Shown here in pieces: positions 1-64,000 of a stretch of DNA of 64,000 nt. Each line of letters opens with the position of its first letter. Position 1 is the stretch's first letter. Where the stretch lies: the NCBI GenBank assembly GCA_046051185.1, contig JBJOOT010000002.1, forward strand, positions 252 to 64,251, read 5' to 3'. A program made the translations under genes and the position numbers. Source of the DNA: Pseudomonadota bacterium (GTDB lineage: Bacteria; Pseudomonadota; Gammaproteobacteria; Thiotrichales; Thiotrichaceae). The notes under the pieces are model-generated. The model was given only the letters and a program-made list of their open reading frames with translations, did not search any database and had not been told where the DNA came from.

Positions 1-474
1 GATGCTAAAGCATTCCCATAAGACCACACAGGTAATGCGCATCAGTCGATAAATATGCCCTTCGGAATCATCCATGTGATCCCCTAAAGTCGGCATCACG
101 CTAATCATCGCCATACACAGATCAATAGTTTTACTCGGTGGGGTCGTGGCTTGGCGGGCAGATTCCAATAAAGATTCCAGCATATCGGAAAGCTTTTGGG
201 CGCTTTCGAGCTTGATAAAGCCGGTTTGATTCTGATGGCGTGCAATCATGCGCTGTAGGGTTTCGCGATATTTAGCTTCTTCAGGGTCGCTAGTATTCAG
301 GTATTCACCGAAATGGATCAGCAAAGTTTCACGCAGTTCAATATCCCGTAGCGCTGTTTCTAACAGGAAATGCTCCAGATGCTCACGGGAAAGGCGTGGC
401 AGAATCTGTTCGAGCTGGTTGCGACGACTGTATTTAGGTGTGAGTTTGTTATCGTTATTCGTTTCAAGAGTCAT
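1..474 (-). CDS. Hypothetical helical protein, 3' part runs off the window
   Basis: Manual translation from ATG at 474: MTLETNNDNKLTPKYSRRNQLEQILPRLSREHLEHFLLETALRD...GDHMDDSEGHIYRLMR..., open to position 1; absent from the ORF track because no stop lies in the window. Confidence 0.7.
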   Translation of the reverse strand, partial: MTLETNNDNKLTPKYSRRNQLEQILPRLSREHLEHFLLETALRDIELRETLLIHFGEYLNTSDPEEAKYRETLQRMIARHQNQTGFIKLESAQKLSDMLESLLESARQATTPPSKTIDLCMAMISVMPTLGDHMDDSEGHIYRLMRITCVVLWECFSI

Positions 475-570
475 ATAATTTGCGATAGATGAGGGTGTAA
501 ATTCACCATGAGCGGGCTACCTATTCACCCAGTATAAGGATGAATAGGCTGATAGCAGATGAATAGGCGC

Positions 571-1362
571 TTATTCAGTGGGCATTCCTGACATACCCAG
601 AATATTCCAGCCACCATCCACATAAGTGATTTCGCCAGTGATACCAGAGGCTAAATCTGAGCAAAGGAAAGCGGCCGCATTGCCGACTTCTTCGATGGTT
701 ACATTGCGACGTAGGGGCGCATGTTGTTCAAAATGATCCAACATTTTACGGAAACCTGTGATGCCAGAAGCCGCAAGCGTGCGAATTGGCCCTGCAGAAA
801 TGGCATTCACACGAATCCCTGAAGGGCCAAGGTCAGCCGCCATAAAGCGTACACCTGCTTCTAAGCTTGCTTTTGCCATTCCCATGACATTGTAGTTCGG
901 GATAGCTGCAATCGCCCCTAAATAACTTAAGGTCAGCATGGCACTATTGCGCCCTGTCATCAGGGGGCGGGCATATTTGGCCATCGCTAAGAAACTATAC
1001 GCGCTGATGTCATGCGCGATTTGTGAGCCTTCACGGGTGGTATTATCGACAATACTACCTTCAAGTTGCTCTTTAGGGGCAAAGGCAATCGCATGCACTA
1101 AAATATCGAAGCTATCCCAATGTTTGGCTAATTGTTGGAACGTGTTCTCAATTTCGTTGTCAGAACCTACGTCACAGGGTAAAACAATGGAGGAGCCAAA
1201 CTCTTCCGCGAATTTCTCAACCCGAGGTTTTAATTTATCGTTTTGATAAGTGAGCGCTAATTCAGCACCTTCACGATGCATGGCCTGAGCAATGCCATAA
1301 GCGATAGAACGATTACTTGCAATACCAGTGATCAGGGCGCGTTTACCAGTGAGAAAACCCAT
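571..1362 (-). CDS. fabI: Enoyl-ACP reductase FabI
   Basis: [37 protein letters not shown] (YxxxxxxK), [12 protein letters not shown]. Confidence 0.97.
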
Positions 1363-1478
1363 ATTGACTCCTTAAAAACTCGAACACCTTTTAATTCAAG
1401 TCCTTGCAACAGTGATGCATGCGAGCTTGAGTTGGTGTTATGCTTGATTGAATTAATCGCGTCAGTATACAGAAGAAC

Positions 1479-3341
1479 ATGCAAAAAAGATTCATCACCC
1501 GCGACTGGCTACTTTATTCTATCCTGATCATTCTGATCGCTTTACTCCTATTAGTGATGTACCAAGTGGATCGTCAATGGACAAAGTTGGCACAAATGGA
1601 GTCAGCTCTAGCCCTGCAAGCACAGGAAATGCGCAGTTTACGGGCATCAGGAGGCTTAGCACCCGTGGCACAAGCGGCGGCTGCTAATAGCCAAACTACC
1701 GTTGCAACAGGTACTGTGAGTACTGCCTTCCAACGCGCTTTCGCGGCTAGCCAAAAGCCTGATTATGCCCAAGGGGATTGGAGTGTGAATGCCTTAGGTG
1801 GCAATCTCAAAACCCTGACCCCTTTAGTATCGGTGGATGCTGATGCTTCAGATGTACAAAGCTATGTTTTAGAAAGCCTACTCAGTCGAAATCCCGACAC
1901 TTTAGCTTGGGAGGGCTTGATCGCAAAATCTTGGCAAGTCAGTGAAGATGGACTCAGTTTCACTTTTCAAATACGTGATGATGTCACTTTTTCAGATGGT
2001 GTATCTCTAACCGCTAAAGATTTGGTGTTTAGTTTTAACTTCATGATGAATGAAGCCATTGAAGCACCTGCAGAGCGCTCCGTGTATGGGCGCATTGCCT
2101 CGGTGGAGGCTAAAGGTGATCATGAAGTTGTCTTCAAATTCAAAGAGCCTTATTTTGAAGCTTTGTCTTTGGCCGGTGGAATGGCGATTTTACCCGCCCA
2201 TTTTTATGAGCCTTATCTCAAAAAAACACAAGAGTTTAATCAATCCAAAGGCCTTCTGCTTGGTAGTGGGCCTTATCGCTTAGCAGATCCTAAAACGTGG
2301 ACACCTGATCAAGGTCATGTCGAGCTAATCCGCAATGAGCGTTATTGGGGGGATGTTCCACCTTCTTATAACCGTATTTTGTGGAAAGTAATCCAGAATG
2401 AAAGTGCCCGCTTGACCACCTATCGCAATGGTGAGCTGGATGCTTATGGTGCACGCCCCGCTGAATATGGCAAATTGAAAGTTGATGAGCAAATCATGAG
2501 TAAAAGCCAAAACTTTGAATATATGCCGCCTGTGGTGGGATATAACTATATTGCATGGAATCAAATGCGTGACGGTAAATCAACGCGGTTTGCGGATAAG
2601 AGAGTGCGCCAAGCGATGACTTATCTTACGGATGTGCAGCGAATTATTAAAGATGTGCAATTAAATTATGCAGAGCCTGCGGTTAGTCCCTTTAGTCCAC
2701 GGAGTAAGCAACATGATCCTAGTTTGCAGCCTTGGGCGTTTAATTTAGAAAAAGCCCAAGCCTTACTCAAAGAAGCGGGTTATACCGACAAAAATGGGGA
2801 TGGTGTCTTAGACGATGCAGAAGGTAAGCCCTTCCAATTTAAATTAACTTATTTTGAGTCTAATCAAGATACAACGCGGATGGTGCTCTTGCTGAAGGAT
2901 ATTTATGCCCGTGCAGGGATTAAGCTTGAGCCTTTTCCACAAGAATGGCCGATTATGCAAGAGGCTTTAGAAAAGCGTAATTTCGATGCGATTACTTTAG
3001 GTTGGACGAGTGGGATTGAGACCGATATTTTCCAAATGTTTCATAGCTCGCAAATCAAAGATAATGGGGATAATTTTATTGCTTATATTAATCCCGAACT
3101 CGATAAGCTGATTGATGAAGCGCGGCGTACCGTCGATGAAAATAAGCGGATGTCTTTATGGCAACAAGCCGAACGACTGATGTATGACGATCAGCCTTAT
3201 ACTTTTTTAATGCGGCGGCAGTCTTTATTGTTTGTAGATAAGCGTATTCAAAATCTACAAATGACTAAGCTTGGTCTGAATCGGGGCTTTTTACCCATGG
3301 AAAATTATGTACCTGCTCACCAGCAAAAATATCAGCAATAA
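1479..3341 (+). CDS. Peptide/nickel ABC transporter substrate-binding protein (family 5), N-terminal membrane anchor
   Basis: LLSRNPDTLAWEGLIAKSWQVSEDGLSFTFQIRDDVTFSDG, GSGPY, DKRVRQAM; heads an opp/dpp-like operon. Confidence 0.9.
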   Translation: MQKRFITRDWLLYSILIILIALLLLVMYQVDRQWTKLAQMESALALQAQEMRSLRASGGLAPVAQAAAANSQTTVATGTVSTAFQRAFAASQKPDYAQGDWSVNALGGNLKTLTPLVSVDADASDVQSYVLESLLSRNPDTLAWEGLIAKSWQVSEDGLSFTFQIRDDVTFSDGVSLTAKDLVFSFNFMMNEAIEAPAERSVYGRIASVEAKGDHEVVFKFKEPYFEALSLAGGMAILPAHFYEPYLKKTQEFNQSKGLLLGSGPYRLADPKTWTPDQGHVELIRNERYWGDVPPSYNRILWKVIQNESARLTTYRNGELDAYGARPAEYGKLKVDEQIMSKSQNFEYMPPVVGYNYIAWNQMRDGKSTRFADKRVRQAMTYLTDVQRIIKDVQLNYAEPAVSPFSPRSKQHDPSLQPWAFNLEKAQALLKEAGYTDKNGDGVLDDAEGKPFQFKLTYFESNQDTTRMVLLLKDIYARAGIKLEPFPQEWPIMQEALEKRNFDAITLGWTSGIETDIFQMFHSSQIKDNGDNFIAYINPELDKLIDEARRTVDENKRMSLWQQAERLMYDDQPYTFLMRRQSLLFVDKRIQNLQMTKLGLNRGFLPMENYVPAHQQKYQQ

Positions 3342-3354
3342 CAGGAGTGTTTAA

Positions 3355-4731
3355 ATGCTGTCGTATTTGCTGCGTCGCTTATTGCTGATGATTCCTACTT
3401 TGCTTGGGATTACCATCGTGGTGTTTTCAGTTATGGCATTGTCACCGGGGGGGATTAGTGCGCAGAATTTAACCGATGACAATATGAAGCCTGAGGAGCG
3501 TAAAGCACTTTTGGACTATTATAATAAGCGCTATGGCTTAGATCAGCCTGCACCGGTGCAGTATTTACGTTGGTTGAATAATGTTTCACCGATTGGTTTG
3601 GTTCAAGATACCAACGGCAAATATACCCACTTCTCTTTTACTAAAGGCATGGATCTCGGTGATAGTTTTCATTATGGCCGCCCCGTGAGTGAAATTTTGG
3701 GTGAGCGTATTCCTATTACCTTATTGCTGAATATCATCACAATTCCAATTATTTATATCGTGGCTATTGCGATTGGCGTGAAGTCCGCGACTGATCGTGG
3801 CAGTGGTTTTGATGTGAGTTCCAGTTTGGTGATGCTGGCATTATGGTCAATTCCAACCATGCTATTGGGGGTATTACTGCTGGGCTTTTTTGCCAGTGTA
3901 CAGCATTGGCAATGGTTTCCAACGGCTGGGATTGGCAGCCGAGCGGCGCAAGATATGCCTTTTATGCCGCATTGGGGATCGCTTTGGGATGTCGGTAAAG
4001 TCTTTTTGGGGATGCTGCTGGGAACTTCATTATTAGTTTGGCTCAGTCGTTGGCCGGAGCGTCAATGGCGAGCCTTCCTAGCTGGTATCTTTGGTCTAGT
4101 CGCGGGTGTCTGGATGGCACAAGCGCATGCGGATTTTTCGCTGTTTGCCTGGGTCGTTTTACCGCTTTTAGGTATGATCATCGTTGCAGGTCTTGGTTGG
4201 TTGGATTACCCCCCCTTTCGAGTCGTCGGTTTAGGCCTATTGGGAGCAAGTTTGGGTATTTTATTTGCTTTCCAATTTATCCATGATGGTTTTGTACGTG
4301 GCTTTTTATTTGATCGCATTTGGCATTTAGTACTACCCATTTTATGTTTATCACTGGGTGCTTCTGCCGCTTTAGCCAAAATTATTCGTACTTCACTCTT
4401 GGAAAATCTCAATGCTGATTATGCACGCACGGCGCGGGCGAAGGGTTTAGATGAAGATACGGTACTTTGGAGACATGTGTTTCGTAATAGTTTATTACCC
4501 CTGATTACTATCATTGCAGGTTTATTACCCAGTTTATTAGCAGGCTCTTTAATTGTTGAGAATATTTTTAGTATTAATGGCATGGGGCAACTTGCGATTG
4601 AAGCGGTGAAAAGCCGTGATCGTGAATTGGTTTTATCGATTACTTGGATTAGTGGTTTCTTAACTTTGATCGGTTATTTAATTGCTGATTTTCTTTATAC
4701 TTTAGTTGATCCGCGCGTGACGTATGACTAA
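3355..4731 (+). CDS. Peptide ABC transporter permease (OppB/DppB type) with internal hydrophobic insertion
   Basis: YLLRRLLLMIPTLLGI, YARTARAKGL (EAA-like loop), HVFRNSLLP, DPRV C-terminus. Confidence 0.9.
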   Translation: MLSYLLRRLLLMIPTLLGITIVVFSVMALSPGGISAQNLTDDNMKPEERKALLDYYNKRYGLDQPAPVQYLRWLNNVSPIGLVQDTNGKYTHFSFTKGMDLGDSFHYGRPVSEILGERIPITLLLNIITIPIIYIVAIAIGVKSATDRGSGFDVSSSLVMLALWSIPTMLLGVLLLGFFASVQHWQWFPTAGIGSRAAQDMPFMPHWGSLWDVGKVFLGMLLGTSLLVWLSRWPERQWRAFLAGIFGLVAGVWMAQAHADFSLFAWVVLPLLGMIIVAGLGWLDYPPFRVVGLGLLGASLGILFAFQFIHDGFVRGFLFDRIWHLVLPILCLSLGASAALAKIIRTSLLENLNADYARTARAKGLDEDTVLWRHVFRNSLLPLITIIAGLLPSLLAGSLIVENIFSINGMGQLAIEAVKSRDRELVLSITWISGFLTLIGYLIADFLYTLVDPRVTYD

Positions 4732-5920
4732 GCAAATTATTAGCCAAGAAACTCTGTCACGGCGCTTATTGCGCAAAACTTTAGCTGGCCCTGGTGTGAA
4801 ATTTGCCCTTTTTTGGATTGGCACTTTAATCATTTGTGCAGTTTTTGCCCCCTTTTTAGCAAATAGTATGCCTTTGATAATGAGCAAAGCGGGGCAGATT
4901 TCTTTCCCTGTGCTGACCTATTTAAGCACCGAGGATTTAGCCGTATTAGCCGCTTTTTTCACAATTTTGCTGCTATGGTGGCTCCCCCTGAAATTAAAGT
5001 TTAGGGTGAATTTAGCCTTATTGGCGGCTGTACTTGCAGGGGTAGTGGTTTTGGCTAATGTCTATTTAAAGCCACCACAATTAGTTATTTACGACGATTT
5101 TCGTAGTGCGAATTATACCGAAGTAGATTGGCGAATCATGCCACCGATTCCTTATGCACCACAGGATTATTTACGTGATTATGGTGATACCGGTTTAGAG
5201 CCACCTTTAGCTAATAAAGCTGCCGACGATAAGCGTCTACATTTAATGGGTACTGAAGAGAATGGCGCGGATGTTTTAAGCCGAATGATTCATGCTTCCC
5301 GCATTGCCTTAAGTATTGGGATTGTAGCGACCAGTATTTCGATGCTCCTTGGGATTATTATCGGTGGTTTTATGGGCTATTTCTCCGGCGTGGTCGATAT
5401 GATCGGTATGCGCTTGGTGGAGATTTTTGAAGCGATTCCGACATTATTTCTCTTACTGACCTTCGTCGCCTTCTTTGGGCGTAGCCTGTATATGATGATG
5501 ATCATTATTGGTGTCACCAGTTGGTCAGGTTATGCGCGTTATATTCGTGCAGAATTTTTGAAATTACGCCGCCAAGATTATGTGCAAGCAGCGGTAGCAG
5601 CAGGCTTGCCGTTACCTTCCATTTTATTCCGTCACATGCTGCCTAATGGAGTCGCGCCTCTGTTGGTAGCAGCAAGTTTTGGAGTGGCTTCCGCGATTTT
5701 GGCAGAAGCGACTTTAAGTTTCCTCGGTTTAGGTTTGGTCGAAGAGCCATCATGGGGGCAAATGCTGGATCAATCAGTCACCTCTGCGAGTTTCAATTGG
5801 TGGATGGCGGTTTTCCCAGGGGGCGCGATTTTCTTAACTGTATTTGCTTATACCTTGATCGGTGAAGCCTTCCGTGATGCGATTGATCCGAATCTTTCGC
5901 GTGAAGCTGGGGTGCAATAA
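4724..5920 (+). CDS. Peptide ABC transporter permease (OppC/DppC type)
   Basis: HLMGTEENGADVLSRMI, YVQAAVAAG, ILAEATLSFLGLG, GEAFRDAIDP. Confidence 0.9.
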   Translation: MTKQIISQETLSRRLLRKTLAGPGVKFALFWIGTLIICAVFAPFLANSMPLIMSKAGQISFPVLTYLSTEDLAVLAAFFTILLLWWLPLKLKFRVNLALLAAVLAGVVVLANVYLKPPQLVIYDDFRSANYTEVDWRIMPPIPYAPQDYLRDYGDTGLEPPLANKAADDKRLHLMGTEENGADVLSRMIHASRIALSIGIVATSISMLLGIIIGGFMGYFSGVVDMIGMRLVEIFEAIPTLFLLLTFVAFFGRSLYMMMIIIGVTSWSGYARYIRAEFLKLRRQDYVQAAVAAGLPLPSILFRHMLPNGVAPLLVAASFGVASAILAEATLSFLGLGLVEEPSWGQMLDQSVTSASFNWWMAVFPGGAIFLTVFAYTLIGEAFRDAIDPNLSREAGVQ

Positions 5921-7569
5921 TGTCAGCGCCTTTATTAGTGGTCAGTAATCTTTGTACCTATCTACAAAATGGTACTGAGCTGGTTAAAGCCGTCGATGGG
6001 GTGAGTTTTACGATTAATAAAGGAGAAACTTTCTGTTTAGTCGGTGAGTCTGGCAGTGGGAAGTCGATTACTGCGTTATCCGTGATTCGTTTGCTGCCTT
6101 ATGGGATTGCTTCGCATCCTAGTGGCAAGATTCTGTTGAATAATCAAGACTTGCTCCTAGTGGATGAGTCTGAGCTACGGACGATTCGGGGTTCAAAAAT
6201 CGCTATGATCTTTCAAGAACCCATGACTTCGCTCAATCCGGTCTTCACGATTGGTGATCAGATCATAGAGGCTTTGCAGCTACATCATCCTGAAATGACT
6301 GCAGAAGAAGCGCAAGAGCGTGCTATTCAAGCGCTTGAGCAAGTACAAATCCCGAATAGCCGGGCGCGAATGAATGATTTTCCGCACCAATTATCCGGTG
6401 GGCAGCGTCAGCGGGTCATGATTGCGATGGCATTAGCGTGTGAACCGGAGCTTTTGATTGCAGATGAACCCACCACGGCTTTAGATGTAACGGTGCAGGC
6501 GGAGATTTTGCGCCTTATGCATCATCTGCAAACAACGACGGGCATGAGTATATTGTTTATTACCCATGATTTTGGAGTTGTTGCGCAAATGGCGCATCAA
6601 GTCGGTGTTATGCAGCGTGGTAAAATGGTTGAAGTAGGGTTGGTCGAGCAGGTTTTAAATCGCCCTCAGCATCCTTATACCCATCAGCTGCTTGCGGCAG
6701 TACCGGAAAATTTAGCCCGTCACAAAAACCCCGCTCTCACTAAACCCTTATCTGAGCAGCATTTGATTGCTGAACCCTTGCTGCAATTGCGCCATGTTAA
6801 TGTATGGTTTCCCATTAAAAAGGGGGTTTTTAGACAAGTTGTTGACTACAATAAAGCCGTCGATGATGTCAGCCTTGATATTGCCAAAGGCCAGATTGTG
6901 GCTTTGGTAGGGGAGTCGGGTTGTGGGAAGACAAGTTTAGGGCGTGCAATCTTGCAATTGGAACAGCCCAGTTCGGGTAGTATCAAAATGCAGGGAAGCG
7001 AATTAGTGGGGCTGTCCGCTAGTGAAATGCGTCCTTGGCGCTCGAAAATGCAAATGGTCTTTCAAGATCCCCAATCTTCGTTAAATCCACGGCTTTTAAT
7101 CGAGACAACCCTGACCGAGCCTATGAAAGTTCATGGGATTGGTGCAAACCAAGAAGAGCGCTTAGAGTTGGCGGCTAAAACTTTAGAGCGTATGCAATTA
7201 AAACGCGAATACTTATGGCGTTATCCGCATGAGTTTTCTGGTGGTCAGCGCCAACGTATTGGCTTAGCGCGAGCGTTAGTTTTGAATCCAGCATTCATTG
7301 TTTGCGATGAAATCACCAGTGCTTTGGATGTATCCGTACAGGCGGAAATTTTAAAATTATTATTAGAATTACGTGCCGAGCGAGATTTAACCCTGTTATT
7401 TATTACGCATAATATTGGTGTGGTTGAATATTTAAGTGATCAAACCGTGGTGATGTATAAAGGGCGGATTGTTGAATTAGGCCCCACTGCGGCAGTTTGT
7501 GGTTCACCGCAGCAGGATTATACGAAGAAATTATTAGCCGCTGTACCACGCTTGCATTTGGAATCGTAG
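5920..7569 (+). CDS. Peptide ABC transporter ATP-binding protein, fused double ATPase (YejF-like)
   Basis: Two Walker A motifs (GESGSGKS, GESGCGKT), two [LF]SGGQRQR signatures, ADEPTTALD and CDEITSALD. Confidence 0.93.
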   Translation: MSAPLLVVSNLCTYLQNGTELVKAVDGVSFTINKGETFCLVGESGSGKSITALSVIRLLPYGIASHPSGKILLNNQDLLLVDESELRTIRGSKIAMIFQEPMTSLNPVFTIGDQIIEALQLHHPEMTAEEAQERAIQALEQVQIPNSRARMNDFPHQLSGGQRQRVMIAMALACEPELLIADEPTTALDVTVQAEILRLMHHLQTTTGMSILFITHDFGVVAQMAHQVGVMQRGKMVEVGLVEQVLNRPQHPYTHQLLAAVPENLARHKNPALTKPLSEQHLIAEPLLQLRHVNVWFPIKKGVFRQVVDYNKAVDDVSLDIAKGQIVALVGESGCGKTSLGRAILQLEQPSSGSIKMQGSELVGLSASEMRPWRSKMQMVFQDPQSSLNPRLLIETTLTEPMKVHGIGANQEERLELAAKTLERMQLKREYLWRYPHEFSGGQRQRIGLARALVLNPAFIVCDEITSALDVSVQAEILKLLLELRAERDLTLLFITHNIGVVEYLSDQTVVMYKGRIVELGPTAAVCGSPQQDYTKKLLAAVPRLHLES

Positions 7570-7738
7570 TGTTGTTCTACAATCCTGAGTTTGGGTATTA
7601 GGGGTTATGTGTTCATTTTTATTCATCAGAAGATGAGCACGCAATGAATCTCTTCCTGCGTTCCTGCATGGATGAGCGGGTATTGCGGATCACGCTGTAG
7701 TAAGATGGCGCTATTCGTTAATTTCAAGTGGAACGGCC

Positions 7739-8569
7739 ATGCAAAATCTTGTTTTAAGAATGCAGCGACCTACTCGATTCACTCGACCTGCTCAATGGCG
7801 AGTTGGGTTTGCTGTTTCAATCTTTAGTTGGGCAATCTTTAGCTCGTCCGCTTGGAGTGCAACGCCATATAGTGGTAGTGGAGTACCTTGGTCATCGGGT
7901 TTTAGCCCTTGGAGTATGGGGAGCACTCCTTGGTCATCGGGTTTTAGCCCTTGGAGTATGGGGAGTAACCCTTGGTCATCGGGTTTTAGCCCTTGGAGTA
8001 TGGGGAGTAACCCTTGGTCATCAGGTTTTAGCCCTTGGAGTATGGGAGCTAGTCCGTGGGGAGGGAATGGATGGAATTCGTCAATTTGGCCGTGGAGTGG
8101 GGCTAGTTGGGGAAATAATTCATGGGGTAATCCGTCATGGATACCGTGGTCGAATCATACGAATGGATTTGGACGGCGTAATAATAATGACTGGGTGACG
8201 GGTATGTTGCTAATGAATACGCTGAATAATCAAGCCCCCTTCGGCACAGCTTGGCTACCGATTTATCCTATGCAAGGTTCGACTTATCAGAACCTTTCTA
8301 CACAGCAGCCCCAAACTTTATTTTATCCACAGCCACCCATGATAAATCAAGCAATCCCAAGACCTAATACAACAAACGAACAAATGATGCAGCCTGCTAC
8401 GGTTGGGTTTCCAGCCACTGATTCTAGTTTTAGCCCATTTATTGAGCCAAGTCATTCAAATCCATCCCCGACGAGCTTGCCTATACTGCCTAGTTCAGTC
8501 GATGCCTCTAGCCCTGATCCTAAGCCACAGGCTAAAACTTGGGTATTTCCAGATGGGAGTCGTTATTAA
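7739..8569 (+). CDS. Secreted Trp/Ser/Gly/Pro repeat protein, sulfur-globule-protein-like; start uncertain
   Basis: Hydrophobic segment ending SSAWSA, then (PWSSGFSPWSMGSN/T)x4, a W/G/N-rich block and a P/Q/S-rich tail. Confidence 0.6.
   Translation: MQNLVLRMQRPTRFTRPAQWRVGFAVSIFSWAIFSSSAWSATPYSGSGVPWSSGFSPWSMGSTPWSSGFSPWSMGSNPWSSGFSPWSMGSNPWSSGFSPWSMGASPWGGNGWNSSIWPWSGASWGNNSWGNPSWIPWSNHTNGFGRRNNNDWVTGMLLMNTLNNQAPFGTAWLPIYPMQGSTYQNLSTQQPQTLFYPQPPMINQAIPRPNTTNEQMMQPATVGFPATDSSFSPFIEPSHSNPSPTSLPILPSSVDASSPDPKPQAKTWVFPDGSRY
7886..8047 (+). repeat. 42-bp coding tandem repeat, about 4 copies
   Basis: Unit ccttggtcatcgggttttagcccttggagtatggggagyamy starting at 7886, 7928, 7970 and 8012. Confidence 0.95.
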
Positions 8570-8579
8570 TTATTGATCA

Positions 8580-9563
8580 CTAGTTATTGATCACTTCGCT
8601 TTCCCAAAGATAGCGATTGACAGCGAGCCAAGCACCCACTAAGCCTAAAATTGAGCTAAGCATTAATACTTGTAGCGTAGTTGTTAAATCAATCCCGCCG
8701 ATATTGAAACTATTGCCATATAAAGACGATAGTTTATTAACTGGCCCCACTAAGAAAAGTAGTGCGATATTAACCACTAATAAACTCAATACACCACCAA
8801 ATAAGCCTAACCACAAACCACCATATAAAAATGGACGGCGAATATAACGATTAGTCGCTCCAATCAATCGAGTGACGAGAATTTCATCTTTACGATTCTC
8901 AATATCAAGGCGAATTGTATTACCGACCACAAGTAATACAGTGCAAGCTAAGAGTGCGGCCACGACAGCAACAATACGTTCGGCTATCTGTAGAATTGCC
9001 CGTAAACGTTGAATCCATTCAATATCGATTTGCACATCTTCGACTTCCTTATAAGTCTTGATACGCTTAGTAAACTCTTCCAAATCGGCATCAGATTCAC
9101 CGAGATCATTCAGTTTAGGGGTAATGATCACAATATTGGGCAAAGGGTTATCCCCTAAAGTTTTTAAAGTATCTGCAAGGCCAGAAATCTTTTTAAAATC
9201 TTGTAAAGCCTGATCACGGGTTACGACGGTTGTGCTCAATACTTCTGGCTGGGTTTTAACTAATTCAGCTAAATCATTTGCTTGCTGTTCGGTGATTTTA
9301 GGTTTTAAAAATAAAGAAATCGTCGGTACAGATTGATTATTATGGGTCAAGCTTTGTAGGTTCTTAACCAAAACATGCATACTCGTCGGTAAAGATAAAG
9401 CTAATGCAATAGCGATTAAGGTGATCCACGCAGAAATAGGATTAAACCATAAGCGCTTTAAGCTGAAATCAATCGCCTGTTTTTGCTGCCGCCACCAAAT
9501 ATTATATAACCTAGTACGATCAGCACTGGGTTGGGATTTGACTAGTGGTTTTTTTGCGGTCAT
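8580..9563 (-). CDS. ftsX: Cell division permease-like protein FtsX
   Basis: NPLP motif, GNTIRLDIENRKDEI, LIGATNRYIRRPFLYGG; follows ftsE. Confidence 0.95.
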   Translation of the reverse strand: MTAKKPLVKSQPSADRTRLYNIWWRQQKQAIDFSLKRLWFNPISAWITLIAIALALSLPTSMHVLVKNLQSLTHNNQSVPTISLFLKPKITEQQANDLAELVKTQPEVLSTTVVTRDQALQDFKKISGLADTLKTLGDNPLPNIVIITPKLNDLGESDADLEEFTKRIKTYKEVEDVQIDIEWIQRLRAILQIAERIVAVVAALLACTVLLVVGNTIRLDIENRKDEILVTRLIGATNRYIRRPFLYGGLWLGLFGGVLSLLVVNIALLFLVGPVNKLSSLYGNSFNIGGIDLTTTLQVLMLSSILGLVGAWLAVNRYLWESEVINN

Positions 9564-10211
9564 TTAAGACTCCACACGCTGTAAGACAACCGTGCGTTTT
9601 TTCATACGCTCAACCAAGCCATGATCGTGGCTAGCAATCAGTACAGTTGCTCCAAGATCATTGAATTGTGCAAAGGTATACATAATATCTTGTGCTAATT
9701 CAGGGTCTAAATTTCCGGTAGGCTCATCCGCTAGAATAATGGTCGGGCGGTTGACGAATGCGCGGGCTATGCCTACTCGTTGACGTTCACCTGCCGATAA
9801 CATCAGCGGAAAACTTTTAATTTTTTTTCCTAAACCCACTTTATCCAAAGCAGCATTGACACGTCGCTTAATATCCGAGGGGTGCATCCCTGAAATTAAT
9901 AAAGGTAGTGCTACATTGTCAAAGATATTGCGGTCATAAAGTAAATGTGGATCTTGGAAGATAAAGCCAATTTTACGGCGATAAGAGGGGATTTGACGTT
10001 GGTTGAGATGGGTTAGTGGCATATTCCCCACTAAAACATCCCCTTTACTGGGGGTTTCGAGTAAGGCAATTAATTTAAGGAGCGTACTTTTACCTGCCCC
10101 TGAATTACCAGTAATAAAGAGCATTTCGCCTGCGCGAATCGTGAGATTGACATTGTACAGCGCTAATTGCCCCGTCGGGTAGCGCTTATAGACCTGCCGA
10201 AATTCAATCAT
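9564..10211 (-). CDS. ftsE: Cell division ATP-binding protein FtsE
   Basis: GNSGAGKST, LSAGERQRVGIARA, ADEPTGNLD; ftsY-ftsE-ftsX order. Confidence 0.95.
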   Translation of the reverse strand: MIEFRQVYKRYPTGQLALYNVNLTIRAGEMLFITGNSGAGKSTLLKLIALLETPSKGDVLVGNMPLTHLNQRQIPSYRRKIGFIFQDPHLLYDRNIFDNVALPLLISGMHPSDIKRRVNAALDKVGLGKKIKSFPLMLSAGERQRVGIARAFVNRPTIILADEPTGNLDPELAQDIMYTFAQFNDLGATVLIASHDHGLVERMKKRTVVLQRVES

Positions 10212-11212
10212 TGCTCACTACCAGCTAATAAAGCACTGGTGAATTCATAGGCATCAAACTCTTGCAAATCGTCAATCGTTTCACCAACCCCAATAAAGCG
10301 CACGGGAATTTTCAGTTGTTCGGCTATCGCAAAGAGAATCCCGCCTTTAGCCGTACCATCAAGCTTGGTAACGGTAATTCCGGTAACACCTAACGCTTCA
10401 TTGAATTGCCGTGCTTGCACTAGAGCATTCTGACCGATACTCGCATCAACAATCAGCATGATTTCATGGGGGGCGCTATCATCGAGCTTTTGCATGACAC
10501 GTTTTACTTTTTTTAATTCTTCCATCAAATTGGTTTGAGTGTGTAAGCGCCCTGCGGTATCTGCAAGTAAGACATCAATGCCGCGTGCTTTGGCCGATTG
10601 CATGGCATCGAAAATCACGGAAGCTGAATCTGAGCCACTGCCTTGAGCAATCACAGGAATCCCATTGCGCTCCCCCCAAATAGTCAGTTGCTCCACGGCT
10701 GCTGCGCGGAAGGTATCGCCTGCTGCAAGCATGACTGATTTGCCTTGCTGCTGGAATTTCTTGGCAAGTTTACCAATCGTTGTGGTTTTACCTGCACCAT
10801 TAATGCCGACCATTAAAATGACAAACGGACGATGTTTAGTATCAATTGTTAAGGTTTGAGCGGCGGGACGAAGAATGCGATGCATCTTATTGTAAAGAGC
10901 TTGCATGAGTGCATCCATATCGTCTAATTCTTGACGGCTGACACGCTGGTTTAAGTCACTCATAATCGCTTGAGTGGCTTCCATGCCCACATCAGCCATT
11001 AGCAGGCGCGTTTCAAGCTCCTCAAGAACCTCATCGTCGATTTTCTTTTTGCCCTTAACGATGACATCCATGCCTGCGGTAATGGTATTACCGGTTTTGA
11101 ATAAGCCTTGGCGCAGGCGTTCAAATAGGCCGAGTTTTTTGGGCGGGTTCAGTACGGCATCTGGTGAGATGTCCTCTGCTTCCTGCTTTTTTTTCTTTCC
11201 GAATCCAAACAT
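10208..11212 (-). CDS. ftsY: SRP receptor FtsY; likely start at ATG 11212 (MFGFGKKK)
   Basis: GINGAGKTTTIGKLA, DTFRAAA, DTAGR, TKLDGTAKGG; the longer track ORF would overlap rsmD. Confidence 0.96.
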   Translation of the reverse strand: MFGFGKKKKQEAEDISPDAVLNPPKKLGLFERLRQGLFKTGNTITAGMDVIVKGKKKIDDEVLEELETRLLMADVGMEATQAIMSDLNQRVSRQELDDMDALMQALYNKMHRILRPAAQTLTIDTKHRPFVILMVGINGAGKTTTIGKLAKKFQQQGKSVMLAAGDTFRAAAVEQLTIWGERNGIPVIAQGSGSDSASVIFDAMQSAKARGIDVLLADTAGRLHTQTNLMEELKKVKRVMQKLDDSAPHEIMLIVDASIGQNALVQARQFNEALGVTGITVTKLDGTAKGGILFAIAEQLKIPVRFIGVGETIDDLQEFDAYEFTSALLAGSEQ

Positions 11213-11259
11213 CGTACAATCACCTGCACTAAAATTTTTATCTATGAGCACTCTGCTAA

Positions 11260-11871
11260 ATGCCCCGAATACTACCATCAGCTCGCCCAAATCGTAATAG
11301 TTCAAAGGTAAACAGAGTTCAAGCCAACCAATTACGTATTATAGGCGGACAATGGCGCAGTCGTCGCCTGCCTATTGCGGATGTAGTGGGTTTAAGACCA
11401 ACACCGGATCGAGTGCGCGAAACCTTATTCAATTGGTTGCAGCCAGTGATTGCGGGTGCGCGTTGCCTTGATTTATTTGCCGGTAGTGGGGCTTTAGGGT
11501 TTGAGGCCTTATCGCGTGAGGCGGCAGAAGTTATCTTTGTTGAACAAGACTCTCGCGCCTTCAAGCAATTGCAAGCTAATGCAGCGAGTTTAGGGGCAAA
11601 CCAAGCCGTATTGGTTCATGCGGATGCTTTTAGTTATTTACAGCGGGAAACCCTAGGTTTTGATGTGGTTTTTCTTGATCCGCCTTTCCGCAAGGCTCTG
11701 CCCGAACAAATACTCACGGCATTATTCACCCAACGTTTGCTCAAGCCAACAACTGTTATTTATTTAGAGCATGAACTTGATTATCAGCTTGATTTTAGTC
11801 AGTGGAACTTAACAGTTCACCGTCAAACTAAAGCGGGACAAGTCATGAGTTTTCTATTAAAAAGCGTATAA
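11260..11871 (+). CDS. rsmD: 16S rRNA m2G966 methyltransferase RsmD
   Basis: LRIIGGQWRSR, RPTPDRVRETLFNWL, DLFAGSGALG, DPPF; divergent from ftsY. Confidence 0.95.
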   Translation: MPRILPSARPNRNSSKVNRVQANQLRIIGGQWRSRRLPIADVVGLRPTPDRVRETLFNWLQPVIAGARCLDLFAGSGALGFEALSREAAEVIFVEQDSRAFKQLQANAASLGANQAVLVHADAFSYLQRETLGFDVVFLDPPFRKALPEQILTALFTQRLLKPTTVIYLEHELDYQLDFSQWNLTVHRQTKAGQVMSFLLKSV

Positions 11872-11979
11872 TCAAAAACTCATTAAAAAAATTAATGATC
11901 CCAGTTCAGTTGGGTTAATGCATAGGTGTATAAAATATTTAATTTAGTTGGTCAGTTAGTTGGTAGAGGAGAGAGATAA

Positions 11980-13146
11980 ATGGGCTTATGGTCTGAGCTT
12001 ACAGCTTGGCAATTGTTGGGTATTGCCTTGGGGTTAACCCATATTACTATTATTGCAGTAACAATTTTTCTGCATCGCTCGCAAACACATCGGGCAGTGG
12101 ATCTCGGTTTTATACCATTTCATTTTTTTCGCTTTTGGTTGTGGCTCACGACGGGAATGATTACCCGTGAATGGGTCGCGATTCATCGCAAGCATCATGC
12201 TAAGTGTGAAACAGAAGATGATCCTCACAGCCCGCATTTTAAAGGGATACAAACGGTATTATGGCGCGGTGCTTGGCTTTATCGCCGCGAATCACTTAAT
12301 CAAGAAACTTTAAAGCTCTATGGTCGTGGTACACCTGATGATTGGCTAGAGCGTAAGGTGTATGCACGTCTACCTTGGTTAGGAGTTGCCTGTATGTTGC
12401 TGATTGATATGGTTTTATTCGGTTGGGCGGGGCTTGCTATTTGGCTGGTGCAAATGTTATGGATACCCTTCTGGGCAGCAGGGGTGATTAATGGTTTAGC
12501 GCATTGGTGGGGGTATCGTAATTGGCAAACCGAAGATGCCTCTACTAATATTTCGCCCTTGGGAATTATTATTGGTGGTGAAGAGCTGCATAATAATCAT
12601 CATGCGTTTGCCGCTTCAGCGCGTCTGTCTAGTAAATGGTATGAATTTGATATTGGTTGGATGTATATCCGTTTACTCGAAATATTGGGCATGGCAAAGG
12701 TACGCAATATAGCACCACGCCTCACCGTGAATCCGGCTAAGCAAGTGGTGGATTTAGATACGGTGTCTGCTGTGTTAGGGAATCGAGTGCAGGTCTTGTC
12801 AAATTTTGCGCGTCAAGTCACTCAGCCTGTGATCAAAGCGGAACTGTGCCACGATAAACAACCCTGTCGCCAGCAACAACGTTTAATACAGCGTCTACTC
12901 AGCCAATCTAAACCACTCGATCAAGTCGCTAAAGCTAATTTGCAGCAGTTGGTGGCGGGTAATCAAGCTTTAGAAACCGTCTATCAGTTTCAGCAACGCT
13001 TATTGCAATTATGGGAGCGTACTGCTCAATCTCAGGAGGCACGCTTGGAAGCGGTGCAAGACTGGATCACGCATGCAGAAAAAACGGGTATCTTAGCCCT
13101 CGCGCAGTTTGCACAACGCTTGCGTGGGTATTCGATAGCTGCTTAA
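11980..13146 (+). CDS. desA: Membrane fatty acid (delta-9) desaturase, DesA type
   Basis: His boxes HRSQTH, HRKHH, HNNHH; GGEELHNNHH; helical C-terminal extension. Confidence 0.85.
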   Translation: MGLWSELTAWQLLGIALGLTHITIIAVTIFLHRSQTHRAVDLGFIPFHFFRFWLWLTTGMITREWVAIHRKHHAKCETEDDPHSPHFKGIQTVLWRGAWLYRRESLNQETLKLYGRGTPDDWLERKVYARLPWLGVACMLLIDMVLFGWAGLAIWLVQMLWIPFWAAGVINGLAHWWGYRNWQTEDASTNISPLGIIIGGEELHNNHHAFAASARLSSKWYEFDIGWMYIRLLEILGMAKVRNIAPRLTVNPAKQVVDLDTVSAVLGNRVQVLSNFARQVTQPVIKAELCHDKQPCRQQQRLIQRLLSQSKPLDQVAKANLQQLVAGNQALETVYQFQQRLLQLWERTAQSQEARLEAVQDWITHAEKTGILALAQFAQRLRGYSIAA

Positions 13147-13182
13147 GTTGTTTGAAGTGCTAATAACTAAATGATTAGCAAT

Positions 13183-13208
13183 AAAAAAACCGGATCTCAG
13201 ATCCGGTT
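13183..13208 (-). terminator. Intrinsic terminator of the Spy-like gene
   Basis: aaccggat-ctcag-atccggtt stem followed by a T-run on the minus strand. Confidence 0.75.
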
Positions 13209-13251
13209 GAGAAGGGTTCAATGCAAGCTAAGTAAATCTACCTAAATAGGC

Positions 13252-13698
13252 TTATTCTGCAGGTTTATCACCCCAGCCGCCATGACCACCATGTCCATGA
13301 CCACCGCGATGATGTCCACCACCATGACGACCTTCATGATCGCCCATACCAAAACCACCCCGTCCACCGCGCATCGTTTTCATTTTTTCAACTTGCTCAG
13401 GTGTGAGTACACCATTAACACGAGTTTCGGTTTCAGTCCGTAAGGCTTCGCGTTTAGCATGTTGCTCGGTCAAAATAGTTTTTAACTGTGCAGCTTGCTC
13501 ATCGGTTAACTTCAAGTTTTCTTTCATGTGGCTGATACGCTTATCAAGATGCTCTGCCATTTTGGCATCCCGTTGGGCTTGTGTGTCAGCGGTATTGGTT
13601 ACGGCAGTAGCAGGTACTGGGTCTTGAGCAAAGGCGCTAGTGGCAACCCCTAAACCTAAAGCACTGACTAAAGTTAACACTAAAATAGACTTCTTCAT
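13252..13698 (-). CDS. Periplasmic Spy/CpxP-family (LTxxQ) protein with Gly/His-rich tail
   Basis: Signal peptide ending SAFA; LTDEQ and LTPEQ motifs; downstream of BaeSR-like genes. Confidence 0.8.
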   Translation of the reverse strand: MKKSILVLTLVSALGLGVATSAFAQDPVPATAVTNTADTQAQRDAKMAEHLDKRISHMKENLKLTDEQAAQLKTILTEQHAKREALRTETETRVNGVLTPEQVEKMKTMRGGRGGFGMGDHEGRHGGGHHRGGHGHGGHGGWGDKPAE

Positions 13699-13840
13699 GT
13701 GTTATCTCCAAAAAATTTTTCTAAAATCCTGTACGTTTTAACTGGCTTAAGCGGTCTTCCCTAACCTAAGTTTGTTTTGTGTGGAGCTTGTCTTGCTTCC
13801 ATGTGAGCTAGAATACTCAGGAATTGCGGACTAAGTTTGA

Positions 13841-13870
13841 GTTAATCATGGAGAGATCTAGGAGATTATT
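13841..13870 (-). promoter_or_regulatory. Putative BaeR-type binding site upstream of the Spy-like gene
   Basis: Minus strand aatctcctaga-tctctccatgattaac: 11-bp-spaced TCTCC direct repeat resembling the E. coli BaeR box (TTTTTCTCCATDATTGGC as recalled). Confidence 0.5.
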
Positions 13871-13876
13871 CACAAG

Positions 13877-14566
13877 CTAAGGTTCAAATTTATAGCCCAC
13901 TGAATAAACGGAATGGATGAAATCACGCTCTGGATTAAGCGCATTAATCTTTTTACGGAGCTTTTTAATATGGCTGTCGATGGTACGGTCACTGACAATT
14001 CGATTATCTGGATAAACGCGCTCCATCAATTGTTGGCGACTGAAAATTCGCCCCGGATAGGATTGTAGCGTTTCTAATAATTCAAATTCGACGAGAGTCA
14101 ATATCACTTGTTGGTCTGCAAACTGCACACTTAAACGCTCTCGATCAAGCTGAATACCCGCAACCCCTAGAATCGTGACATGTGCAGCGAGTTGATTGGG
14201 TAAGCTAGTACGCCGTAACACAGCTTTAATACGAGCAATCACTTCACGTGGGCTAAAGGGTTTACAAATATAATCATCAGCCCCTAATTCTAAACCTAAT
14301 AAACGATCAATCTCCTCAGCCCGTGCGGTCAACATAATAATCGGTGGCTGTGGAGCGCGTTGCCGAAGCTCTTTGCAAATATCTAAGCCATCTTTGCCGG
14401 GTAGCATAAGATCAAGTAAGACTAATTCCACAGGGTTATTCAATAGCCAAGTACTAGCGGTATTACCATCGGCAATCCAATGAGTTTTATAGCCTGCCTT
14501 TTCGAGATATTTTTTTAAAAGCTCGGCGATTTTAGGTTCGTCTTCTACGATTAACACCGGAAACAT
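13877..14566 (-). CDS. baeR: OmpR-family response regulator, BaeR-like
   Basis: VEDEPKIA, LDLMLPG, GADDYICKPFSPRE, DRTIDSHIKKLRKK. Confidence 0.75.
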   Translation of the reverse strand: MFPVLIVEDEPKIAELLKKYLEKAGYKTHWIADGNTASTWLLNNPVELVLLDLMLPGKDGLDICKELRQRAPQPPIIMLTARAEEIDRLLGLELGADDYICKPFSPREVIARIKAVLRRTSLPNQLAAHVTILGVAGIQLDRERLSVQFADQQVILTLVEFELLETLQSYPGRIFSRQQLMERVYPDNRIVSDRTIDSHIKKLRKKINALNPERDFIHSVYSVGYKFEP

Positions 14567-14576
14567 GGCTTGAGTC

Positions 14577-16001
14577 TCAATTAATTTTTTTGTTTAAGAT
14601 CTTTAGCGGCAGTTTTACAGTGATTTGCAAGCCTCCTAAGGCTGAATGACTTGCTTGAATACTACCACCATGTGCTTCCACAATATTATGGCAGATGCTC
14701 AAGCCAATACCTGCTCCCCCAGTTAAGCGATTGCGTGAGCTTTCTACACGAAACAATCGCTCAAATAGGTGAGGGAGTGCCGAATCGGGGACGCTGGGGG
14801 CTGTGTCGGCAAAAATAATTTCAGCAAAATGGCCTTCTTTTTTAAATTCAATGTGTAAACTACCAGGAGTATCTGTGTAGCGTAGGCTATTTTTAAGCAA
14901 ATTATGAAATAATTGCTGCAAGCGTTGTTCATCAGCTTGTATCAAGGCGCTAGTTTTGGCGGGAATGAGATTTTTAAGTATTAGGCCGTGTTCTTGGAAG
15001 CTGTGTTCAAATTGATAAAGACTAGCAGTTAAGCTCGTGATTAAGTCTATTTCAGTTTTGTGATAACTTAAAGCGCCACTATCTGATAAGGATAAGGTAT
15101 ATAAATCTTCAACTAAGCGTTGTAGATGCAAAGTTTCTTGATGCAAGGAATGTATCGTGTATTCATCAGCTTGATTAATACCATCTTGAATCGCTTCAAT
15201 TTCACCACGCAAAATTGAAAGCGGAGTACGCAATTCATGGGCAATATCTTGAATCCATTGGCGGCGAGCTTGTTCTGTTTGTTGTAGGCGTTCAGCTAAT
15301 TGGTTGAAATCTGTACTCAGTTGCCCTAACTCATCCCGTCCTAATTCTGCAATCCGTATTGCATAATTACCATCAGCTAATTCACTGGTGCTATGCCGCA
15401 AGCGTTGAATTGGGCGCACTAATTGACGCGCAAGCAGAAAGGCGACTAATAGGCTGCCTAATAAAGTCATGAGTGCAATGATTAATAAAGTTTTATTTTG
15501 TTTTTCTAAGAATTTAGCATCTTCACTACTTTCACTAAAACCGGTGCGTTGATATAAGCCTAAGTAGCCAACAATCTGTTCCTGAAACTCTAATTGATAT
15601 TCAAGCTCAGGTGGGTCTTTTAGTTGAATGCCTTGCACAAGTTGATGCTGGGCATCTAATAATACTGTCCGCCGACGTACATCAAAGCGGGTCAGACGAT
15701 TAATCGAGGGGGCGGGCGGTAAATCATTACTTTCAGCTTCTGTTTGTTCCCGTAGTGGACGTTGCAATAAAAACCATTGGCGGCGATCTCTTTTTAGCTT
15801 ATCCCAAGTTTTGTGTTTGGCATAATAAGCAAGAACAGTGGTTTTAAGTTGCTGTAAATGTTCGTTTTCTTGCTGGCGAACAAACTCTAAATAGGTGGAT
15901 TTAAATTGAAAATGGACAAAGCTCAAGGCTGCCGCCACAGCAATTGAGCAAGCTAAAAAAATAACGATAAACAGTTTAGTCCGAATACTAAAGCTAAGCA
16001 T
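14577..16001 (-). CDS. baeS: HAMP-domain sensor histidine kinase, BaeS-like
   Basis: Two TM segments, HAMP, DIAHELRTPL, NSLRYTD, RVESSRNRLTGGAGIGL. Confidence 0.75.
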   Translation of the reverse strand: MLSFSIRTKLFIVIFLACSIAVAAALSFVHFQFKSTYLEFVRQQENEHLQQLKTTVLAYYAKHKTWDKLKRDRRQWFLLQRPLREQTEAESNDLPPAPSINRLTRFDVRRRTVLLDAQHQLVQGIQLKDPPELEYQLEFQEQIVGYLGLYQRTGFSESSEDAKFLEKQNKTLLIIALMTLLGSLLVAFLLARQLVRPIQRLRHSTSELADGNYAIRIAELGRDELGQLSTDFNQLAERLQQTEQARRQWIQDIAHELRTPLSILRGEIEAIQDGINQADEYTIHSLHQETLHLQRLVEDLYTLSLSDSGALSYHKTEIDLITSLTASLYQFEHSFQEHGLILKNLIPAKTSALIQADEQRLQQLFHNLLKNSLRYTDTPGSLHIEFKKEGHFAEIIFADTAPSVPDSALPHLFERLFRVESSRNRLTGGAGIGLSICHNIVEAHGGSIQASHSALGGLQITVKLPLKILNKKIN

Positions 16002-16036
16002 GAACTCAAGTTACTGAGTGTATGGAGTGGAGTCAA

Positions 16037-16882
16037 TCACTCTCCGTATTGAATTTCTAGCCAAATATGTCCATTTTTTCCAGAAGGTTTAACTGTCAGC
16101 ACTTGTATCGTCGAGCCTTCTGCAAGATAGTCGACATTCTCGGCAAGGTTGGTGCTACCGGTACTCATCTTTTGCCCCGGCGGAGCAGAGCGGACATTCG
16201 CCCCCCAAACTAATTGATAGCTTTGATTGGCCTCAGGCAAAGCCGTTGGGTTTATATTCAAACCCACTAAACTCCAAGCCCCATTTTGAAATTGCCCTGC
16301 ATAAATCCAACCCTGTTGTGTTTTTTCGATACTAGGTGTTGGGTTGTCATTAGTATCCGTGGTTTGCTGTAAGCCTTGTAGGGTTAAGGCAGCGGGGGCG
16401 GTCGTTCTCGGGAGCGGATTAGGGGTATTCGCCGCTAAACTGGCGAGAGGGAGAATTGCTTGAGGAATAATAGTGGCTTGTTCTAACTGCTGTTGGCTGT
16501 CTAATAAACTGGGGGCAAGATTTTTACTAGCAACAGGCTCAGAGGATGAAGCACTTTGCTCAGTATGCGCTTGAGTGGGGGGAGTCACTGTTTGCTGGGC
16601 AACTGCTAGATTTTGAGTCGGCGGGGCTTCAGGCGGTTGCAGTGTTGGCGATTGTGGCAGCAGCAAACTTGTATCAGCCCCTGAAACTTGCTGTGTGAAA
16701 GGTGCATGAGTAAGCTGCTCTGGGCTAGCAAAAAGCGAAGAGCGTGTTAAGAGCCAACTAAGAACCAAGCCACTTATTAATAAAGTCAGTAATAAAGTAA
16801 CGAGCAGCCAATTAGCGTGCTTTGAGCTTTCATACATCGCAGTCAAGCCATCCTTGCTGTAATTTGATTGAAAATTAATCAA
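16037..16882 (-). CDS. Hypothetical single-pass membrane protein, P/Q/T linker, small beta-rich C-terminal domain
   Basis: One TM helix, low-complexity linker, C-terminal GWIYAGQF...NVRSAPP...GHIWLEI; start uncertain. Confidence 0.6.
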   Translation of the reverse strand: MINFQSNYSKDGLTAMYESSKHANWLLVTLLLTLLISGLVLSWLLTRSSLFASPEQLTHAPFTQQVSGADTSLLLPQSPTLQPPEAPPTQNLAVAQQTVTPPTQAHTEQSASSSEPVASKNLAPSLLDSQQQLEQATIIPQAILPLASLAANTPNPLPRTTAPAALTLQGLQQTTDTNDNPTPSIEKTQQGWIYAGQFQNGAWSLVGLNINPTALPEANQSYQLVWGANVRSAPPGQKMSTGSTNLAENVDYLAEGSTIQVLTVKPSGKNGHIWLEIQYGE

Positions 16883-16965
16883 ATTAAAAATAGCACATCT
16901 TTCCTTGATATGCTGATAAATTAATTAGCTTATCGATTTAGGGGAATAATAAAAATAGGAACTAG

Positions 16966-18333
16966 TTACTCAAACCCTTGGGTGTAGACTTCGGGGGTGT
17001 AATTTTCAAAACGAGTGTATTTACCTAAGAAGGTCAGGCGACAAGTACCAATAGGGCCATTCCGTTGTTTGGCAATAATAATTTCGGCTGAGCCTTTTTC
17101 TGCCGAATCAGGATGATAAACCTCATCTCGGTACACAAACATAATCACATCCGCATCCTGCTCAATCGCACCGGATTCACGCAAATCCGACATGACAGGG
17201 CGCTTATTCGGACGTTGTTCAAGGCTACGGTTGAGCTGAGAAAGAACAATGATCGGTGTACTGAGTTCTTTGGCTAAAGCCTTGAGTGAGCGCGAAATTT
17301 CTGATACTTCATTGGTACGGTTTTCACTTTTACCACTACCTTGCATTAATTGCAGATAATCGAGCACGATAAGGCCTAATTGGCCATGTTCACGTACTAA
17401 ACGTCGTGAGCGAGCGCGGACTTCATTGGGTGAGAGTGCAGGGCTATCATCAATGAACATGGGTACATCTGCAAAAATTTTTACAGCGGTCGCAATTCGT
17501 GGCCAATCATCATCCGTGAGCTGACCAGTACGCAAACGATGCTGATCCACGCGCCCCATTGAGGATAATAGGCGAAGAGTCAATTGCTCCGCAGGCATCT
17601 CCATACTAAAGACTGCAACCGGTAGCTTTTTATGGGCGGCAGCGTATTCGGCAATATTCATCGAGAAGGTCGTTTTCCCCATTGAAGGACGACCCGCCAC
17701 AATAACTAAATCCCCTTTTTGTAGACCGGAGGTCATTTCATCTAGATCGGTATAACCGGTTGATACCCCTGTAATAGTGGAGTTCAGTTTACTGAGGACT
17801 TCAATATTCTCTAAAGTGGCTTTCATGAGCGATTTCAGATCACGAAAAGATTTGGTATGACGTGCACCTTGCTCAGCGATTTCAAACACTTTACGCTCGG
17901 CTTGATCAAGTAGCTCACGACTATCGCGACCTTCGGTGTTATAGCCAGAATCCGTGATTTCAGTCCCTACGCTAATTAATTGCCGCAAAATAGATTTTTC
18001 GCGCACAATATCCGCATAAGCCGCGATATTGGCTGCACTAGGCGTATCCTTCGCCATCGTTGCTAAATAAGCTAAGCCTCCGGCATCTTCTAACGAACGA
18101 TTTTCCTTAAGCCATTCACTTAAAGTGATTACATCCAACGGTTTTTGCTGGCTGGCTAAATAAGCGATAGCACGGAAGATTAGTCGGTGATCTTGCCGAT
18201 AAAAATCGGTCTCGGATAGTTTGTCGCCAATCACCATCCAAGCTTCATTATCCAGCATAAGGCCACCTAACACAGATTGCTCTGCTTCGATGGAGTGTGG
18301 AGGTATTTTTAGGGATTCGTATGTGTCTGCCAT
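16966..18333 (-). CDS. dnaB: Replicative DNA helicase DnaB; likely start MADTYESLK at 18333
   Basis: PPHSIEAEQSVLGG, GRPSMGKT, DYLQLM, DLRESGAIEQDAD, KQRNGP. Confidence 0.97.
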   Translation of the reverse strand: MADTYESLKIPPHSIEAEQSVLGGLMLDNEAWMVIGDKLSETDFYRQDHRLIFRAIAYLASQQKPLDVITLSEWLKENRSLEDAGGLAYLATMAKDTPSAANIAAYADIVREKSILRQLISVGTEITDSGYNTEGRDSRELLDQAERKVFEIAEQGARHTKSFRDLKSLMKATLENIEVLSKLNSTITGVSTGYTDLDEMTSGLQKGDLVIVAGRPSMGKTTFSMNIAEYAAAHKKLPVAVFSMEMPAEQLTLRLLSSMGRVDQHRLRTGQLTDDDWPRIATAVKIFADVPMFIDDSPALSPNEVRARSRRLVREHGQLGLIVLDYLQLMQGSGKSENRTNEVSEISRSLKALAKELSTPIIVLSQLNRSLEQRPNKRPVMSDLRESGAIEQDADVIMFVYRDEVYHPDSAEKGSAEIIIAKQRNGPIGTCRLTFLGKYTRFENYTPEVYTQGFE

Positions 18334-18387
18334 AACCAGCAGTTTACAGGAAGTCAGAGGAAAAGAGCGGCGGCTCACTTAGAAAAT

Positions 18388-18417
18388 TCATCAGGCAGTC
18401 ATGAAACCACCTGATGA
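18388..18417 (-). terminator. Hairpin after rplI, possible terminator
   Basis: tcatcagg...cctgatga inverted repeat followed by attttct on the minus strand. Confidence 0.5.
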
Positions 18418-18434
18418 TTTAAGTAAACGACTGA

Positions 18435-18890
18435 TTAATTAGCCGTTTCTTCTTCAATAATCACTTTAACTACCGCGTCAACATCGGTGTGTAAATGGAC
18501 ACCCACTTCATATTCACCCAATAAGCGCAAAGGCCCTGCAGGCATACGAATTTCGCGGCGTTCAACTTGAATACCTGCAGCATTAATGGCTTCAGCAATC
18601 TCAATACTAGAGACTGAGCCGAATAATTTGCCTTCGCCACCAGTTTTCGCTTTGATCGTTAACACTAATTCTTGCAGTTGATCACGACGTGCTTCCGCCG
18701 CTGCATGAGCATCTTGTGCGGCTTTTTCTAACTCAGCGCGACGTTGTTCAAATTCAGCAACATTGGCTTTAGTAGCCATTTTGGCGCGGCCGGTCGGAAT
18801 CAGATAATTACGACCATAGCCTGGACGTACATTAACAACAGTTCCGAGTGCGCCGAGATTTTCAACTTTCTTTAGAAGTATGACTTCCAT
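18435..18890 (-). CDS. rplI: 50S ribosomal protein L9
   Basis: MEVILLKKVENLG, GYGRNYLIP, GKLFGSV. Confidence 0.97.
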   Translation of the reverse strand: MEVILLKKVENLGALGTVVNVRPGYGRNYLIPTGRAKMATKANVAEFEQRRAELEKAAQDAHAAAEARRDQLQELVLTIKAKTGGEGKLFGSVSSIEIAEAINAAGIQVERREIRMPAGPLRLLGEYEVGVHLHTDVDAVVKVIIEEETAN

Positions 18891-18952
18891 TGTTCTCACC
18901 TTAAATTAAACTCAGGCTAAGCCTGAACAATCCATAAATACTTTAGGTTTTA

Positions 18953-19843
18953 CTAGTTAGCTCTGCGTGCTAAATAAGCACGAAAATCAGCAAAAGTATC
19001 AACCATACCAACTACAGCGACTAATAAGCTCGTCTGCACGGGTAAAAACGCCAAAGGCAGATACAAGGCTAATAACCAAGCACGATGCGCCTTAAGCTGC
19101 GCCCGCACACTATGTATCAACGCAATGCCTTGGAATAAAAACATTCCAAGCCCGACTAGAATCAGATCAATCAACCAAGCAGAATGGTTAAAAAGAGCTA
19201 AGATAATCAGAGCGCTTAGGCCTAGAGCTGCAAATTTATGCAAGCGTAAGCCATACATTTCCTCCTTGAAACCGCCCGGATTATACAAAACTGCTTGCCA
19301 ATGACGTGCGAGCATCAGTGATAGTGTCATCACTAAGCCCATCGAGGCGGCAAATAGCCCTGTCATTTGCTTGGCGACTTGATTCAGTAAATCATCTAAG
19401 TTCACATCGACTAGGCTAGCTTGCAGTTGATCCCAATCCACTAAGGCTTGTAGGGCGTTTTTCCAGAAGCTGACCGGATCAGCCACGCTTAAATGAAATA
19501 ACACTACAAGTACGGCTGCTAGACCAAAAATAGCTTGGATTAAAGCAGCCCAAGAAGCAGATCTGGCTAAATAAAGTGCAAAGCCAACAATTAAAAGCGA
19601 TTGCACTAAGCTTGAAAACAAGCTGCCTAATACATTGCCTTGTAATAAAAGCGCAACTAAGCCTAAACCTAAGCTCACAACGGCTGCAATCATTGCTCCG
19701 CGTTGCCAGCCCATGCGTAAGGTGACTAAGCCTATTGCCGCATTACTCAGTAAACCTAAAAACGGCAGAAACATTGCGAGCATTGCAAACCCTAAGGCAA
19801 AGCCAATTGCTTGAAGTGGCCCTGACATAATGAAGGCAGCCAT
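18953..19843 (-). CDS. DUF2232/YybS-like membrane protein
   Basis: Multi-TM; ARHWQAVLYNPGGFKEE; conserved position between rpsR and rplI. Confidence 0.8.
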   Translation of the reverse strand: MAAFIMSGPLQAIGFALGFAMLAMFLPFLGLLSNAAIGLVTLRMGWQRGAMIAAVVSLGLGLVALLLQGNVLGSLFSSLVQSLLIVGFALYLARSASWAALIQAIFGLAAVLVVLFHLSVADPVSFWKNALQALVDWDQLQASLVDVNLDDLLNQVAKQMTGLFAASMGLVMTLSLMLARHWQAVLYNPGGFKEEMYGLRLHKFAALGLSALIILALFNHSAWLIDLILVGLGMFLFQGIALIHSVRAQLKAHRAWLLALYLPLAFLPVQTSLLVAVVGMVDTFADFRAYLARRAN

Positions 19844-19907
19844 TCATGTCTCCTGCTCTTAGTCAGTGGCTAAGCTAAGCGAGGCTCAGCACAGCCACTT
19901 GCTAAAA

Positions 19908-20135
19908 TTACTTGTGCTGATCGGTATAAGGCATCAGCGCTAAGAAACGGGCGCGTTTAATCGCAGTGGCTAATTGACGCTGATAAGGCGCTTTAGTGCC
20001 TGTGATTCGGCTAGGTACAATTTTGCCTGTTTCAGTGATAAAGCCTTTTAGGGTATCGAGGTCTTTATAATCGACTTCAGCAATCCCTTCGGCGGTGAAA
20101 CGGCAATATTTTTTACGGCGGAAAAAACGTGACAT
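19908..20135 (-). CDS. rpsR: 30S ribosomal protein S18
   Basis: [32 protein letters not shown]. Confidence 0.98.
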
Positions 20136-20152
20136 AAGTATTATCCCTACAA

Positions 20153-20551
20153 TTATTCGTCGTCAGATTCATCAAGGTCAGCATCATCTATTTCCACTTC
20201 TTCACGACGTGGTGGACGCTTAGTTTTACCTTCATTTTCTTTGCTTAATGGCGACGCTTCAGTGATAGGGGCATCACGACGGATCGTCAAAGTACGGATA
20301 ATGGCATCATTGAAGCGGAAGATACTTTCCAATTCGTCGAGGGTTTTGCCATCACATTCAATATTCATCATCACATAATGAGCTTTGTGAATTTTATTGA
20401 TCGGATAAGCCAATTGACGACGGCCCCAATCTTCTAAACGATGAATACTACCGTGGTTTTCATTAATCAGCGTGCGATAACGCTCGATCATGGCTGGAAC
20501 TTGCTCGCTCTGATCCGGGTGGACGAGGAAGACAATTTCATAGTGACGCAT
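20153..20551 (-). CDS. rpsF: 30S ribosomal protein S6
   Basis: [37 protein letters not shown]. Confidence 0.98.
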
Positions 20552-20615
20552 GCAGTCTCCTTGTGGATTAAACAGCCTCCTGCTAACAAAATCATGTGCA
20601 GTGAAGCAAGGATGC
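20552..20615 (-). promoter_or_regulatory. rpsF leader (S6:S18 autoregulatory RNA element)
   Basis: Minus strand ccttgcttc...caggaggctgtttaatccacaaggag-actgc-ATG resembles the gammaproteobacterial rpsF leader. Confidence 0.6.
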
Positions 20616-20659
20616 AGAATTACAAACCCAACTCTGCTAGGGTTTCATAAAGGCGCGAA

Positions 20660-20688
20660 AGTATGGAGTAAACTGCACTGGCTGTCAA
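20660..20688 (-). promoter_or_regulatory. Sigma70 promoter of the rpsF operon
   Basis: TTGACA-17 bp-CATACT followed by GC-rich discriminator ttcgcgcc. Confidence 0.75.
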
Positions 20689-20893
20689 ATAGATGCTTAT
20701 TAGTAGAGCAGTAGCTAGTGTAATTCATAGACAATAAAGTTTCAGGTGTGGATAGATTGAGCGCATCCTGATACTTCAAGCCGTAAATCATTCCTTCGGT
20801 AGGATTTATTAGGAAAAATCAAATTTCCTGACCTAAACTCACGTAAAACCAATAAGTCGAAACGGTTAGCCTAAATTTGCGTGGAGTTTATGC

Positions 20894-22138
20894 GTGGACT
20901 ATCAGCTTTCTGCTGAAGCGGAACAAATTAGCCTTAAGCCTAGCTTAAAATTTTTAGTGCTGGAGAGTAAATCTCCTATACGCTTAGATCTTGAGCTTAT
21001 GCTCCGCAAACGCTTTCCAAATGCAGTCATTGAACGCTTATTTCCTGAAGGGTTAGCCCAAGTTGCTCAAACTCTGATTTGGCAAAAATATGATTTGATT
21101 ATTATCGCCACTGAGATGATGCAGCCCGATTTGGCTTGGTTGCAGGGTATTCAACGTACTCGAGCGGGTTTGCCGCTAGTCATTATTTTGACGGAAGATG
21201 AAGATTTAGGGCATGAAGCGATGTGGGCAGGGGCTGATCTGGTTTTACCTTTACAGGCATCTCCCCAACAATTGTCGATGCACTTAGATAATTTATTGGA
21301 GGTGAGTCGAGCTTTAAAGCGCTATCCGCTTCGTTTACCACAATGGCATTTTCAAGAATTACTGCATAATAGCGACAATTCGATTATTTTTTTAGCTGAA
21401 AATTACCATCACCAACAAGCCGTGATCAAACGCTTCAAGTTTGATGTCAGTGGCGTAGGAAATCAGGCTTTCGCCAGCTTTCTACAAGATGCTAAATTGC
21501 TGACCGCTTTACAATACCCGGGTTTAGTCCATTTATTGGATGTAGGGGTATCTTGCAATGCAGTCGTCATTGTTATGGAGTATGTACAAGGGCAAACTTT
21601 ACGAGCGCTGCTGACTCAACACAGTGAACTAGCCTTATCTACTTTATTGACTTGGTTTAAGCAGATTACGGAAGCCTTAGGTGTGATTCATGCTTTAGGT
21701 TTGTTGCATCGTGATCTTAAGGCTTCCAACATTGTGATGCGTGATGACATCACTCCGGTACTTTTAGACTATGGTATCGAAAGCAGTGTGATGCTTAGCA
21801 GTGGCTTTTTACAAGAAGACCAAATCTATTGCACCCCCTTTTATATTAGCCCTGAACGCATCATTGGTGAGCCTGCAACAATTCAGTCAGATTTGTATGC
21901 ATTAGGGGTCTTGTTTTATGAAATGCTCGTGGGAGAAAAGCCGTATACAGGCTCGAATCTAAGTGAAGTATTACAAAAACAATTATTTGAACCACTACCT
22001 CAATTACCCCGCGCTTTAGCAGTCTATCAATCGTTAGTGAATACTTTATTGGCTAAACTCCCTGAGCAGCGTCCAGCCTCAGTCGAAGTTGTTTTAGCTT
22101 GGTTAGCGGATCATCAACTTGAGTTAACAGTCGATTAG
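20894..22138 (+). CDS. Hanks-type Ser/Thr kinase with degenerate N-terminal receiver-like domain
   Basis: AVIKRF, VMEYVQG, HRDLKASN, DYG, YISPE, SDLYALGV; GTG start. Confidence 0.8.
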   Translation: MDYQLSAEAEQISLKPSLKFLVLESKSPIRLDLELMLRKRFPNAVIERLFPEGLAQVAQTLIWQKYDLIIIATEMMQPDLAWLQGIQRTRAGLPLVIILTEDEDLGHEAMWAGADLVLPLQASPQQLSMHLDNLLEVSRALKRYPLRLPQWHFQELLHNSDNSIIFLAENYHHQQAVIKRFKFDVSGVGNQAFASFLQDAKLLTALQYPGLVHLLDVGVSCNAVVIVMEYVQGQTLRALLTQHSELALSTLLTWFKQITEALGVIHALGLLHRDLKASNIVMRDDITPVLLDYGIESSVMLSSGFLQEDQIYCTPFYISPERIIGEPATIQSDLYALGVLFYEMLVGEKPYTGSNLSEVLQKQLFEPLPQLPRALAVYQSLVNTLLAKLPEQRPASVEVVLAWLADHQLELTVD

Positions 22139-22276
22139 TGCATGATTAGCTCATGACACGCTTATAAGTCGGATCAATTGGTTTTAAATATTTATTTTAT
22201 TGATAATGATTTTTTGTTATAGTGCAAAAGAGGGCTTGCTAAACACTCTGATTAGTTAATTTATAAAAAAATCAAT

Positions 22277-22786
22277 ATGATACGTTTTCTTATCGTCTTT
22301 ATGCTCGCTCAGGCGGGGCTATTTGGTTTAGAAATGTTGCAGCCGGTGCAGCAACAGCTCATTTTACCTTGGACAGCCTTGTTAGCGGATCTGAGTGGCT
22401 GGTTTATGTCGTTTTTTGATAGCCAAGTACTCACTTCAGGCAAGGTCATTAGCCACAGTTTAACAGGGTTTGCTGTTTCAATTGAGCCGGGTTGTAATGG
22501 GGTTGAGGCAATGATTGTCTTATTAGCCGCGATTGGTGCTTTCCCTGCCCCTTGGTTGTATAAGCTTAAAGGTTTGCTGTGGGGCTTTGTTGCGATTCAA
22601 GGTCTGAATTTATTACGGATTATTAGTCTGTTCTATTTGGGGCAATGGAGTCGCGAGTTGTTTGACTGGGCGCATTTATATATCTGGCAAGCCTTAATCA
22701 TGCTGGATGCTTTAGTCGTGTTTCTTATCTGGATTCGCTATTTGCCTGTTGAGGATTCAAGTGATCTGAAGGAGCAAGCCGCATGA
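22277..22786 (+). CDS. xrtH: Exosortase H-type membrane transpeptidase
   Basis: IEPGCNGVEA (catalytic Cys), NLLRIISLF (Arg), FDWAHLYIWQ (His); short 169-aa form. Confidence 0.8.
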   Translation: MIRFLIVFMLAQAGLFGLEMLQPVQQQLILPWTALLADLSGWFMSFFDSQVLTSGKVISHSLTGFAVSIEPGCNGVEAMIVLLAAIGAFPAPWLYKLKGLLWGFVAIQGLNLLRIISLFYLGQWSRELFDWAHLYIWQALIMLDALVVFLIWIRYLPVEDSSDLKEQAA

Positions 22787-23394
22787 AGCATCGTCCGATT
22801 CAAGCTTTTATGCTGGGTGTATTAGTCTTTCTGCCGCTCAGCTTTGCAGTTTGGTATTTAGCCGCACTCGTGCATTTAGCCCCGCTGACTTGGTTAACCG
22901 AGCAATTATTGCAATGGGTATTTCCACAAGCGGTATTATGGCTAAAACTGGATGGGCATATTTTAGTATTAGCCTCGAATTTCGGCACAGATCCCTCTGG
23001 CGTGGTGGTCTCTCCACCAGTTGCTGATGATTTAATGGGTTTTCATTTAAACCCTTTGATTTATACCTACAGCTTACCTTTGCTCATCGCGCTAATTTTG
23101 GCAACACCGACCACTAACAAATGGCAGCAATTAGGTTTAGCGAGTTTGTTATGGCTGCCTTTAGCGGGTTTTAGTATGTTTTTTAGTGTGCTGAAAGTAT
23201 TAAGCTTTGATGTCGGTTTAGCCTTTCAGCAGCAGCAGGCGTTAAGCCCGTGGATGCTCGATATGATTGCCTTGGCGTATCAAACAGGTACTTTGATTTT
23301 ACCGATGATCGCACCGCTAGTGATTTGGATGGCCTTAAATCGGAAGTTTTTGCTGACGCTAGCGCCACAATTACAGCGAATTTTGGCGCATTAA
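22783..23394 (+). CDS. Exosortase H-associated membrane protein
   Basis: Translationally coupled to xrtH; multi-TM; NPLIYTYSLPL and YQTGTLILP motifs. Confidence 0.7.
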   Translation: MKHRPIQAFMLGVLVFLPLSFAVWYLAALVHLAPLTWLTEQLLQWVFPQAVLWLKLDGHILVLASNFGTDPSGVVVSPPVADDLMGFHLNPLIYTYSLPLLIALILATPTTNKWQQLGLASLLWLPLAGFSMFFSVLKVLSFDVGLAFQQQQALSPWMLDMIALAYQTGTLILPMIAPLVIWMALNRKFLLTLAPQLQRILAH

Positions 23395-23422
23395 CTGGGA
23401 GTAAGTGTGCGGTTTGAGTTGC

Positions 23423-24400
23423 TTAGGGTGATTCGGGAGTGCGGCTGCGTTTCCAATTTTGTAAATCAACCACTTTATCCGCTTCATCCTGCACGGTCTG
23501 CTCACCTGCTATACCTCGATGATTGCCTAACAGGACGGAGGGATTACCTTCTAAAAATTCACGCATCAAGCGTAATTTAAGGCTATTCGGAAAGCGACTG
23601 GTGGTTTCGTGGTTTTCTAAAGCGTCTGATTCTTCTTCAGTCAGCGAATTGACTAGAGCTTTCCAACGTTGATCTAAAATTTCTTTCAGAGGCTGGCTAT
23701 TGCCTTCTAACTGGGTTTGGATGTCTTCAGGTAAAGACTCCAGATAAGCATCTAGATTTTCAAAAGCCTCTTCATGTTGAGCCTCATCAAGGGTGTCCAA
23801 TAAGTCCTGCAACCATTGCTTTTCAGCTTCTAAAGCAAAATGATCATGTTGATAAGTCGGGCGGCCATTTTTAATCATATCATTGGCTTGACCATACTTT
23901 TGCCACAGCATATTTAAGCGCGGCGCATAACTTGCCAATTCACGTAAAGGATTTTTTAAATCAGGCTTATCTTCTGGTAAGGAAAAAATAGTAGGAGCAA
24001 GATGTTGGCCTAGTTGGCTGGCTTGGTATAAAGCACTTGCATATTGAAAAGCATCAAAGGAAAAAGTGATGATATTTTCTTCATACTCTTCTGATTCTTC
24101 TTCAAGCTCAATATTCAAAAAAGGTTCGTAATGCTCATACACCAAATCCCACAATACTTTCCCTTCGCGGTGGCGCACAAAGATCGCTGATTCAATTTGA
24201 AAGCGGGGATTATCGGGCGAAGCCGTCACCATCCAGTAGTCGCCGGTCGTTTGGGCGCTACCTATTAACCGACCGACATCAATAAACTCCATCGGTACAT
24301 TAAAAATTTGTGCTGGGCTACTGTAATTATCTTGAACACTTAAGTAGCAATTGGCTAAGCCACCTTCCAGCACCAAAGTAATAGAAAGACTTTGATCCAT
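23423..24400 (-). CDS. Hypothetical acidic protein
   Basis: 325-aa ORF with ATG, strongly E/D-rich, C-terminal KVVDLQNWK. Confidence 0.65.
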   Translation of the reverse strand: MDQSLSITLVLEGGLANCYLSVQDNYSSPAQIFNVPMEFIDVGRLIGSAQTTGDYWMVTASPDNPRFQIESAIFVRHREGKVLWDLVYEHYEPFLNIELEEESEEYEENIITFSFDAFQYASALYQASQLGQHLAPTIFSLPEDKPDLKNPLRELASYAPRLNMLWQKYGQANDMIKNGRPTYQHDHFALEAEKQWLQDLLDTLDEAQHEEAFENLDAYLESLPEDIQTQLEGNSQPLKEILDQRWKALVNSLTEEESDALENHETTSRFPNSLKLRLMREFLEGNPSVLLGNHRGIAGEQTVQDEADKVVDLQNWKRSRTPESP

Positions 24401-24570
24401 CAGCCTAGTATATCAGGTTTGATTGCGAGGCTAGCTGGATTTTGCAAGCAATTCATCGGGTAGGCGGATTCTTTCGTAGTCGCTAGCGAGCAAAATAGTC
24501 TATGCTTGAGGCCTGATGAGGTAAGGTAGTTCCCCAAGCTGCTAGCTGAGTGGTTAATTAATAAGGATTT

Positions 24571-25500
24571 TTGATGGTTAAGTGGATAATCAGTCGTGTT
24601 ACTGATCTCTTAATTGCGCTATTAGTCATGACAGTCATTTTGGTCGGAGTCTTGACTCAACCAGTGTTTACTTGGTCGGCAGCGAATGCACCACAATTGC
24701 CGCTTGAGCGTGGCGCTTTGGAGCAAGAGTTACGGGCTTTATTAGCGATTCCGGCGGCTTATGATACGAACACTCGTTTTAAAGGTACCGCTCAAGAGCT
24801 TGGCCAACGCTTATCAGCCATTGGTGCACTAGAGCAAAATGATCGTAGTGATGGTCAAAAGGTTTTGCGTTTAAGAGTTGGGAATCCAGAAGCGAAAAAA
24901 CTGTATATTGTTTTGCATTATGTAGTGACTGAAAAGCCAATTTTAGAAGTTGCTGAAACGACTTTAAGCCTCCTTGAATTAGCTAAAGCAGTCAGTAAGG
25001 ACGAAGATGCTACCGCCTTGCAACTCAACTTAACCTTGATTTTGCATCCGGTCGAAGATTTAGAGGCGAGTTTGAACCAAGTCAGCTTTGCTCATGCCGA
25101 GCAATTGCTACAAGCGAAAGCCACGGCCGATGATCCGATATTAGTGTTTATGCCCGGTCTGCGTTTACCCGAGGCGGCTTATATTTCTAAACAATGGCGT
25201 TACTTTAGTTTATTAATGCCAAGTAGTGGGAATAATTTAGCTATTTTTAGCCGCTTGAATGATATTGTTTTATTGCGCCATTTTAAAAAGGCTTTACTGC
25301 AAGCCGGATTAGGTGATTTAAGTTCTATTAGTATTCCCGTGAATTTTCCAAATACAAAGCCTTCACCCTTAAAAGCCTATTGGGACAATCACTTAGCAGC
25401 CATGCTCCTTCGCCCTAATATTTTATTAAAAGATAAAAATTATGAAGGGCATGTGCGCTTTATTTCAGCACTTTATAGCTTAGTAAAACAGGGTTACTGA
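24571..25500 (+). CDS. Membrane-anchored degenerate M28-peptidase-like protein
   Basis: TM helix + LTQPV; later segments align in order with M28/YfbL-like motifs but lack the Zn ligands. Confidence 0.5.
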   Translation: MMVKWIISRVTDLLIALLVMTVILVGVLTQPVFTWSAANAPQLPLERGALEQELRALLAIPAAYDTNTRFKGTAQELGQRLSAIGALEQNDRSDGQKVLRLRVGNPEAKKLYIVLHYVVTEKPILEVAETTLSLLELAKAVSKDEDATALQLNLTLILHPVEDLEASLNQVSFAHAEQLLQAKATADDPILVFMPGLRLPEAAYISKQWRYFSLLMPSSGNNLAIFSRLNDIVLLRHFKKALLQAGLGDLSSISIPVNFPNTKPSPLKAYWDNHLAAMLLRPNILLKDKNYEGHVRFISALYSLVKQGY

Positions 25501-25532
25501 ATGGCTAGGTAGCAACTTAGCCAGCAGTGTTA

Positions 25533-25561
25533 GAGACAAGCCGCCGCTTTTTTGCTATAAA
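25533..25561 (+). promoter_or_regulatory. Putative rnpB promoter
   Basis: GAGACA-17 bp-TATAAA with extended TG, just upstream of the RNase P RNA 5' end. Confidence 0.55.
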
Positions 25562-25566
25562 GCCAT

Positions 25567-25932
25567 TTAGCCGATTGGACAATCGCTGCTGAACTTAGGT
25601 GCAAACTTTAGTTTAGGGGAGGAAAGTCCGGGCTCCATAGGGCAAGATGCCAGGTAACGCCTGGGCGGCGCAAGTCGACGGAAAGTGCCACAGAAAATAT
25701 ACCGCCTAGTCTATTTAGGTAGATTAGGTAAGGGTGAAATGGTGCGGTAAGAGCGCACCGCGTCATTGGTAACAGTGTACGGCAGGGCAAACCCCATCTG
25801 GAGCAAGACCAAATAGGAATGCATTGGCGCGGCCCGCGTTGCATTCGGGTAGGTTGCTTGAGGTATATGGTGACGTATACCCTAGATGAATGATTGTCCA
25901 CGACAGAACCCGGCTTATAGATCGGCTATTTC
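25567..25932 (+). ncRNA. rnpB: RNase P RNA (bacterial class A)
   Basis: gaggaaagtccgggctcc, ggaaagtgccacagaaa, ggtaagagcgcaccg, gagcaagaccaaatagg, acagaacccggcttata; P1 ends tagccgat/atcggcta; upstream of mraZ. Confidence 0.97.
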
Positions 25933-26012
25933 TTTTAAATTGTACAAATAATAAGCTAATTATTTAATCAGTCATTGATTCAATTCATTGATGTTGAGTT
26001 ATTGCAGTTTTT

Positions 26013-26041
26013 TCAACTCAACTCAACTCAACTCAACTCAA
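26013..26041. repeat. Pentanucleotide microsatellite (TCAAC)5.8
   Basis: tcaactcaactcaactcaactcaactcaa between rnpB and mraZ. Confidence 0.95.
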
Positions 26042-26172
26042 TTTAATACCTACTCCACTCCATACTATTTTATAAACCTGCTGCTAATGGGCTATGGGTT
26101 TATTAGATTGGGGTAGCATCCATGTTTTTACTGTAGATCAGTTGCTTTTCAAGTAGCCAAGTGGTCATTTGA

Positions 26173-26201
26173 TTGACAGGGTGGGATATACTTTCTATCA
26201 T
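26173..26201 (+). promoter_or_regulatory. Sigma70 promoter of the dcw cluster (Pmra)
   Basis: TTGACA(26173)-17 bp-TATCAT(26196). Confidence 0.8.
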
Positions 26202-26202
26202 T

Positions 26203-26247
26203 TGGGACATGGTGGGAAAAAGTGGGGAAAAGTAGAAAAACGTGGAC
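26203..26247 (+). promoter_or_regulatory. MraZ-binding direct repeats
   Basis: TGGGA, TGGGA, TGGGG, TAGAA, TGGAC at 26203, 26213, 26223, 26233, 26243 (10-bp period). Confidence 0.8.
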
Positions 26248-26302
26248 TAAACTCACTGTTAGATAAAAGCTATCCAAGATACCTAAAGCCCTGAGTGACA
26301 GC

Positions 26303-26758
26303 ATGTTTCGTGGCATCTCAAATATTTCAATAGATACCAAAGGGCGGCTGTCGATGCCTTCGAAATACCGTGACGCTATCTTAGCAAGTGCAGCAGGTCA
26401 GATGGTCATCACTGTAGACCATGTTGATCAATGCCTATTGATTTACCCGATGGATCAATGGCTTAAGGTAGAGCAAGCATTAATGAGTCTTCCTAATCTA
26501 AGTCGCCGTGTGCGCAATATGCAACGTCTAGTCTTAGGGCATGCCGCTGAATTGGAGTTAGATATACAAGGACGTGTCTTACTGCCTGCCCCTTTGCGTG
26601 AGTATGCCGGTTTAGACAAACGGGTTGTGCTGGTTGGGCAAATGAATAAGTTTGAATTATGGGATGCAGATCGGTGGCAACAAGCTCGAGACCTTTGGTT
26701 ACAAGAAGCGCGTGATGATAATGAGGCAGATGACTTATTAAGTCAGGTTTGTATGTGA
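26303..26758 (+). CDS. mraZ: Transcriptional repressor MraZ
   Basis: MFRG, DTKGR and DIQGR repeats, FELWD. Confidence 0.96.
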   Translation: MFRGISNISIDTKGRLSMPSKYRDAILASAAGQMVITVDHVDQCLLIYPMDQWLKVEQALMSLPNLSRRVRNMQRLVLGHAAELELDIQGRVLLPAPLREYAGLDKRVVLVGQMNKFELWDADRWQQARDLWLQEARDDNEADDLLSQVCM

Positions 26759-27690
26759 TGTCGAATGCATTTGCGCATACTACAGTATTGCTGACTGAGG
26801 CAGTAACCGCTCTCCAAATAAAACCTAATGGCGTTTATGTGGACGGCACTTATGGACGAGGTGGACATGCCGCTAGAATTCTTGAAAGCCTCGATGTAGA
26901 TGGGCGTTTAGTGGCGATTGATAAAGATCCTGCCGCCATTCAGCATGCGCTCGCCACCCATCAAGCTGACCCGCGTTTTAAAATTTGGCAAGGTTCGTTT
27001 CGGGATTTTCCACAAGCTTTGCTTGACTTAGGTCTAGCCCCCTCGATTGATGGTCTATTGCTGGATTTAGGGGTGTCATCGCCGCAGCTTGATGAAGCGG
27101 AGCGTGGTTTTAGTTTTATGCGTGATGGCGCTTTGGATATGCGGATGAACCCAGCCTTTGGCTTAAGTGCGCAGCAATGGTTAATGCAAGCAGATGAAAA
27201 GGAAATTGCTCAAGTACTGTGGTTATATGGGGAGGAGCGCTTTTCAAGGCAAATTGCACGCGCCATTGTAAAAGCACGTGCCAGCGAATCTATAGCAAGC
27301 ACATTACAACTGGCGGATTTAATTGCTAAAGCAGTCCCTAAGCGTGAGCTAGGTAAAAATCCTGCAACTCGTAGTTTTCAAGCAATTCGGATCAAAGTAA
27401 ATCAAGAGTTAGACGATTTAGATGCTGGCTTGAAAGCTAGTTTAGAACATTTAAAAACGGGTGGGCGTTTAGCGGTGATTAGCTTTCATTCCTTAGAAGA
27501 TCGAAGAGTTAAACATTTTATGCGTGAACATGCGACCCCACCCCGTTTACCCAAGGGGCTACCGATTCAAGGGCTAGCGATGACTCCGCCGCTACGCTTG
27601 GTGGGGAAAGGGTTGCGGCCGAGTGAGGCTGAAATCGAAGTTAATGTGCGTGCGCGTAGCGCGACTTTAAGGGTTGCTGAGAAGGTCTAA
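26758..27690 (+). CDS. rsmH: 16S rRNA m4C1402 methyltransferase RsmH
   Basis: HTTVLL, DGTYGRGGH, DLGVSSPQLD, SFHSLEDR; ATG overlaps the mraZ stop. Confidence 0.96.
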   Translation: MSNAFAHTTVLLTEAVTALQIKPNGVYVDGTYGRGGHAARILESLDVDGRLVAIDKDPAAIQHALATHQADPRFKIWQGSFRDFPQALLDLGLAPSIDGLLLDLGVSSPQLDEAERGFSFMRDGALDMRMNPAFGLSAQQWLMQADEKEIAQVLWLYGEERFSRQIARAIVKARASESIASTLQLADLIAKAVPKRELGKNPATRSFQAIRIKVNQELDDLDAGLKASLEHLKTGGRLAVISFHSLEDRRVKHFMREHATPPRLPKGLPIQGLAMTPPLRLVGKGLRPSEAEIEVNVRARSATLRVAEKV

Positions 27691-27696
27691 ATCAGG

Positions 27697-27975
27697 ATGA
27701 ACCTACACCGCTGGCAAAGCTTAGCTACGGTCATGCTTTATGTATTAGTGATCGTATTGGCGCTGATGGTTGTGGCCAATCGCCATCATGCCCGCCAATT
27801 ATTTGGGGAATTGCAGCAGATGCAAAAAGAGCGCGATCAACTCAGTGCTAATTGGAGTCGCCTCGTCCTAGAGCAGAGCACGCAATTAAATCAAGTGCGT
27901 GTAGAAGACCAAGCCAAAAATGTTTTAGGTATGCACAAGCCTACAGCAGAAAATACACAGGTAATTCGTGAATGA
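27697..27975 (+). CDS. ftsL: Cell division protein FtsL
   Basis: TM + coiled coil, HHARQLF, WSRLVLEQS; position in dcw. Confidence 0.9.
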   Translation: MNLHRWQSLATVMLYVLVIVLALMVVANRHHARQLFGELQQMQKERDQLSANWSRLVLEQSTQLNQVRVEDQAKNVLGMHKPTAENTQVIRE

Positions 27976-29795
27976 GTAAGCGCAAATTAGCCTCGCCTGT
28001 TTTTCAAGGAAGAAGACGCTTCTTGATGTTGTCTTTGCTAGCGATTATTGGGGTACTGATGCTCCGAGCGGTTTGGTTAGAAATTTTTGACCAATCTATG
28101 TTGCAAGAACGTGCTGATCAGCGTCAAACCAAAATTGTGACCGTACCTGCGTATCGCGGGATGATTTTAGATCGTAATGGTGACCCGATGGCGGTCAGTA
28201 CGCCGGTTCAAACTTTAAGCTGTAATCCTAAATTATTATTAGATACGCGCACGAGTTTACGGGATGAATATGAGGCGGCTCTGCGTCTAGCGGAGGCCAC
28301 CCAAGGGGATGCGCGCTTAGCCGCTGAACGTGCTTTAGCAACCACTCGTTTTGTTAAATTAGAAGAAGCCTTACGTCGAGTCGAGGAAATTTTAGAGTAT
28401 CCTCCGGGGCAATTAGTGCAAAACCTTGAGGAAGCACGGGGTAAAAACTTCTATTATCTCGGGCGACAGCTCCCTCCTGAATTAGCTGAAGAAATCCTTG
28501 CTTTAGATATACCCGGTATTGAAAGTACCTTGGGTTATCGGCGTTTTTATCCCTTAGCTGAAACCAGTGGTCATGTCTTAGGAATGACCGATACCGATGG
28601 CAAAGGGATTGAAGGAATTGAAAAAGTGGACGATGCCTTATTAGCCGGTCAAGACGGGCGGATGCGGGTCGTCAAAGATGGACGCAATCGGATTGTTGAA
28701 GGGATTGAAAGCCTAAAAGACATGGTACCAGGGCAGGCCGTTCAGCTCAGTATTGATCGACGTATTCAGTACATCGCTTATAAGGAGCTGAAAGAGCAAG
28801 TCGTGCGTTTAGAGGCTAAGGCGGGTTCGATTATTGTGATGGATGCACAGACCGGTGAGATTCTAGCAATGGCTAATCTGCCTTCCTTCAATCCCAATAA
28901 TCGCAAGCAATTAGATGCCCAAAATTATCGAAATCGAGCAGTTACGGATAAATCAGAGCCGGGTTCTACTTTAAAACCCCTAACGGTCGCCGCAGCCTTA
29001 GAATCACGGGTATTATCTCCAGAGGTAGAAATTGATACCTCACCGGGGCAATTAAAGTTTGGCAAATATACGGTGCGTGATCCAAGTAATTATGGACCGA
29101 TCTCCTTAGCGACTTTACTGGCCAAATCCAGCAATGTGGGGGCGAGTCGGGTCGCTTTATTAATGAATCCCCGCGATCATTGGATGTTCTTAAGCCGTTT
29201 AGGTCTAGGGCGTGTACCTGCTGCCGGTTTCCCCAGTGAAAGCTCAGGTCAACTTTCAAGTTATACCGAATGGGGCAAAGTGGATCATGCCTCACATGGC
29301 TATGGTTATGGTTTATCCACTAGCTTATTGCAATTGACGCATGCTTATAGTGCGTTAGCCAATCAAGGCCAATTGATGCCCGCCACCATTTATAAACTCG
29401 ACAAGTTGCCACTTGCTCAAACGGTAATGTCAGCGGCTAATGCTCAGGCGGTTGTACAGATGATGGAAGCAGTAGTGCAGGGTGATGGGACAGGCAAGCG
29501 AGCGATGATTGATGGGTATCGGATTGCTGGTAAAACCGGTACTGCCTATAAATTTATCAATAATGCTTATAGTAATACGCGCTATATGACGAGCTTTAGT
29601 GGGATTGCACCAGCTAGTCGGCCGCGCTTAGTGGTTGCAGTACAAATTGATGAGCCGAAAAAAGATGATAGTGGTGGGCGGGCGGCTGCACCAGTGTTCT
29701 CTAAGGTCATGGCAGAAGCATTACGCCTTTTAGATATTCCACCCGATGATTTAAAACAAGCCAATACAAAAACAATGAAAGAGGGCAATACGTGA
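27972..29795 (+). CDS. ftsI: Peptidoglycan D,D-transpeptidase FtsI (PBP3)
   Basis: RGMILDRNG, EPGSTLKP (SxxK), KSSN (SxN), GKTGT. Confidence 0.95.
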   Translation: MSKRKLASPVFQGRRRFLMLSLLAIIGVLMLRAVWLEIFDQSMLQERADQRQTKIVTVPAYRGMILDRNGDPMAVSTPVQTLSCNPKLLLDTRTSLRDEYEAALRLAEATQGDARLAAERALATTRFVKLEEALRRVEEILEYPPGQLVQNLEEARGKNFYYLGRQLPPELAEEILALDIPGIESTLGYRRFYPLAETSGHVLGMTDTDGKGIEGIEKVDDALLAGQDGRMRVVKDGRNRIVEGIESLKDMVPGQAVQLSIDRRIQYIAYKELKEQVVRLEAKAGSIIVMDAQTGEILAMANLPSFNPNNRKQLDAQNYRNRAVTDKSEPGSTLKPLTVAAALESRVLSPEVEIDTSPGQLKFGKYTVRDPSNYGPISLATLLAKSSNVGASRVALLMNPRDHWMFLSRLGLGRVPAAGFPSESSGQLSSYTEWGKVDHASHGYGYGLSTSLLQLTHAYSALANQGQLMPATIYKLDKLPLAQTVMSAANAQAVVQMMEAVVQGDGTGKRAMIDGYRIAGKTGTAYKFINNAYSNTRYMTSFSGIAPASRPRLVVAVQIDEPKKDDSGGRAAAPVFSKVMAEALRLLDIPPDDLKQANTKTMKEGNT

Positions 29796-31279
29796 AGCAA
29801 CTCGCCAGTTTATTAGATGGTTTTATTCAGGAGATTCCCAGTTTAAGCATTAATGGTTTGGCTTTGGATCATCGTCAAATTCAAGCGGGTATGGCGTTTG
29901 TTGCTTTACAAGGAACTCGTCAGCATGGCTTGGTTTATGCAGCTGCCGCGTTTGCGGCGGGTGCAGTTGTGGTTTTATATGAGCCAGTTGCCGATTTAGA
30001 GTTACCTGTATTGCCACTGCCGTTAGTGGCAGTGCCGCAATTATCCAAGGTATTAGGGTTAATCGCTCAACGCTATTATCAAGTGACGGCCGCTGATTTA
30101 TCTGTCATTGGCCTAACAGGTACAGATGGTAAAACGTCTACTACACATTTTATTGCAGAAGCTTTAACGCATTTAGGCGAGCGTGCCGCAGTGTTAGGTA
30201 CTTTAGGTCGGGGTCAACCCGGTGCTTTGCAAAAAGGTACACATACCACGCCGGATGCCATTCAAGTGCAACAGCAATTTTATGAGCTGAAGCAGCAAGG
30301 CTTTAAAACAGTTGCAATGGAAGTATCTTCACATGCTCTTGATCAAGGGCGAGTTAATGGGGTGCAGTTTGAGTTGGTGGTGCTGACTAATCTGACTCGC
30401 GATCATTTAGATTATCACGGCACGGTAGAAGCTTATGCGGCGGCTAAACGTAAATTATTTCATTGGCCTGCTTTGCAGCAAGTTGTTTTGAATTTGGATG
30501 ATGCGTTTGGGCGGGATTTAGCTCAAGAACTGCGCCAAACTTCAGTGAAAGTGTGGGGTTATGGGGCAGGAGCGGCAGCTGATTATCCACAGGATACCGT
30601 GCTTGCGACGGCGGCTCAGTTTGATGCTCGCGGGATTCAAGCAACCGTAACCACGTCCCTAGGTGTGGGGCAATTAACAGCTCCGGTTTTAGGGCGTTTT
30701 AATCTGCATAACCTCTTAGCCGCATTAACCAGCTTATTGGCAAAAGGTTGGCCGTTAGAGGCTGCTTTGGAGGCTTTACGACAGGTAGAAACAGTACCTG
30801 GACGGATGCAGCGGGTTGAAGTCGCAGGAAAGGCCGAAGGTATATTAGTGGTCGTGGATTTTGCCCATACGCCTACCGCTTTGCAGCAAGCTTTGCGAGC
30901 AGCCAAAGTGCATACCTCTGGCGATTTAATCTGTGTTTTTGGTTGTGGCGGCGATCGTGATGCGGGTAAGCGCCCCTTAATGGCAAAAATAGCTGAACAA
31001 GAAGCGAACCGAGTGATCGTGACTGACGACAATCCTCGTACAGAAAATCCACAAACTATTTTTTCCGATATTCGTGCTGGTTTTGCTCAGCCTGACAGTA
31101 TTCATTTTGAGCATGATCGTGCGGCCGCCATTCGTTTAGCAATCCAGCAAGCTAAAGCGGGCGATACCGTTGTCATTGCTGGTAAGGGTCATGAAACTGT
31201 GCAGATTTTGGCAGATCGCGCCATTCCTTTTGATGATTGTACTCAAGCTCGTTTAGCTTTACAGGAGTACGGTGTATGA
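29792..31279 (+). CDS. murE: UDP-MurNAc-dipeptide:meso-DAP ligase MurE
   Basis: TGTDGKTST, MEVSSH, RDHLDYH, DNPR (DAP specificity), AGKGHE. Confidence 0.96.
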   Translation: MKQLASLLDGFIQEIPSLSINGLALDHRQIQAGMAFVALQGTRQHGLVYAAAAFAAGAVVVLYEPVADLELPVLPLPLVAVPQLSKVLGLIAQRYYQVTAADLSVIGLTGTDGKTSTTHFIAEALTHLGERAAVLGTLGRGQPGALQKGTHTTPDAIQVQQQFYELKQQGFKTVAMEVSSHALDQGRVNGVQFELVVLTNLTRDHLDYHGTVEAYAAAKRKLFHWPALQQVVLNLDDAFGRDLAQELRQTSVKVWGYGAGAAADYPQDTVLATAAQFDARGIQATVTTSLGVGQLTAPVLGRFNLHNLLAALTSLLAKGWPLEAALEALRQVETVPGRMQRVEVAGKAEGILVVVDFAHTPTALQQALRAAKVHTSGDLICVFGCGGDRDAGKRPLMAKIAEQEANRVIVTDDNPRTENPQTIFSDIRAGFAQPDSIHFEHDRAAAIRLAIQQAKAGDTVVIAGKGHETVQILADRAIPFDDCTQARLALQEYGV

Positions 31280-32637
31280 CTTGGTTGAGCCTTGCTCAAG
31301 TGGCTGAGTTACTGCACGCTCCTTTATACCAAGTGAGTGTAGAAGCTGCCCAGCAACTTAATTTAGAGCGATTAGAGCGAGATTCCCGCGCTGTCCAAAC
31401 AGGTGATTTGTTTTTAGCCCTCAAAGGCGAACGCTTTGATGCTCATGATTTCGTACCGCAAGTAGTGGGTAAGGCAAGTGCAGCCTTAGTCGCTCGTCCT
31501 GTGAATGCCCCAATTCCGCAAGTCGTTGTGCCGGATGTCGGTTTGGCTTTAGGTCAACTGGCCAAGTTTTGGCGACAACAATTTACTAAACCCGTGATTG
31601 GCCTGACAGGTAGTAATGGCAAAACTACTTTAAAAGAAATGCTCACGGCAATTTTGCGCCAGCAAGGCCAGACTTTAGCCACGATCGGCAATTTAAACAA
31701 TGAGCTTGGCGTACCACTGACTTTATTAAATTTGCGGGCAGACGATCAGTTTGCAGTGATTGAAATGGGGGCTAATCATTTTGGTGAAATTGATTATCTG
31801 ACTCATTTGGTTCTACCCAAGGTTGCCATTCTTAATAACGCAGGGGCGGCTCATTTAGAAGGATTTGGGGATTTAGCAGGGGTTGCACGGGCTAAGGGCG
31901 AGATTTTTGCAGGTCTAGCGCCTGATGGGGTGGCGGTGATTAATGCCGATGATGCTTATGCTGCCTATTGGCGCGATTTAAATAAACAGCGTCGCTTACT
32001 GAGTTTTGGCTTTGCTGCTGATGCAGATCTGCGCGGTAAGCTGGGTCTTGATCGGCAATTAATCATCCACTATGGCGCTGATTCGGTCAGTGTGCATTTG
32101 ACGCTTTTAGGTAAACATAATCAATTAAATGCTTTAGCGGCAGCAGCAGGGGCTACTGCTTTGGGTATTCCTTTGGCTGTGATTAAGCAAGGCTTAGAGT
32201 CTTTGCAACCCGTGAAAGGGCGCTTAAACCCCAAGCAGGGCAAACATGGTGGTTTAGTGATTGATGATACTTACAATGCAAATCCAAGTTCGACAGCGGC
32301 TGCGGTGGCTGTGCTTGCTGAGCAACAGGGAAGAAAAATTTTAATTTTAGGGGATATGGCTGAATTGGGCGCAACAGGTGAGCAACTGCATTTTGAAATC
32401 GGGCAACGGGCAAAAGCAGCAAATATTGATGAAATTTATACTTTAGGGCGTTTAAGTGGTTTGGCTGGCCAAGCGTTTGGTGAAGGAGCTTATGCTTTTC
32501 AGGACTTAGCGGATTTATTAGCAGCTTTACAGCCAAAATTGACTCCTGATACCCAAATTTTGGTGAAGGGCTCACGTTCTGCGCGAATGGAGCGGGTAGT
32601 TGAGGCTTTGACAGAGCAAGGAGTTGCAGCATGCTAG
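31276..32637 (+). CDS. murF: MurF; likely start MTWLS at 31276
   Basis: [35 protein letters not shown]. Confidence 0.96.
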
Positions 32638-33713
32638 TCTGGCTGTTTGCACAACTGAGCGATGTGTACAGTGGTTTTAATGTTTTTCAATACCTAACCT
32701 TTCGTGCCATTTTAGGTGTACTGACCGCTTTAGGGATTGCCTTATGGACTGGCCCCGCCATGATTCGGGCGCTCACACGCTTGAAAATTGGTCAGTATAT
32801 TCGTGAGGATGGTCCACAGCACCAAATGAAAGCCGGTACGCCCACAATGGGGGGGGTCATGATTATCCTTGCGATTAGCGTGGCGACTTTGCTCTGGGCT
32901 GATTTAACCAATCGGTTTACTTGGGTTGCACTGGCGGTGATGTTGGGGTTTGGTTTGGTCGGTGGTTTAGACGATTATATCAAGCTCAAGAAGCGTCGCA
33001 ACTTAGGTTTGACGGCACGCCAAAAAACGCTGGGGTTAACTTTGGTAGGTTTTGCTGCCGCTTTTTTCTTGTTTTATACCGCACAATCGCCCACTGAAAC
33101 CACTTTATATATGCCGGTTTTAAAGGGCGTACATTGGGAAATGGGGTGGTTATTTATTCCTTGGGTCTATTTGGTGTTGATTGGTACTAGTAATGCGGTC
33201 AATTTAACCGATGGCCTCGATGGCTTGGCGATTATGCCTACTATTTTGGTAGCAGGTGGTTTGGGTGTATTTGCTTATGCTAGTGGGCATGCCACGATCT
33301 CAACTTATTTAGGTGTACCCAAAGTGCCGGGGGCGGGTGAAATGCTGGTGTTTTGCTCTGCAATTGTCGGTGCGGGTTTAGGGTTTCTTTGGTTTAATTC
33401 TTATCCTGCCCAAGTATTTATGGGGGATGTCGGGGCCTTAGCCTTAGGGGCAGCCTTAGCGATTGTAGCGGTCATTGTTCGCCAAGAAATTGTCCTCGCT
33501 ATTATGGGGGGCGTATTTGTGCTGGAGACTTTATCGGTGATTTTGCAGGTGGGTTATTTTAAGGCGACGGGTGGGAAACGCATCTTCCGTATGGCGCCTT
33601 TACACCATCATTATGAGAAAAAGGGGTGGCCTGAGCCAAAAGTGATAGTACGTTTTTGGATTATCACCGTGGTCTTGGTCATGATTGGCTTAGCTACTTT
33701 GAAGGTGCGCTAA
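32631..33713 (+). CDS. mraY: Phospho-MurNAc-pentapeptide transferase MraY
   Basis: [37 protein letters not shown]. Confidence 0.97.
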
Positions 33714-35068
33714 TGAAGCAACCCTCTGATTCAAGTTCAAATTGGACTCATTTAGTCGTCGGCCTTGGTATAACGGGACTGTCTGTAGCAAATTATTTAA
33801 AAGCACAGGATATTGATTTTGCGGTTGTTGATAGCCGCGAAGATCCACCAGGAAAAGACGAGTTCGCAGAGCATTTTGCAGAAACTCCCTATTTCTTTGG
33901 CTCTTTCTCAGAAGTCAGTGCGTGGTTTGAACAGGCTCAGACCTTAGTGGTTAGCCCGGGTATTGCAATCGCTACCCCCGAAATTCATGCCGCTAAGCAA
34001 CGCGGTGCAGAAGTCATTGGCGATATTGAGTTATTTGTACGAGCAGCGAAAGCCCCTATTGTGGCTATTACGGGTTCTAACGGAAAAAGCAGTGTGACCA
34101 CTCTCGTTGATTTGATGGCAAAATCAGCGGGTCAGCAGTCTTTAGCAGGTGGAAATCTCGGTTATGCTGCTTTGGATTTATTAGCTTTGCCAGTGCCTGA
34201 TCTATATGTGATGGAGCTATCGAGCTTTCAATTAGAAACGACCCATTCTTTGCAGGCCGCTGCTGCCGTTATCTTGAATCTAAGTGAAGATCACATGGAT
34301 CGCTATGCTAGCTACGCGGAGTATGCAGCCGCTAAACAAGTGATTTATCAAAATTGCGCATGTGCGATCTTGAATCGCGATGACCCCTTAGTAATGTCAA
34401 TGGCACCTATGGGGTTGCCACAGCTGAGTTTTGGTCTAGGTGTGCCTGCAGCCGGTGAATACGGTATTCGTGAACAAGATGGGCAGACTTGGCTAGCAAA
34501 GGGCGAAACCTTACTGCTTGCGACCTCAGCCATGAAACTTCCAGGGAGTCATAATCATGCAAATGCTTTGGCTGCCTTAGCATTGGCGGAAGCTGTTGGG
34601 TTGCCACTAGAAGGATGCTTAGTGGGTCTGCGTGAGTTTGCAGGGTTACCGCATCGCACTCAATGGGTTCGTGAGCGTCACAGGGTCGCTTGGTATGACG
34701 ATTCAAAAGGTACTAATGTAGGCGCGACTTTAGCGGCTTTGCAAGGTTTGCCGGGGAAGACCGTTTTAATCGCCGGTGGAATTGGCAAGGATGCTGATTT
34801 CACGCCGTTAGGTGCTGCGATTCAAGCCAAGGCACGGGCGGTCGTGTTAATCGGCCGAGATGCACCGTTGATCGCCAAGATCATTGATTCTGAAGTGCCC
34901 GTGCATTATGCCAGCACTATGGAAGAGGCTGTGCAATGGGCCGCTGATTATGCACTGCCCGGTGATAATGTCTTACTCTCTCCCGCATGTGCCAGTTTTG
35001 ATATGTTCAAAAATTATGGGCATCGCGGTGAGGTATTTAGTGCTGCTGTTAGGAGCTTACCCGCATGA
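33713..35068 (+). CDS. murD: MurD; likely start MKQPSD at 33713
   Basis: GLGITG, TGSNGKS, ELSSFQL, DHMDRY, DDSKGTN, SPACAS. Confidence 0.96.
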   Translation: MKQPSDSSSNWTHLVVGLGITGLSVANYLKAQDIDFAVVDSREDPPGKDEFAEHFAETPYFFGSFSEVSAWFEQAQTLVVSPGIAIATPEIHAAKQRGAEVIGDIELFVRAAKAPIVAITGSNGKSSVTTLVDLMAKSAGQQSLAGGNLGYAALDLLALPVPDLYVMELSSFQLETTHSLQAAAAVILNLSEDHMDRYASYAEYAAAKQVIYQNCACAILNRDDPLVMSMAPMGLPQLSFGLGVPAAGEYGIREQDGQTWLAKGETLLLATSAMKLPGSHNHANALAALALAEAVGLPLEGCLVGLREFAGLPHRTQWVRERHRVAWYDDSKGTNVGATLAALQGLPGKTVLIAGGIGKDADFTPLGAAIQAKARAVVLIGRDAPLIAKIIDSEVPVHYASTMEEAVQWAADYALPGDNVLLSPACASFDMFKNYGHRGEVFSAAVRSLPA

Positions 35069-36315
35069 AAGTAAGCAAACCCACGAACCTGCTTGAGCGT
35101 ATCGAAGCTATTGATTGGTCACGTTATTTTGATCGTGATCTAGGCTTGGTCATTTTTGCTTTGCTGGGGATTGGGTTAGTGATGTTGGGGTCTGCTTCGT
35201 TTTGGGTAGCCCAAAAGACTTATGGTGATATGTATTATTTCCTTAATCGCCAGCTTTTATTTGTCTTGATAGGGGTGTGTTGCGCTTTTGCACTTTACCA
35301 AGTGCGTATTGGCTTTTGGGAAGATTTAGGGGTCAAGCTATTACCTGTTGCCGTGATTTTATTGATTTTAGTACTGATTCCGGGGATTGGCGTTTATGTC
35401 AAAGGAAGTCGACGCTGGTTAGCTTTAGGGCCGTTTGCCTTTCAAGTCTCTGAGCTAGTGAAAATCATTATGATTATGTATTTGTCGAGCTATATGGTTC
35501 GGCACGGTAAAAAGCTCTCTAGTTCACCTTCCTATCAGCCTTTAGTTATGCCGTTATTAGTGTTGGCGGGTGTAGGCGCTTTGTTATTGCTAGAGCCTGA
35601 TTTCGGTTCAGCGGTGATTATTATGATGGTGGGCTTGGCTTTATTGTTTTTAGGCGGAGTTCCTCTAAAAAGATTAGGTATGTTCTTAGGCGGTGCACTC
35701 CTGATTATGTTGCCTGTAGTTGCCCTTGAAGGTTATCGCTTACGCCGGATTGAGATTTTCTTAAACCCTTGGGCGGACACGCAAAATACCGGTTATCAAA
35801 TTGTGAATTCACTGATTGCGATTGGCGATGGCGGTTGGTTTGGCAATGGCTTAGGTGCTGGCGTGCAAAAACTTTCTTATCTCCCTGAGGCGCATAATGA
35901 CTTTATCTTTGCTGTTTTAGCGGAAGAGTTTGGTTTTATTGGCATGATGTTGCTATTGGTGCTCTTTGGTTGGTTAGTTTATCGCGCTTTTGTGATTGGC
36001 TTTAATGCCGATAAGCAGGGCTTGCAGTTTGGGGCGTATGTGGCTTATGGCATCGGGTTTTGGATGGGCTTCCAAGTCATTTTGCATGTCGGGGTTAATT
36101 TAGCTGTATTACCTCCTAAGGGGCTGACCTTGCCCTTTTTAAGCTATGGCGGGAGTAGTTTATTAGTGACTTTATTAGCAATGGGTTTGCTGATGCGTAT
36201 TCATCGCGATACACAGATGGCGGCTTTAGGTTTATCAGCGAAGCCCCGTACTCGTAAGCCAGTTAAAGCGACAGTACGACGTTCCCCTTTATTAGGAGGT
36301 AATAAACGTGCTTAA
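35065..36315 (+). CDS. ftsW: SEDS peptidoglycan polymerase FtsW
   Basis: RRWL, EPDFG, YLPEAHNDFIF, LPFLSYGGSS. Confidence 0.96.
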   Translation: MKVSKPTNLLERIEAIDWSRYFDRDLGLVIFALLGIGLVMLGSASFWVAQKTYGDMYYFLNRQLLFVLIGVCCAFALYQVRIGFWEDLGVKLLPVAVILLILVLIPGIGVYVKGSRRWLALGPFAFQVSELVKIIMIMYLSSYMVRHGKKLSSSPSYQPLVMPLLVLAGVGALLLLEPDFGSAVIIMMVGLALLFLGGVPLKRLGMFLGGALLIMLPVVALEGYRLRRIEIFLNPWADTQNTGYQIVNSLIAIGDGGWFGNGLGAGVQKLSYLPEAHNDFIFAVLAEEFGFIGMMLLLVLFGWLVYRAFVIGFNADKQGLQFGAYVAYGIGFWMGFQVILHVGVNLAVLPPKGLTLPFLSYGGSSLLVTLLAMGLLMRIHRDTQMAALGLSAKPRTRKPVKATVRRSPLLGGNKRA

Positions 36316-37423
36316 GCCTAAACCGATTTTAATCACTGCAGGCGGTACGGGGGGGCATGTTTATCCGGGCTTAGCGGTGGCGCGTGAGTTGCAAGCACAC
36401 GGTATTCCGATTATTTGGATGGGAACTAAAGCTGGTTTAGAGGCAAAAATTATTCCGGCAGCGGGGATTGAGGTTGCTTGGCTTGAAGTATCGGGTCTGC
36501 GGGGTAAAGGTTGGCAAGCCTTGGCTTTAGCCCCCTTCCGTTTAGCCAAAGCCTTATGGCAATCGGTCGAGATTATGCGCAAACATCAACCGGCCGCTGT
36601 TTTAGGGATGGGCGGTTTTGTGGCAGGGCCTGGTGGTTTAGTGGCTGCACTGATGGGTAAGCCTGTAGTGATTCATGAGCAAAATGCAGTGGCAGGTTTA
36701 ACCAATCGATTGCTCGCTAAATTCAGCAAACGTGTCTTGGAAGGTTTCCCTAATACTTTTCCCCAAAGTGACAAAGTACAAGTCACGGGTAATCCGGTAC
36801 GAGCTGATATTGCAGCGTTACCACTGCCTTTAGAGCGCTTAGTGGATCGTGAAGAGCAGCCTATCCATTTACTGGTCGTGGGCGGAAGCTTAGGCGCAGC
36901 GGCTTTAAATCAAACAGTACCACAGGCTTTGGCTTTAGTCGCGCCGCATTTACGCCCTGAAATTCGTCATCAAGCTGGTGCAAAAAATTTAGTAGCTGCT
37001 CAGCAGGCGTATCAAGCAGCAGACGTTGAGGCAAGCGTAACGCCTTTTATTGAGGATATGGCAGAAGCCTATGCTTGGGCTGATTTAATTATTTGTCGTG
37101 CTGGGGCTTTAACGGTGGCAGAGGTATCAGCGGCTGGCTTAGCGGCATTGTTTATCCCTTATCCATATGCGGTGGATGATCACCAGACGGCGAATGCGCG
37201 TTATTTGGTAGACCAACAGGCGGGTTTATTACTGCAACAAGCTGAATTAAGCCCAGAACGTTTAGCTAAGGTTCTCACAGAACTCTGCACCGACCGTATC
37301 CGTTTATTAAAGATGGGGATGGCTGCACGTCAATTAGCGATGCCTTATGCCACCACACAGGTAGCCGCTATCTGTGCAGCTTATGCCGGTTATGATTTTC
37401 AAGAAACTAGGAAGCAAGCATGA
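36308..37423 (+). CDS. murG: MurG glycosyltransferase
   Basis: [39 protein letters not shown]. Confidence 0.97.
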
Positions 37424-38853
37424 AAACAGGGAATGACAATCTCGCCCGTAAACGGATTAATCGTTTGCATTTTATTGGTATCGGCGGGGCTGGTATGGGT
37501 GGGATTGCTGAGGTCGTGGCTACTTTAGGTTATACCGTGAGTGGCTCAGATTTAGCCGAGAGTGCCATGACGCGCCGTTTACAGTCTATGGGGATTACTG
37601 TTTTCAAAGGCCATGCGGCAGAGCATATTGCGGGTGCGGATGTGATTGTGGTATCGACGGCAATTGATGCGCAGAATCCAGAAATTATCGCAGCGCGTGA
37701 GCAACGTATTCCGATTGTACGACGTGCTGAAATGTTGGCGGAGTTAATGCGTTTTCGTCAAGGTATTGCTGTGGCAGGCACACATGGCAAAACGACCACG
37801 ACGAGTTTAACCACTAGTTTATTGGTGGAGGGCGGCTTAGACCCTACGTATGTGATTGGTGGCAAGCTAAATAGCTCTGCAAGTAATTCCAAGCTCGGTA
37901 CTGGGGAGTATTTGGTTGCAGAAGCCGATGAAAGTGATGCTTCTTTCCTTCATTTACAGCCGATGATCTCAGTCATTACTAATATTGATGAAGATCATAT
38001 GTCTACCTATGGCGGTGATTTTTCTAAATTAAAACAAACATTTATTGAGTTTCTACATCATTTGCCCTTTTATGGCTTGGCGGTACTTTGCGTGGATGAT
38101 GAGCATGTCCGGTCTATTTTGCCGGAAGTCAACCGTACCGTGATTACCTATGGTATTGAGCAAGAGGCTGATGTGCGTGCTTCTAAGGTGCATTTTGAGG
38201 GGACGCAGAGCTTTTTTACAGTGCACTGTAAGCGTAGTAATCGTAGCTTAGACGTGACGCTGAATTTACCCGGGCAACATAATGTGCTGAATGCTTTAGC
38301 CGCAATTGCGATTGCGATGGAGTTAGAGATTGCAGATGAGGCGATTCTGAATGGTTTGCGTAAATTCAGTGGGGTTGGGCGGCGTTTCCAAATGTATGGT
38401 GATATTAACTTTGGTAAAGGTATCGCCACCTTAGTGGATGATTACGGCCATCATCCGCGTGAAATGTTGGCAACATTGAAGGCGTTAAGGGGGGTATGGC
38501 CCACTCGACGCTTAGTGTTGGTATTTCAACCGCATCGCTATACGCGCACCCGTGATTTATTCGAAGATTTCACACAGGTACTGTCAGAAACCGATGTCTT
38601 AGTTCTCATGGAAGTTTATGCTGCAAGTGAGCAGGCGATTCCTGGGGCAGATGGACGTGCCTTAGCGCGTGCCATTCGAATTCGTGGCAAAGTTGATCCC
38701 ATTTTTGTGACGGATGTGGAAGATGTCCCCGGTGTACTTAAGCATATTCTGCAAGACGGGGATGTGATTTTGACGCAAGGTGCGGGTAGTGTCGGTGGTT
38801 TAGCCGCGAGTTTGCCGGAAAAACTAACTATTTATCAAACAGGGCAAGCATAA
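37420..38853 (+). CDS. murC: UDP-MurNAc:L-Ala ligase MurC
   Basis: [36 protein letters not shown]. Confidence 0.97.
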
Positions 38854-39771
38854 ATGAATAATGCATATTCACGTTTTGGCAAAGTCGCCGTATTGTATGG
38901 GGGATGGGCTGCTGAACGACCTGTCTCTTTAAAAAGTGGGGCAGCAGTGCTTGCGGCTTTGCAGGAAAGCGGTGTCGATGCGCATGGTATTGACGTAGAT
39001 CGCCATATTTTGAGTGTCCTGCAAGCCGGTAACTATGACCGAGTATTTAATATCTTACACGGGCGTGGTGGTGAAGATGGTGTCATTCAAGGCGCTTTAG
39101 AGTTATTGGGTTTACCCTATACCGGCTGTGGTGTGAAAGCAGCAGCGATTAGCATGGATAAGCTCATGACTAAGCGTTTATGGTTGGGGGCTGGTTTACC
39201 AACGCCTGATTATCGTGTGCTCACTGCTGAAACCGATTTTGCTGCGGTTGTTGCTGAGTTGGGTTTACCACTGATTGTTAAACCAGCCAGTGAAGGTTCA
39301 AGTATTGGCATTAGCAAAGTGACTGAAGCGGCTGCTTTGAAGCCCGCTTATGAAGCAGCAGCGAAGAGTGATCCCGTAGTGATTGTTGAGCAATGGATTA
39401 CAGGGGAAGAATATACCGCTGGGCTATTAGCGGGTGAGCCTTTGCCTTTGATTAGAATCGAAGTGCCAGGTGTCTTATATGATTATGAGGCTAAGTATAT
39501 TTCCAATGATACGCGCTATTTTTGCCCCTGTGGTTTGAGTGTAGAGGAAGAGCAGGCCATGCGTGCTCTAGCGCTTGAAGCTTTTGCTACGGTTGGGGGG
39601 CAAGGTTGGGGGCGGGTTGATATGATGCGCGATCAACAAGGTAAAGCTTGGTTGATTGAAGTGAACACTAACCCCGGAATGACCGACCATAGCTTAGTGC
39701 CAATGGCAGCTCGCGCAGTGGGTATGGATTTTCAAACCCTAGTCTTACGTATTTTGGAGACCACTTTGTAA
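38854..39771 (+). CDS. ddlB: D-Ala-D-Ala ligase
   Basis: [31 protein letters not shown]. Confidence 0.96.
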
Positions 39772-40610
39772 TGGCGAAGCAGCCAACTCAACCCGCTAAG
39801 CGCCGCACTCAAGCACGCTCAACGAAAGATCTCGCACTCATGCCGGAACTATCACCGAGTATGGCGCGTTGGCTAAGTGTGCTTGCCGTGTTAATGATCG
39901 TTGGTGGGGCGGTGCTTTGGTTGCGGGCATGGATTAGTGATCCGACGAGTTTGGCGATTCAAAAGGTGGAGTGGCAAGGTGATTTTCAGTTTTTACGGCA
40001 AGCTGAGTTAGAAGCACTGGCCCATCCGTATACGCAGACGAATTTATATTTGCTGGATAGCCAAGGTTTAGAGTTGGCTATCGAGGCGCATCCTTGGGTT
40101 AGAGCTGCAAGTTTGCGCAAGGTTTGGCCAAATCAACTGGTTATTGAGGTAGAAACACAATTTCCCATTGCTTTTTGGGGCGATGATAAGTTATTGAATA
40201 AGTTTGGCGAAGTTTACGTCGGTACATTGCCAGAAAAGCAGGGTGTTTTTCCCATTATTTATAGTCCTCAGACTAATGGGCGTGTCATGGGTGAACGTTA
40301 TGTACAACTCACTCAAATGCTATCTGGCTTAGGTTTGGAAATTATCGAGCTATCAGAAGATGAACGTGGGTCATGGCAGATGAAGTTGCGTCATGGACCA
40401 GAAATCATCATTGGCCGTAAAGAACAGGAAAAACGAGTGCAACGTTTTAAAGTGGGCTATTTACAAGGCTTGAAGGATCGTCTCGGTGAGATTGATCAGA
40501 TTGATCTACGCTATACCAATGGATTCGCTGTGGAATGGAAACCTGGTGTTGGTCATGGCGCGGCTGTGAGTTCCTTAGATAGGTTCACACAACAGAGCCT
40601 AGGGAGCTAA
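39771..40610 (+). CDS. ftsQ: Cell division protein FtsQ
   Basis: TM + POTRA (HPWV...RKVWP), IDLRYTNGFAV. Confidence 0.93.
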   Translation: MAKQPTQPAKRRTQARSTKDLALMPELSPSMARWLSVLAVLMIVGGAVLWLRAWISDPTSLAIQKVEWQGDFQFLRQAELEALAHPYTQTNLYLLDSQGLELAIEAHPWVRAASLRKVWPNQLVIEVETQFPIAFWGDDKLLNKFGEVYVGTLPEKQGVFPIIYSPQTNGRVMGERYVQLTQMLSGLGLEIIELSEDERGSWQMKLRHGPEIIIGRKEQEKRVQRFKVGYLQGLKDRLGEIDQIDLRYTNGFAVEWKPGVGHGAAVSSLDRFTQQSLGS

Positions 40611-40612
40611 AG

Positions 40613-41857
40613 ATGTCAAAGAAATCAGAGCGTAACACAATCGTTGCCTTAGATATTGGTACTTCAAAAGTAGTCGCTATGGTGGGCGAGGTGAACGAAA
40701 ATGGCCGCCTCGAAGTCGTTGGTATTGGGACTTCTCCCTCGCGTGGGATGCGCCGTGGAGTAGTTGTCAATATCGAATCGACCATTCAGTCGATCCAAAA
40801 AGCCGTTGAAGAAGCTGAATTGATGTCTGGCGTCAGAATTAGTTCAGTCTATGTGGGTATTGCTGGAAGTCATGTGCGTAGCCTCAATTCACACGGGATT
40901 GTTGCTATTAAGGAAAAAGAAGTCACCAGTCAAGATCTTGAGCGGGTGATGGATGCGGCTCGAGCGGTCGCTATTCCTGCGGATCAACGCATTTTGCATG
41001 TGTTGCCACAAGAGTATGTGATTGATACTCAAGAAGGCATCCGTGAGCCAGTCGGTATGTCTGGTGTGCGCTTGGAGGCACGGGTGCATTTAGTAACTGC
41101 AGCACATGGCGCTGCACAAAATATTATTAAATGTGTTGAGCGCTGTGGGCTAAGTGTAGAAGATATTATCCTTGAGCAAGTAGCTTCTAGTTATGCGGTG
41201 CTAGAGGAGGATGAAAAGGAATTGGGTGTCTGTTTGGTGGATATTGGAGGGGGAACAAGTGATATTGCTGTTTTCCTCAATGGGGCTATTCATCATACAG
41301 CGGTTATCCCGATTGCAGGCGACCAAGTGACTAATGATATTGCCCTAGGTGTGCGGACACCAACACGCTATGCGGAAGAGATCAAGATTAAATACGGGGT
41401 TGCCTTACAAAAATTAATTGGGCAGGAAGAGTTTATTGATGTACCTGGCGTAGGTGAGCGAGAAGCGTCGAGTTTATCCACCTTTGTCTTATCGTCTATT
41501 ATTGAGCCACGTTATGCTGAGTTATTTGCCTTAGTTTTGGATGAACTCCAACGCAGTGGTTATGAAGAGCGGATCGGGGCAGGTATCGTCCTTACGGGGG
41601 GTACTTCGAAGATGAAGGGTGCTGTTGAATTGGCTGAGGAAGTTTTTCACATGCCAGTACGTTTAGGTATGCCGCGTGATATTGGTGGTTTACGTGGTGA
41701 AGTTGAAAACCCTATCCACTCCACTGGGGTAGGACTCCTGTTGTATGGTATTACCCAGCAGGTTTATGGAGAGCGCAGAGGAGTACATCCGGTGCCAGTA
41801 AGCTCAGCGGATAGCTTATGGGAGCGCATTAAAGGTTGGTTTAACAGAAATTTGTAA
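40613..41857 (+). CDS. ftsA: Cell division protein FtsA
   Basis: [22 protein letters not shown]-terminal amphipathic LWERIKGWF. Confidence 0.97.
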
Positions 41858-41867
41858 CAGTTGGAGA

Positions 41868-43070
41868 ATGGGCATGTTTGAAATTATGGATAATCAAAAG
41901 TCCGGTGCCGTGATTAAGGTAATCGGGGTTGGTGGCGGCGGCGGTAATGCAGTTACCAATATGTTGGCTTCAGGTATTGAAGGTGTCGAATACATTTGTG
42001 CTAACACTGATGCACAGGCTCTAAAAGGTTGCACAGTTAGTACGGTGTTACAGTTAGGCTCGAGCTTAACTAAAGGTTTAGGTGCTGGTGCTAACCCTGA
42101 TGTTGGTCGTGAAGCCGCAATGGAAGATCGCGAACGGATTAAAGAATTAATCCGTGGCACAGATATGCTGTTTATTACCGCAGGTATGGGCGGTGGTACT
42201 GGCACAGGTGCAGCACCCGTGGTGGCTGAGATTGCACGTGACTTAGGGATTTTAACTGTTGCGGTTGTGACGCGCCCCTTCCATTTAGAAGGTGCTAAGC
42301 GCATGAGATTGGCCGATGAGGGTATTGCTGAATTAGCGCGTCATGTGGATTCTTTAATCACGATCCCTAATCAAAAATTGCTAACCGCTTTAGGTAAGAA
42401 CGCTACTTTATTAGACGCTTTCAAGTCTGCCAATAATGTGCTCTTAAATGCGGTGCAAGGGATTGCTGAGCTTATTACTCGCCCCGGTTTGATTAATGTT
42501 GACTTTGCCGATGTGCGCACGGTGATGTCGGGTATGGGTATGGCCGTGATGGGCATGGGTAAAGCTCAAGGCGATGGCCGTGCTGAGAAGGCCGCTCAAG
42601 CTGCCGTATCTAATCCCTTATTGGAAGATATTTGCTTAGATGGCGCTCGCGGTATTCTGGTGAATATCACCGCTGGCCTCGATATGGGTATCCATGAGTT
42701 TGAAGAGGTCGGTGAAGTGGTTCGCCAATTTGCTTCAGATGAGGCGACTGTGGTTGTGGGTACAGTCATTGATCCTGAAATGCGTGATGAAATTCGCGTT
42801 ACTTTAGTCGCGACGGGCTTAGAGGATGCAGCGACCACTGCAGGGCCGAAACCCGTACCTCTTAAATCAGGTTCGAAGGGTAGACATGATAATGCAGGTG
42901 AATTGACTCCACCTACGCCTATCCGTCCTCAAAGACCTCGGGTAGTGATGGGGCTTGACGAGATCCGCACGAATGCAGGAGGAGCTGCTGCCAATGGTAA
43001 TAATGGACGTGGTATTGGCAAGACTACGCTATTAGATGTACCTGCGTTTTTGCGTCATCAAGCCGATTAA
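41868..43070 (+). CDS. ftsZ: Cell division protein FtsZ
   Basis: [16 protein letters not shown] tubulin signature, C-terminal [12 protein letters not shown]. Confidence 0.98.
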
Positions 43071-43098
43071 GCCACTAGTTATGATTCAAACCTGCCTT

Positions 43099-43129
43099 AG
43101 CAACCAATTGACCCCAGTTGGTTGTTTTT
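43099..43129 (+). terminator. Intrinsic terminator after ftsZ
   Basis: agcaaccaattg-accc-cagttggttgtt followed by ttt. Confidence 0.65.
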
Positions 43130-43271
43130 AGCTATTAGTGAGTTTGGTTTAGAGTGTTTTATTCAGCGTAAGCTTAGCGAAATCTATTTAAAATGACTGT
43201 CATGAATTGTGATATGATCAGCGCCGTTTATTAACGGTACACGTGGTTATGGAAAAAATAGGGGCTGACAA

Positions 43272-44186
43272 GTGCTGAAACAAAGAACACTAAGAACGGC
43301 AGTGTCTTCGACAGGTATTGGTTTGCATTCTGGAAAGAAAGTAACAATGGTCTTGCGGCCTGCTCCTGTGAATACGGGTATTGTTTTTTATCGAACCGAT
43401 CTTCCTAATAAGCCAGAGTTACGTTTGCATCCCGAACGAGTGGGTGAAACGATGTTATGTACTGCTTTATTGGATGGCATCGTTAAAGTTGCAACGGTTG
43501 AGCATTTATTATCTGCCTTGGCAGGTTTGGGCATTGATAATCTTTATGTGGAGATTGATGCGCCTGAAATTCCAATCATGGATGGCAGTGCTGCACCCTT
43601 TTTATATTTGATTCTTTCGGCTGGTATTGTTGAGCAGAAGGTAGCTAAGCGCTTTATTCGCATCAAAAAGTCGGTTGAGTTTCGTAAAGGTGAGGCGTGG
43701 GCGCGTTTAAGTCCTTATGAAGGTTTTAAAGCCTCTTTTGATATTCAATTCAATCATCCAGCGGTGAGTGCAACTCGCCAAAGCATGGAACTCGATTTTT
43801 CTAAGCAAGCCTATGCGAGTGAAATAGCTCGCGCCCGTACTTTTGGTTTTATGCGGGATATTGAATTACTACGTTCAAAGAATTTAGGTTTAGGTGGTAG
43901 CCTCGAAAACGCTATCGTCTTAGATGAATTCCGTGTGTTAAACCCTGATGGTTTACGTTATAGCGATGAGTTTATTCGCCATAAAATTCTGGATGCTATT
44001 GGGGATTTGTATACTTTAGGGCATGGTATTATTGGCGCTTTTCATGGTCATAAAGCCGGACATGCGATTAATAATCTGTTAGTGCGTGAGCTATTAGCAC
44101 AAAAAGATGCTTGGGAAATGGTTTCTTTGGAAGAAAAGCAGCGAGAGCGTGCTATCTTCGCAGATGGTTATGCATTAGCAGTTTGA
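43272..44186 (+). CDS. lpxC: UDP-3-O-acyl-GlcNAc deacetylase LpxC
   Basis: [29 protein letters not shown]; GTG start. Confidence 0.97.
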
Positions 44187-44626
44187 AATTGATGAGCATT
44201 CAGCGTCTTAGCTGAACTATTACCATGCGCTAAGGTGATAGCTATTAAAGCTTGGCGCAAACCTTCGTCTTGAATCTGTTGAGCAATACTTGTAAGCGTT
44301 TCAATAGTTTGTTCACTCATCGAGGTTCTGCCTGTTTTTCGCCCAGAGCTTGCCAGCGGCATAGCAATCAATTTAATATCCACACCATTTAGTTTAAGAC
44401 TCAGCTCTTTATTGAGATGATGGCAGAGTGTCTTCTGTGTAAAACGTGCTTGAGTGGCGAAATGCGGGTCGTCAGTGAGCACCAGCAAGCGTCGATTGCG
44501 TACCATAGGCCAAATGCGGTTCTCTAGGCGCATATTGGTATGTTGGCTAATCAATTGACTCAGTTTATCGAATTGATCCAGCCTTTCAGACAAACCATCA
44601 TTAATAAAGTAGTTGATTTTTCTCAT
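44168..44626 (-). CDS. Probable DUF721/DciA-family protein
   Basis: Antisense position between lpxC and M23/secA, ~150 aa, [16 protein letters not shown]; call rests mainly on synteny. Confidence 0.55.
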
Positions 44627-44673
44627 AATATCTTTTTACATCAACCTGCACTACATCCAACTATTATAAAAGA

Positions 44674-45675
44674 GTGCTTAGTTCGCCTGTGGAGGCCTCA
44701 TCGGATGTTCGTCGCATGAAAGTTATTTGTATTAGTCGTGATGGTGCACGACGCGCCTCGTTTAGTTTAAACCCAATCACTCATTTAGTGCTCCCAGCTA
44801 GCCTAGTTGCTTTACTGATTATTGGTTTATCAGTGAATCAAATGTTAGGTTTATATCGCTTGGATAATACACCGCAATACAAGGCACTAACAGCTGAAGC
44901 AGCGGAGAAAATTATCTCAACGCTTGAGCAGCAGATGGATACGGTCAATGAAATCAAAAAAACCTATGCTACCTATACAGTTGATGTAGATACTTTGGCG
45001 GTACGCTTAGGAGCTTTAGAGGCAGAAATTGTCCGCTTAAATGCCTTAGCTAAGCGTGTGGTAACTCGTGCTAAATTAGACCCTAATGAGTTTTCCTTGG
45101 ATCAAGCTCCCCCTCGAGGCGGCTTAGATGAAGACTATACACCCTCTGCGACACCTAAGCTGACGACCCGTGAATTATTAGGCTCGTTTGAAACGATGGA
45201 AACGCAAATGGAGCAGCAGCAAGCTTTATTAGAGGGCTTATATCAAGTCCTTGAAGGTAAAGCTTTAGATGAGGTGGTCATGCCTTCTTCACGTCCCGTG
45301 AAATTAGGGTATATTTCTTCACCCTTTGGCTTGCGGCGTGACCCCTTTAATGGTGGTGCACGCCTGCATAAGGGGATGGATTATGCAGGGCCGCAAGGTA
45401 CTGATGTACATGCTGTAGCCGGTGGTGTCGTGTCTTTTGTCGGTAATAAAGGTGGCTATGGTCTGGTACTGGAAATTGATCATGGCAATGGTCTGCTGAG
45501 TCGCTATGCTCATTTAGAGCGAACTTTGGTTGAAGCCGGTAAAATCATTCAAAAAGCCGATCGAGTAGCTCTGTTAGGGAATACTGGACGCTCAACGGGG
45601 CCGCATTTACATTTGGAGATTCTACAAAACGGCGAGGCTATTGATCCGCAAACTTATTTAGGTTTAGCCGAGTAG
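44674..45675 (+). CDS. M23-family metallopeptidase with coiled coil; alternative start ATG 44716
   Basis: HKGMD (HxxxD), YAHL, GRSTGPHLH; upstream of secA. Confidence 0.9.
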   Translation: MLSSPVEASSDVRRMKVICISRDGARRASFSLNPITHLVLPASLVALLIIGLSVNQMLGLYRLDNTPQYKALTAEAAEKIISTLEQQMDTVNEIKKTYATYTVDVDTLAVRLGALEAEIVRLNALAKRVVTRAKLDPNEFSLDQAPPRGGLDEDYTPSATPKLTTRELLGSFETMETQMEQQQALLEGLYQVLEGKALDEVVMPSSRPVKLGYISSPFGLRRDPFNGGARLHKGMDYAGPQGTDVHAVAGGVVSFVGNKGGYGLVLEIDHGNGLLSRYAHLERTLVEAGKIIQKADRVALLGNTGRSTGPHLHLEILQNGEAIDPQTYLGLAE

Positions 45676-45716
45676 GAATAATTCACCGTATAGCCAGTTA
45701 ATAAGGCTATACTATT

Positions 45717-45759
45717 AGTCCGGCGCAATTCCTCTCTTAGGATTGCGCCGGACTTTTTT
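45717..45759 (+). terminator. Intrinsic terminator after the M23 gene
   Basis: agtccggcgcaat...attgcgccggact followed by ttttt. Confidence 0.85.
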
Positions 45760-45769
45760 GTCAATTGAG

Positions 45770-45797
45770 CTTGTTTTGTTTGGGCTAGCCCCCATAT
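45770..45797 (+). promoter_or_regulatory. Putative sigma32 (RpoH) promoter of secA
   Basis: CTTGTT-14 bp-CCCCATAT right after the upstream terminator. Confidence 0.5.
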
Positions 45798-45915
45798 TGG
45801 GGTGACAACTATGGCTGCGTCATCACAAGGGAGTGTAATCTCTGCCTTGTCGTTTGGCTCAGGGAATCGCCGGTTAGAGCCACTGGCAGGATGAGTTAGG
45901 AGAAAATAAGAGATT

Positions 45916-48618
45916 ATGCTGGGTTCTGTTGCTAAAAAGATTTTTGGTAGCCGCAATGACCGTCTGGTTAAAGGCTATGCAAAGATTGTTAAGAATATCA
46001 ATGCATTAGAAACTGATTACTCCAAGTTATCTGATGCCGACTTGCAAAACCGTACCGTAAAATTCCGTGAGCGCCTTGTAGCGGGTGCGACCCTCGATGA
46101 TTTGTTGCCGGATGCCTTTGCCACTGTACGTGAAGCTAGTAAGCGTGTGCTCGGTATGCGCCATTATGATGTGCAAATGATCGGTGGCATGGTACTCCAT
46201 AGTGGCAAAATTGCTGAAATGCGTACAGGTGAAGGCAAAACCTTAGTGGCTACTTTAGCGGCCTATTTGAATGCTTTGCCGGGTAATGGGGTACATGTTA
46301 TTACCGTCAATGACTATCTCGCGCAGCGTGATGCTGGTTGGATGTCTAAACTGTATGGCTTTTTAGGCTTAAGTACTGGCGTGATTATCAATGGCCTAAC
46401 GCAAGAGCAGCGTCGTGCGGCTTATGCAGCAGATATTACCTATGGTACTAATAACGAATTTGGCTTTGATTATCTGCGCGATAATATGGCTTTTTCTATG
46501 GGTGAGCGAGTACAGCGTCAATTATCTTATGCGGTGATTGACGAAGTTGACTCGATTCTGATTGATGAGGCGCGTACTCCACTAATTATTTCTGGTCCAA
46601 GCCAAGATGCTTCGGATTTGTATCGTGCGATTAATGCGATTGTTCCTGAATTAGATCGTCAAGCTGCAGAAGATAGTGCAGGTGATTATTGGGTAGATGA
46701 AAAAGCGAAGCAGGTTTTTCTATCAGAAGCAGGTCAAGAACGGGTTGAGCAGATTCTGAGTGAGCGAGGTGTGCTACCCGAAGGCCAAGGTTTATACGAT
46801 TCGGCTAGTATTGCCATACTACATCATTTAAATGCGGGCTTACGCGCCCAGACCTTATTCCAAAAAAATGTCGACTATATTGTACGTGATGGCAAAATCA
46901 TCATTGTTGACGAGTTTACGGGGCGTACTATGCCGGGGCGGCGTTGGTCTGACGGCTTACATCAAGCGATTGAAGCGAAAGAAAACGTCGAGATTCAGTC
47001 TGAAAACCAAACCCTCGCATCGATCACCTTCCAAAATTATTTCCGCTTATATAAAAAGCTATCCGGTATGACGGGTACAGCGGATACTGAAGCTTTTGAG
47101 CTGCAACAAATTTATGGCTTAGAAGTCGTCGTGATTCCTACTCATCGCCCAATGGTACGTAAGGATGCGAATGATCTGATCTATTTAACGGCAGAAGAAA
47201 AGTTTGATGCCATTATCGAAGATATTAAAGCCTGTGTTGACAAAGGCCAACCCGTATTGGTTGGTACGGCTTCGATTGACGCTTCTGAATTAGTATCGAA
47301 TAAGCTTAAAGCCCTTCGTATTCCGCATGAAGTGCTCAATGCTAAACAGCATGAACGCGAGGCACATATTATTGCGAATGCAGGTCGCCCAGGTGCTGTA
47401 ACGATTGCCACCAATATGGCCGGTCGTGGTACCGACATTGTCTTAGGGGGCAGCTATGAAGAAGAAATTGCGCAACTTCCTCCTGCCAACACCGATGAAG
47501 CCGCGAAGCAAAAAATCAAAGCGATGTGGCAAAAGCGTCATGATGCGGTATTAGCAGCGGGTGGTTTGCATATTATTGGTACTGAGCGGCATGAATCACG
47601 TCGGATTGATAATCAGCTGCGTGGGCGTTCTGGCCGTCAGGGAGATCCGGGGTCTTCACGTTTCTATTTATCGCTTGAAGATAATCTCATGCGTATTTTT
47701 GCTTCAGATCGTGTGAAAAGCATGATGCAAAAATTAGGCATGGAGAAAGGCCAAGCGATTGAGGCAGGCTTGGTTTCTAAATCCATTGAGAATGCCCAAC
47801 GTAAAGTTGAAGCGCATAACTATGATATTCGTAAGCATTTGCTGGAATATGATGATGTCGCGAATGATCAACGTAAGGTCATTTATGAGCAGCGCACTGA
47901 GCTGTTGATGGCAGACAATATTCAAGACATGGTGGCGTCTATTCGCCATGATGTTGTGGATGCTTTGATTAGTCGTTTTATTCCCGAAGGTAGTGTGGAT
48001 GAGCAATGGGATATTCCGGGCTTAGAAAAGCAGCTACAAGCAGATTTAAGTTTAAATATTCCTGTTCAACAATGGTTAGATGAAGATAAAAAGCTTTATG
48101 AAGAGCAAATCCGTGAGCGTATTCAAAAGCTGGTGAAAAATGAGTTAGAGCAGAAAGAAGCTCTAATTAGTGCAGAAAATATGCGCCGCTTAGAGCGTGA
48201 AGCCATGCTGCATATTCTGGATACGCATTGGAAAGAGCATCTTGCAGCGATGGATTATCTACGCCAAGGCATCGGTTTGCGGGGTTATGCGCAGAAAAAT
48301 CCGAAGCAGGAATATAAGCGTGAAGCCTTCGATATGTTCGAGGAGTTATTGAATCGCATTAAGCATGATGTGATCACTTTCTTAGTCCGTATCCAAATTG
48401 GTGAACCGCCGCCGTTGCATGAGACTGAGCAACAACAAGTGCAATATACCCATGCTGAGGCAGGCAGTGCTTTTGCAGAGGATGATGAAGTGGTTGATGC
48501 CTTTACACCTGCACCGAGTTCTACACCAGTTAATCCTGAGCCGAAAGTTGGGCGTAACGATCCCTGTCCTTGTGGTTCAGGCAAAAAATATAAGCAATGT
48601 CACGGGAAGTTAAGCTAA
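45916..48618 (+). CDS. secA: Preprotein translocase ATPase SecA
   Basis: [42 protein letters not shown] motif [18 protein letters not shown]. Confidence 0.98.
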
Positions 48619-49826
48619 TGGCCGTTAATTTAACCTTTAATGAAGATTTATTGCCGATTGCGGGTGTAAGTTTAGCCACATTAAATGCAGGTATTCGCTA
48701 TAAAGGGCGTGATGATTTACTAGTCATTGCCTTAGCTAAGGGTAGTTCCTGCGCGGCAGTCTTTACACGCAATGCGTTCTGTGCCGCACCTGTGACTGTC
48801 TCACGTGAGCATCTCGCTAAGGCTAGCCCCCGTTATTTATTGGTCAATGCAGGCAATGCAAATGCAGGAACAGGTGAGCGGGGTCTAGCCGCTGCTCAAG
48901 CTTGTTGTGTGGCCTTGGCAGAGGTCGGGGATTGTACTCCTGAGCAGGTGTTACCTTTCTCGACGGGTGTGATCGGGCAGCCCTTGCCCGTGGAAAAAAT
49001 CGTGGCGGCTTTACCAGCGGCCTTAGCTAATTTAAAGGAAGATAATTGGCTCGCAGCGGCTAAAGCAATTATGACTACCGATACCATTGGCAAAGCCATG
49101 AGTAAGCAAATTGAAATCGGTGGCCAAGCAATCAAAATCACGGGTATTGCTAAGGGTGCGGGCATGATCCATCCGAATATGGCAACTATGTTGTCTTATA
49201 TCGCGACGGATGCGCAGGTAGAGCAAACACTGCTACAAACTATCCTTAGTGAAGTGGTTGAAGAAACCTATAATTGCATCACCATTGATGGGGATACTTC
49301 CACGAATGACTCTTTAGTATTAGCCGCGACAGGTCAATCTGGGGTTGTGATTGATGCGAGCAATCGAGCGATCTTTCAACAAGCCGTGCAAGAGGTCTGC
49401 ATGTATCTAGCTCAAGCGATTGTGCGGGATGGTGAGGGCGCAACTAAATTCATTAGTGTGATCGTTGAAGGCGCTAAAGATCGTGCTGAGGCACGAGTAA
49501 TTGGCAATACCGTGGCTTTGTCTCCTTTGGTTAAAACAGCGATGTTTGCCAGTGACCCTAATTGGGGGCGAATTCTTGCTGCTGTCGGGCGTAGTCAGAT
49601 CCAAGCCTTGGATGTGAATGCGGTCACTATTTACTTAGGCGATACTTTATTGATTGAAAAGGGTCAGCCTGCGCCTTCATATCGTGAGGAGTTGGGGCAA
49701 CTCGAAATGAAGCGTGATGAAATCACCGTGCGGATTCATATGGGACGCGGTTCGGCCAGCGCAACAACTTGGACTTGTGATTTTTCGTATGATTATGTCA
49801 AGATCAATGCGGAATATCGCAGCTAG
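48618..49826 (+). CDS. argJ: Bifunctional ornithine acetyltransferase ArgJ; start MAVNL
   Basis: GNANAGTG, IMTTDT, KGAGMIHPNMATML, DGDTSTND, INAEYRS. Confidence 0.96.
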   Translation: MAVNLTFNEDLLPIAGVSLATLNAGIRYKGRDDLLVIALAKGSSCAAVFTRNAFCAAPVTVSREHLAKASPRYLLVNAGNANAGTGERGLAAAQACCVALAEVGDCTPEQVLPFSTGVIGQPLPVEKIVAALPAALANLKEDNWLAAAKAIMTTDTIGKAMSKQIEIGGQAIKITGIAKGAGMIHPNMATMLSYIATDAQVEQTLLQTILSEVVEETYNCITIDGDTSTNDSLVLAATGQSGVVIDASNRAIFQQAVQEVCMYLAQAIVRDGEGATKFISVIVEGAKDRAEARVIGNTVALSPLVKTAMFASDPNWGRILAAVGRSQIQALDVNAVTIYLGDTLLIEKGQPAPSYREELGQLEMKRDEITVRIHMGRGSASATTWTCDFSYDYVKINAEYRS

Positions 49827-49828
49827 TC

Positions 49829-50257
49829 ATGACTGAAACACCTTGGCTTCATGTAGTTGCGGCGGTTATTTATAATCGCTGCTATCAAATTCTGCTCGCA
49901 AAGCGCCCATTAGACAAGCATCAGGGCGGGAAATGGGAGTTTCCGGGCGGAAAAGTAGATGCAAATGAAACGGCCACAACTGCTTTGCAGCGCGAATTAT
50001 TTGAAGAGCTTGGTATTGAGATTGAGCTAAGCTCGATACAGCCTTTGCTTGAAATTAAACATGCTTATCCAGATAAAAATATCTGGCTAGATGTTTGGAC
50101 GGTTCATCAATTTCAACATGAACCTATTGGGCGAGAGGGGCAAACTATTGCTTGGTTTGAATTAGAGCAGCTGGAAAACTTAGATTTTCCGGCTGCTAAT
50201 AGGCCAATTTTACAAAAACTATTCAGTCAAAATAGCGAGCTAGGTAAAGATAAATAA
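49829..50257 (+). CDS. mutT: 8-oxo-dGTP diphosphatase MutT
   Basis: HQGGKWEFPGGK...RELFEELG Nudix box, FPAAN; secA-argJ-mutT order. Confidence 0.9.
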   Translation: MTETPWLHVVAAVIYNRCYQILLAKRPLDKHQGGKWEFPGGKVDANETATTALQRELFEELGIEIELSSIQPLLEIKHAYPDKNIWLDVWTVHQFQHEPIGREGQTIAWFELEQLENLDFPAANRPILQKLFSQNSELGKDK

Positions 50258-50258
50258 T

Positions 50259-50468
50259 TCACGCATTCATGTCAGGAATTAACTGACTACTGATTTTTTG
50301 GATCATATCTTTTAAAAGCAATTTACGCTTTTTCATGCGTGACAGCATAAATTCATCACTGTTTGGACTTGCCCGCAAAGCCTCAATCGCAGTATCAAGA
50401 TCACGATGCTCTTGGCGTAAATCAAATAGTTTTTGGCGGAGCAAATGCTCATCTTCTAGGCTTAGCAT
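50259..50468 (-). CDS. DUF465/YdcH-family small coiled-coil protein
   Basis: EHRDLDTAI...RMKKRKLLLKD...LIPD. Confidence 0.8.
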   Translation of the reverse strand: MLSLEDEHLLRQKLFDLRQEHRDLDTAIEALRASPNSDEFMLSRMKKRKLLLKDMIQKISSQLIPDMNA

Positions 50469-50479
50469 GGTGATATAGG

Positions 50480-51961
50480 CTATTTGACTAAGTTCCGACG
50501 CTTTTCTTTATAGCGAATCACGACTTTTTTATCAGCAGTGGTCGCTTGCTTGGGCACATAGTCTTGTTTTTCCCAGCTTCCAATTTCATAACCTGCATCA
50601 GCGGCTTGTTGACCCGCACCTTGTTTACGCTGTGCCCCCCCATTTAAACGCCCATAAGGGCCTTTACGTCCACGTTGTTTGTCGTCGGTTGTCGCAGGGC
50701 GGGTTGTTGTAGTTGTGCCATTATTACTCGGTTTGCCACGTCCATTGGCTGGCCGATTGGCCTTCTCTCCATTAGCTGGATTCCGAGGATGATTACCGGG
50801 TTTACGAGCATTAGTCCGTGTATTAGGTTTAGCGCTATTACGATTCGTTTGTTTCGGTTCTAAGCCCGGAATGGTGCGCTGATTAATTGGCTCTCCTTGA
50901 AACTCTTCAATTTTTTTCAAGCAGTCGCGATCACTCGGCCCTGTTAATAAAATAATTGGCTCTTGGCGCTCTGTACCTAAAACACTTTGTAAGCGATTGA
51001 GATAGGTATCAGTTTTTTCAGGTAGCTCAAAGTGAATCACAGGCTCATGGCCATTCAATTCAGGGATAAAATCCTCTTGGTCAGGCACGATCAGAATAGG
51101 GCAGGCCTCTAAATTGCGCTCTTCGTCCGGTAAGAGATGGGTTGAATCTGCCGTATGTCCATGATTAGCTAAATTATCGGCTAGGGTCTTTGCAGTTTTA
51201 CTGGTCACGGTAAAGATAACAGTGGGCTTGCCTTTTAAGTTATCTAAAATGTAATCAACCAATGCTAATTTATGGGTGTAGTCATCGGCTTGATGGACTG
51301 TTTGTGGCAAGCGTAACAGCTGAGATTTTTCATCCTCAATTGTAATTTCTTCACAATTCGGTAGCAGATTACGGGCATAGGGCGTCACTTCTTCATCATG
51401 ACGCACAAAAGCAATGACCGGCGCATCCGCTGGTTTTTGCTGCATAATTCGATCTACTAAACTATGTAAACCCTTTTTATGGATCGCGGTCAGATCGTCA
51501 ATAATCAGTAATTCAATATGTGAGAAGTCAGCTTTATTATTATCCACTAAATCATTTAAGCGTCCGGGGGTTGCGATCATTAAATCGAGTGGACGGCGCA
51601 ATAAGCGCATTTGCGGTTGATAAGGGCGACCACTGACAATAAAGCCAGTACGAATCTGCTGACCTTCACCGAGTAAGCGCTTAATGGTGTAAGTGATTTG
51701 ATTGACTCGATCACGGCGCGAGGTGAGCACAAGAATACGCGCCCCCTGATGCTCAGTCAGTGGATGGTTAAAAATATAATTAATGGCCGGAATTAAAAAA
51801 GCACCCGTTTTACCCGCTGCGGATTGAGTCCAAACAATAGCACTCTTACGCTGTGCCATTAAAGGAATAAGCTGTTGTTGTAATTCTGTTGGGGTCTCAT
51901 AGCCTGCTGCGTCGATATTATCGGCGAAAGCACCCTGTAGACCTAAATCAATAAATGACAA
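50480..51961 (-). CDS. DEAD-box RNA helicase-like protein with degenerate catalytic motifs
   Basis: Q motif (F..LGL...GYETPTELQ), AGKT and ATPGRL kept; DEAD, SAT and motif VI lost. Confidence 0.75.
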   Translation of the reverse strand: MSFIDLGLQGAFADNIDAAGYETPTELQQQLIPLMAQRKSAIVWTQSAAGKTGAFLIPAINYIFNHPLTEHQGARILVLTSRRDRVNQITYTIKRLLGEGQQIRTGFIVSGRPYQPQMRLLRRPLDLMIATPGRLNDLVDNNKADFSHIELLIIDDLTAIHKKGLHSLVDRIMQQKPADAPVIAFVRHDEEVTPYARNLLPNCEEITIEDEKSQLLRLPQTVHQADDYTHKLALVDYILDNLKGKPTVIFTVTSKTAKTLADNLANHGHTADSTHLLPDEERNLEACPILIVPDQEDFIPELNGHEPVIHFELPEKTDTYLNRLQSVLGTERQEPIILLTGPSDRDCLKKIEEFQGEPINQRTIPGLEPKQTNRNSAKPNTRTNARKPGNHPRNPANGEKANRPANGRGKPSNNGTTTTTRPATTDDKQRGRKGPYGRLNGGAQRKQGAGQQAADAGYEIGSWEKQDYVPKQATTADKKVVIRYKEKRRNLVK

Positions 51962-52163
51962 GATAAAACTCCCTGGCTGAACAAGCAGGCAAGTGATCCA
52001 TAACTTACTTCTTCATGAACATATGAATAAGGCGATTGTGGCAAAGAAACCTATTAGGGCGGATCAAACCGAATTTGTGAGTAAAATTACGCCCCAGAAT
52101 GTTCATAAAGCTATTATATATGTGGTTTTGAGTCAACAATTATGCGCTTGGCGTGTTGTATTT

Positions 52164-53525
52164 TTACATCAATGCCGCCATCGCCTCCTCTAATCGAGCC
52201 ACTGCAGTGACTTTCATGCCTTGAATAGCATGGTGTGGTTTATTGGCTTTGGGCACAATAGCTTGTTTAAAACCATGCTTAGCAGCCTCTCTCAATCGCT
52301 CTTCGCCATTTGGAACAGGGCGAATTTCACCTGCTAAACCCACTTCACCAAAAATCACCACCTCGGCCGGTAAAGGTCTGCTTCGAAAACTAGACAGCGC
52401 GGCCAGTAACAATGGTAAATCAGCCGCAGTTTCTGAAATCTTAACACCGCCTACAATATTAATAAAAACATCCTGATCATACATGGAGATTCCACCATGT
52501 CGATGTAACACAGCCAACAACATGGCTAAGCGGTTTTGCTCCATCCCCAAGGTTACACGGCGGGCATGACCAGCATGGCTGGTATCAACTAACGCTTGTA
52601 CTTCCACTAATAAGGGGCGCGTACCCTCCCGTGTTACCATGATTGCACTACCAGAGACAGGCTCTTCATGCCGAGAGAGGAAAATAGCCGACGGATTGCT
52701 AACTCCCTTCAAACCTTGCTCAGTCATAGCAAACACACCAAGTTCATTGACTGCACCAAAGCGATTCTTCACCGCTCGCAAAATTCGATAACGTCCACCG
52801 GGGTCGCCTTCAAAATACAAGACAGTATCCACCATATGCTCAAGGACGCGAGGGCCAGCTAGAGTACCTTCTTTGGTCACATGACCCACTATAAAGAGTG
52901 TAGTTTGAGTTTGCTTAGCAAAGCGAACTAATTGTGCAGCGGATTCTCGAATTTGACTGACTGAACCGGGAGCTGATTGTAATTGTTCGGTGTAAAGGGT
53001 TTGAATAGAGTCAATCACCATAACTTGTGGCTTTTCAGCCTGTGCTAAGGCTAACACCGTTTCGACTCCTGTTTCGGTCAGTAAACGTAAATGCTCAGCA
53101 TTTAAGCCTAGCCGTCTAGCACGTAAGCTGACTTGTTGGAGTGATTCCTCACCAGTCACATACAGACTACGAATTTGCGGAAGATCACAGAGGGTTTGCA
53201 GCAAAATCGTTGATTTACCAATCCCAGGGTCGCCGCCAATGAGCACAACCGAGCCTGCTACTAATCCTCCCCCTAAGACCCGATCTAATTCCTGTACTCC
53301 AGTGGGGGTACGCGGGTCTTCTTGGACATGAATTTCCTTAAGGCTACGAATACTGGCAGCTTCGCCCGCATAACCCGTAAAGCGTGGGTTTTTAGGGGTT
53401 GAGCTAGGTGTCACTATGCTTTCTTCTAAAGTATTCCAAGCACCACAATCAGAGCATTGACCATTCCATTTACTGTGTACACTGCCACAAGCACTGCAGT
53501 AATACTGCAGTTTATTTTTTGCCAT
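52164..53525 (-). CDS. radA: DNA repair protein RadA/Sms
   Basis: CxxC...CxxC zinc finger, GDPGIGKST, KNRFG, GEVGLAGEIR. Confidence 0.97.
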   Translation of the reverse strand: MAKNKLQYYCSACGSVHSKWNGQCSDCGAWNTLEESIVTPSSTPKNPRFTGYAGEAASIRSLKEIHVQEDPRTPTGVQELDRVLGGGLVAGSVVLIGGDPGIGKSTILLQTLCDLPQIRSLYVTGEESLQQVSLRARRLGLNAEHLRLLTETGVETVLALAQAEKPQVMVIDSIQTLYTEQLQSAPGSVSQIRESAAQLVRFAKQTQTTLFIVGHVTKEGTLAGPRVLEHMVDTVLYFEGDPGGRYRILRAVKNRFGAVNELGVFAMTEQGLKGVSNPSAIFLSRHEEPVSGSAIMVTREGTRPLLVEVQALVDTSHAGHARRVTLGMEQNRLAMLLAVLHRHGGISMYDQDVFINIVGGVKISETAADLPLLLAALSSFRSRPLPAEVVIFGEVGLAGEIRPVPNGEERLREAAKHGFKQAIVPKANKPHHAIQGMKVTAVARLEEAMAALM

Positions 53526-54798
53526 CGCTTGCTCCGTTGAAGGTTGGGGCTGGAAGAGCCGGATAAATAATCAAAGTTTTAATAATACTTTTACGAGTTT
53601 TCCGAATTTCCATCGGATGCTGCTCGATTAATACCGTCATACCGGGCACAGGGAGTAACTCTAAATGCTCCATAATTAAACCATTAATGGTTTTTGGGCC
53701 ATCGACGGGTAAATCGAGATGAAGAGCTTGATTGATTTCCCGAATAGGCGTCGCTCCATCTAGCCAAGCACTACCGTCCGCCATGATTTGAATTTTATGT
53801 TCATGCCTAATAGGAACAGTAGAAAATTCGCCAACAATTTCTTCTAGTATATCTTCAAGTGCGAGCATCCCTAAAATATCCCCATATTCGTCCACGACAA
53901 TGGCGGAGCGCCGGGCTTGCTCCCGAAAATTCAAAAGTTGCTGGATCAGCGAAGTTCCTTTAGGAATAAAATAGGCTGGGCGTATACTTGCTTTCAGATG
54001 TTCACGATCCAGCTTGTTTTCGGCAATTAGTGGTAGGAGTCGTTTTAAGTGTACAAAGCCGAGAATATTGTCCACAGAATGTTCATAGAGCATAATACGT
54101 GTGAATAAGCTATGGATAATTTGATTTTGAATATCCGCCCAATCATCTGCTAGATCAATACCCACTAACTGATGACGTGGAATCATAATGTCTTCAACAT
54201 TGCTCGATTCTAAGTCAACAATACTGATCAGCATTTCTAGATGCTCAGGTGGGATATTCAGGCCTTCAACTTCGATTAATTGCCGTAATTCTGCCCCACT
54301 AAATTTCACAAGCTTCGGTGGGTTAGTGGGCTGGTGGCAGAGCTTTAAGACCGTATTAGCTAAGCTATTAACGAGCGTGACTAAAGGCCAAGCCAATACT
54401 AATAAAGCCGCGTAAAAATCAGCAAACGGATAGGCAAAGCTTTCTGGATAAAGCCGAGCCAGTTTGCGGGGAAGTAACTCCGCAAGTAGGAGTAAGGCTA
54501 AGGTTAAGAGGAGGAGGCTGAGCGCTATTTGCCAAGCCACGGTCAGATCAATGAAATGACTGATGAGTACTAGGCTTAATCCAATGCTTAGAATGAGCAA
54601 CAGATATTTAAACAATTGTAGCAGCGTAATGACTTGATCTGTGTGCGCCAACAAATAATTTAAGCGCTCTTTACGACTAGAAGCATGCAAGCGCTTATAC
54701 GTCAGTAAGGCAGTTTCTGAGGCAGTCAATAGGGCTATTAATAACACCAAGACAAGCAAACCAAGGATTTGCAGGTTTAGTGGGAGTAGCCCGTTCAT
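53512..54798 (-). CDS. HlyC/CorC (CNNM-CBS-CorC) membrane protein, YfjD/CorB-like
   Basis: ASETAL, AELLPR, VEDIMIPR, VDEYGDI, LEDILEEIVGEF, GPKTINGLI. Confidence 0.88.
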   Translation of the reverse strand: MNGLLPLNLQILGLLVLVLLIALLTASETALLTYKRLHASSRKERLNYLLAHTDQVITLLQLFKYLLLILSIGLSLVLISHFIDLTVAWQIALSLLLLTLALLLLAELLPRKLARLYPESFAYPFADFYAALLVLAWPLVTLVNSLANTVLKLCHQPTNPPKLVKFSGAELRQLIEVEGLNIPPEHLEMLISIVDLESSNVEDIMIPRHQLVGIDLADDWADIQNQIIHSLFTRIMLYEHSVDNILGFVHLKRLLPLIAENKLDREHLKASIRPAYFIPKGTSLIQQLLNFREQARRSAIVVDEYGDILGMLALEDILEEIVGEFSTVPIRHEHKIQIMADGSAWLDGATPIREINQALHLDLPVDGPKTINGLIMEHLELLPVPGMTVLIEQHPMEIRKTRKSIIKTLIIYPALPAPTFNGASDGKK

Positions 54799-55595
54799 GG
54801 CTGCTTTAAATATTCAAGAACAAATTTACTACCAAAGAAAGCGATCATCAGTAATAGAAAGCCCGCTAAAGTCCAACGGATCGCTTTCTTGCCGCGCCAG
54901 CCGTATTGCCAGTGTCCATACAACAAAATGGCAAAAACGAGCCAAGCTAAAATCGACAAAATCGTTTTATGTGCTACATGCTGTGCAAAGAGGTCATCAA
55001 GATAAATAAAACCACTGATCAGACTCAAACTCAAAAGTAGCCAACCTAAAGCAATCACCTTAAAAAGTAACGACTCCATGTCCTGTAAAGGTGGCAGGGT
55101 TCTAACTAAAATATTGGGTTTATGATCGTGGAGCTGACGGATTTGTAAGCCCAATAACAAGGCATGCAAGGCTGCTAAGGTCAACATGCTGTAGGCAAGT
55201 AGTGAAATGAAAATATGTATCCCTAAGCCACTGCTTAAATTCAAGCTAGCACTTTGCGTAGGAAAAAAATAACTACCTAGTAAAGTGGGAGGAATAAACG
55301 GAATGATTAATAAACCTAGGCTTTCTAGCGGACGGTTCAATTGAGCTAGAAATAACAAAAAGCAAGTTAGCCAAAGTACCACAGACAGTGCAGCAAAAAA
55401 ATCAATAAAATTAGGCTGAGGTTTAGCCCAAGTCAGGATTAAGCTTGCACCGTGTATAATCAATGCCCATAGCCAAAGGCTATTGAGTAGCCAATTGGGT
55501 GGCCTTGATTGTGGCGGTTTGCGTAAGCGTAAAGCAATTACGAGCCAGGTCGACATCCAAGCCGCCATGACTACTAGGTTCATCATTATTGTCAT
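54795..55595 (-). CDS. YpjD/CcsA-family inner membrane protein
   Basis: HIFISLLAYS, LPPLQDME, HKTILS, GWRG, FGSKFV; divergent from ffh. Confidence 0.85.
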   Translation of the reverse strand: MTIMMNLVVMAAWMSTWLVIALRLRKPPQSRPPNWLLNSLWLWALIIHGASLILTWAKPQPNFIDFFAALSVVLWLTCFLLFLAQLNRPLESLGLLIIPFIPPTLLGSYFFPTQSASLNLSSGLGIHIFISLLAYSMLTLAALHALLLGLQIRQLHDHKPNILVRTLPPLQDMESLLFKVIALGWLLLSLSLISGFIYLDDLFAQHVAHKTILSILAWLVFAILLYGHWQYGWRGKKAIRWTLAGFLLLMIAFFGSKFVLEYLKQP

Positions 55596-55690
55596 TCTAG
55601 ATACAGATTAGCTTCTCATCAGTGTGACGATACAGTTTAATGCTATGATAGCAATTTGTTCTCGATTGGGACTAGCAGAAGACCATAATC

Positions 55691-57076
55691 ATGTTTGAAA
55701 ATTTAAGTGATCGTCTTTCGAAAACGGTAAAAAAATTACGTGGGCAAGCACGGTTAACCGATGAAAATATAAAAGATGCCTTGCGTGATGTGCGCATGGC
55801 TTTGTTGGAAGCCGATGTGGCTCTGCCAGTGGTGCGTGATTTTATTAATCGCATCCGTGAGCGTGCGGTTGGGCAAGAAGTTTTAGAAAGTTTAACTCCC
55901 GGTCAAGCTTTGATTAAAGTCGTTCATGAAGAACTGATTGAAATCATGGGGCAGGCTAATACCGGCTTAAATTTGAATACTCAACCGCCTGCAGTGATTT
56001 TAATGGCGGGTTTGCAAGGGGCAGGGAAGACTACAACTGTCGGTAAACTGACGCGCTTCTTAAAAGAAAAAAGTAAAAAGACCGTGATGGTCGCAAGTTG
56101 TGACATTTATCGTCCTGCTGCCATTAAACAATTAGAAACTATTGCGCAGCAAACGGAAGCGATCTTTTTTCCTAGTGAGCCTAATCAAAAACCGTCTGAG
56201 ATCGCTTTAGCAGCACTCGCGCAAGCTAAGCGCCAGTATATGGATGTGCTGATTATTGATACCGCCGGACGGCTGCATATTGATGCTGAAATGATGGATG
56301 AAATCAGTCAGCTGCATAAATTGTTGAATCCGGTTGAAACCTTATTCGTCGTTGATAGCATGACAGGCCAAGATGCTGCCAACACGGCAAAAGCCTTTGG
56401 TGATGCTTTGCCTTTAACAGGGGTTGTACTCACTAAAACGGATGGGGATGCTCGTGGTGGGGCGGCTTTATCGGTACGCCATATCACCGGCAAGCCGATT
56501 AAATTCATGGGTGTGGGCGAAAAACTCGATGCACTAGAACCTTTCCATCCTGATCGTATGGCTTCGCGTATTTTAGGGATGGGAGATGTGCTCAGTTTGA
56601 TTGAGCAAGCTCAAACCAAAGTCGACCATGAGAAAGCGCAAAAGCTTGCCCGTAAGCTGAATAAAGGCAAAGGTTTTGATTTTGAAGATCTGCGCGATCA
56701 AATGAATCAAATGTTAAAAATGGGAGGCATGAGTAGTTTGCTGGATAAATTACCCGGAATGGGGGCTATGCCCGCCCATATCAAAGATCAGGCTAATGAC
56801 AAAGAAATTCGCCGCATGATTGCAATTATTAACTCGATGACTCTTGAAGAGCGCCGTAATCCTGAGGTCATTAAATCTTCACGTAAGCGTCGGATTGCAG
56901 CTGGTTGTGGTTTACAAGTACAAGATGTTAATCGTCTGCTCAAGCAACAGCAGCAGATGAGTAAGGCTATGAAGCAGTTTTCAAAAGGGGGGATGCGTAA
57001 GCTGATGCAAACCATGAAAGGTAAGTTGCCAACAGGTGGAGGCTTTCCTCCGATGGGGGGAGGATTTCCGGGGTAA
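55691..57076 (+). CDS. ffh: Signal recognition particle protein Ffh
   Basis: MFENLSDRL, GLQGAGKTT, DTAGR, DGDARGGAALS, Met-rich M domain. Confidence 0.98.
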   Translation: MFENLSDRLSKTVKKLRGQARLTDENIKDALRDVRMALLEADVALPVVRDFINRIRERAVGQEVLESLTPGQALIKVVHEELIEIMGQANTGLNLNTQPPAVILMAGLQGAGKTTTVGKLTRFLKEKSKKTVMVASCDIYRPAAIKQLETIAQQTEAIFFPSEPNQKPSEIALAALAQAKRQYMDVLIIDTAGRLHIDAEMMDEISQLHKLLNPVETLFVVDSMTGQDAANTAKAFGDALPLTGVVLTKTDGDARGGAALSVRHITGKPIKFMGVGEKLDALEPFHPDRMASRILGMGDVLSLIEQAQTKVDHEKAQKLARKLNKGKGFDFEDLRDQMNQMLKMGGMSSLLDKLPGMGAMPAHIKDQANDKEIRRMIAIINSMTLEERRNPEVIKSSRKRRIAAGCGLQVQDVNRLLKQQQQMSKAMKQFSKGGMRKLMQTMKGKLPTGGGFPPMGGGFPG

Positions 57077-57114
57077 AAATTTGTGTTTTCCATGGAAATT
57101 CATGGCTTGAACTG

Positions 57115-57143
57115 TTTACCTGCTGGATACTGAGCGGTATGAT
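57115..57143 (+). promoter_or_regulatory. Putative sigma70 promoter of lipoprotein 1
   Basis: TTTACC-17 bp-TATGAT, followed directly by an inverted repeat (57143-57169). Confidence 0.4.
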
Positions 57144-57326
57144 TTGGTTGTGCGAAAGTTACAACTAAATTCTTGGGTTTGTTGGCTTTTAGCAACATTT
57201 AGGGCTGAATGTTGGGCATATTCATACAAACATTCTGCTGAGCCATTACGTCGATCAATGATTAGAAGGTGGGTTCACGTCTAGTCGTTGCTGCTTTACA
57301 CTTAACAACGAAAGAGATTAAAGGCC

Positions 57327-57869
57327 ATGAAAATCAAGACTCCGTATACTTTAGCGGCGATCTTTGCAGTTAGTATGTTTGCTTCTGGTTGTAGTCAAAT
57401 GGCTGCACAACAAGCTGCACCTGCTCCTGAGGCTAAGCCTAGCGAGCCAGTAACTGTTGTGGATTGCAGCAAATGTAAGAAACCTGCTCCGGCGCCTGTA
57501 GGTGGTGCACATACGCATCCAGCGATTCCGGGTTGCACCGATTCTACCACTCATACACATCCGTTTACGAATGCTAACCATAAGCATGCGTATAGCTGCA
57601 AAGGTGGAGCGAAGAAAAAGCCTTTACCACCTATGAAAACAAAACCTGCTAAACCAGTGGTGGATAAGTGGGCGCATACCCATCCTGCAATTCCAGGTTG
57701 TACCGATTCTATTACCCATACCCATCCTTATAACAATGCGAACCATAGCCATCATTACAGCTGCAAAGGTGGTAAGATTGATGTTGTAGTACCACCAGTA
57801 AAGGCGAAGGGCAATTATAAAGGCCCAGTGCAAATTGATGCTGGCGTGATGAAAACTTACAAAAAGTAA
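57327..57869 (+). CDS. Small Pro-rich lipoprotein 1 (DCSKC, two His/Cys repeats, conserved C-terminal motif)
   Basis: Lipobox FASG-C22; repeats at aa 61-93 and 116-148; ends VPPVKAKGNYKGPVQIDAGVMKTYKK. Confidence 0.85.
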   Translation: MKIKTPYTLAAIFAVSMFASGCSQMAAQQAAPAPEAKPSEPVTVVDCSKCKKPAPAPVGGAHTHPAIPGCTDSTTHTHPFTNANHKHAYSCKGGAKKKPLPPMKTKPAKPVVDKWAHTHPAIPGCTDSITHTHPYNNANHSHHYSCKGGKIDVVVPPVKAKGNYKGPVQIDAGVMKTYKK

Positions 57870-57930
57870 TGAGGAAGGTGTTTTTTGAGTTGCAGTTTAA
57901 GGCTGTGATTCAATAAAATCGACTCAAACA

Positions 57931-57962
57931 GCCCGATCTCGTAAGAAATCGGGCGTTTTTTA
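57931..57962 (+). terminator. Intrinsic terminator after lipoprotein 1
   Basis: gcccgatctc-gtaa-gaaatcgggc followed by gtttttt. Confidence 0.8.
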
Positions 57963-58078
57963 TTAGTAATTATTTTTTCTTATAAAGCGGTTAAATTTGA
58001 TATTGTTGTAGATAATCAGTTACTGTTGCGTTTTTGCCTCTCAACCGTAGTTGTTCTTCTCGTATAAGCATAGAAGTC

Positions 58079-59317
58079 ATGGATAAAATTAAAGCGTTAT
58101 TACTACTAGCGGTCTGGATCTGTTTAGCACCTTTAAGTTCAGTCTATGCGGCTGTTTGGAGTACAGAGTCTCAATGGGACGAGTCTTGGGAAAATCGTTA
58201 TCGCCAGTGGGTGGTTCAAAACTGGAAGGATGATATCTTCATGAACCCAGCTAAGCCGATATATTATAAGTTTGAAAATGATTGTGCTGATGCAACCTAC
58301 ATGATGCGTTTGATCTTCTCATTTGAGCATCGTTTGCCCTTTGCAGTGAATAATCAGCAAAGCCCGGGCAAAGTTATTAGTAATGAGATGAGTACTTGGG
58401 ATAACTTGCCTGAACCTCAGCGAGTTCGTCGCTTTATGGATTATGTCGCAGATATGACCAGTACTAAATCATTAAGACAAGACACTTATCCTGTTGCACT
58501 GAATGATATTAAGGCCGGTGATGTTTATGTAGCGCCCGGTGTACACTCTTATCAAATCGTTGAAGTAACTGAGACAGGGATTGCCGAAGTAATGGCTTCT
58601 ACTACGCCAAAGACTTCACGCTTTTTATTGCGCACGCCTTCCTTCCCCTTTTATGTACCAGAAGATAAGACCTTTGCTGATGGCTATCGTCGCTTTAAGC
58701 AACCCCAAAATATTCGTCAACCTGCTAGTGCACAGCCGGGGTATAGTGAAGAACAATTCCTATTAGCAGCTGATCTGAAATATGATTATGTAGCCTTTAC
58801 CGATATTATTTCTAAGAAGCTAGGCAAACGTGCAGAGCGTCCTGATGAAAAAACTACCCGTTTATTGTTAGCACTTTGCATGTCGGCCAATGATCGTAGC
58901 GTTTATGTTTATGATGCTTTATGGCATTTACAAGAAATTCGTAAAACCGGTCGTCAATGTATGAATGCTAAAGAATATGATGATCATTCTACGCCTGGCC
59001 GTGATAAGCGCTTAGGTATGTTCTTTAGTTCTATTCGTCATCATTTAGATCGGATTGGACGTTTTGATCCGCAATCACAACCTGCGCGTTGGGCAAAAGC
59101 GGTGTTTTCGATTGATGAGCCACCTGCAGGCGAAATGAAGCATTTGAATGATTTTTGTATGGTGCAAATGACCTTAGGCGAAGAACTCTATATGAGTTTG
59201 CGAGAATTGCGTAAAAATTTAGAGGGTGGCTATTTAGTATCCGATCCTCATGCACCTTTACAATATCGTTGGGGTATCGTAAAGACACCTTATCAAGCCA
59301 CTTGCCCTACTTATTGA
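58079..59317 (+). CDS. Secreted protein of unknown function with papain/NlpC-P60-like Cys...His signature; likely start MDKIK
   Basis: Signal peptide ending VYA-A; NDCAD, IKAGDVY, GVHSY in the order expected for NlpC/P60-like folds. Confidence 0.6.
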   Translation: MDKIKALLLLAVWICLAPLSSVYAAVWSTESQWDESWENRYRQWVVQNWKDDIFMNPAKPIYYKFENDCADATYMMRLIFSFEHRLPFAVNNQQSPGKVISNEMSTWDNLPEPQRVRRFMDYVADMTSTKSLRQDTYPVALNDIKAGDVYVAPGVHSYQIVEVTETGIAEVMASTTPKTSRFLLRTPSFPFYVPEDKTFADGYRRFKQPQNIRQPASAQPGYSEEQFLLAADLKYDYVAFTDIISKKLGKRAERPDEKTTRLLLALCMSANDRSVYVYDALWHLQEIRKTGRQCMNAKEYDDHSTPGRDKRLGMFFSSIRHHLDRIGRFDPQSQPARWAKAVFSIDEPPAGEMKHLNDFCMVQMTLGEELYMSLRELRKNLEGGYLVSDPHAPLQYRWGIVKTPYQATCPTY

Positions 59318-59432
59318 TCATTTGGGCCAGTTGTTGTAAAAAAGTCAGGGTAATTGTTTTATCTGACCAACAATTTTGAATATACTAAGAGAACCTTGTT
59401 CCCTAATTAACGTTATATAGAGACCGAAGACT

Positions 59433-59810
59433 ATGAAGATGAAAGCTCAACTCTCACTCGCTGCAGTCATTATGGCTGGTTTGTTAGCATCTGGCTGTAG
59501 CCAAATGAGTGCTCAACAAGTAGTAGAGCCACCACCTGCACCTGCTCCTGATAAAGTAGTATTGGATTGCAGTAAATGTGGTCCTGCACCTGTTGTTGTG
59601 AAGCCACGTCCAGTTGTAAAACCACGTCCAGTTGTGCGCCCACGCCCAGTTGTAAAACCACGTCCACAACCACCTGTTGTGGTTAGACCGCAACCACGTC
59701 CTCCAGTCGTTGTTGTTCCACCGATTAAAGTACCACCTGTCAAGGCTAAAGGTACTTATCGTGGTAAGATCCAAATTGATCAAGGCGTGATGAAGCAATA
59801 TCAACAGTAA
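59433..59810 (+). CDS. Small Pro/Arg/Val-rich lipoprotein 2
   Basis: Lipobox LASG-C22; DCSKC; (VV[KR]PRP)x4; ends VPPVKAKGTYRGKIQIDQGVMKQYQQ. Confidence 0.85.
   Translation: MKMKAQLSLAAVIMAGLLASGCSQMSAQQVVEPPPAPAPDKVVLDCSKCGPAPVVVKPRPVVKPRPVVRPRPVVKPRPQPPVVVRPQPRPPVVVVPPIKVPPVKAKGTYRGKIQIDQGVMKQYQQ
59595..59666 (+). repeat. 18-bp coding tandem repeat x4 (VV[KR]PRP)
   Basis: gttgtgaagccacgtcca / gttgtaaaaccacgtcca / gttgtgcgcccacgccca / gttgtaaaaccacgtcca. Confidence 0.9.
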
Positions 59811-59858
59811 TCAAGTTTGTGGTTAAGCGCTTGTAGCTAAATCACAACAAAACTGTTA

Positions 59859-59895
59859 AGCCCTTTACTTTGCAAAGAGTAAGGGGCTCTTTTTA
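59859..59895 (+). terminator. Intrinsic terminator after lipoprotein 2
   Basis: agccctttact...agtaaggggct followed by cttttt. Confidence 0.75.
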
Positions 59896-60100
59896 TTTTT
59901 AAGCTTTAAGCACAGGGAAGCTAGCTAGAACAAGGCTTTAGCAGGGTTTGTCTGGATAATGCTCAGTATCAATACTAAATGATAAAAATCTAAAAAATGT
60001 CGTAAAAAAAACTCAAAAGATAAGTTTACAACCCGCAACTCTAAAAACTTTGACTATACTCGAGAGTGCGTTCCCTTAAACAACGAAAGAGACCACTATT

Positions 60101-60712
60101 ATGAAGATGAAAACCCAACTTTCTCTGGCTAGCATTTTCTTGGCAGGTTTAATAACTTCTGGCTGTAGTCAAATGATGGGTGCTCAGCAAGTCGCTCAAG
60201 CTGCTCCTGCGCCTACACCTGCACCGGGTAAAGTTATTACAATTACTGATTGCAGTAAATGTCCTCCACGCCCACGTCCAAGTGGTGGTGGCAAAAAACC
60301 AAGTGGCGGTAAAAAACCAAGTGGTGGTATGGGCGGTCGGCACTCTCATCCAGCGATTCCTGGGTGTACAAATTCCATAACTCATACTCATCCTTATACG
60401 AATTCACGTCATACGCATAAGTATAGTTGCAAAGGACGTAAAGCTACTCAGCGTCCAATCCAACGCCCTGTTCAAAGACCAGTGGTTGCTAATCGGTGGG
60501 CGCATACACATCCAGCGATTCCGGGTTGTACTAATTCGATAACACATACTCATCCATACAATAATCCGAATCACTCACATCACTACAGCTGCAGAGGGGG
60601 TCAACGCCCAGATCAGCCACAACAAATTATCGTTCCGCCTATCAAAGCAAAAGGTAATTTCAAAGGCCCGATCCAAATTGACCAAGGTACTTTGAAACCT
60701 TATCAGCAATAA
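60101..60712 (+). CDS. Small Pro-rich lipoprotein 3 (DCSKC, two His/Cys repeats, conserved C-terminal motif)
   Basis: Lipobox ITSG-C22; repeats at aa 81-112 and 135-166; ends VPPIKAKGNFKGPIQIDQGTLKPYQQ. Confidence 0.85.
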   Translation: MKMKTQLSLASIFLAGLITSGCSQMMGAQQVAQAAPAPTPAPGKVITITDCSKCPPRPRPSGGGKKPSGGKKPSGGMGGRHSHPAIPGCTNSITHTHPYTNSRHTHKYSCKGRKATQRPIQRPVQRPVVANRWAHTHPAIPGCTNSITHTHPYNNPNHSHHYSCRGGQRPDQPQQIIVPPIKAKGNFKGPIQIDQGTLKPYQQ

Positions 60713-60757
60713 GTTTTGAGAGGGTTTGCTAAGTCAGTATAAAACTAGCAAGCTGTC

Positions 60758-60789
60758 AGACGTCCATCTTAATAGCATGGACGTCTTTG
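60758..60789 (+). terminator. Hairpin/terminator after lipoprotein 3
   Basis: agacgtccat...atggacgtct followed by ttg. Confidence 0.65.
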
Positions 60790-60942
60790 CCGTTTATCTA
60801 GTCGTCATTTCGCAATTGCCTAAAATTTTATTGGTTAAGCTGTCATTAGGGTGGGTCTGAGCATAGTAAGACTGTCTGCAATGGGCTTTAAATACTCATC
60901 GTATTTTTAATAACAATAAGTTTGAAATAGAGGCAAACAATA

Positions 60943-61260
60943 ATGAAAATTAATAATCGGCATGTAGCAATGGCTATTTTGATTGCGGGCTTGGCCGCAG
61001 CAGGCTGTAGCCAACAACAAGCAGCGCCGCCAGTTGAAACTGTTCCAGAGCCAGTTGTTGAAGTTCCTCAACCAGAACCTGTGCCTGTGATTGAAGAGCC
61101 AGCACCTCCTCCAGTCGTACAACCTGTACCACGTCCACAACCACGTCCTGTGCGTCCTATACAGCGTCCACCTGTTAAAGTACCTCCTGTTAAAGCTAAA
61201 GGTACTTATCGCGGTGCAGTACAAATTGATCGTGGTGCTATGCAGCAGTATCAATACTAA
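60943..61260 (+). CDS. Small Pro-rich lipoprotein 4
   Basis: RBS gagg; lipobox AAAG-C22; acidic EP/VP stretch then basic RP stretch; ends VPPVKAKGTYRGAVQIDRGAMQQYQY. Confidence 0.85.
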   Translation: MKINNRHVAMAILIAGLAAAGCSQQQAAPPVETVPEPVVEVPQPEPVPVIEEPAPPPVVQPVPRPQPRPVRPIQRPPVKVPPVKAKGTYRGAVQIDRGAMQQYQY

Positions 61261-61266
61261 TCAGTG

Positions 61267-61301
61267 GGCATGGTTAGGCTGACTGTCTAGCCATGCCTTC
61301 T
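61267..61301 (+). terminator. Hairpin/terminator after lipoprotein 4
   Basis: ggcatggttagg...tctagccatgcc followed by ttct. Confidence 0.65.
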
Positions 61302-61477
61302 AAAGATAATTAAAGTATAACCGTTTGAATTTTCAGAGTTTTGTTTTATTAAACCCCTAGCATTAAAAAGTTAATGTGGTTGACGCTAGTATTTCCTAGA
61401 TATTTATTATAAAACTACATGCGCACCGGCTGGGGAAGTGCGTTTCTTATAGACTATTTATTCCTTTGGGTGGAGTT

Positions 61478-62410
61478 ATGGCGAGCTCTTTTATTGATAA
61501 AGATTTAAAAAGAAAGTTTAGTTTGTTGGTCTACGCGAGCACTTTGATGGTAATGGCCAATTTGACAGGTTGCTCCACGAATACAGTAGATACCAGCGTC
61601 GAACCGGCCAGTCCGCAAAAATTAGCAACGAATGAGCAAAAAACATCAATTAAAATTATTCAAAGAAATAATGCTCAAAATAATGTGCAGCGCGGTAAAG
61701 ATAAACATCAGTTAGAATATGAGCAAAAACAACGTTGGTATCATCAACAATGGGAATTGACTCAGCAGATTAATCAACAAAGGCAAAGAGCTCAAGCTCA
61801 AGCCGCTTGGCAAGTACAACGTTCTCAGCGTGTTGTGAATGCTGATTATTCTGAGCGTCTTGCACAAGCAGCCATAGATCGCTTGCGCTATCGGGTTAAT
61901 TACAATGGCGCTTATATTCCGATTGCTTATCCCAATGGCGATGTCCCATCGAATATTGGGGTTTGTACCGATACAGTGATCCGTTCTTATCGGCGCTTAG
62001 GTGTCGATTTGCAGCGCTTAGTACATGAAGATATTTCGCGTGCTTTTTATTCTTATCCAAATCTTCCCAAATGGGGTTTGCAAGGGCCGGATACCAATAT
62101 TGATCATCGACGTGTCCATAATTTAAAAGTCTTCTTTACTCGTCATGGTCAGCGTTTACCCGTAACAGGTAATCCAAGTGATTATCGTCCGGGCGATTTG
62201 GTGACATGGAGCTTAGGCGGTGATCAAGAGCATATTGGTATTGTCGTTGATCAACGCTCAGTAGTTGACCCACGCCGTTTTATGATTGTGCATAATATTG
62301 GCGAAGGGGAGAAAATGGAGGATATTCTCTTTAAGATGCCAATTACAGGGCATTATCGCTATTTCCCCGGTTCACGTCGCCCACAGCTGACTTACGCACA
62401 ACAGTATTAA
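61478..62410 (+). CDS. DUF1287 (YijF-like) lipoprotein with Gln-rich N-terminal extension
   Basis: GGAG RBS before ATG 61478; lipobox LTG-C; YPNGDVP..GVCTD, DTNIDHRRV.NL, PGDLV, HIGIV, HNIG. Confidence 0.82.
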   Translation: MASSFIDKDLKRKFSLLVYASTLMVMANLTGCSTNTVDTSVEPASPQKLATNEQKTSIKIIQRNNAQNNVQRGKDKHQLEYEQKQRWYHQQWELTQQINQQRQRAQAQAAWQVQRSQRVVNADYSERLAQAAIDRLRYRVNYNGAYIPIAYPNGDVPSNIGVCTDTVIRSYRRLGVDLQRLVHEDISRAFYSYPNLPKWGLQGPDTNIDHRRVHNLKVFFTRHGQRLPVTGNPSDYRPGDLVTWSLGGDQEHIGIVVDQRSVVDPRRFMIVHNIGEGEKMEDILFKMPITGHYRYFPGSRRPQLTYAQQY

Positions 62411-62484
62411 GTGTCTTAATGGCTTTTTAGTTAAACCTCAAGCAAGCTTGGGGTTTAGTGATCGGTTTATTTGTCAATACCCTC

Positions 62485-62512
62485 TTCACATTTCTCAAAA
62501 AAACCGTACAAT
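62485..62512 (+). promoter_or_regulatory. Putative rpsP operon promoter
   Basis: TTCACA-16 bp-TACAAT followed by GC-rich discriminator tgcgcg. Confidence 0.55.
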
Positions 62513-62576
62513 TGCGCGTTTACTTTTGGCATAGCTTTGCCAAGGGTTATTTGAATTTAACTAAGGTTTTGGATTT

Positions 62577-62828
62577 ATGGTCAATATTCGTCTGGCTCGT
62601 GGTGGTTCTAAAAAGAATCCATTCTATAGCATCGTAGTCACTGATAAGCGCAAGCCGCGTGACAGTGGTTATATTGAGCGTGTCGGCTTCTTCAACCCAG
62701 TCGCTCGTGGTCAAGAAATCCGCTTACATCTTGAGCAAGAGCGCGTGCAATATTGGTTATCTAAAGGTGCTCAACCCAGTGACCGTGTTGCAAAGTTATT
62801 GAGCGAGTCTGCTAAAGCAGCTGCTTAA
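62577..62828 (+). CDS. rpsP: 30S ribosomal protein S16
   Basis: [34 protein letters not shown]. Confidence 0.98.
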
Positions 62829-62838
62829 TTAGATTAGT

Positions 62839-63357
62839 TTGATGCAAGCTCAGCCAGATTCCATGATTGTACTCGGTAAAATTACCGGTGCTTTTGGGGT
62901 TAAAGGTTGGGTAAAGATCCATTCTTATACTGCAAAAATGGCGGATATTTTTAATTATCAGCCCTTATATTTGAGTATTAATAAAGAATGGAAAGTAGTT
63001 AAGCTAGTTAGCTATCAAGTACAAGCGAAAGGCTTAGTGGCTCAATTTGAGTCTATACAAGATCGTGACCTTGCTCTAAAGCTTGCGGGTACAGAAATTG
63101 CGGTATCACGTAGTCAGTTGCCAAGCTTAGAGGCGGGTGAGTATTACTGGTCGGACCTTGAAGGTTTAACAGTAGTTACTATAAACGGTGTGGTATTAGG
63201 TCAAGTTGATCATTTACTGGAAACCGGTGCTAATGATGTTTTGGTGGTAAAACATGCCACAGGTGAGCATTGGTTGCCTTGGGTCATGGATAAAGTCATT
63301 CAGCGGGTTGATTTAACCACGGGTTTGATTGAAGTCGATTGGGATCCTGATTTTTGA
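62839..63357 (+). CDS. rimM: Ribosome maturation factor RimM; start may be ATG 62842
   Basis: [38 protein letters not shown]. Confidence 0.96.
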
Positions 63358-63364
63358 GCTTAAC

Positions 63365-64000
63365 ATGCAGTTTGCAGTACTGACCTTATTTCCCGAGTTG
63401 GTACAGGCGGTAGCACAACATGGCATTATCCGCCGTGCTGTGGAGCAGCAAGCTATTAGTCTTGCTTGTTATAATCTGCGTGATTATACAACCGATATTC
63501 ATCGTACCGTTGATGACCGTCCTTATGGTGGTGGTCCGGGCATGGTGATGAAGCCTGACTGTTTATTGCGAAGCATTCGTGATGTTCGGCAGCAGCATGC
63601 AGGTCGGCTTATTTATCTAAGCCCACAAGGTTCGCCTTTAACGCAAGCTAAAGTGCAAGCATTTGCACAAGAGTCTGGGTTAATTTTATTGTGTGGACGT
63701 TATGAAGGTATTGATGAACGCATTATTCAGCTTGAAGTCGATGAAGAATGCTCTATCGGTGACTATGTACTGAGTGGTGGTGAATTAGCGGCGATGGTAT
63801 TGATTGATAGTATCACCCGTTTATTACCCGGAGTACTTGGGCATGAAGATTCTGCTGAGCAAGATTCATTCGCAGAAGGTTTGTTAGATTGTCCACATTA
63901 TACGCGCCCTGAGTCGATTGCAGGTTTAGAAGTACCTGCGATTCTTAAAAGTGGCAACCATGCCGTGATTGCTCGCTGGCGTAAAAAGCAAATGTTAGGC
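63365..64000 (+). CDS. trmD: tRNA (m1G37) methyltransferase TrmD, 3'-truncated by the window edge
   Basis: Manual translation: [11 protein letters not shown]...[13 protein letters not shown]...YLSPQG...[10 protein letters not shown]...[11 protein letters not shown]...HYTRP. Confidence 0.96.

Follow-up and report, generated by a model that had tools for sequence, protein, structure and literature searches.

The interval between ffh and rpsP raises the question of what six genes for exported proteins are doing there. In the window, a stretch of 64,000 nucleotides from a Pseudomonadota bacterium (GCA_046051185.1, JBJOOT010000002.1:252-64251), this interval is flanked by ffh (SRP54 domains) on one side and rpsP/rimM on the other, and encodes four lipoproteins (LP1-4), P2 (a secreted protein of 412 aa) and P6 (a lipoprotein of the DUF1287 family). 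A first-pass annotation had described six co-oriented exported genes with motif-sharing lipoproteins and no integrase or transposase, and had read them as a lineage-specific envelope module. The ORFs and the alignment bear out this description, no integrase or transposase ORF being found in the ffh-rpsP interval, and the interpretation as a whole is partly supported. The features are as follows:

57327..57869, + strand: LP1, lipoprotein of 180 aa that combines a CxxC motif and two His6Cys2 units with a C-terminal KAKG tail (ORF, alignments)
57926..57961, + strand: terminator-like hairpin and U-run after LP1 (fold energy -15.8 kcal/mol, z -3.84)
58079..59317, + strand: P2, secreted protein of 412 aa; its N-terminal domain is of the NlpC/P60-like Cys-His type, its C-terminal domain is helical and contains four conserved Cys
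59433..59810, + strand: LP2, 125-aa lipoprotein with a CxxC motif, Pro-rich linker and tail, without a His unit
59859..59888, + strand: terminator-like hairpin after LP2 (13-bp stem)
60101..60712, + strand: LP3, lipoprotein of 203 aa that has, like LP1, a CxxC motif, a pair of His6Cys2 units and the tail
60943..61260, + strand: LP4, 105-aa lipoprotein consisting of a Pro-rich linker and the tail only
61466..62410, + strand: P6, DUF1287 lipoprotein with lipobox LTGC, a Gln-rich stalk and a papain-like domain with C167/H256/H276

P2 starts at the ATG at 58079 and not at the upstream TTG at 58034; its residue numbers below are counted from 58082, the true protein being numbered one higher. For P6, the ATG at 61478 is a possible alternative start. 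An Rfam scan of 56900-62700 returned a single match at chance level. The stretch is represented in the RNA libraries of four studies, and in two studies RNA contigs terminate within the hairpin after LP1, at 57930 and 57933. Lipoprotein contigs have several-fold higher word depth than those of ffh, P2 and DUF1287, which, contig depth being a poor measure of expression, is a weak hint that lipoprotein RNA exceeds P2 RNA.

In sister genera that have the lipoprotein-P2 pair elsewhere, nothing separates ffh from rpsP; the cluster was therefore inserted at this site, as had been proposed. A mobile element was considered and rejected: the interval is without mobility genes, its G+C (0.36-0.47) is native and similar to that of the flanks, and its arrangement is fixed across a whole genus.

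The conserved unit within the cluster is a lipoprotein plus P2. A tail-bearing lipoprotein lies directly upstream of P2, co-oriented with it, in 61 of 61 Thiotrichaceae genomes from 8 genera (25/25 and 36/36), in neighbourhoods that include ffh-rpsP, atpC-glmU, metG-lptD and dapB-htpG. As the surroundings differ, the linkage points to a functional tie and not to a gene order that was simply inherited. P2 itself is found in 105 of 107 family genomes, and in every one of the 71 of high quality. Clusters contain two to four lipoprotein genes, including minimal linker-plus-tail forms. DUF1287 joins the pair only in three genera and one genome of a fourth, and is unlinked in four genera; the six genes proposed as a module are not the conserved unit. 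Among the genomes searched the module is confined to Thiotrichaceae, in agreement with the lineage specificity suggested earlier.

LP1-4 have in common an M-K-x-K start, a lipobox ending GCSQ and the tail motif P-x-[VI]-KAKG-x-[YF]-x-G-x-x-Q-I-D. All four fit the lipobox pattern [LVI][ASTVI][GAS]C, with (S/A)GC followed by SQ, as does the LTGC of P6, and a lipobox is present in 181 of 191 members of the lipoprotein family. In the DNA, the tail is visible as a 97-nt repeat in 4 copies (63-79% identity) and the His unit as a 106-nt repeat in 4 copies, and the linker of LP2 contains 18-nt tandem repeats encoding PRPVVK. The His6Cys2 unit is 31 aa long with six invariant His in three HxH motifs (301 units counted), occurs one to four times per protein depending on the species, and is also found fused to SH3_3 wall-binding domains. 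Pfam and NCBIfam hold no family for it, and a Protein Atlas feature search gave no usable relative, the structural rows staying at TM <=0.33. The unit is a new mini-domain matching no known family; its sequence pattern makes it most likely a binder of a divalent metal that is held together by a disulfide. In an AF2 model of LP1, which is of low confidence (mean pLDDT 60), the His units form beta-hairpins and residues 172-179 a helix, and the lipoproteins are predicted to be mostly disordered. Identity with TonB, which needs a C-terminal domain and an N-terminal anchor helix, was rejected; only sub-threshold matches to the polyproline region were obtained, and these are due to composition.

The origin of the tail is seen most clearly in sister genera. 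A Pfam search for PG_binding_1 (PF01471) found no match in the window's LP1-4 at E<=1. The tails of orthologous lipoproteins from four to five sister genera pass this profile (27-36.7 bits vs a 23-bit cut-off), covering positions 3-41 of 57, i.e., the first two helices, with helix 3 absent. A profile of these PG-type tails aligns to the solved peptidoglycan-binding domains of SleB (6tci, E 3.8e-8) and SltB3 (5ao8, E 5.9e-5), and hhalign aligns it with the short-tail profile along the KAKG core of 13 residues (95.4%, E 1.8e-8). Furthermore, in the P2 tree the genera with short tails group as a single clade that lies within those with PG-type tails. On this comparison of sequences, the window's tail can be recognised as a shortened derivative of a PG_binding_1 domain, a remnant of 22-26 residues. 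Because it retains only ~13 core residues and a short helix, it may no longer bind the wall or may have acquired another target, and peptidoglycan contact through the short tail in this lineage is putative. K-x-K-G is invariant in 41/41 aligned His-type lipoproteins and in both tail types, and the invariant positions lie outside the SleB match.

Both enzymes are papain-like, as the first-pass annotation had proposed. P6 is a clear DUF1287 (PF06940) member with an intact Cys-His-His triad, scoring 215 bits vs a 25-bit cut-off over profile positions 2-163 of 163, and its lipobox and C167/H256/H276 are invariant in 23 cluster orthologues. DUF1287 has been placed in the NlpC/P60 amidase group, and its triad is as described there (PMC10318531); the cluster copy differs in being a lipoprotein with a Gln-rich stalk of ~90 residues. 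A second paralogue in the same genome is unlinked, with 50% identity.

P2 has a Sec-type signal peptide ending in VYA, followed by AV, and an AF2 model of high confidence (pLDDT 95.4). Its best match in a wide VIA-align search was MagC (7bk8; Z 8.2, 141 residues, rmsd 3.6), followed by 2evr (Z 7.2), 3h41 (Z 7.0) and more than 20 other NlpC/P60 or CHAP chains (Z 5.7-6.9), all spanning residues 30-210. The fold emerged only in this search: Foldseek against the PDB gave nothing at E<=0.001, PDB sequence searches gave no match for P2 or P6, and P2 has no NLPC_P60 (PF00877) match in Pfam. Across 63 sequences (25-78% identity) D67, C68, G146 and H155 are invariant, with the Cys placed by the model at the start of helix 68-82 and the His on strand 155-162 after a GD motif; the next strand, inspected for a third polar triad residue, has G166 as its sole invariant position in these sequences, and none of its His, Asn, Gln, Glu or Asp residues is invariant. 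The modelled N-terminal domain has the papain-like alpha+beta fold of NlpC/P60, with an invariant Cys and GD…His, and is followed by an extra helical domain of 200 residues with four conserved Cys. P2 is a separate unnamed family of ~410 residues without a Pfam family, comprising 775 clusters at E<=1e-3. Relatives in the Atlas occur as fusions with canonical NLPC_P60 domains, and the P2 paralogue lineage adjoins murJ, which encodes the lipid II flippase, at three loci. Comparison of the P2 and DUF1287 families with hhalign was insignificant (0.5% probability), aligning the GD…His region only. Around the same region there is a match below cut-off to DUF4846 (PF16138; 23.7 vs 37 bits, 50 of 239 profile positions; Atlas TM-score 0.50 over residues 35-206), a predicted NlpC/P60-like wall-modifying domain (PMC10318531).

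The explanation we favour, with about even confidence, is a Thiotrichaceae envelope module in which the lipoproteins are non-covalent outer-membrane-to-wall tethers or spacers serviced by the dedicated wall hydrolases P2 and DUF1287. The lipoproteins are lipid-anchored, and the Ser next to the lipidated Cys makes the outer membrane their presumed location; they would span the periplasm on Pro-rich linkers, whose composition and AF2 model suggest disorder. Their C-terminal tail, which in basal genera consists of the first two PG_binding_1 helices, would contact peptidoglycan, and LP1 and LP3 carry paired His6Cys2 units, likely metal-binding and disulfide-locked. P2 probably cleaves or remodels the stem peptides of peptidoglycan at the sites of contact between tethers and wall, and in this lineage the DUF1287 lipoprotein probably does the same job. 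Among the roles listed in the first-pass annotation, that of a tether is the best match, given the descent of the shared tail from a PG_binding_1 domain. Also in favour are the fusion of His units to SH3_3 domains, the murJ neighbourhood of the P2 paralogues, the lack of an Lpp match in this genome and, as a weak hint, the RNA depth of the lipoproteins. Such proteins would resemble Lpp and Pal as small, possibly abundant lipoproteins with a presumed outer-membrane anchor and a C-terminal end in contact with peptidoglycan. However, they are without the Lpp coiled coil, an OmpA-like domain or a conserved C-terminal Lys, the linker is Pro-rich and disordered, wall contact would be made by a PG_binding_1 fragment or remnant, and His6Cys2 units are optional.

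Several observations count against a tether. MagC (DUF1175), the best structural match of P2, is described as an inactive peptidoglycan binder (PMC10318531), although P2 differs in retaining Cys and His. The window's own tails do not match PG_binding_1 and the ancestral tail is already without the third helix. Metal binding by the His units is proposed from the sequence pattern, and the LP1 model is of low pLDDT. Moreover, no lipoprotein partner was seen beside distant P2 homologues of other phyla in the three contexts inspected.

The last observation bears on the strongest alternative, which we consider unlikely, namely that the lipoprotein upstream of P2 is a regulator or adaptor that docks, activates or inhibits the enzyme at the wall, the extra paralogues being variants. 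Models for this are NlpI, which acts on MepS, and LpoB, which acts on PBP1B. One lipoprotein is always immediately upstream of P2, its long disordered linker and small terminal module resemble Lpo-type regulators, and since P2 paralogues and distant homologues function without a lipoprotein, the latter appears as an add-on to the enzyme. P2 and its partner recall MepS-NlpI in the fold of residues 30-210, with Cys at a helix N-terminus and then GD…His, and in the pairing with a lipoprotein; however, the partner is not a TPR protein, and P2 has its extra helical domain and no NLPC_P60 match. The number of lipoprotein genes per cluster, linker-plus-tail forms among them, speaks against regulation, as do the terminators that part LP1 and LP2 from downstream genes, and the hint of much higher lipoprotein than P2 RNA is what one would expect of bulk structural proteins more than of a regulator in 1:1 ratio. 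Complex prediction for P2 24-411 and LP1 52-180 (scores 0.43, 0.00, 0.00) counts neither for nor against.

Less probable still is a covalent tether, in which P2, as an NlpC/P60-type acyl-enzyme transferase, or DUF1287 would join the lipoproteins to peptidoglycan via the invariant Lys of KAKG and the second enzyme would release them, a possible functional analogue of Lpp, L,D-transpeptidases and DpaA. The invariance of K-x-K-G and the strict lipoprotein-P2 adjacency are consistent with this, the NlpC/P60 superfamily includes acyltransferases such as LRAT (PMC10318531), and nothing in the 86%-complete genome passes the cut-off for Lpp (PF04728). However, the genome encodes a YkuD L,D-transpeptidase which could do such jobs, the ancestral tail is a non-covalent binding domain, and the C-terminal residues vary (K, Q, Y, N in the family; K, Q or Y in the window), which excludes linkage through an Lpp-style C-terminal Lys. 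A more specific version, with P2 joining the KAKG Lys to stem peptides, DUF1287 as the releasing amidase and His6Cys2 hairpins that set or sense tether stiffness in a metal-dependent manner, is slightly more doubtful.

Improbable to the same degree is that the main task of the His6Cys2 lipoproteins is storing or scavenging Zn, Cu or Ni at the wall, the neighbouring enzymes being functionally unrelated. The three HxH motifs per unit and the varying unit number would suit a metal buffer, but half of the window's paralogues (LP2, LP4) lack the His unit and keep anchor, linker and tail, the P2-adjacent lipoprotein of one genus (g4) also lacks it, the P2 linkage argues against coincidence, and no metal transporter or regulator gene was seen in the loci inspected. 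Polymerising sheath, holdfast or fibre subunits cross-linked by both enzymes, roles which the first-pass annotation had listed and which the multiple paralogues and the hint of high RNA representation might suggest, are very improbable for lipid-anchored proteins that are predicted to be mostly disordered and bear a wall-binding-domain remnant, with no secretion or assembly genes seen in the loci inspected and the pair present in every genus examined.

The classic filamentous organisms behind bulking of activated sludge are Thiotrichaceae (Thiothrix, Thiolinea, Thiofilum), which are also major sulfur oxidisers, and to our knowledge their envelope architecture is almost unstudied; a literature search found no paper combining Thiothrix, lipoprotein and peptidoglycan-binding. 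The lipoprotein-P2 pair, a core of the whole family, probably connects the outer membrane with the wall in bacteria without Lpp. The unnamed P2 family and DUF1287 gain a first context-based functional lead, the sharply defined His6Cys2 mini-domain can be tested for metal binding, and the tail series from PG_binding_1 to remnant illustrates how a short "orphan" motif can be traced to a known domain. If the more specific covalent reading were true, it would represent a hitherto unknown means of fixing the outer membrane to the wall and a third covalent tethering chemistry, besides Lpp and outer-membrane barrels with L,D-transpeptidases.

Six plus-strand open reading frames fill the interval between ffh (55691-57076) and rpsP (62577-62828), encoding four lipoproteins (LP1-LP4), a secreted 412-residue protein with an NlpC/P60-like domain (P2) and a DUF1287 lipoprotein (P6).

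Genes between ffh and rpsP
57327-57869, plus strand, open reading frame of LP1
58079-59317, plus strand, open reading frame of P2, with a Sec signal peptide
59433-59810, plus strand, open reading frame of LP2
60101-60712, plus strand, open reading frame of LP3
60943-61260, plus strand, open reading frame of LP4
61466-62410, plus strand, open reading frame of P6, with a lipobox and a complete DUF1287 domain that scores 215 bits

The first-pass annotation had described this cluster as free of integrases and transposases, and the interval indeed holds no mobility genes; its G+C content is the same as that of the flanks. Terminator-like hairpins lie 3' of LP1 and of LP2. The gaps between genes measure 115-290 bp, so the cluster looks like several transcription units. 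A 26-nt leader ending AACGAAAGAGA, just 5' of the start codons of LP1 and LP3 (window 57292-57317 and 60067-60092, 81% identity), is probably a duplicated ribosome-binding region.

Alignment shows that LP1-LP4 all begin M-K-x-K, continue with a hydrophobic core, then a lipobox whose last residues are GCSQ, and finish with the tail motif P-x-[VI]-KAKG-x-[YF]-x-G-x-x-Q-I-D-x-G-x-x-x-x-Y. The stretches coding for tail, His unit and signal peptide are each repeated in the DNA, as families with three or four copies. LP1 and LP3 carry two 31-residue His units apiece, each with three HxH motifs and two cysteines, and LP2 and LP4 consist of anchor, Pro-rich linker and tail, nothing more. The LP2 linker (window 59577-59696) is built of 18-nt tandem repeats coding for PRPVVK-like hexapeptides; as linker lengths differ across species, the repeats probably drive this variation. 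LP1, LP2 and LP3 have a D-C-S-K-C (CxxC) motif some 25 residues C-terminal to the lipidated cysteine (window 57462-57476, 59565-59579 and 60248-60262); it is kept in the lipoproteins of genera g1 (the window's own) and g4 and was not found in the basal-genera lipoproteins inspected.

In the coded Thiotrichaceae genera g3, g5, g6 and g7, and in g277 as judged from the motif, the lipoproteins end in a conserved 41-residue tail with the core LKAKGYYKGPIDG followed by T-R-x-A-L-x-x-F-M. This tail scores 27-36.7 bits over positions 3-41 of the 57-position Pfam PG_binding_1 profile (cut-off 23 bits), and a profile built from 25 such tails matches the solved peptidoglycan-binding domains of SleB and SltB3. 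A second profile, made from 30 short, window-type tails, aligns to the first with 95.4% probability (E 1.8e-8) over a KAKG-x-Y-K-G-P-I core, and intermediates are present in g4 and g2. The tail motif of the window therefore descends, in shortened form, from a peptidoglycan-binding domain, and it would still contact the wall.

P2 is found in 105 of 107 family genomes, including all 71 of high quality, and named relatives occur in Thiolinea, Thiofilum and Thiothrix; outside the Thiotrichaceae, only two P2-bearing genomes were met among 300 sampled across the class. The lipoprotein family is present in 23 of 24 Thiotrichaceae genomes and absent from all 16 other families searched. More widely, P2 belongs to a family without a name whose members have about 410 residues and which counts 775 clusters at E<=1e-3; in the Protein Atlas its relatives come mostly from Bdellovibrionota.

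P2 neighbourhoods were excised from 61 Thiotrichaceae genomes of eight genera and their reading frames typed. Directly upstream of P2 stands a co-oriented, tail-bearing lipoprotein gene in every one of them, and the pair is family-wide. It is placed between ffh and rpsP in g1, g2 and g4, and in genus representatives at atpC-glmU (g5 and g7), metG-lptD (g3) and dapB-htpG (g6). As ffh adjoins rpsP in g5 and g7, with no cluster between, the lipoprotein gene plus P2 is the conserved unit, relocated to ffh-rpsP in the lineage of the window. DUF1287 adjoins P2 in g1, g2 and g4 wherever the contig extends far enough, and is unlinked to it in g3, g5, g7 and g277. As to gene linkage, the earlier proposal of a module joining both enzymes to the lipoproteins holds for P2 but not for DUF1287 in these four genera. 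One g6 genome (locus L092), the sole one outside the g1/g2/g4 clade with DUF1287 after P2, has PG-type tails, so the DUF1287 link may predate the move to ffh-rpsP or have nothing to do with it. Two to four lipoprotein copies occur only in this clade, which is monophyletic on the P2 tree (support values not inspected).

The model of P2 is confident (pLDDT 95.4), and its residues 30-210 resemble NlpC/P60 and CHAP structures, including MagC (7bk8, Z 8.2), 2evr (Z 7.2), 3h41 (Z 7.0) and many other chains at Z 6-7; residues 250-400 make up a bundle of helices in which four cysteines are conserved. P2 thereby has the NlpC/P60 fold, and its D67, C68, G146 and H155 are invariant in 63 sequences with identity down to 25%. 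With C68 at the start of helix 68-82 and H155 at the start of a strand, the modelled layout is papain-like. A match to DUF4846, described as NlpC/P60-like with a "GD" motif (PMC10318531), falls under the cut-off. DUF1287 is classed as an NlpC/P60-group amidase of unknown function with a Cys-His-His triad (PMC10318531); in P6 this triad is intact, C167, H256, H276 and the lipobox being kept in 23 of 23 cluster orthologues. Genes of a second P2 lineage (42-48% identical) consistently follow murJ and a DUF945 gene (L027:1196-5380, L028:3928-6722, L059:830-5260), with no lipoprotein gene beside them at these three loci. This neighbourhood, together with Atlas relatives fused to canonical NLPC_P60 domains, points to a role at the cell wall. 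The substrate of P2 and P6 is presumably peptidoglycan. A metagenomic 655-residue protein (P0122) joins a caspase domain (Peptidase_C14, 133 bits) to a P2 homologue whose module looks inactive, since both the catalytic Cys (DCADA to DYESA) and His (VHSY to VSFQ) are replaced.

The best reading, with about an even chance of being right, is that the lipoproteins would be a family of tethers or spacers between outer membrane and wall, with hydrolases dedicated to servicing them; they would be located in the outer membrane, with the linker spanning the periplasm. Given the same pairing with P2, the lipoproteins could act as a regulator or adaptor, which is unlikely. Covalent attachment of the lipoproteins by P2 is improbable. 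This genome has one YkuD enzyme and nothing above the cut-off for Lpp.

The His unit (His6Cys2) is new and travels with wall-binding modules. Its consensus is W-x-HTHPAIPGCT-x-S-x-THTHP, then N-x-N-H-x-H-x-YSC. Among 301 units in 191 proteins, 234 have HxH-11-HxH-6-HxHxY spacing and 295 have both cysteines at constant positions; in a few g6 and g7 units the two have shifted jointly, as expected for a disulfide. Each LP1 unit is modelled by AF2 as a beta-hairpin (pLDDT 66-79) in an otherwise disordered protein. No relatives were found in Pfam, NCBIfam or the Atlas, and the roughly 140 homologous clusters, essentially all from Thiotrichaceae, combine the unit with a PG_binding_1 tail or an SH3_3 domain. 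Elsewhere in this genome (C32:6044-6595; L004:1183-1734), a 183-residue secreted protein lacking the KAKG tail carries SH3_3 (45.7 bits) and then one unit, and proteins of similar build occur in other Thiotrichaceae. The unit probably binds metal, judging by its residues; that the lipoproteins serve as a metal buffer is quite improbable.

The stretch is present in six metatranscriptomic runs. In four of these, each from a different study, RNA contigs span all six genes. Word depth of the LP1, LP2 and LP3 contigs is several-fold to thirty-fold above that of the ffh, P2 and P6 contigs, which is only a hint that the lipoproteins are abundant because contig depth is a poor measure of expression. 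That they are sheath or fibre subunits is very improbable.

A literature search found no papers describing the system, and DUF1287 is the only component bearing a family name. The component types are already known, namely lipoprotein tether, peptidoglycan-binding domain and NlpC/P60 hydrolases, and the parts of this cluster are variants of these.

Follow-up and report, generated by a model that had tools for sequence, protein, structure and literature searches.

A C-terminal tail on Thiothrix-group lipoproteins: a probable remnant of the PG_binding_1 domain with a putative role at the cell wall

Four small lipoproteins encoded in a 64,000-nucleotide stretch of Thiotrichaceae DNA (contig JBJOOT010000002.1; hereafter the window) end in a common 26-residue tail which, by comparison through orthologues and intermediate forms, is homologous to the core of the peptidoglycan-binding domain PG_binding_1 (PF01471). 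The tail is probably a cut-down remnant of this known domain rather than a novel signal for sorting or cross-linking, and there is about an even chance that it is a minimised, PG_binding_1-derived module for non-covalent association with peptidoglycan. Bacteria without Braun's lipoprotein (Lpp) need other links between outer membrane and wall, of which, to our knowledge, few have been described. The Thiothrix group consists of filamentous sulfur oxidisers that are important in activated-sludge bulking, and our results suggest that it could make such a link through a PG_binding_1 remnant of about 25 residues carried on lipoproteins whose genes lie with those of two uncharacterised NlpC/P60-like enzymes. 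A remnant that still binds peptidoglycan would show how little of PG_binding_1 suffices for binding and could serve as a very small wall-targeting tag; one that does not bind it would be a piece of a domain taken over for recognising a partner. Three families that lacked annotation also gain a functional context: the p412/DUF4846-like proteins, DUF1287 and the lipoproteins with His6/Cys2 repeats.

The four genes were confirmed as open reading frames of 105-203 codons, all on the + strand. Two encode His-type lipoproteins: lipoprotein 1 (57327..57869, 180 aa; tail at 57789-57866), which has a DCSKC motif and two His6/Cys2 repeats and whose orthologues in Thiothrix and Thiolinea are 72-99% identical, and lipoprotein 3 (60101..60712, 203 aa; tail at 60632-60709). 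The other two have extended spacers, Pro/Val-rich in lipoprotein 2 (59433..59810, 125 aa; 77-aa spacer, P+V = 56%; tail at 59730-59807) and Pro-rich in lipoprotein 4 (60943..61260, 105 aa; 57-aa spacer, Pro = 35%; tail at 61180-61257), the latter with a weak TonB polyproline match in the Pfam scan. Each has the features of an SPase II substrate, namely an MK.K... start, a hydrophobic stretch and a lipobox of the form [AT][SA]GC (ASGC, TSGC or AAGC) with the cysteine at residue 22 and serine at +2. The lipobox is kept in nearly all relatives, and the serine at +2 indicates that the lipoproteins are probably located in the outer membrane. Searches of all four against Pfam and NCBIfam returned noise only (TonB polyproline, PXPV and a PP0621 fragment).

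The tails align without gaps up to the stop codon, exactly as quoted by an earlier sequence-only reading of the window, with the consensus VPP[VI]KAKG..[KR]G.[VI]QID.G..... and with V-P-P, K-A-K-G, G, Q-I-D, G and the Y at -3 invariant. They are basic (+3 to +5), and the source genome contains these four copies only, even when a loose pattern is used. Several regularities claimed in that reading hold locally but not among relatives. The invariant positions are true of the four tails, but family-wide only K, K-G, G and Tyr are invariant, many members having MD, PIA or PIS in place of QID; the common end position shifts by 1-4 residues elsewhere (YKKQ, YQQK, YQQPTM); and the division into two subtypes (His-type with N[YF]KGP, short with TYRG) stands in the source genome but breaks down in relatives, where His-type proteins with TYRGP and short ones with NYRG occur. 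At the DNA level the four 78-nt tails share just 63-77% identity and differ by synonymous changes at 6-11 of their 26 codons. The four genes are old paralogues under purifying selection, which acts at the protein and not the DNA level. Because the tail DNAs have diverged and profile E-values reach 5e-15, their likeness reflects neither chance nor recent gene conversion.

A profile search with the tail among 1.84 billion proteins returned 40 clusters, with best E-values of 5e-15. The tail forms the extreme C-terminus in 40/40 of them, which bears out the proposal of a conserved, strictly C-terminal module on divergent lipoproteins. In a genome scan it was restricted to Thiothrix, Thiolinea and Thiofilum, and it is also borne by secreted proteins that are not lipoproteins. 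The order ffh, lipoproteins, a 412-aa enzyme (p412), lipoproteins, DUF1287 and rpsP is kept in at least 30 genomes, and this locus is specific to the Thiothrix-group lineage. In the window the inserted locus is bounded on the left by ffh (55691..57076, + strand; Pfam SRP54 on orthologous loci) and on the right by rpsP (62577..62828, + strand), with rimM and trmD next.

PG_binding_1 is a three-helix peptidoglycan-binding domain of about 57 residues. Neither the four lipoproteins nor 42 short and intermediate tails matched PF01471 even at E<=10, and when a short-tail profile was compared directly with a set of 27 independent PG_binding_1 domains, all taken from genomes of the same genus, the score was not significant (hhalign P 0.23). 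The relationship was found by way of six outgroup orthologues of the His-type lipoproteins (P0067, P0073, P0074, P0078, P0081 and P0034), whose N-terminal parts are homologous (E 1e-40 to 1e-22) and whose C-terminal tails, at the same position as the short tail, match PF01471 (best 8.8e-12) with the pattern ...LKAKGYYRGAIDGVVG.GTR.AL..Y.... These PG-type tails match independent same-genus PG_binding_1 domains (hhalign P 4e-12, 35 columns) as well as solved PG-binding domains (SleB, 5e-6; SltB3, 2e-4). The window-type profile in turn matches the PG-type tails over the KAKGxYxGxI core (P 8e-8) and two intermediate tail types (P 3e-14 and 4e-17), which themselves match the PG-type (P 5e-8 and 1e-6; 26-28 columns, reaching the terminal YQ). 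Since each step from short tail through intermediates and PG-type tails to PG_binding_1 is significant, these profile comparisons show that the tail is homologous to the PG_binding_1 core. The sequence-only reading had named a match to a known folded domain as what would overturn its view of the motif; such a relationship exists in part, as homology to a domain core through orthologues and intermediates.

Comparison with PG_binding_1 domains such as the N-terminal domain of SleB (PDB 4FET, 6TCI) and SltB3 (5ANZ) reveals a shared core, [KL]-x-x-G-[YF]-x-x-G-x-[IV]...[ALM]-x-x-[YF]-Q. We propose that the tail derives, by drastic shortening, from the domain's first two thirds and has kept KAKG from the final turn of helix 1, the G-[YF]-x-G-x-[IV] loop and, as ..Y-Q, the end of helix 2. 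It differs from PG_binding_1 in its length (22-26 versus about 57 residues), in the VPP that replaces helix 1, in having no helix 3, in a loop shorter by 2-5 residues, in giving no HMM match of its own when short and in standing always at the extreme C-terminus; the outgroup PG-type tails, too, end after helix 2. With helices 1 and 3 absent, the tail cannot form the three-helix fold, and the ancestral binding mechanism is therefore not assured. KAKGxYxGxI is far more strictly conserved in the tails than in ordinary PG_binding_1 domains, and at the place where ordinary domains have L..LG the PG-type outgroup, too, keeps KAKG strictly; what is being conserved may be contact with a partner and not with peptidoglycan. 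A time-ordered, stepwise shortening from 29 through 25-27 to 21-23 residues was not confirmed by the p412 tree: in the free tree the short-tail type is paraphyletic with the mid-length types nested, and an AU test does not reject the short tails as one clade (p 0.75).

Further evidence comes from Thiothrix proper, where second loci encode a secreted tail-bearing protein followed, in 9/10 loci, by a paralogue whose N-module is alike (52-79% identity with the query module; in locus L071 the two genes share 77%). Where the tail would be, the paralogue has an OmpA peptidoglycan-binding domain (PF00691, 3.9e-25). OmpA domains thus replace the tail in these paralogues, although at about 100 aa, with an alpha/beta fold, they are unrelated to it in fold and size and show no sequence similarity. 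Like Pal and OmpA, the tail would provide a non-covalent link between envelope protein and peptidoglycan, and like PG_binding_1 it would be an accessory wall-targeting module on envelope proteins; for the tail both roles are putative. The descent from PG_binding_1 and the exchange with OmpA domains together favour non-covalent over covalent binding.

From these observations we infer peptidoglycan binding, an outer-membrane location and a tether role. The tail would act as a small basic wall-association module at the C-terminus of lipoproteins anchored at their N-terminus. The short members would then be tethers, composed of a lipid anchor, a Pro/Val-rich extended spacer and a wall-binding tip, while the tail of the His-type members would keep their His/Cys-rich module, which probably binds metal, at the wall. 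No Lpp (PF04728) homologue was found in the source genome, whose assembly is 86% complete. The genome has 13 OmpA-family and four ordinary PG_binding_1 matches, which makes the need for a further tether less than obvious. A literature search on Thiothrix lipoproteins or peptidoglycan and on PG_binding_1 fragments returned nothing relevant.

Two enzyme candidates are encoded in the locus. p412 (58079..59317, + strand) is a secreted protein of 412 aa, with an NlpC/P60-like N-domain and a helical C-domain; its homologues begin at the ATG at 58079 and not at the TTG at 58034. An alignment of homologues has C69, G147-D148, H156 and E170 as invariant columns. In an AF2 model (pLDDT 86.5), residues 31-208 resemble at least 14 NlpC/P60 entries (VIA-align Z 5.7-7.4); the matches are peptidoglycan DL-endopeptidases and the PG-binding protein MagC, the best of all (Z 7.4), with no transglutaminase among the top 50. 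A weak DUF4846 match was also seen, and a Foldseek search of the PDB with the model found nothing at E<=0.001. The last gene of the locus (61466..62410, + strand) encodes a papain-like DUF1287 lipoprotein (PF06940, 6.6e-64) with further weak CHAP and NLPC_P60 matches. It is found at the same position in 33/36 ffh-carrying loci, the contigs of the other three (L057, L058 and L081) ending before it. PDB sequence searches with p412 and with the DUF1287 protein returned no match. DUF1287 has been placed in the NlpC/P60-CHAP-amidase group of papain-like enzymes, a fold common to transglutaminases as well (PMC10318531). By sequence and model, p412 and DUF1287 are candidates for NlpC/P60-like cell-wall enzymes.

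Docking to p412 is the main rival to wall binding. The tail, or the whole lipoprotein, would serve p412 and/or DUF1287 as a docking site, a regulator or a substrate, and its PG_binding_1 descent would be history rather than present function; we regard this as possible though unlikely. Outer-membrane lipoproteins are known to scaffold or activate wall enzymes, as do NlpI with MepS and LpoA/B with PBPs, and the present proteins resemble these and MagC in being lipoproteins whose linkers are long and flexible and whose genes lie next to those of NlpC/P60-type proteins. They have no sequence relationship to them, however, and the interaction here is indicated by gene neighbourhood and a weak complex prediction only. 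In every complete locus, and as a 62-63% identical homologue in two outgroup contigs, p412 is encoded directly beside a His-type lipoprotein; one of these contigs, from Endozoicomonadaceae, has a 62% identical copy next to a PG-type lipoprotein. The strictness of KAKGxYxGxI relative to ordinary PG_binding_1 domains also speaks for docking. A complex prediction of p412 with residues 45-180 of lipoprotein 1 scored 0.58 against 0.03 for the best control ('weak support'), with run agreement of at least 37% and a partner pLDDT of 37-40. In the tool's calibration the mark was reached by 58/80 solved complexes and 2/110 mismatched pairs, and at scores of 0.60 or below by 7/80 solved complexes and both mismatches; by that calibration a weak pass is more often wrong than right. 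As no interface was reported, the signal is not assignable to the tail as opposed to the His repeats. Moreover, the same tail occurs on short, non-His lipoproteins, and the tail proteins of the Thiothrix second loci pair with OmpA-domain paralogues with no p412 nearby. A related reading, which we consider distinctly unlikely, is that the tail is a self-sufficient linear tag that no longer has the ancestral fold and acts in a new manner: either the smallest known peptidoglycan-targeting peptide or a recognition or substrate peptide of p412/DUF1287. These enzymes would dock on it or link its invariant Lys, or its Gln-rich end, covalently to the wall or to one another, which, if true, would amount to Lpp-independent outer membrane-wall tethering in the filamentous Thiothrix group.

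Covalent attachment proper, in which an L,D-transpeptidase, as for Braun's lipoprotein, or a papain-fold enzyme with transglutaminase or transpeptidase activity would join one of the invariant KAKG lysines or the Gln-rich end to peptidoglycan or to another protein, seems decidedly improbable. The C-terminal Lys of Lpp is its link to mDAP, and lipoprotein 1 ends in YKK, comparable to the YRK of Lpp; both are small, N-terminally lipidated envelope proteins with a C-terminal end at the wall (putatively so for the tail). The four lipoproteins, however, have no sequence match to Lpp, which is a trimeric coiled coil, whereas their spacers are Pro-rich (30-35% Pro) or His-rich. Two invariant Lys and a Gln-rich terminus, a single YkuD L,D-transpeptidase in a genome where no Lpp was found, and two papain-fold enzymes in the locus, sharing their fold with transglutaminases (PMC10318531), are consistent with a covalent link. 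The terminal residue is nevertheless not conserved (K, Q, Y, N, R, M or E across the family), and YKK is extended to YKKQ or YKKP in the closest orthologues. What survives of the Braun analogy in the sequence-only reading is therefore cell-wall attachment and not the terminal-Lys link, and covalent linkage is not indicated. As to the transglutaminase-type cross-linking also suggested there, which keeps a small probability, the two papain-fold neighbours are conserved and the complex prediction for p412 gave weak support, but p412 resembles peptidoglycan peptidases (DL-endopeptidases) and MagC. An ancestor that binds non-covalently and the swap with OmpA domains likewise stand against it.

Least probable by far is a sorting or export signal, for surface exposure or secretion, or a polymerising donor strand; the sequence-only reading had offered a sorting signal and a donor strand among its options. 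The strictly C-terminal position and the lipoprotein nature of the carriers speak for this. Known signals (PEP-CTERM, GlyGly-CTERM, LPXTG, T9SS CTD) combine a motif, a hydrophobic helix and a basic cluster, or consist of a beta-sandwich CTD of ~80 aa; hydrophobic and transmembrane segments are lacking from the tail, no NCBIfam or Pfam sorting-signal model matches it, and it is present on secreted non-lipoproteins too. The donor strand of type V pilins is a C-terminal beta-strand completing the fold of the next subunit, but an AF2 model of lipoprotein 1 (57-sequence alignment; mean pLDDT 59) renders the tail as coil and a short helix, with no beta-strand, at pLDDT 52-58, too low to be informative on its fold. 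The relatives of the tail are, in addition, wall-binding domains. Turning to the genes themselves, RNA-library contigs from four studies span all four lipoprotein genes, but they are given no weight as evidence, since DNA carry-over is possible and contig depth cannot rank expression. The mean word depth of the contigs over lipoproteins 1-3 is higher than that of the ffh contigs.

Six genes, all on the + strand, lie between ffh (55691-57076) and rpsP (62577-62828). They encode lipoprotein 1 (57327-57869, 180 aa), the secreted 412-aa protein p412 (58079-59317), lipoproteins 2 (59433-59810, 125 aa), 3 (60101-60712, 203 aa) and 4 (60943-61260, 105 aa), and a DUF1287 lipoprotein (61466-62410); in homologues p412 starts at ATG 58079, not at the upstream TTG 58034. 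The sequence-only reading had described a common C-terminal tail of 26 residues on lipoproteins 1-4, and alignment of the four ORFs bore this out, without gaps to the stop codon. At the DNA level the tails are 63-77% identical, with synonymous codon differences at 6-11 of 26 positions, so that the conservation reflects selection on the peptide, and neither gene conversion nor a recent duplication. The assembly as a whole (3.53 Mb, 86% complete) was also searched with a loose pattern and has no further copy. Within 55600-63400, RNA-library contigs from four independent studies, of bioreactors, wastewater and freshwater, span the genes of all four lipoproteins at ≥95% identity. In all four RNA runs the mean word depth was higher for contigs over lipoproteins 1-3 than for those over ffh, which at most hints at high expression.

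Two word-index searches returned about 84 relatives, every one of them named Thiothrix, Thiolinea or Thiotrichaceae, and in addition one Endozoicomonadaceae protein. When 1.84 billion representative proteins were searched with a profile of 33 short tails, no more than 40 clusters scored at E≤1e-3 (best 5e-15); in every one of them the match stopped within three residues of the protein's C-terminal residue. Scanning 185,579 species genomes yielded 45 loci, the best being that of Thiothrix eikelboomii ATCC 49788, whose p412 is 98% identical to the one studied here. All named loci belong to Thiothrix, Thiolinea, Thiofilum or Thiotrichaceae; besides these, a few bear no label beyond Gammaproteobacteria or Proteobacteria. 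The order ffh, 1-3 tail lipoproteins, p412, 0-3 tail lipoproteins, DUF1287, rpsP is kept in 33 of the 36 loci that carry ffh, and the other three end at a contig end, leaving the order incomplete. The position of the matches, their taxonomic spread and the kept gene order together identify the tail as a lineage-specific, strictly C-terminal module in a conserved locus. The proposed division into two tail subtypes stands within this genome but dissolves among the tails of relatives; family-wide, only K, K-G, G and a Tyr near the end are invariant.

Each of the four small proteins starts with a basic n-region, then has a hydrophobic stretch and a lipobox whose Cys22 is followed by Ser-Gln; what comes next differs. 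The His-type lipoproteins 1 and 3 each carry two His6/Cys2 repeats (regions 57507-57740 and 57672-57780 in lipoprotein 1, 60340-60600 in lipoprotein 3), whereas the spacers of lipoproteins 2 and 4 consist of 30-35% Pro and 56% Pro+Val. The repeat spans about 31 aa (H.HPAIPGCT.S.TH.HP..N..H.H.YSC) and occurs in 1-4 copies in relatives; its H, P, C and Y positions are near-invariant in 57 sequences, each copy is a beta-hairpin in the AF2 model (pLDDT about 70), and no Pfam family corresponds to it. It is probably a metal-binding module. About 25 residues past the lipid-anchor Cys, lipoproteins 1-3 also have a DCSKC (CxxC) motif (57462-57476, 59559-59573 and 60246-60260) that is kept in most relatives and absent from lipoprotein 4.

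The tail has no entry in Pfam or NCBIfam and is not recognized by the models of either, and a literature search gave no paper on it. Its likely origin emerged from six relatives of the His-type lipoproteins outside the Thiothrix group. These are homologous in the N-terminal part (E 1e-40 to 1e-22) and end in ...ALQRKLKAKGYYRGAIDGVVG.GTR.AL..Y.QNR, an ending that matches PG_binding_1 (PF01471, best 8.8e-12), an alignment of 27 independent same-genus PG_binding_1 domains (hhalign P 4e-12, columns 4-38 of 57) and the solved peptidoglycan-binding domains of SleB (6TCI, 4FET; 5e-6) and SltB3 (5ANZ; 2e-4). The decapeptide KAKGxYxGx[IV] and the terminal ..Y.Q are common to these PG-type endings and the tails in the window. 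Two intermediate types are found, one in Thiothrix proper (KAKGNYKGPV.MD.[AS]S....MQQYQK, 25-26 residues from KAKG) and one in Thiofilum (KAKGNYKGPVVLTPATREAIMQMQDE), where a T..A helix-2 cap is still visible. In profile-profile comparisons the short tail matches both intermediates (P 3e-14 and 4e-17), the intermediates match the PG-type across 26-28 columns up to the end (P 5e-8 and 1e-6), and the short tail matches the PG-type across 13 columns (P 8e-8); compared directly with independent PG_binding_1 domains, the short tail gave no significant match (P 0.23). We conclude from these profiles that the tail is homologous to the portion of PG_binding_1 that runs from the end of helix 1 through the loop and helix 2, and we consider descent from that family highly probable. 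In the tail, VPP stands in for helix 1, the loop is shorter by 2-5 residues and there is no helix 3, so that it is too reduced for fold membership; the outgroup PG-type tails also end after helix 2, and the AF2 model of the tail shows nothing but coil and a short helix at the end (pLDDT 52-58). By descent the tail belongs with PG_binding_1 but it fails the HMM and fold tests for the family, and it is best regarded as a strongly reduced, novel form of a PG_binding_1-type module. With the p412 tree as a proxy for locus history, PG-type loci form the outgroup and the mid-length types one clade. The short type may be a clade or a grade alike under this tree, and evolution from long to short is therefore the more economical reading rather than a proven stepwise series.

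Independent evidence of a wall-associated role comes first from a second locus in Thiothrix proper, missing from the genome studied here, which encodes a secreted, non-lipobox protein of 83-161 aa ending in the tail. In one such locus (L071:5758-6952) the next gene is a paralogue whose signal peptide and N-module (DGKY.QNSDGQAVKNSVE.TC...GSMPEGC, then a Pro-rich linker) are 77% identical to those of the tail-bearing protein; past the same linker, an OmpA-family peptidoglycan-binding domain (PF00691, 3.9e-25) takes the place of the tail. Such pairs occur in 9 of 10 second loci (also L046, L048, L059, L062, L068, L070, L074 and L077).

In Escherichia coli, Ser at position +2 directs lipoproteins to the outer membrane. 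By this rule lipoproteins 1-4 would be sorted to the outer membrane. An extended middle, rich in Pro/Val or His/Cys, joins the lipobox to the basic tail, which would touch peptidoglycan non-covalently; we propose that the tail has a role like that of the ends by which Pal, OmpA or Lpp bind the wall. We put the chance that the tail binds the wall at about even. Given such contact, lipoproteins 2 and 4 would serve simply to tether the outer membrane to the wall or as spacers between the two, and lipoproteins 1 and 3 would place the probable metal-binding module at the wall, possibly together with p412. No Lpp homologue was found in this genome (86% complete), which has one YkuD transpeptidase, 13 OmpA-family matches and four ordinary PG_binding_1 matches.

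Further evidence of a wall-associated role comes from the two neighbouring enzymes. The p412 model is confidently folded (pLDDT 86.5), with an NlpC/P60-like N-domain and a helical C-domain. Foldseek against the PDB returned no match for it at E≤0.001; with an exhaustive structural aligner, residues 31-208 matched NlpC/P60 entries, at least 14 of them, including MagC (Z 7.4, 131 aligned), a gamma-D-Glu-L-diamino-acid endopeptidase (Z 7.1), LytE, CwlO, MepS, RipA/B and SagA. These are middling Z values, but the matches point consistently to one family. Cys69 lies at a helix start and, with the G147-D148 motif, His156 and Glu170, is invariant in 37 sequences; overall conservation is very strong (59-93% identity among 283 proteins, none of them named). 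A weak Pfam match is to DUF4846, rated NlpC/P60-like because of its GD motif in a survey of papain-like enzymes (PMC10318531), which also assigns DUF1287 to the NlpC/P60-CHAP-amidase group. The DUF1287 protein itself has weak CHAP and NLPC_P60 matches. It is also a lipoprotein (LTGC), in which a stalk of about 85 aa, rich in Gln, Asn and Arg, precedes the catalytic domain, and it ends in ...YAQQY, loosely like the tail end. The six-gene locus unites putatively wall-targeted lipoproteins with two uncharacterized NlpC/P60-like enzymes; this Thiothrix-group-specific envelope module between ffh and rpsP is a more interesting unit than the tail.

The main rival to wall binding is docking on p412 or the DUF1287 protein, either by the tail or by the His repeats. 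The genes for p412 and a His-type lipoprotein adjoin even in two outgroup contigs (p412 62-63% identical), and one complex prediction, of p412 residues 25-412 with residues 45-180 of lipoprotein 1, was rated 'weak support' (score 0.58, best control 0.03). In the calibration of the tool, 58 of 80 solved complexes and 2 of 110 mismatches attained that mark, but at ≤0.60 just 7 of the 80 and both mismatches did, so that such a score misleads more often than not when the pairing had little prior likelihood; the runs agreed to at least 37%, and the partner had a pLDDT of 37-40. Since the interface is missing from the output, the result is not attributable to the tail. A possible alternative is that the tail is attached covalently, in a Braun-like or transglutaminase-like way, with the invariant lysines as candidate sites; this is disfavored by the variable terminal residue and by structural matches that are peptidase-like, not transglutaminase-like. 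The suggestions that the tail is a sorting signal or a donor strand found no support. As for the pairing of p412 with a His-type lipoprotein, PG-type versions lie beside metG or lptD-surA instead of ffh/rpsP in Endozoicomonadaceae-like and other gammaproteobacterial contigs (L007:1006-3198 and L082:6001-8065), and these differing neighbors mark the pair as a mobile, conserved core.
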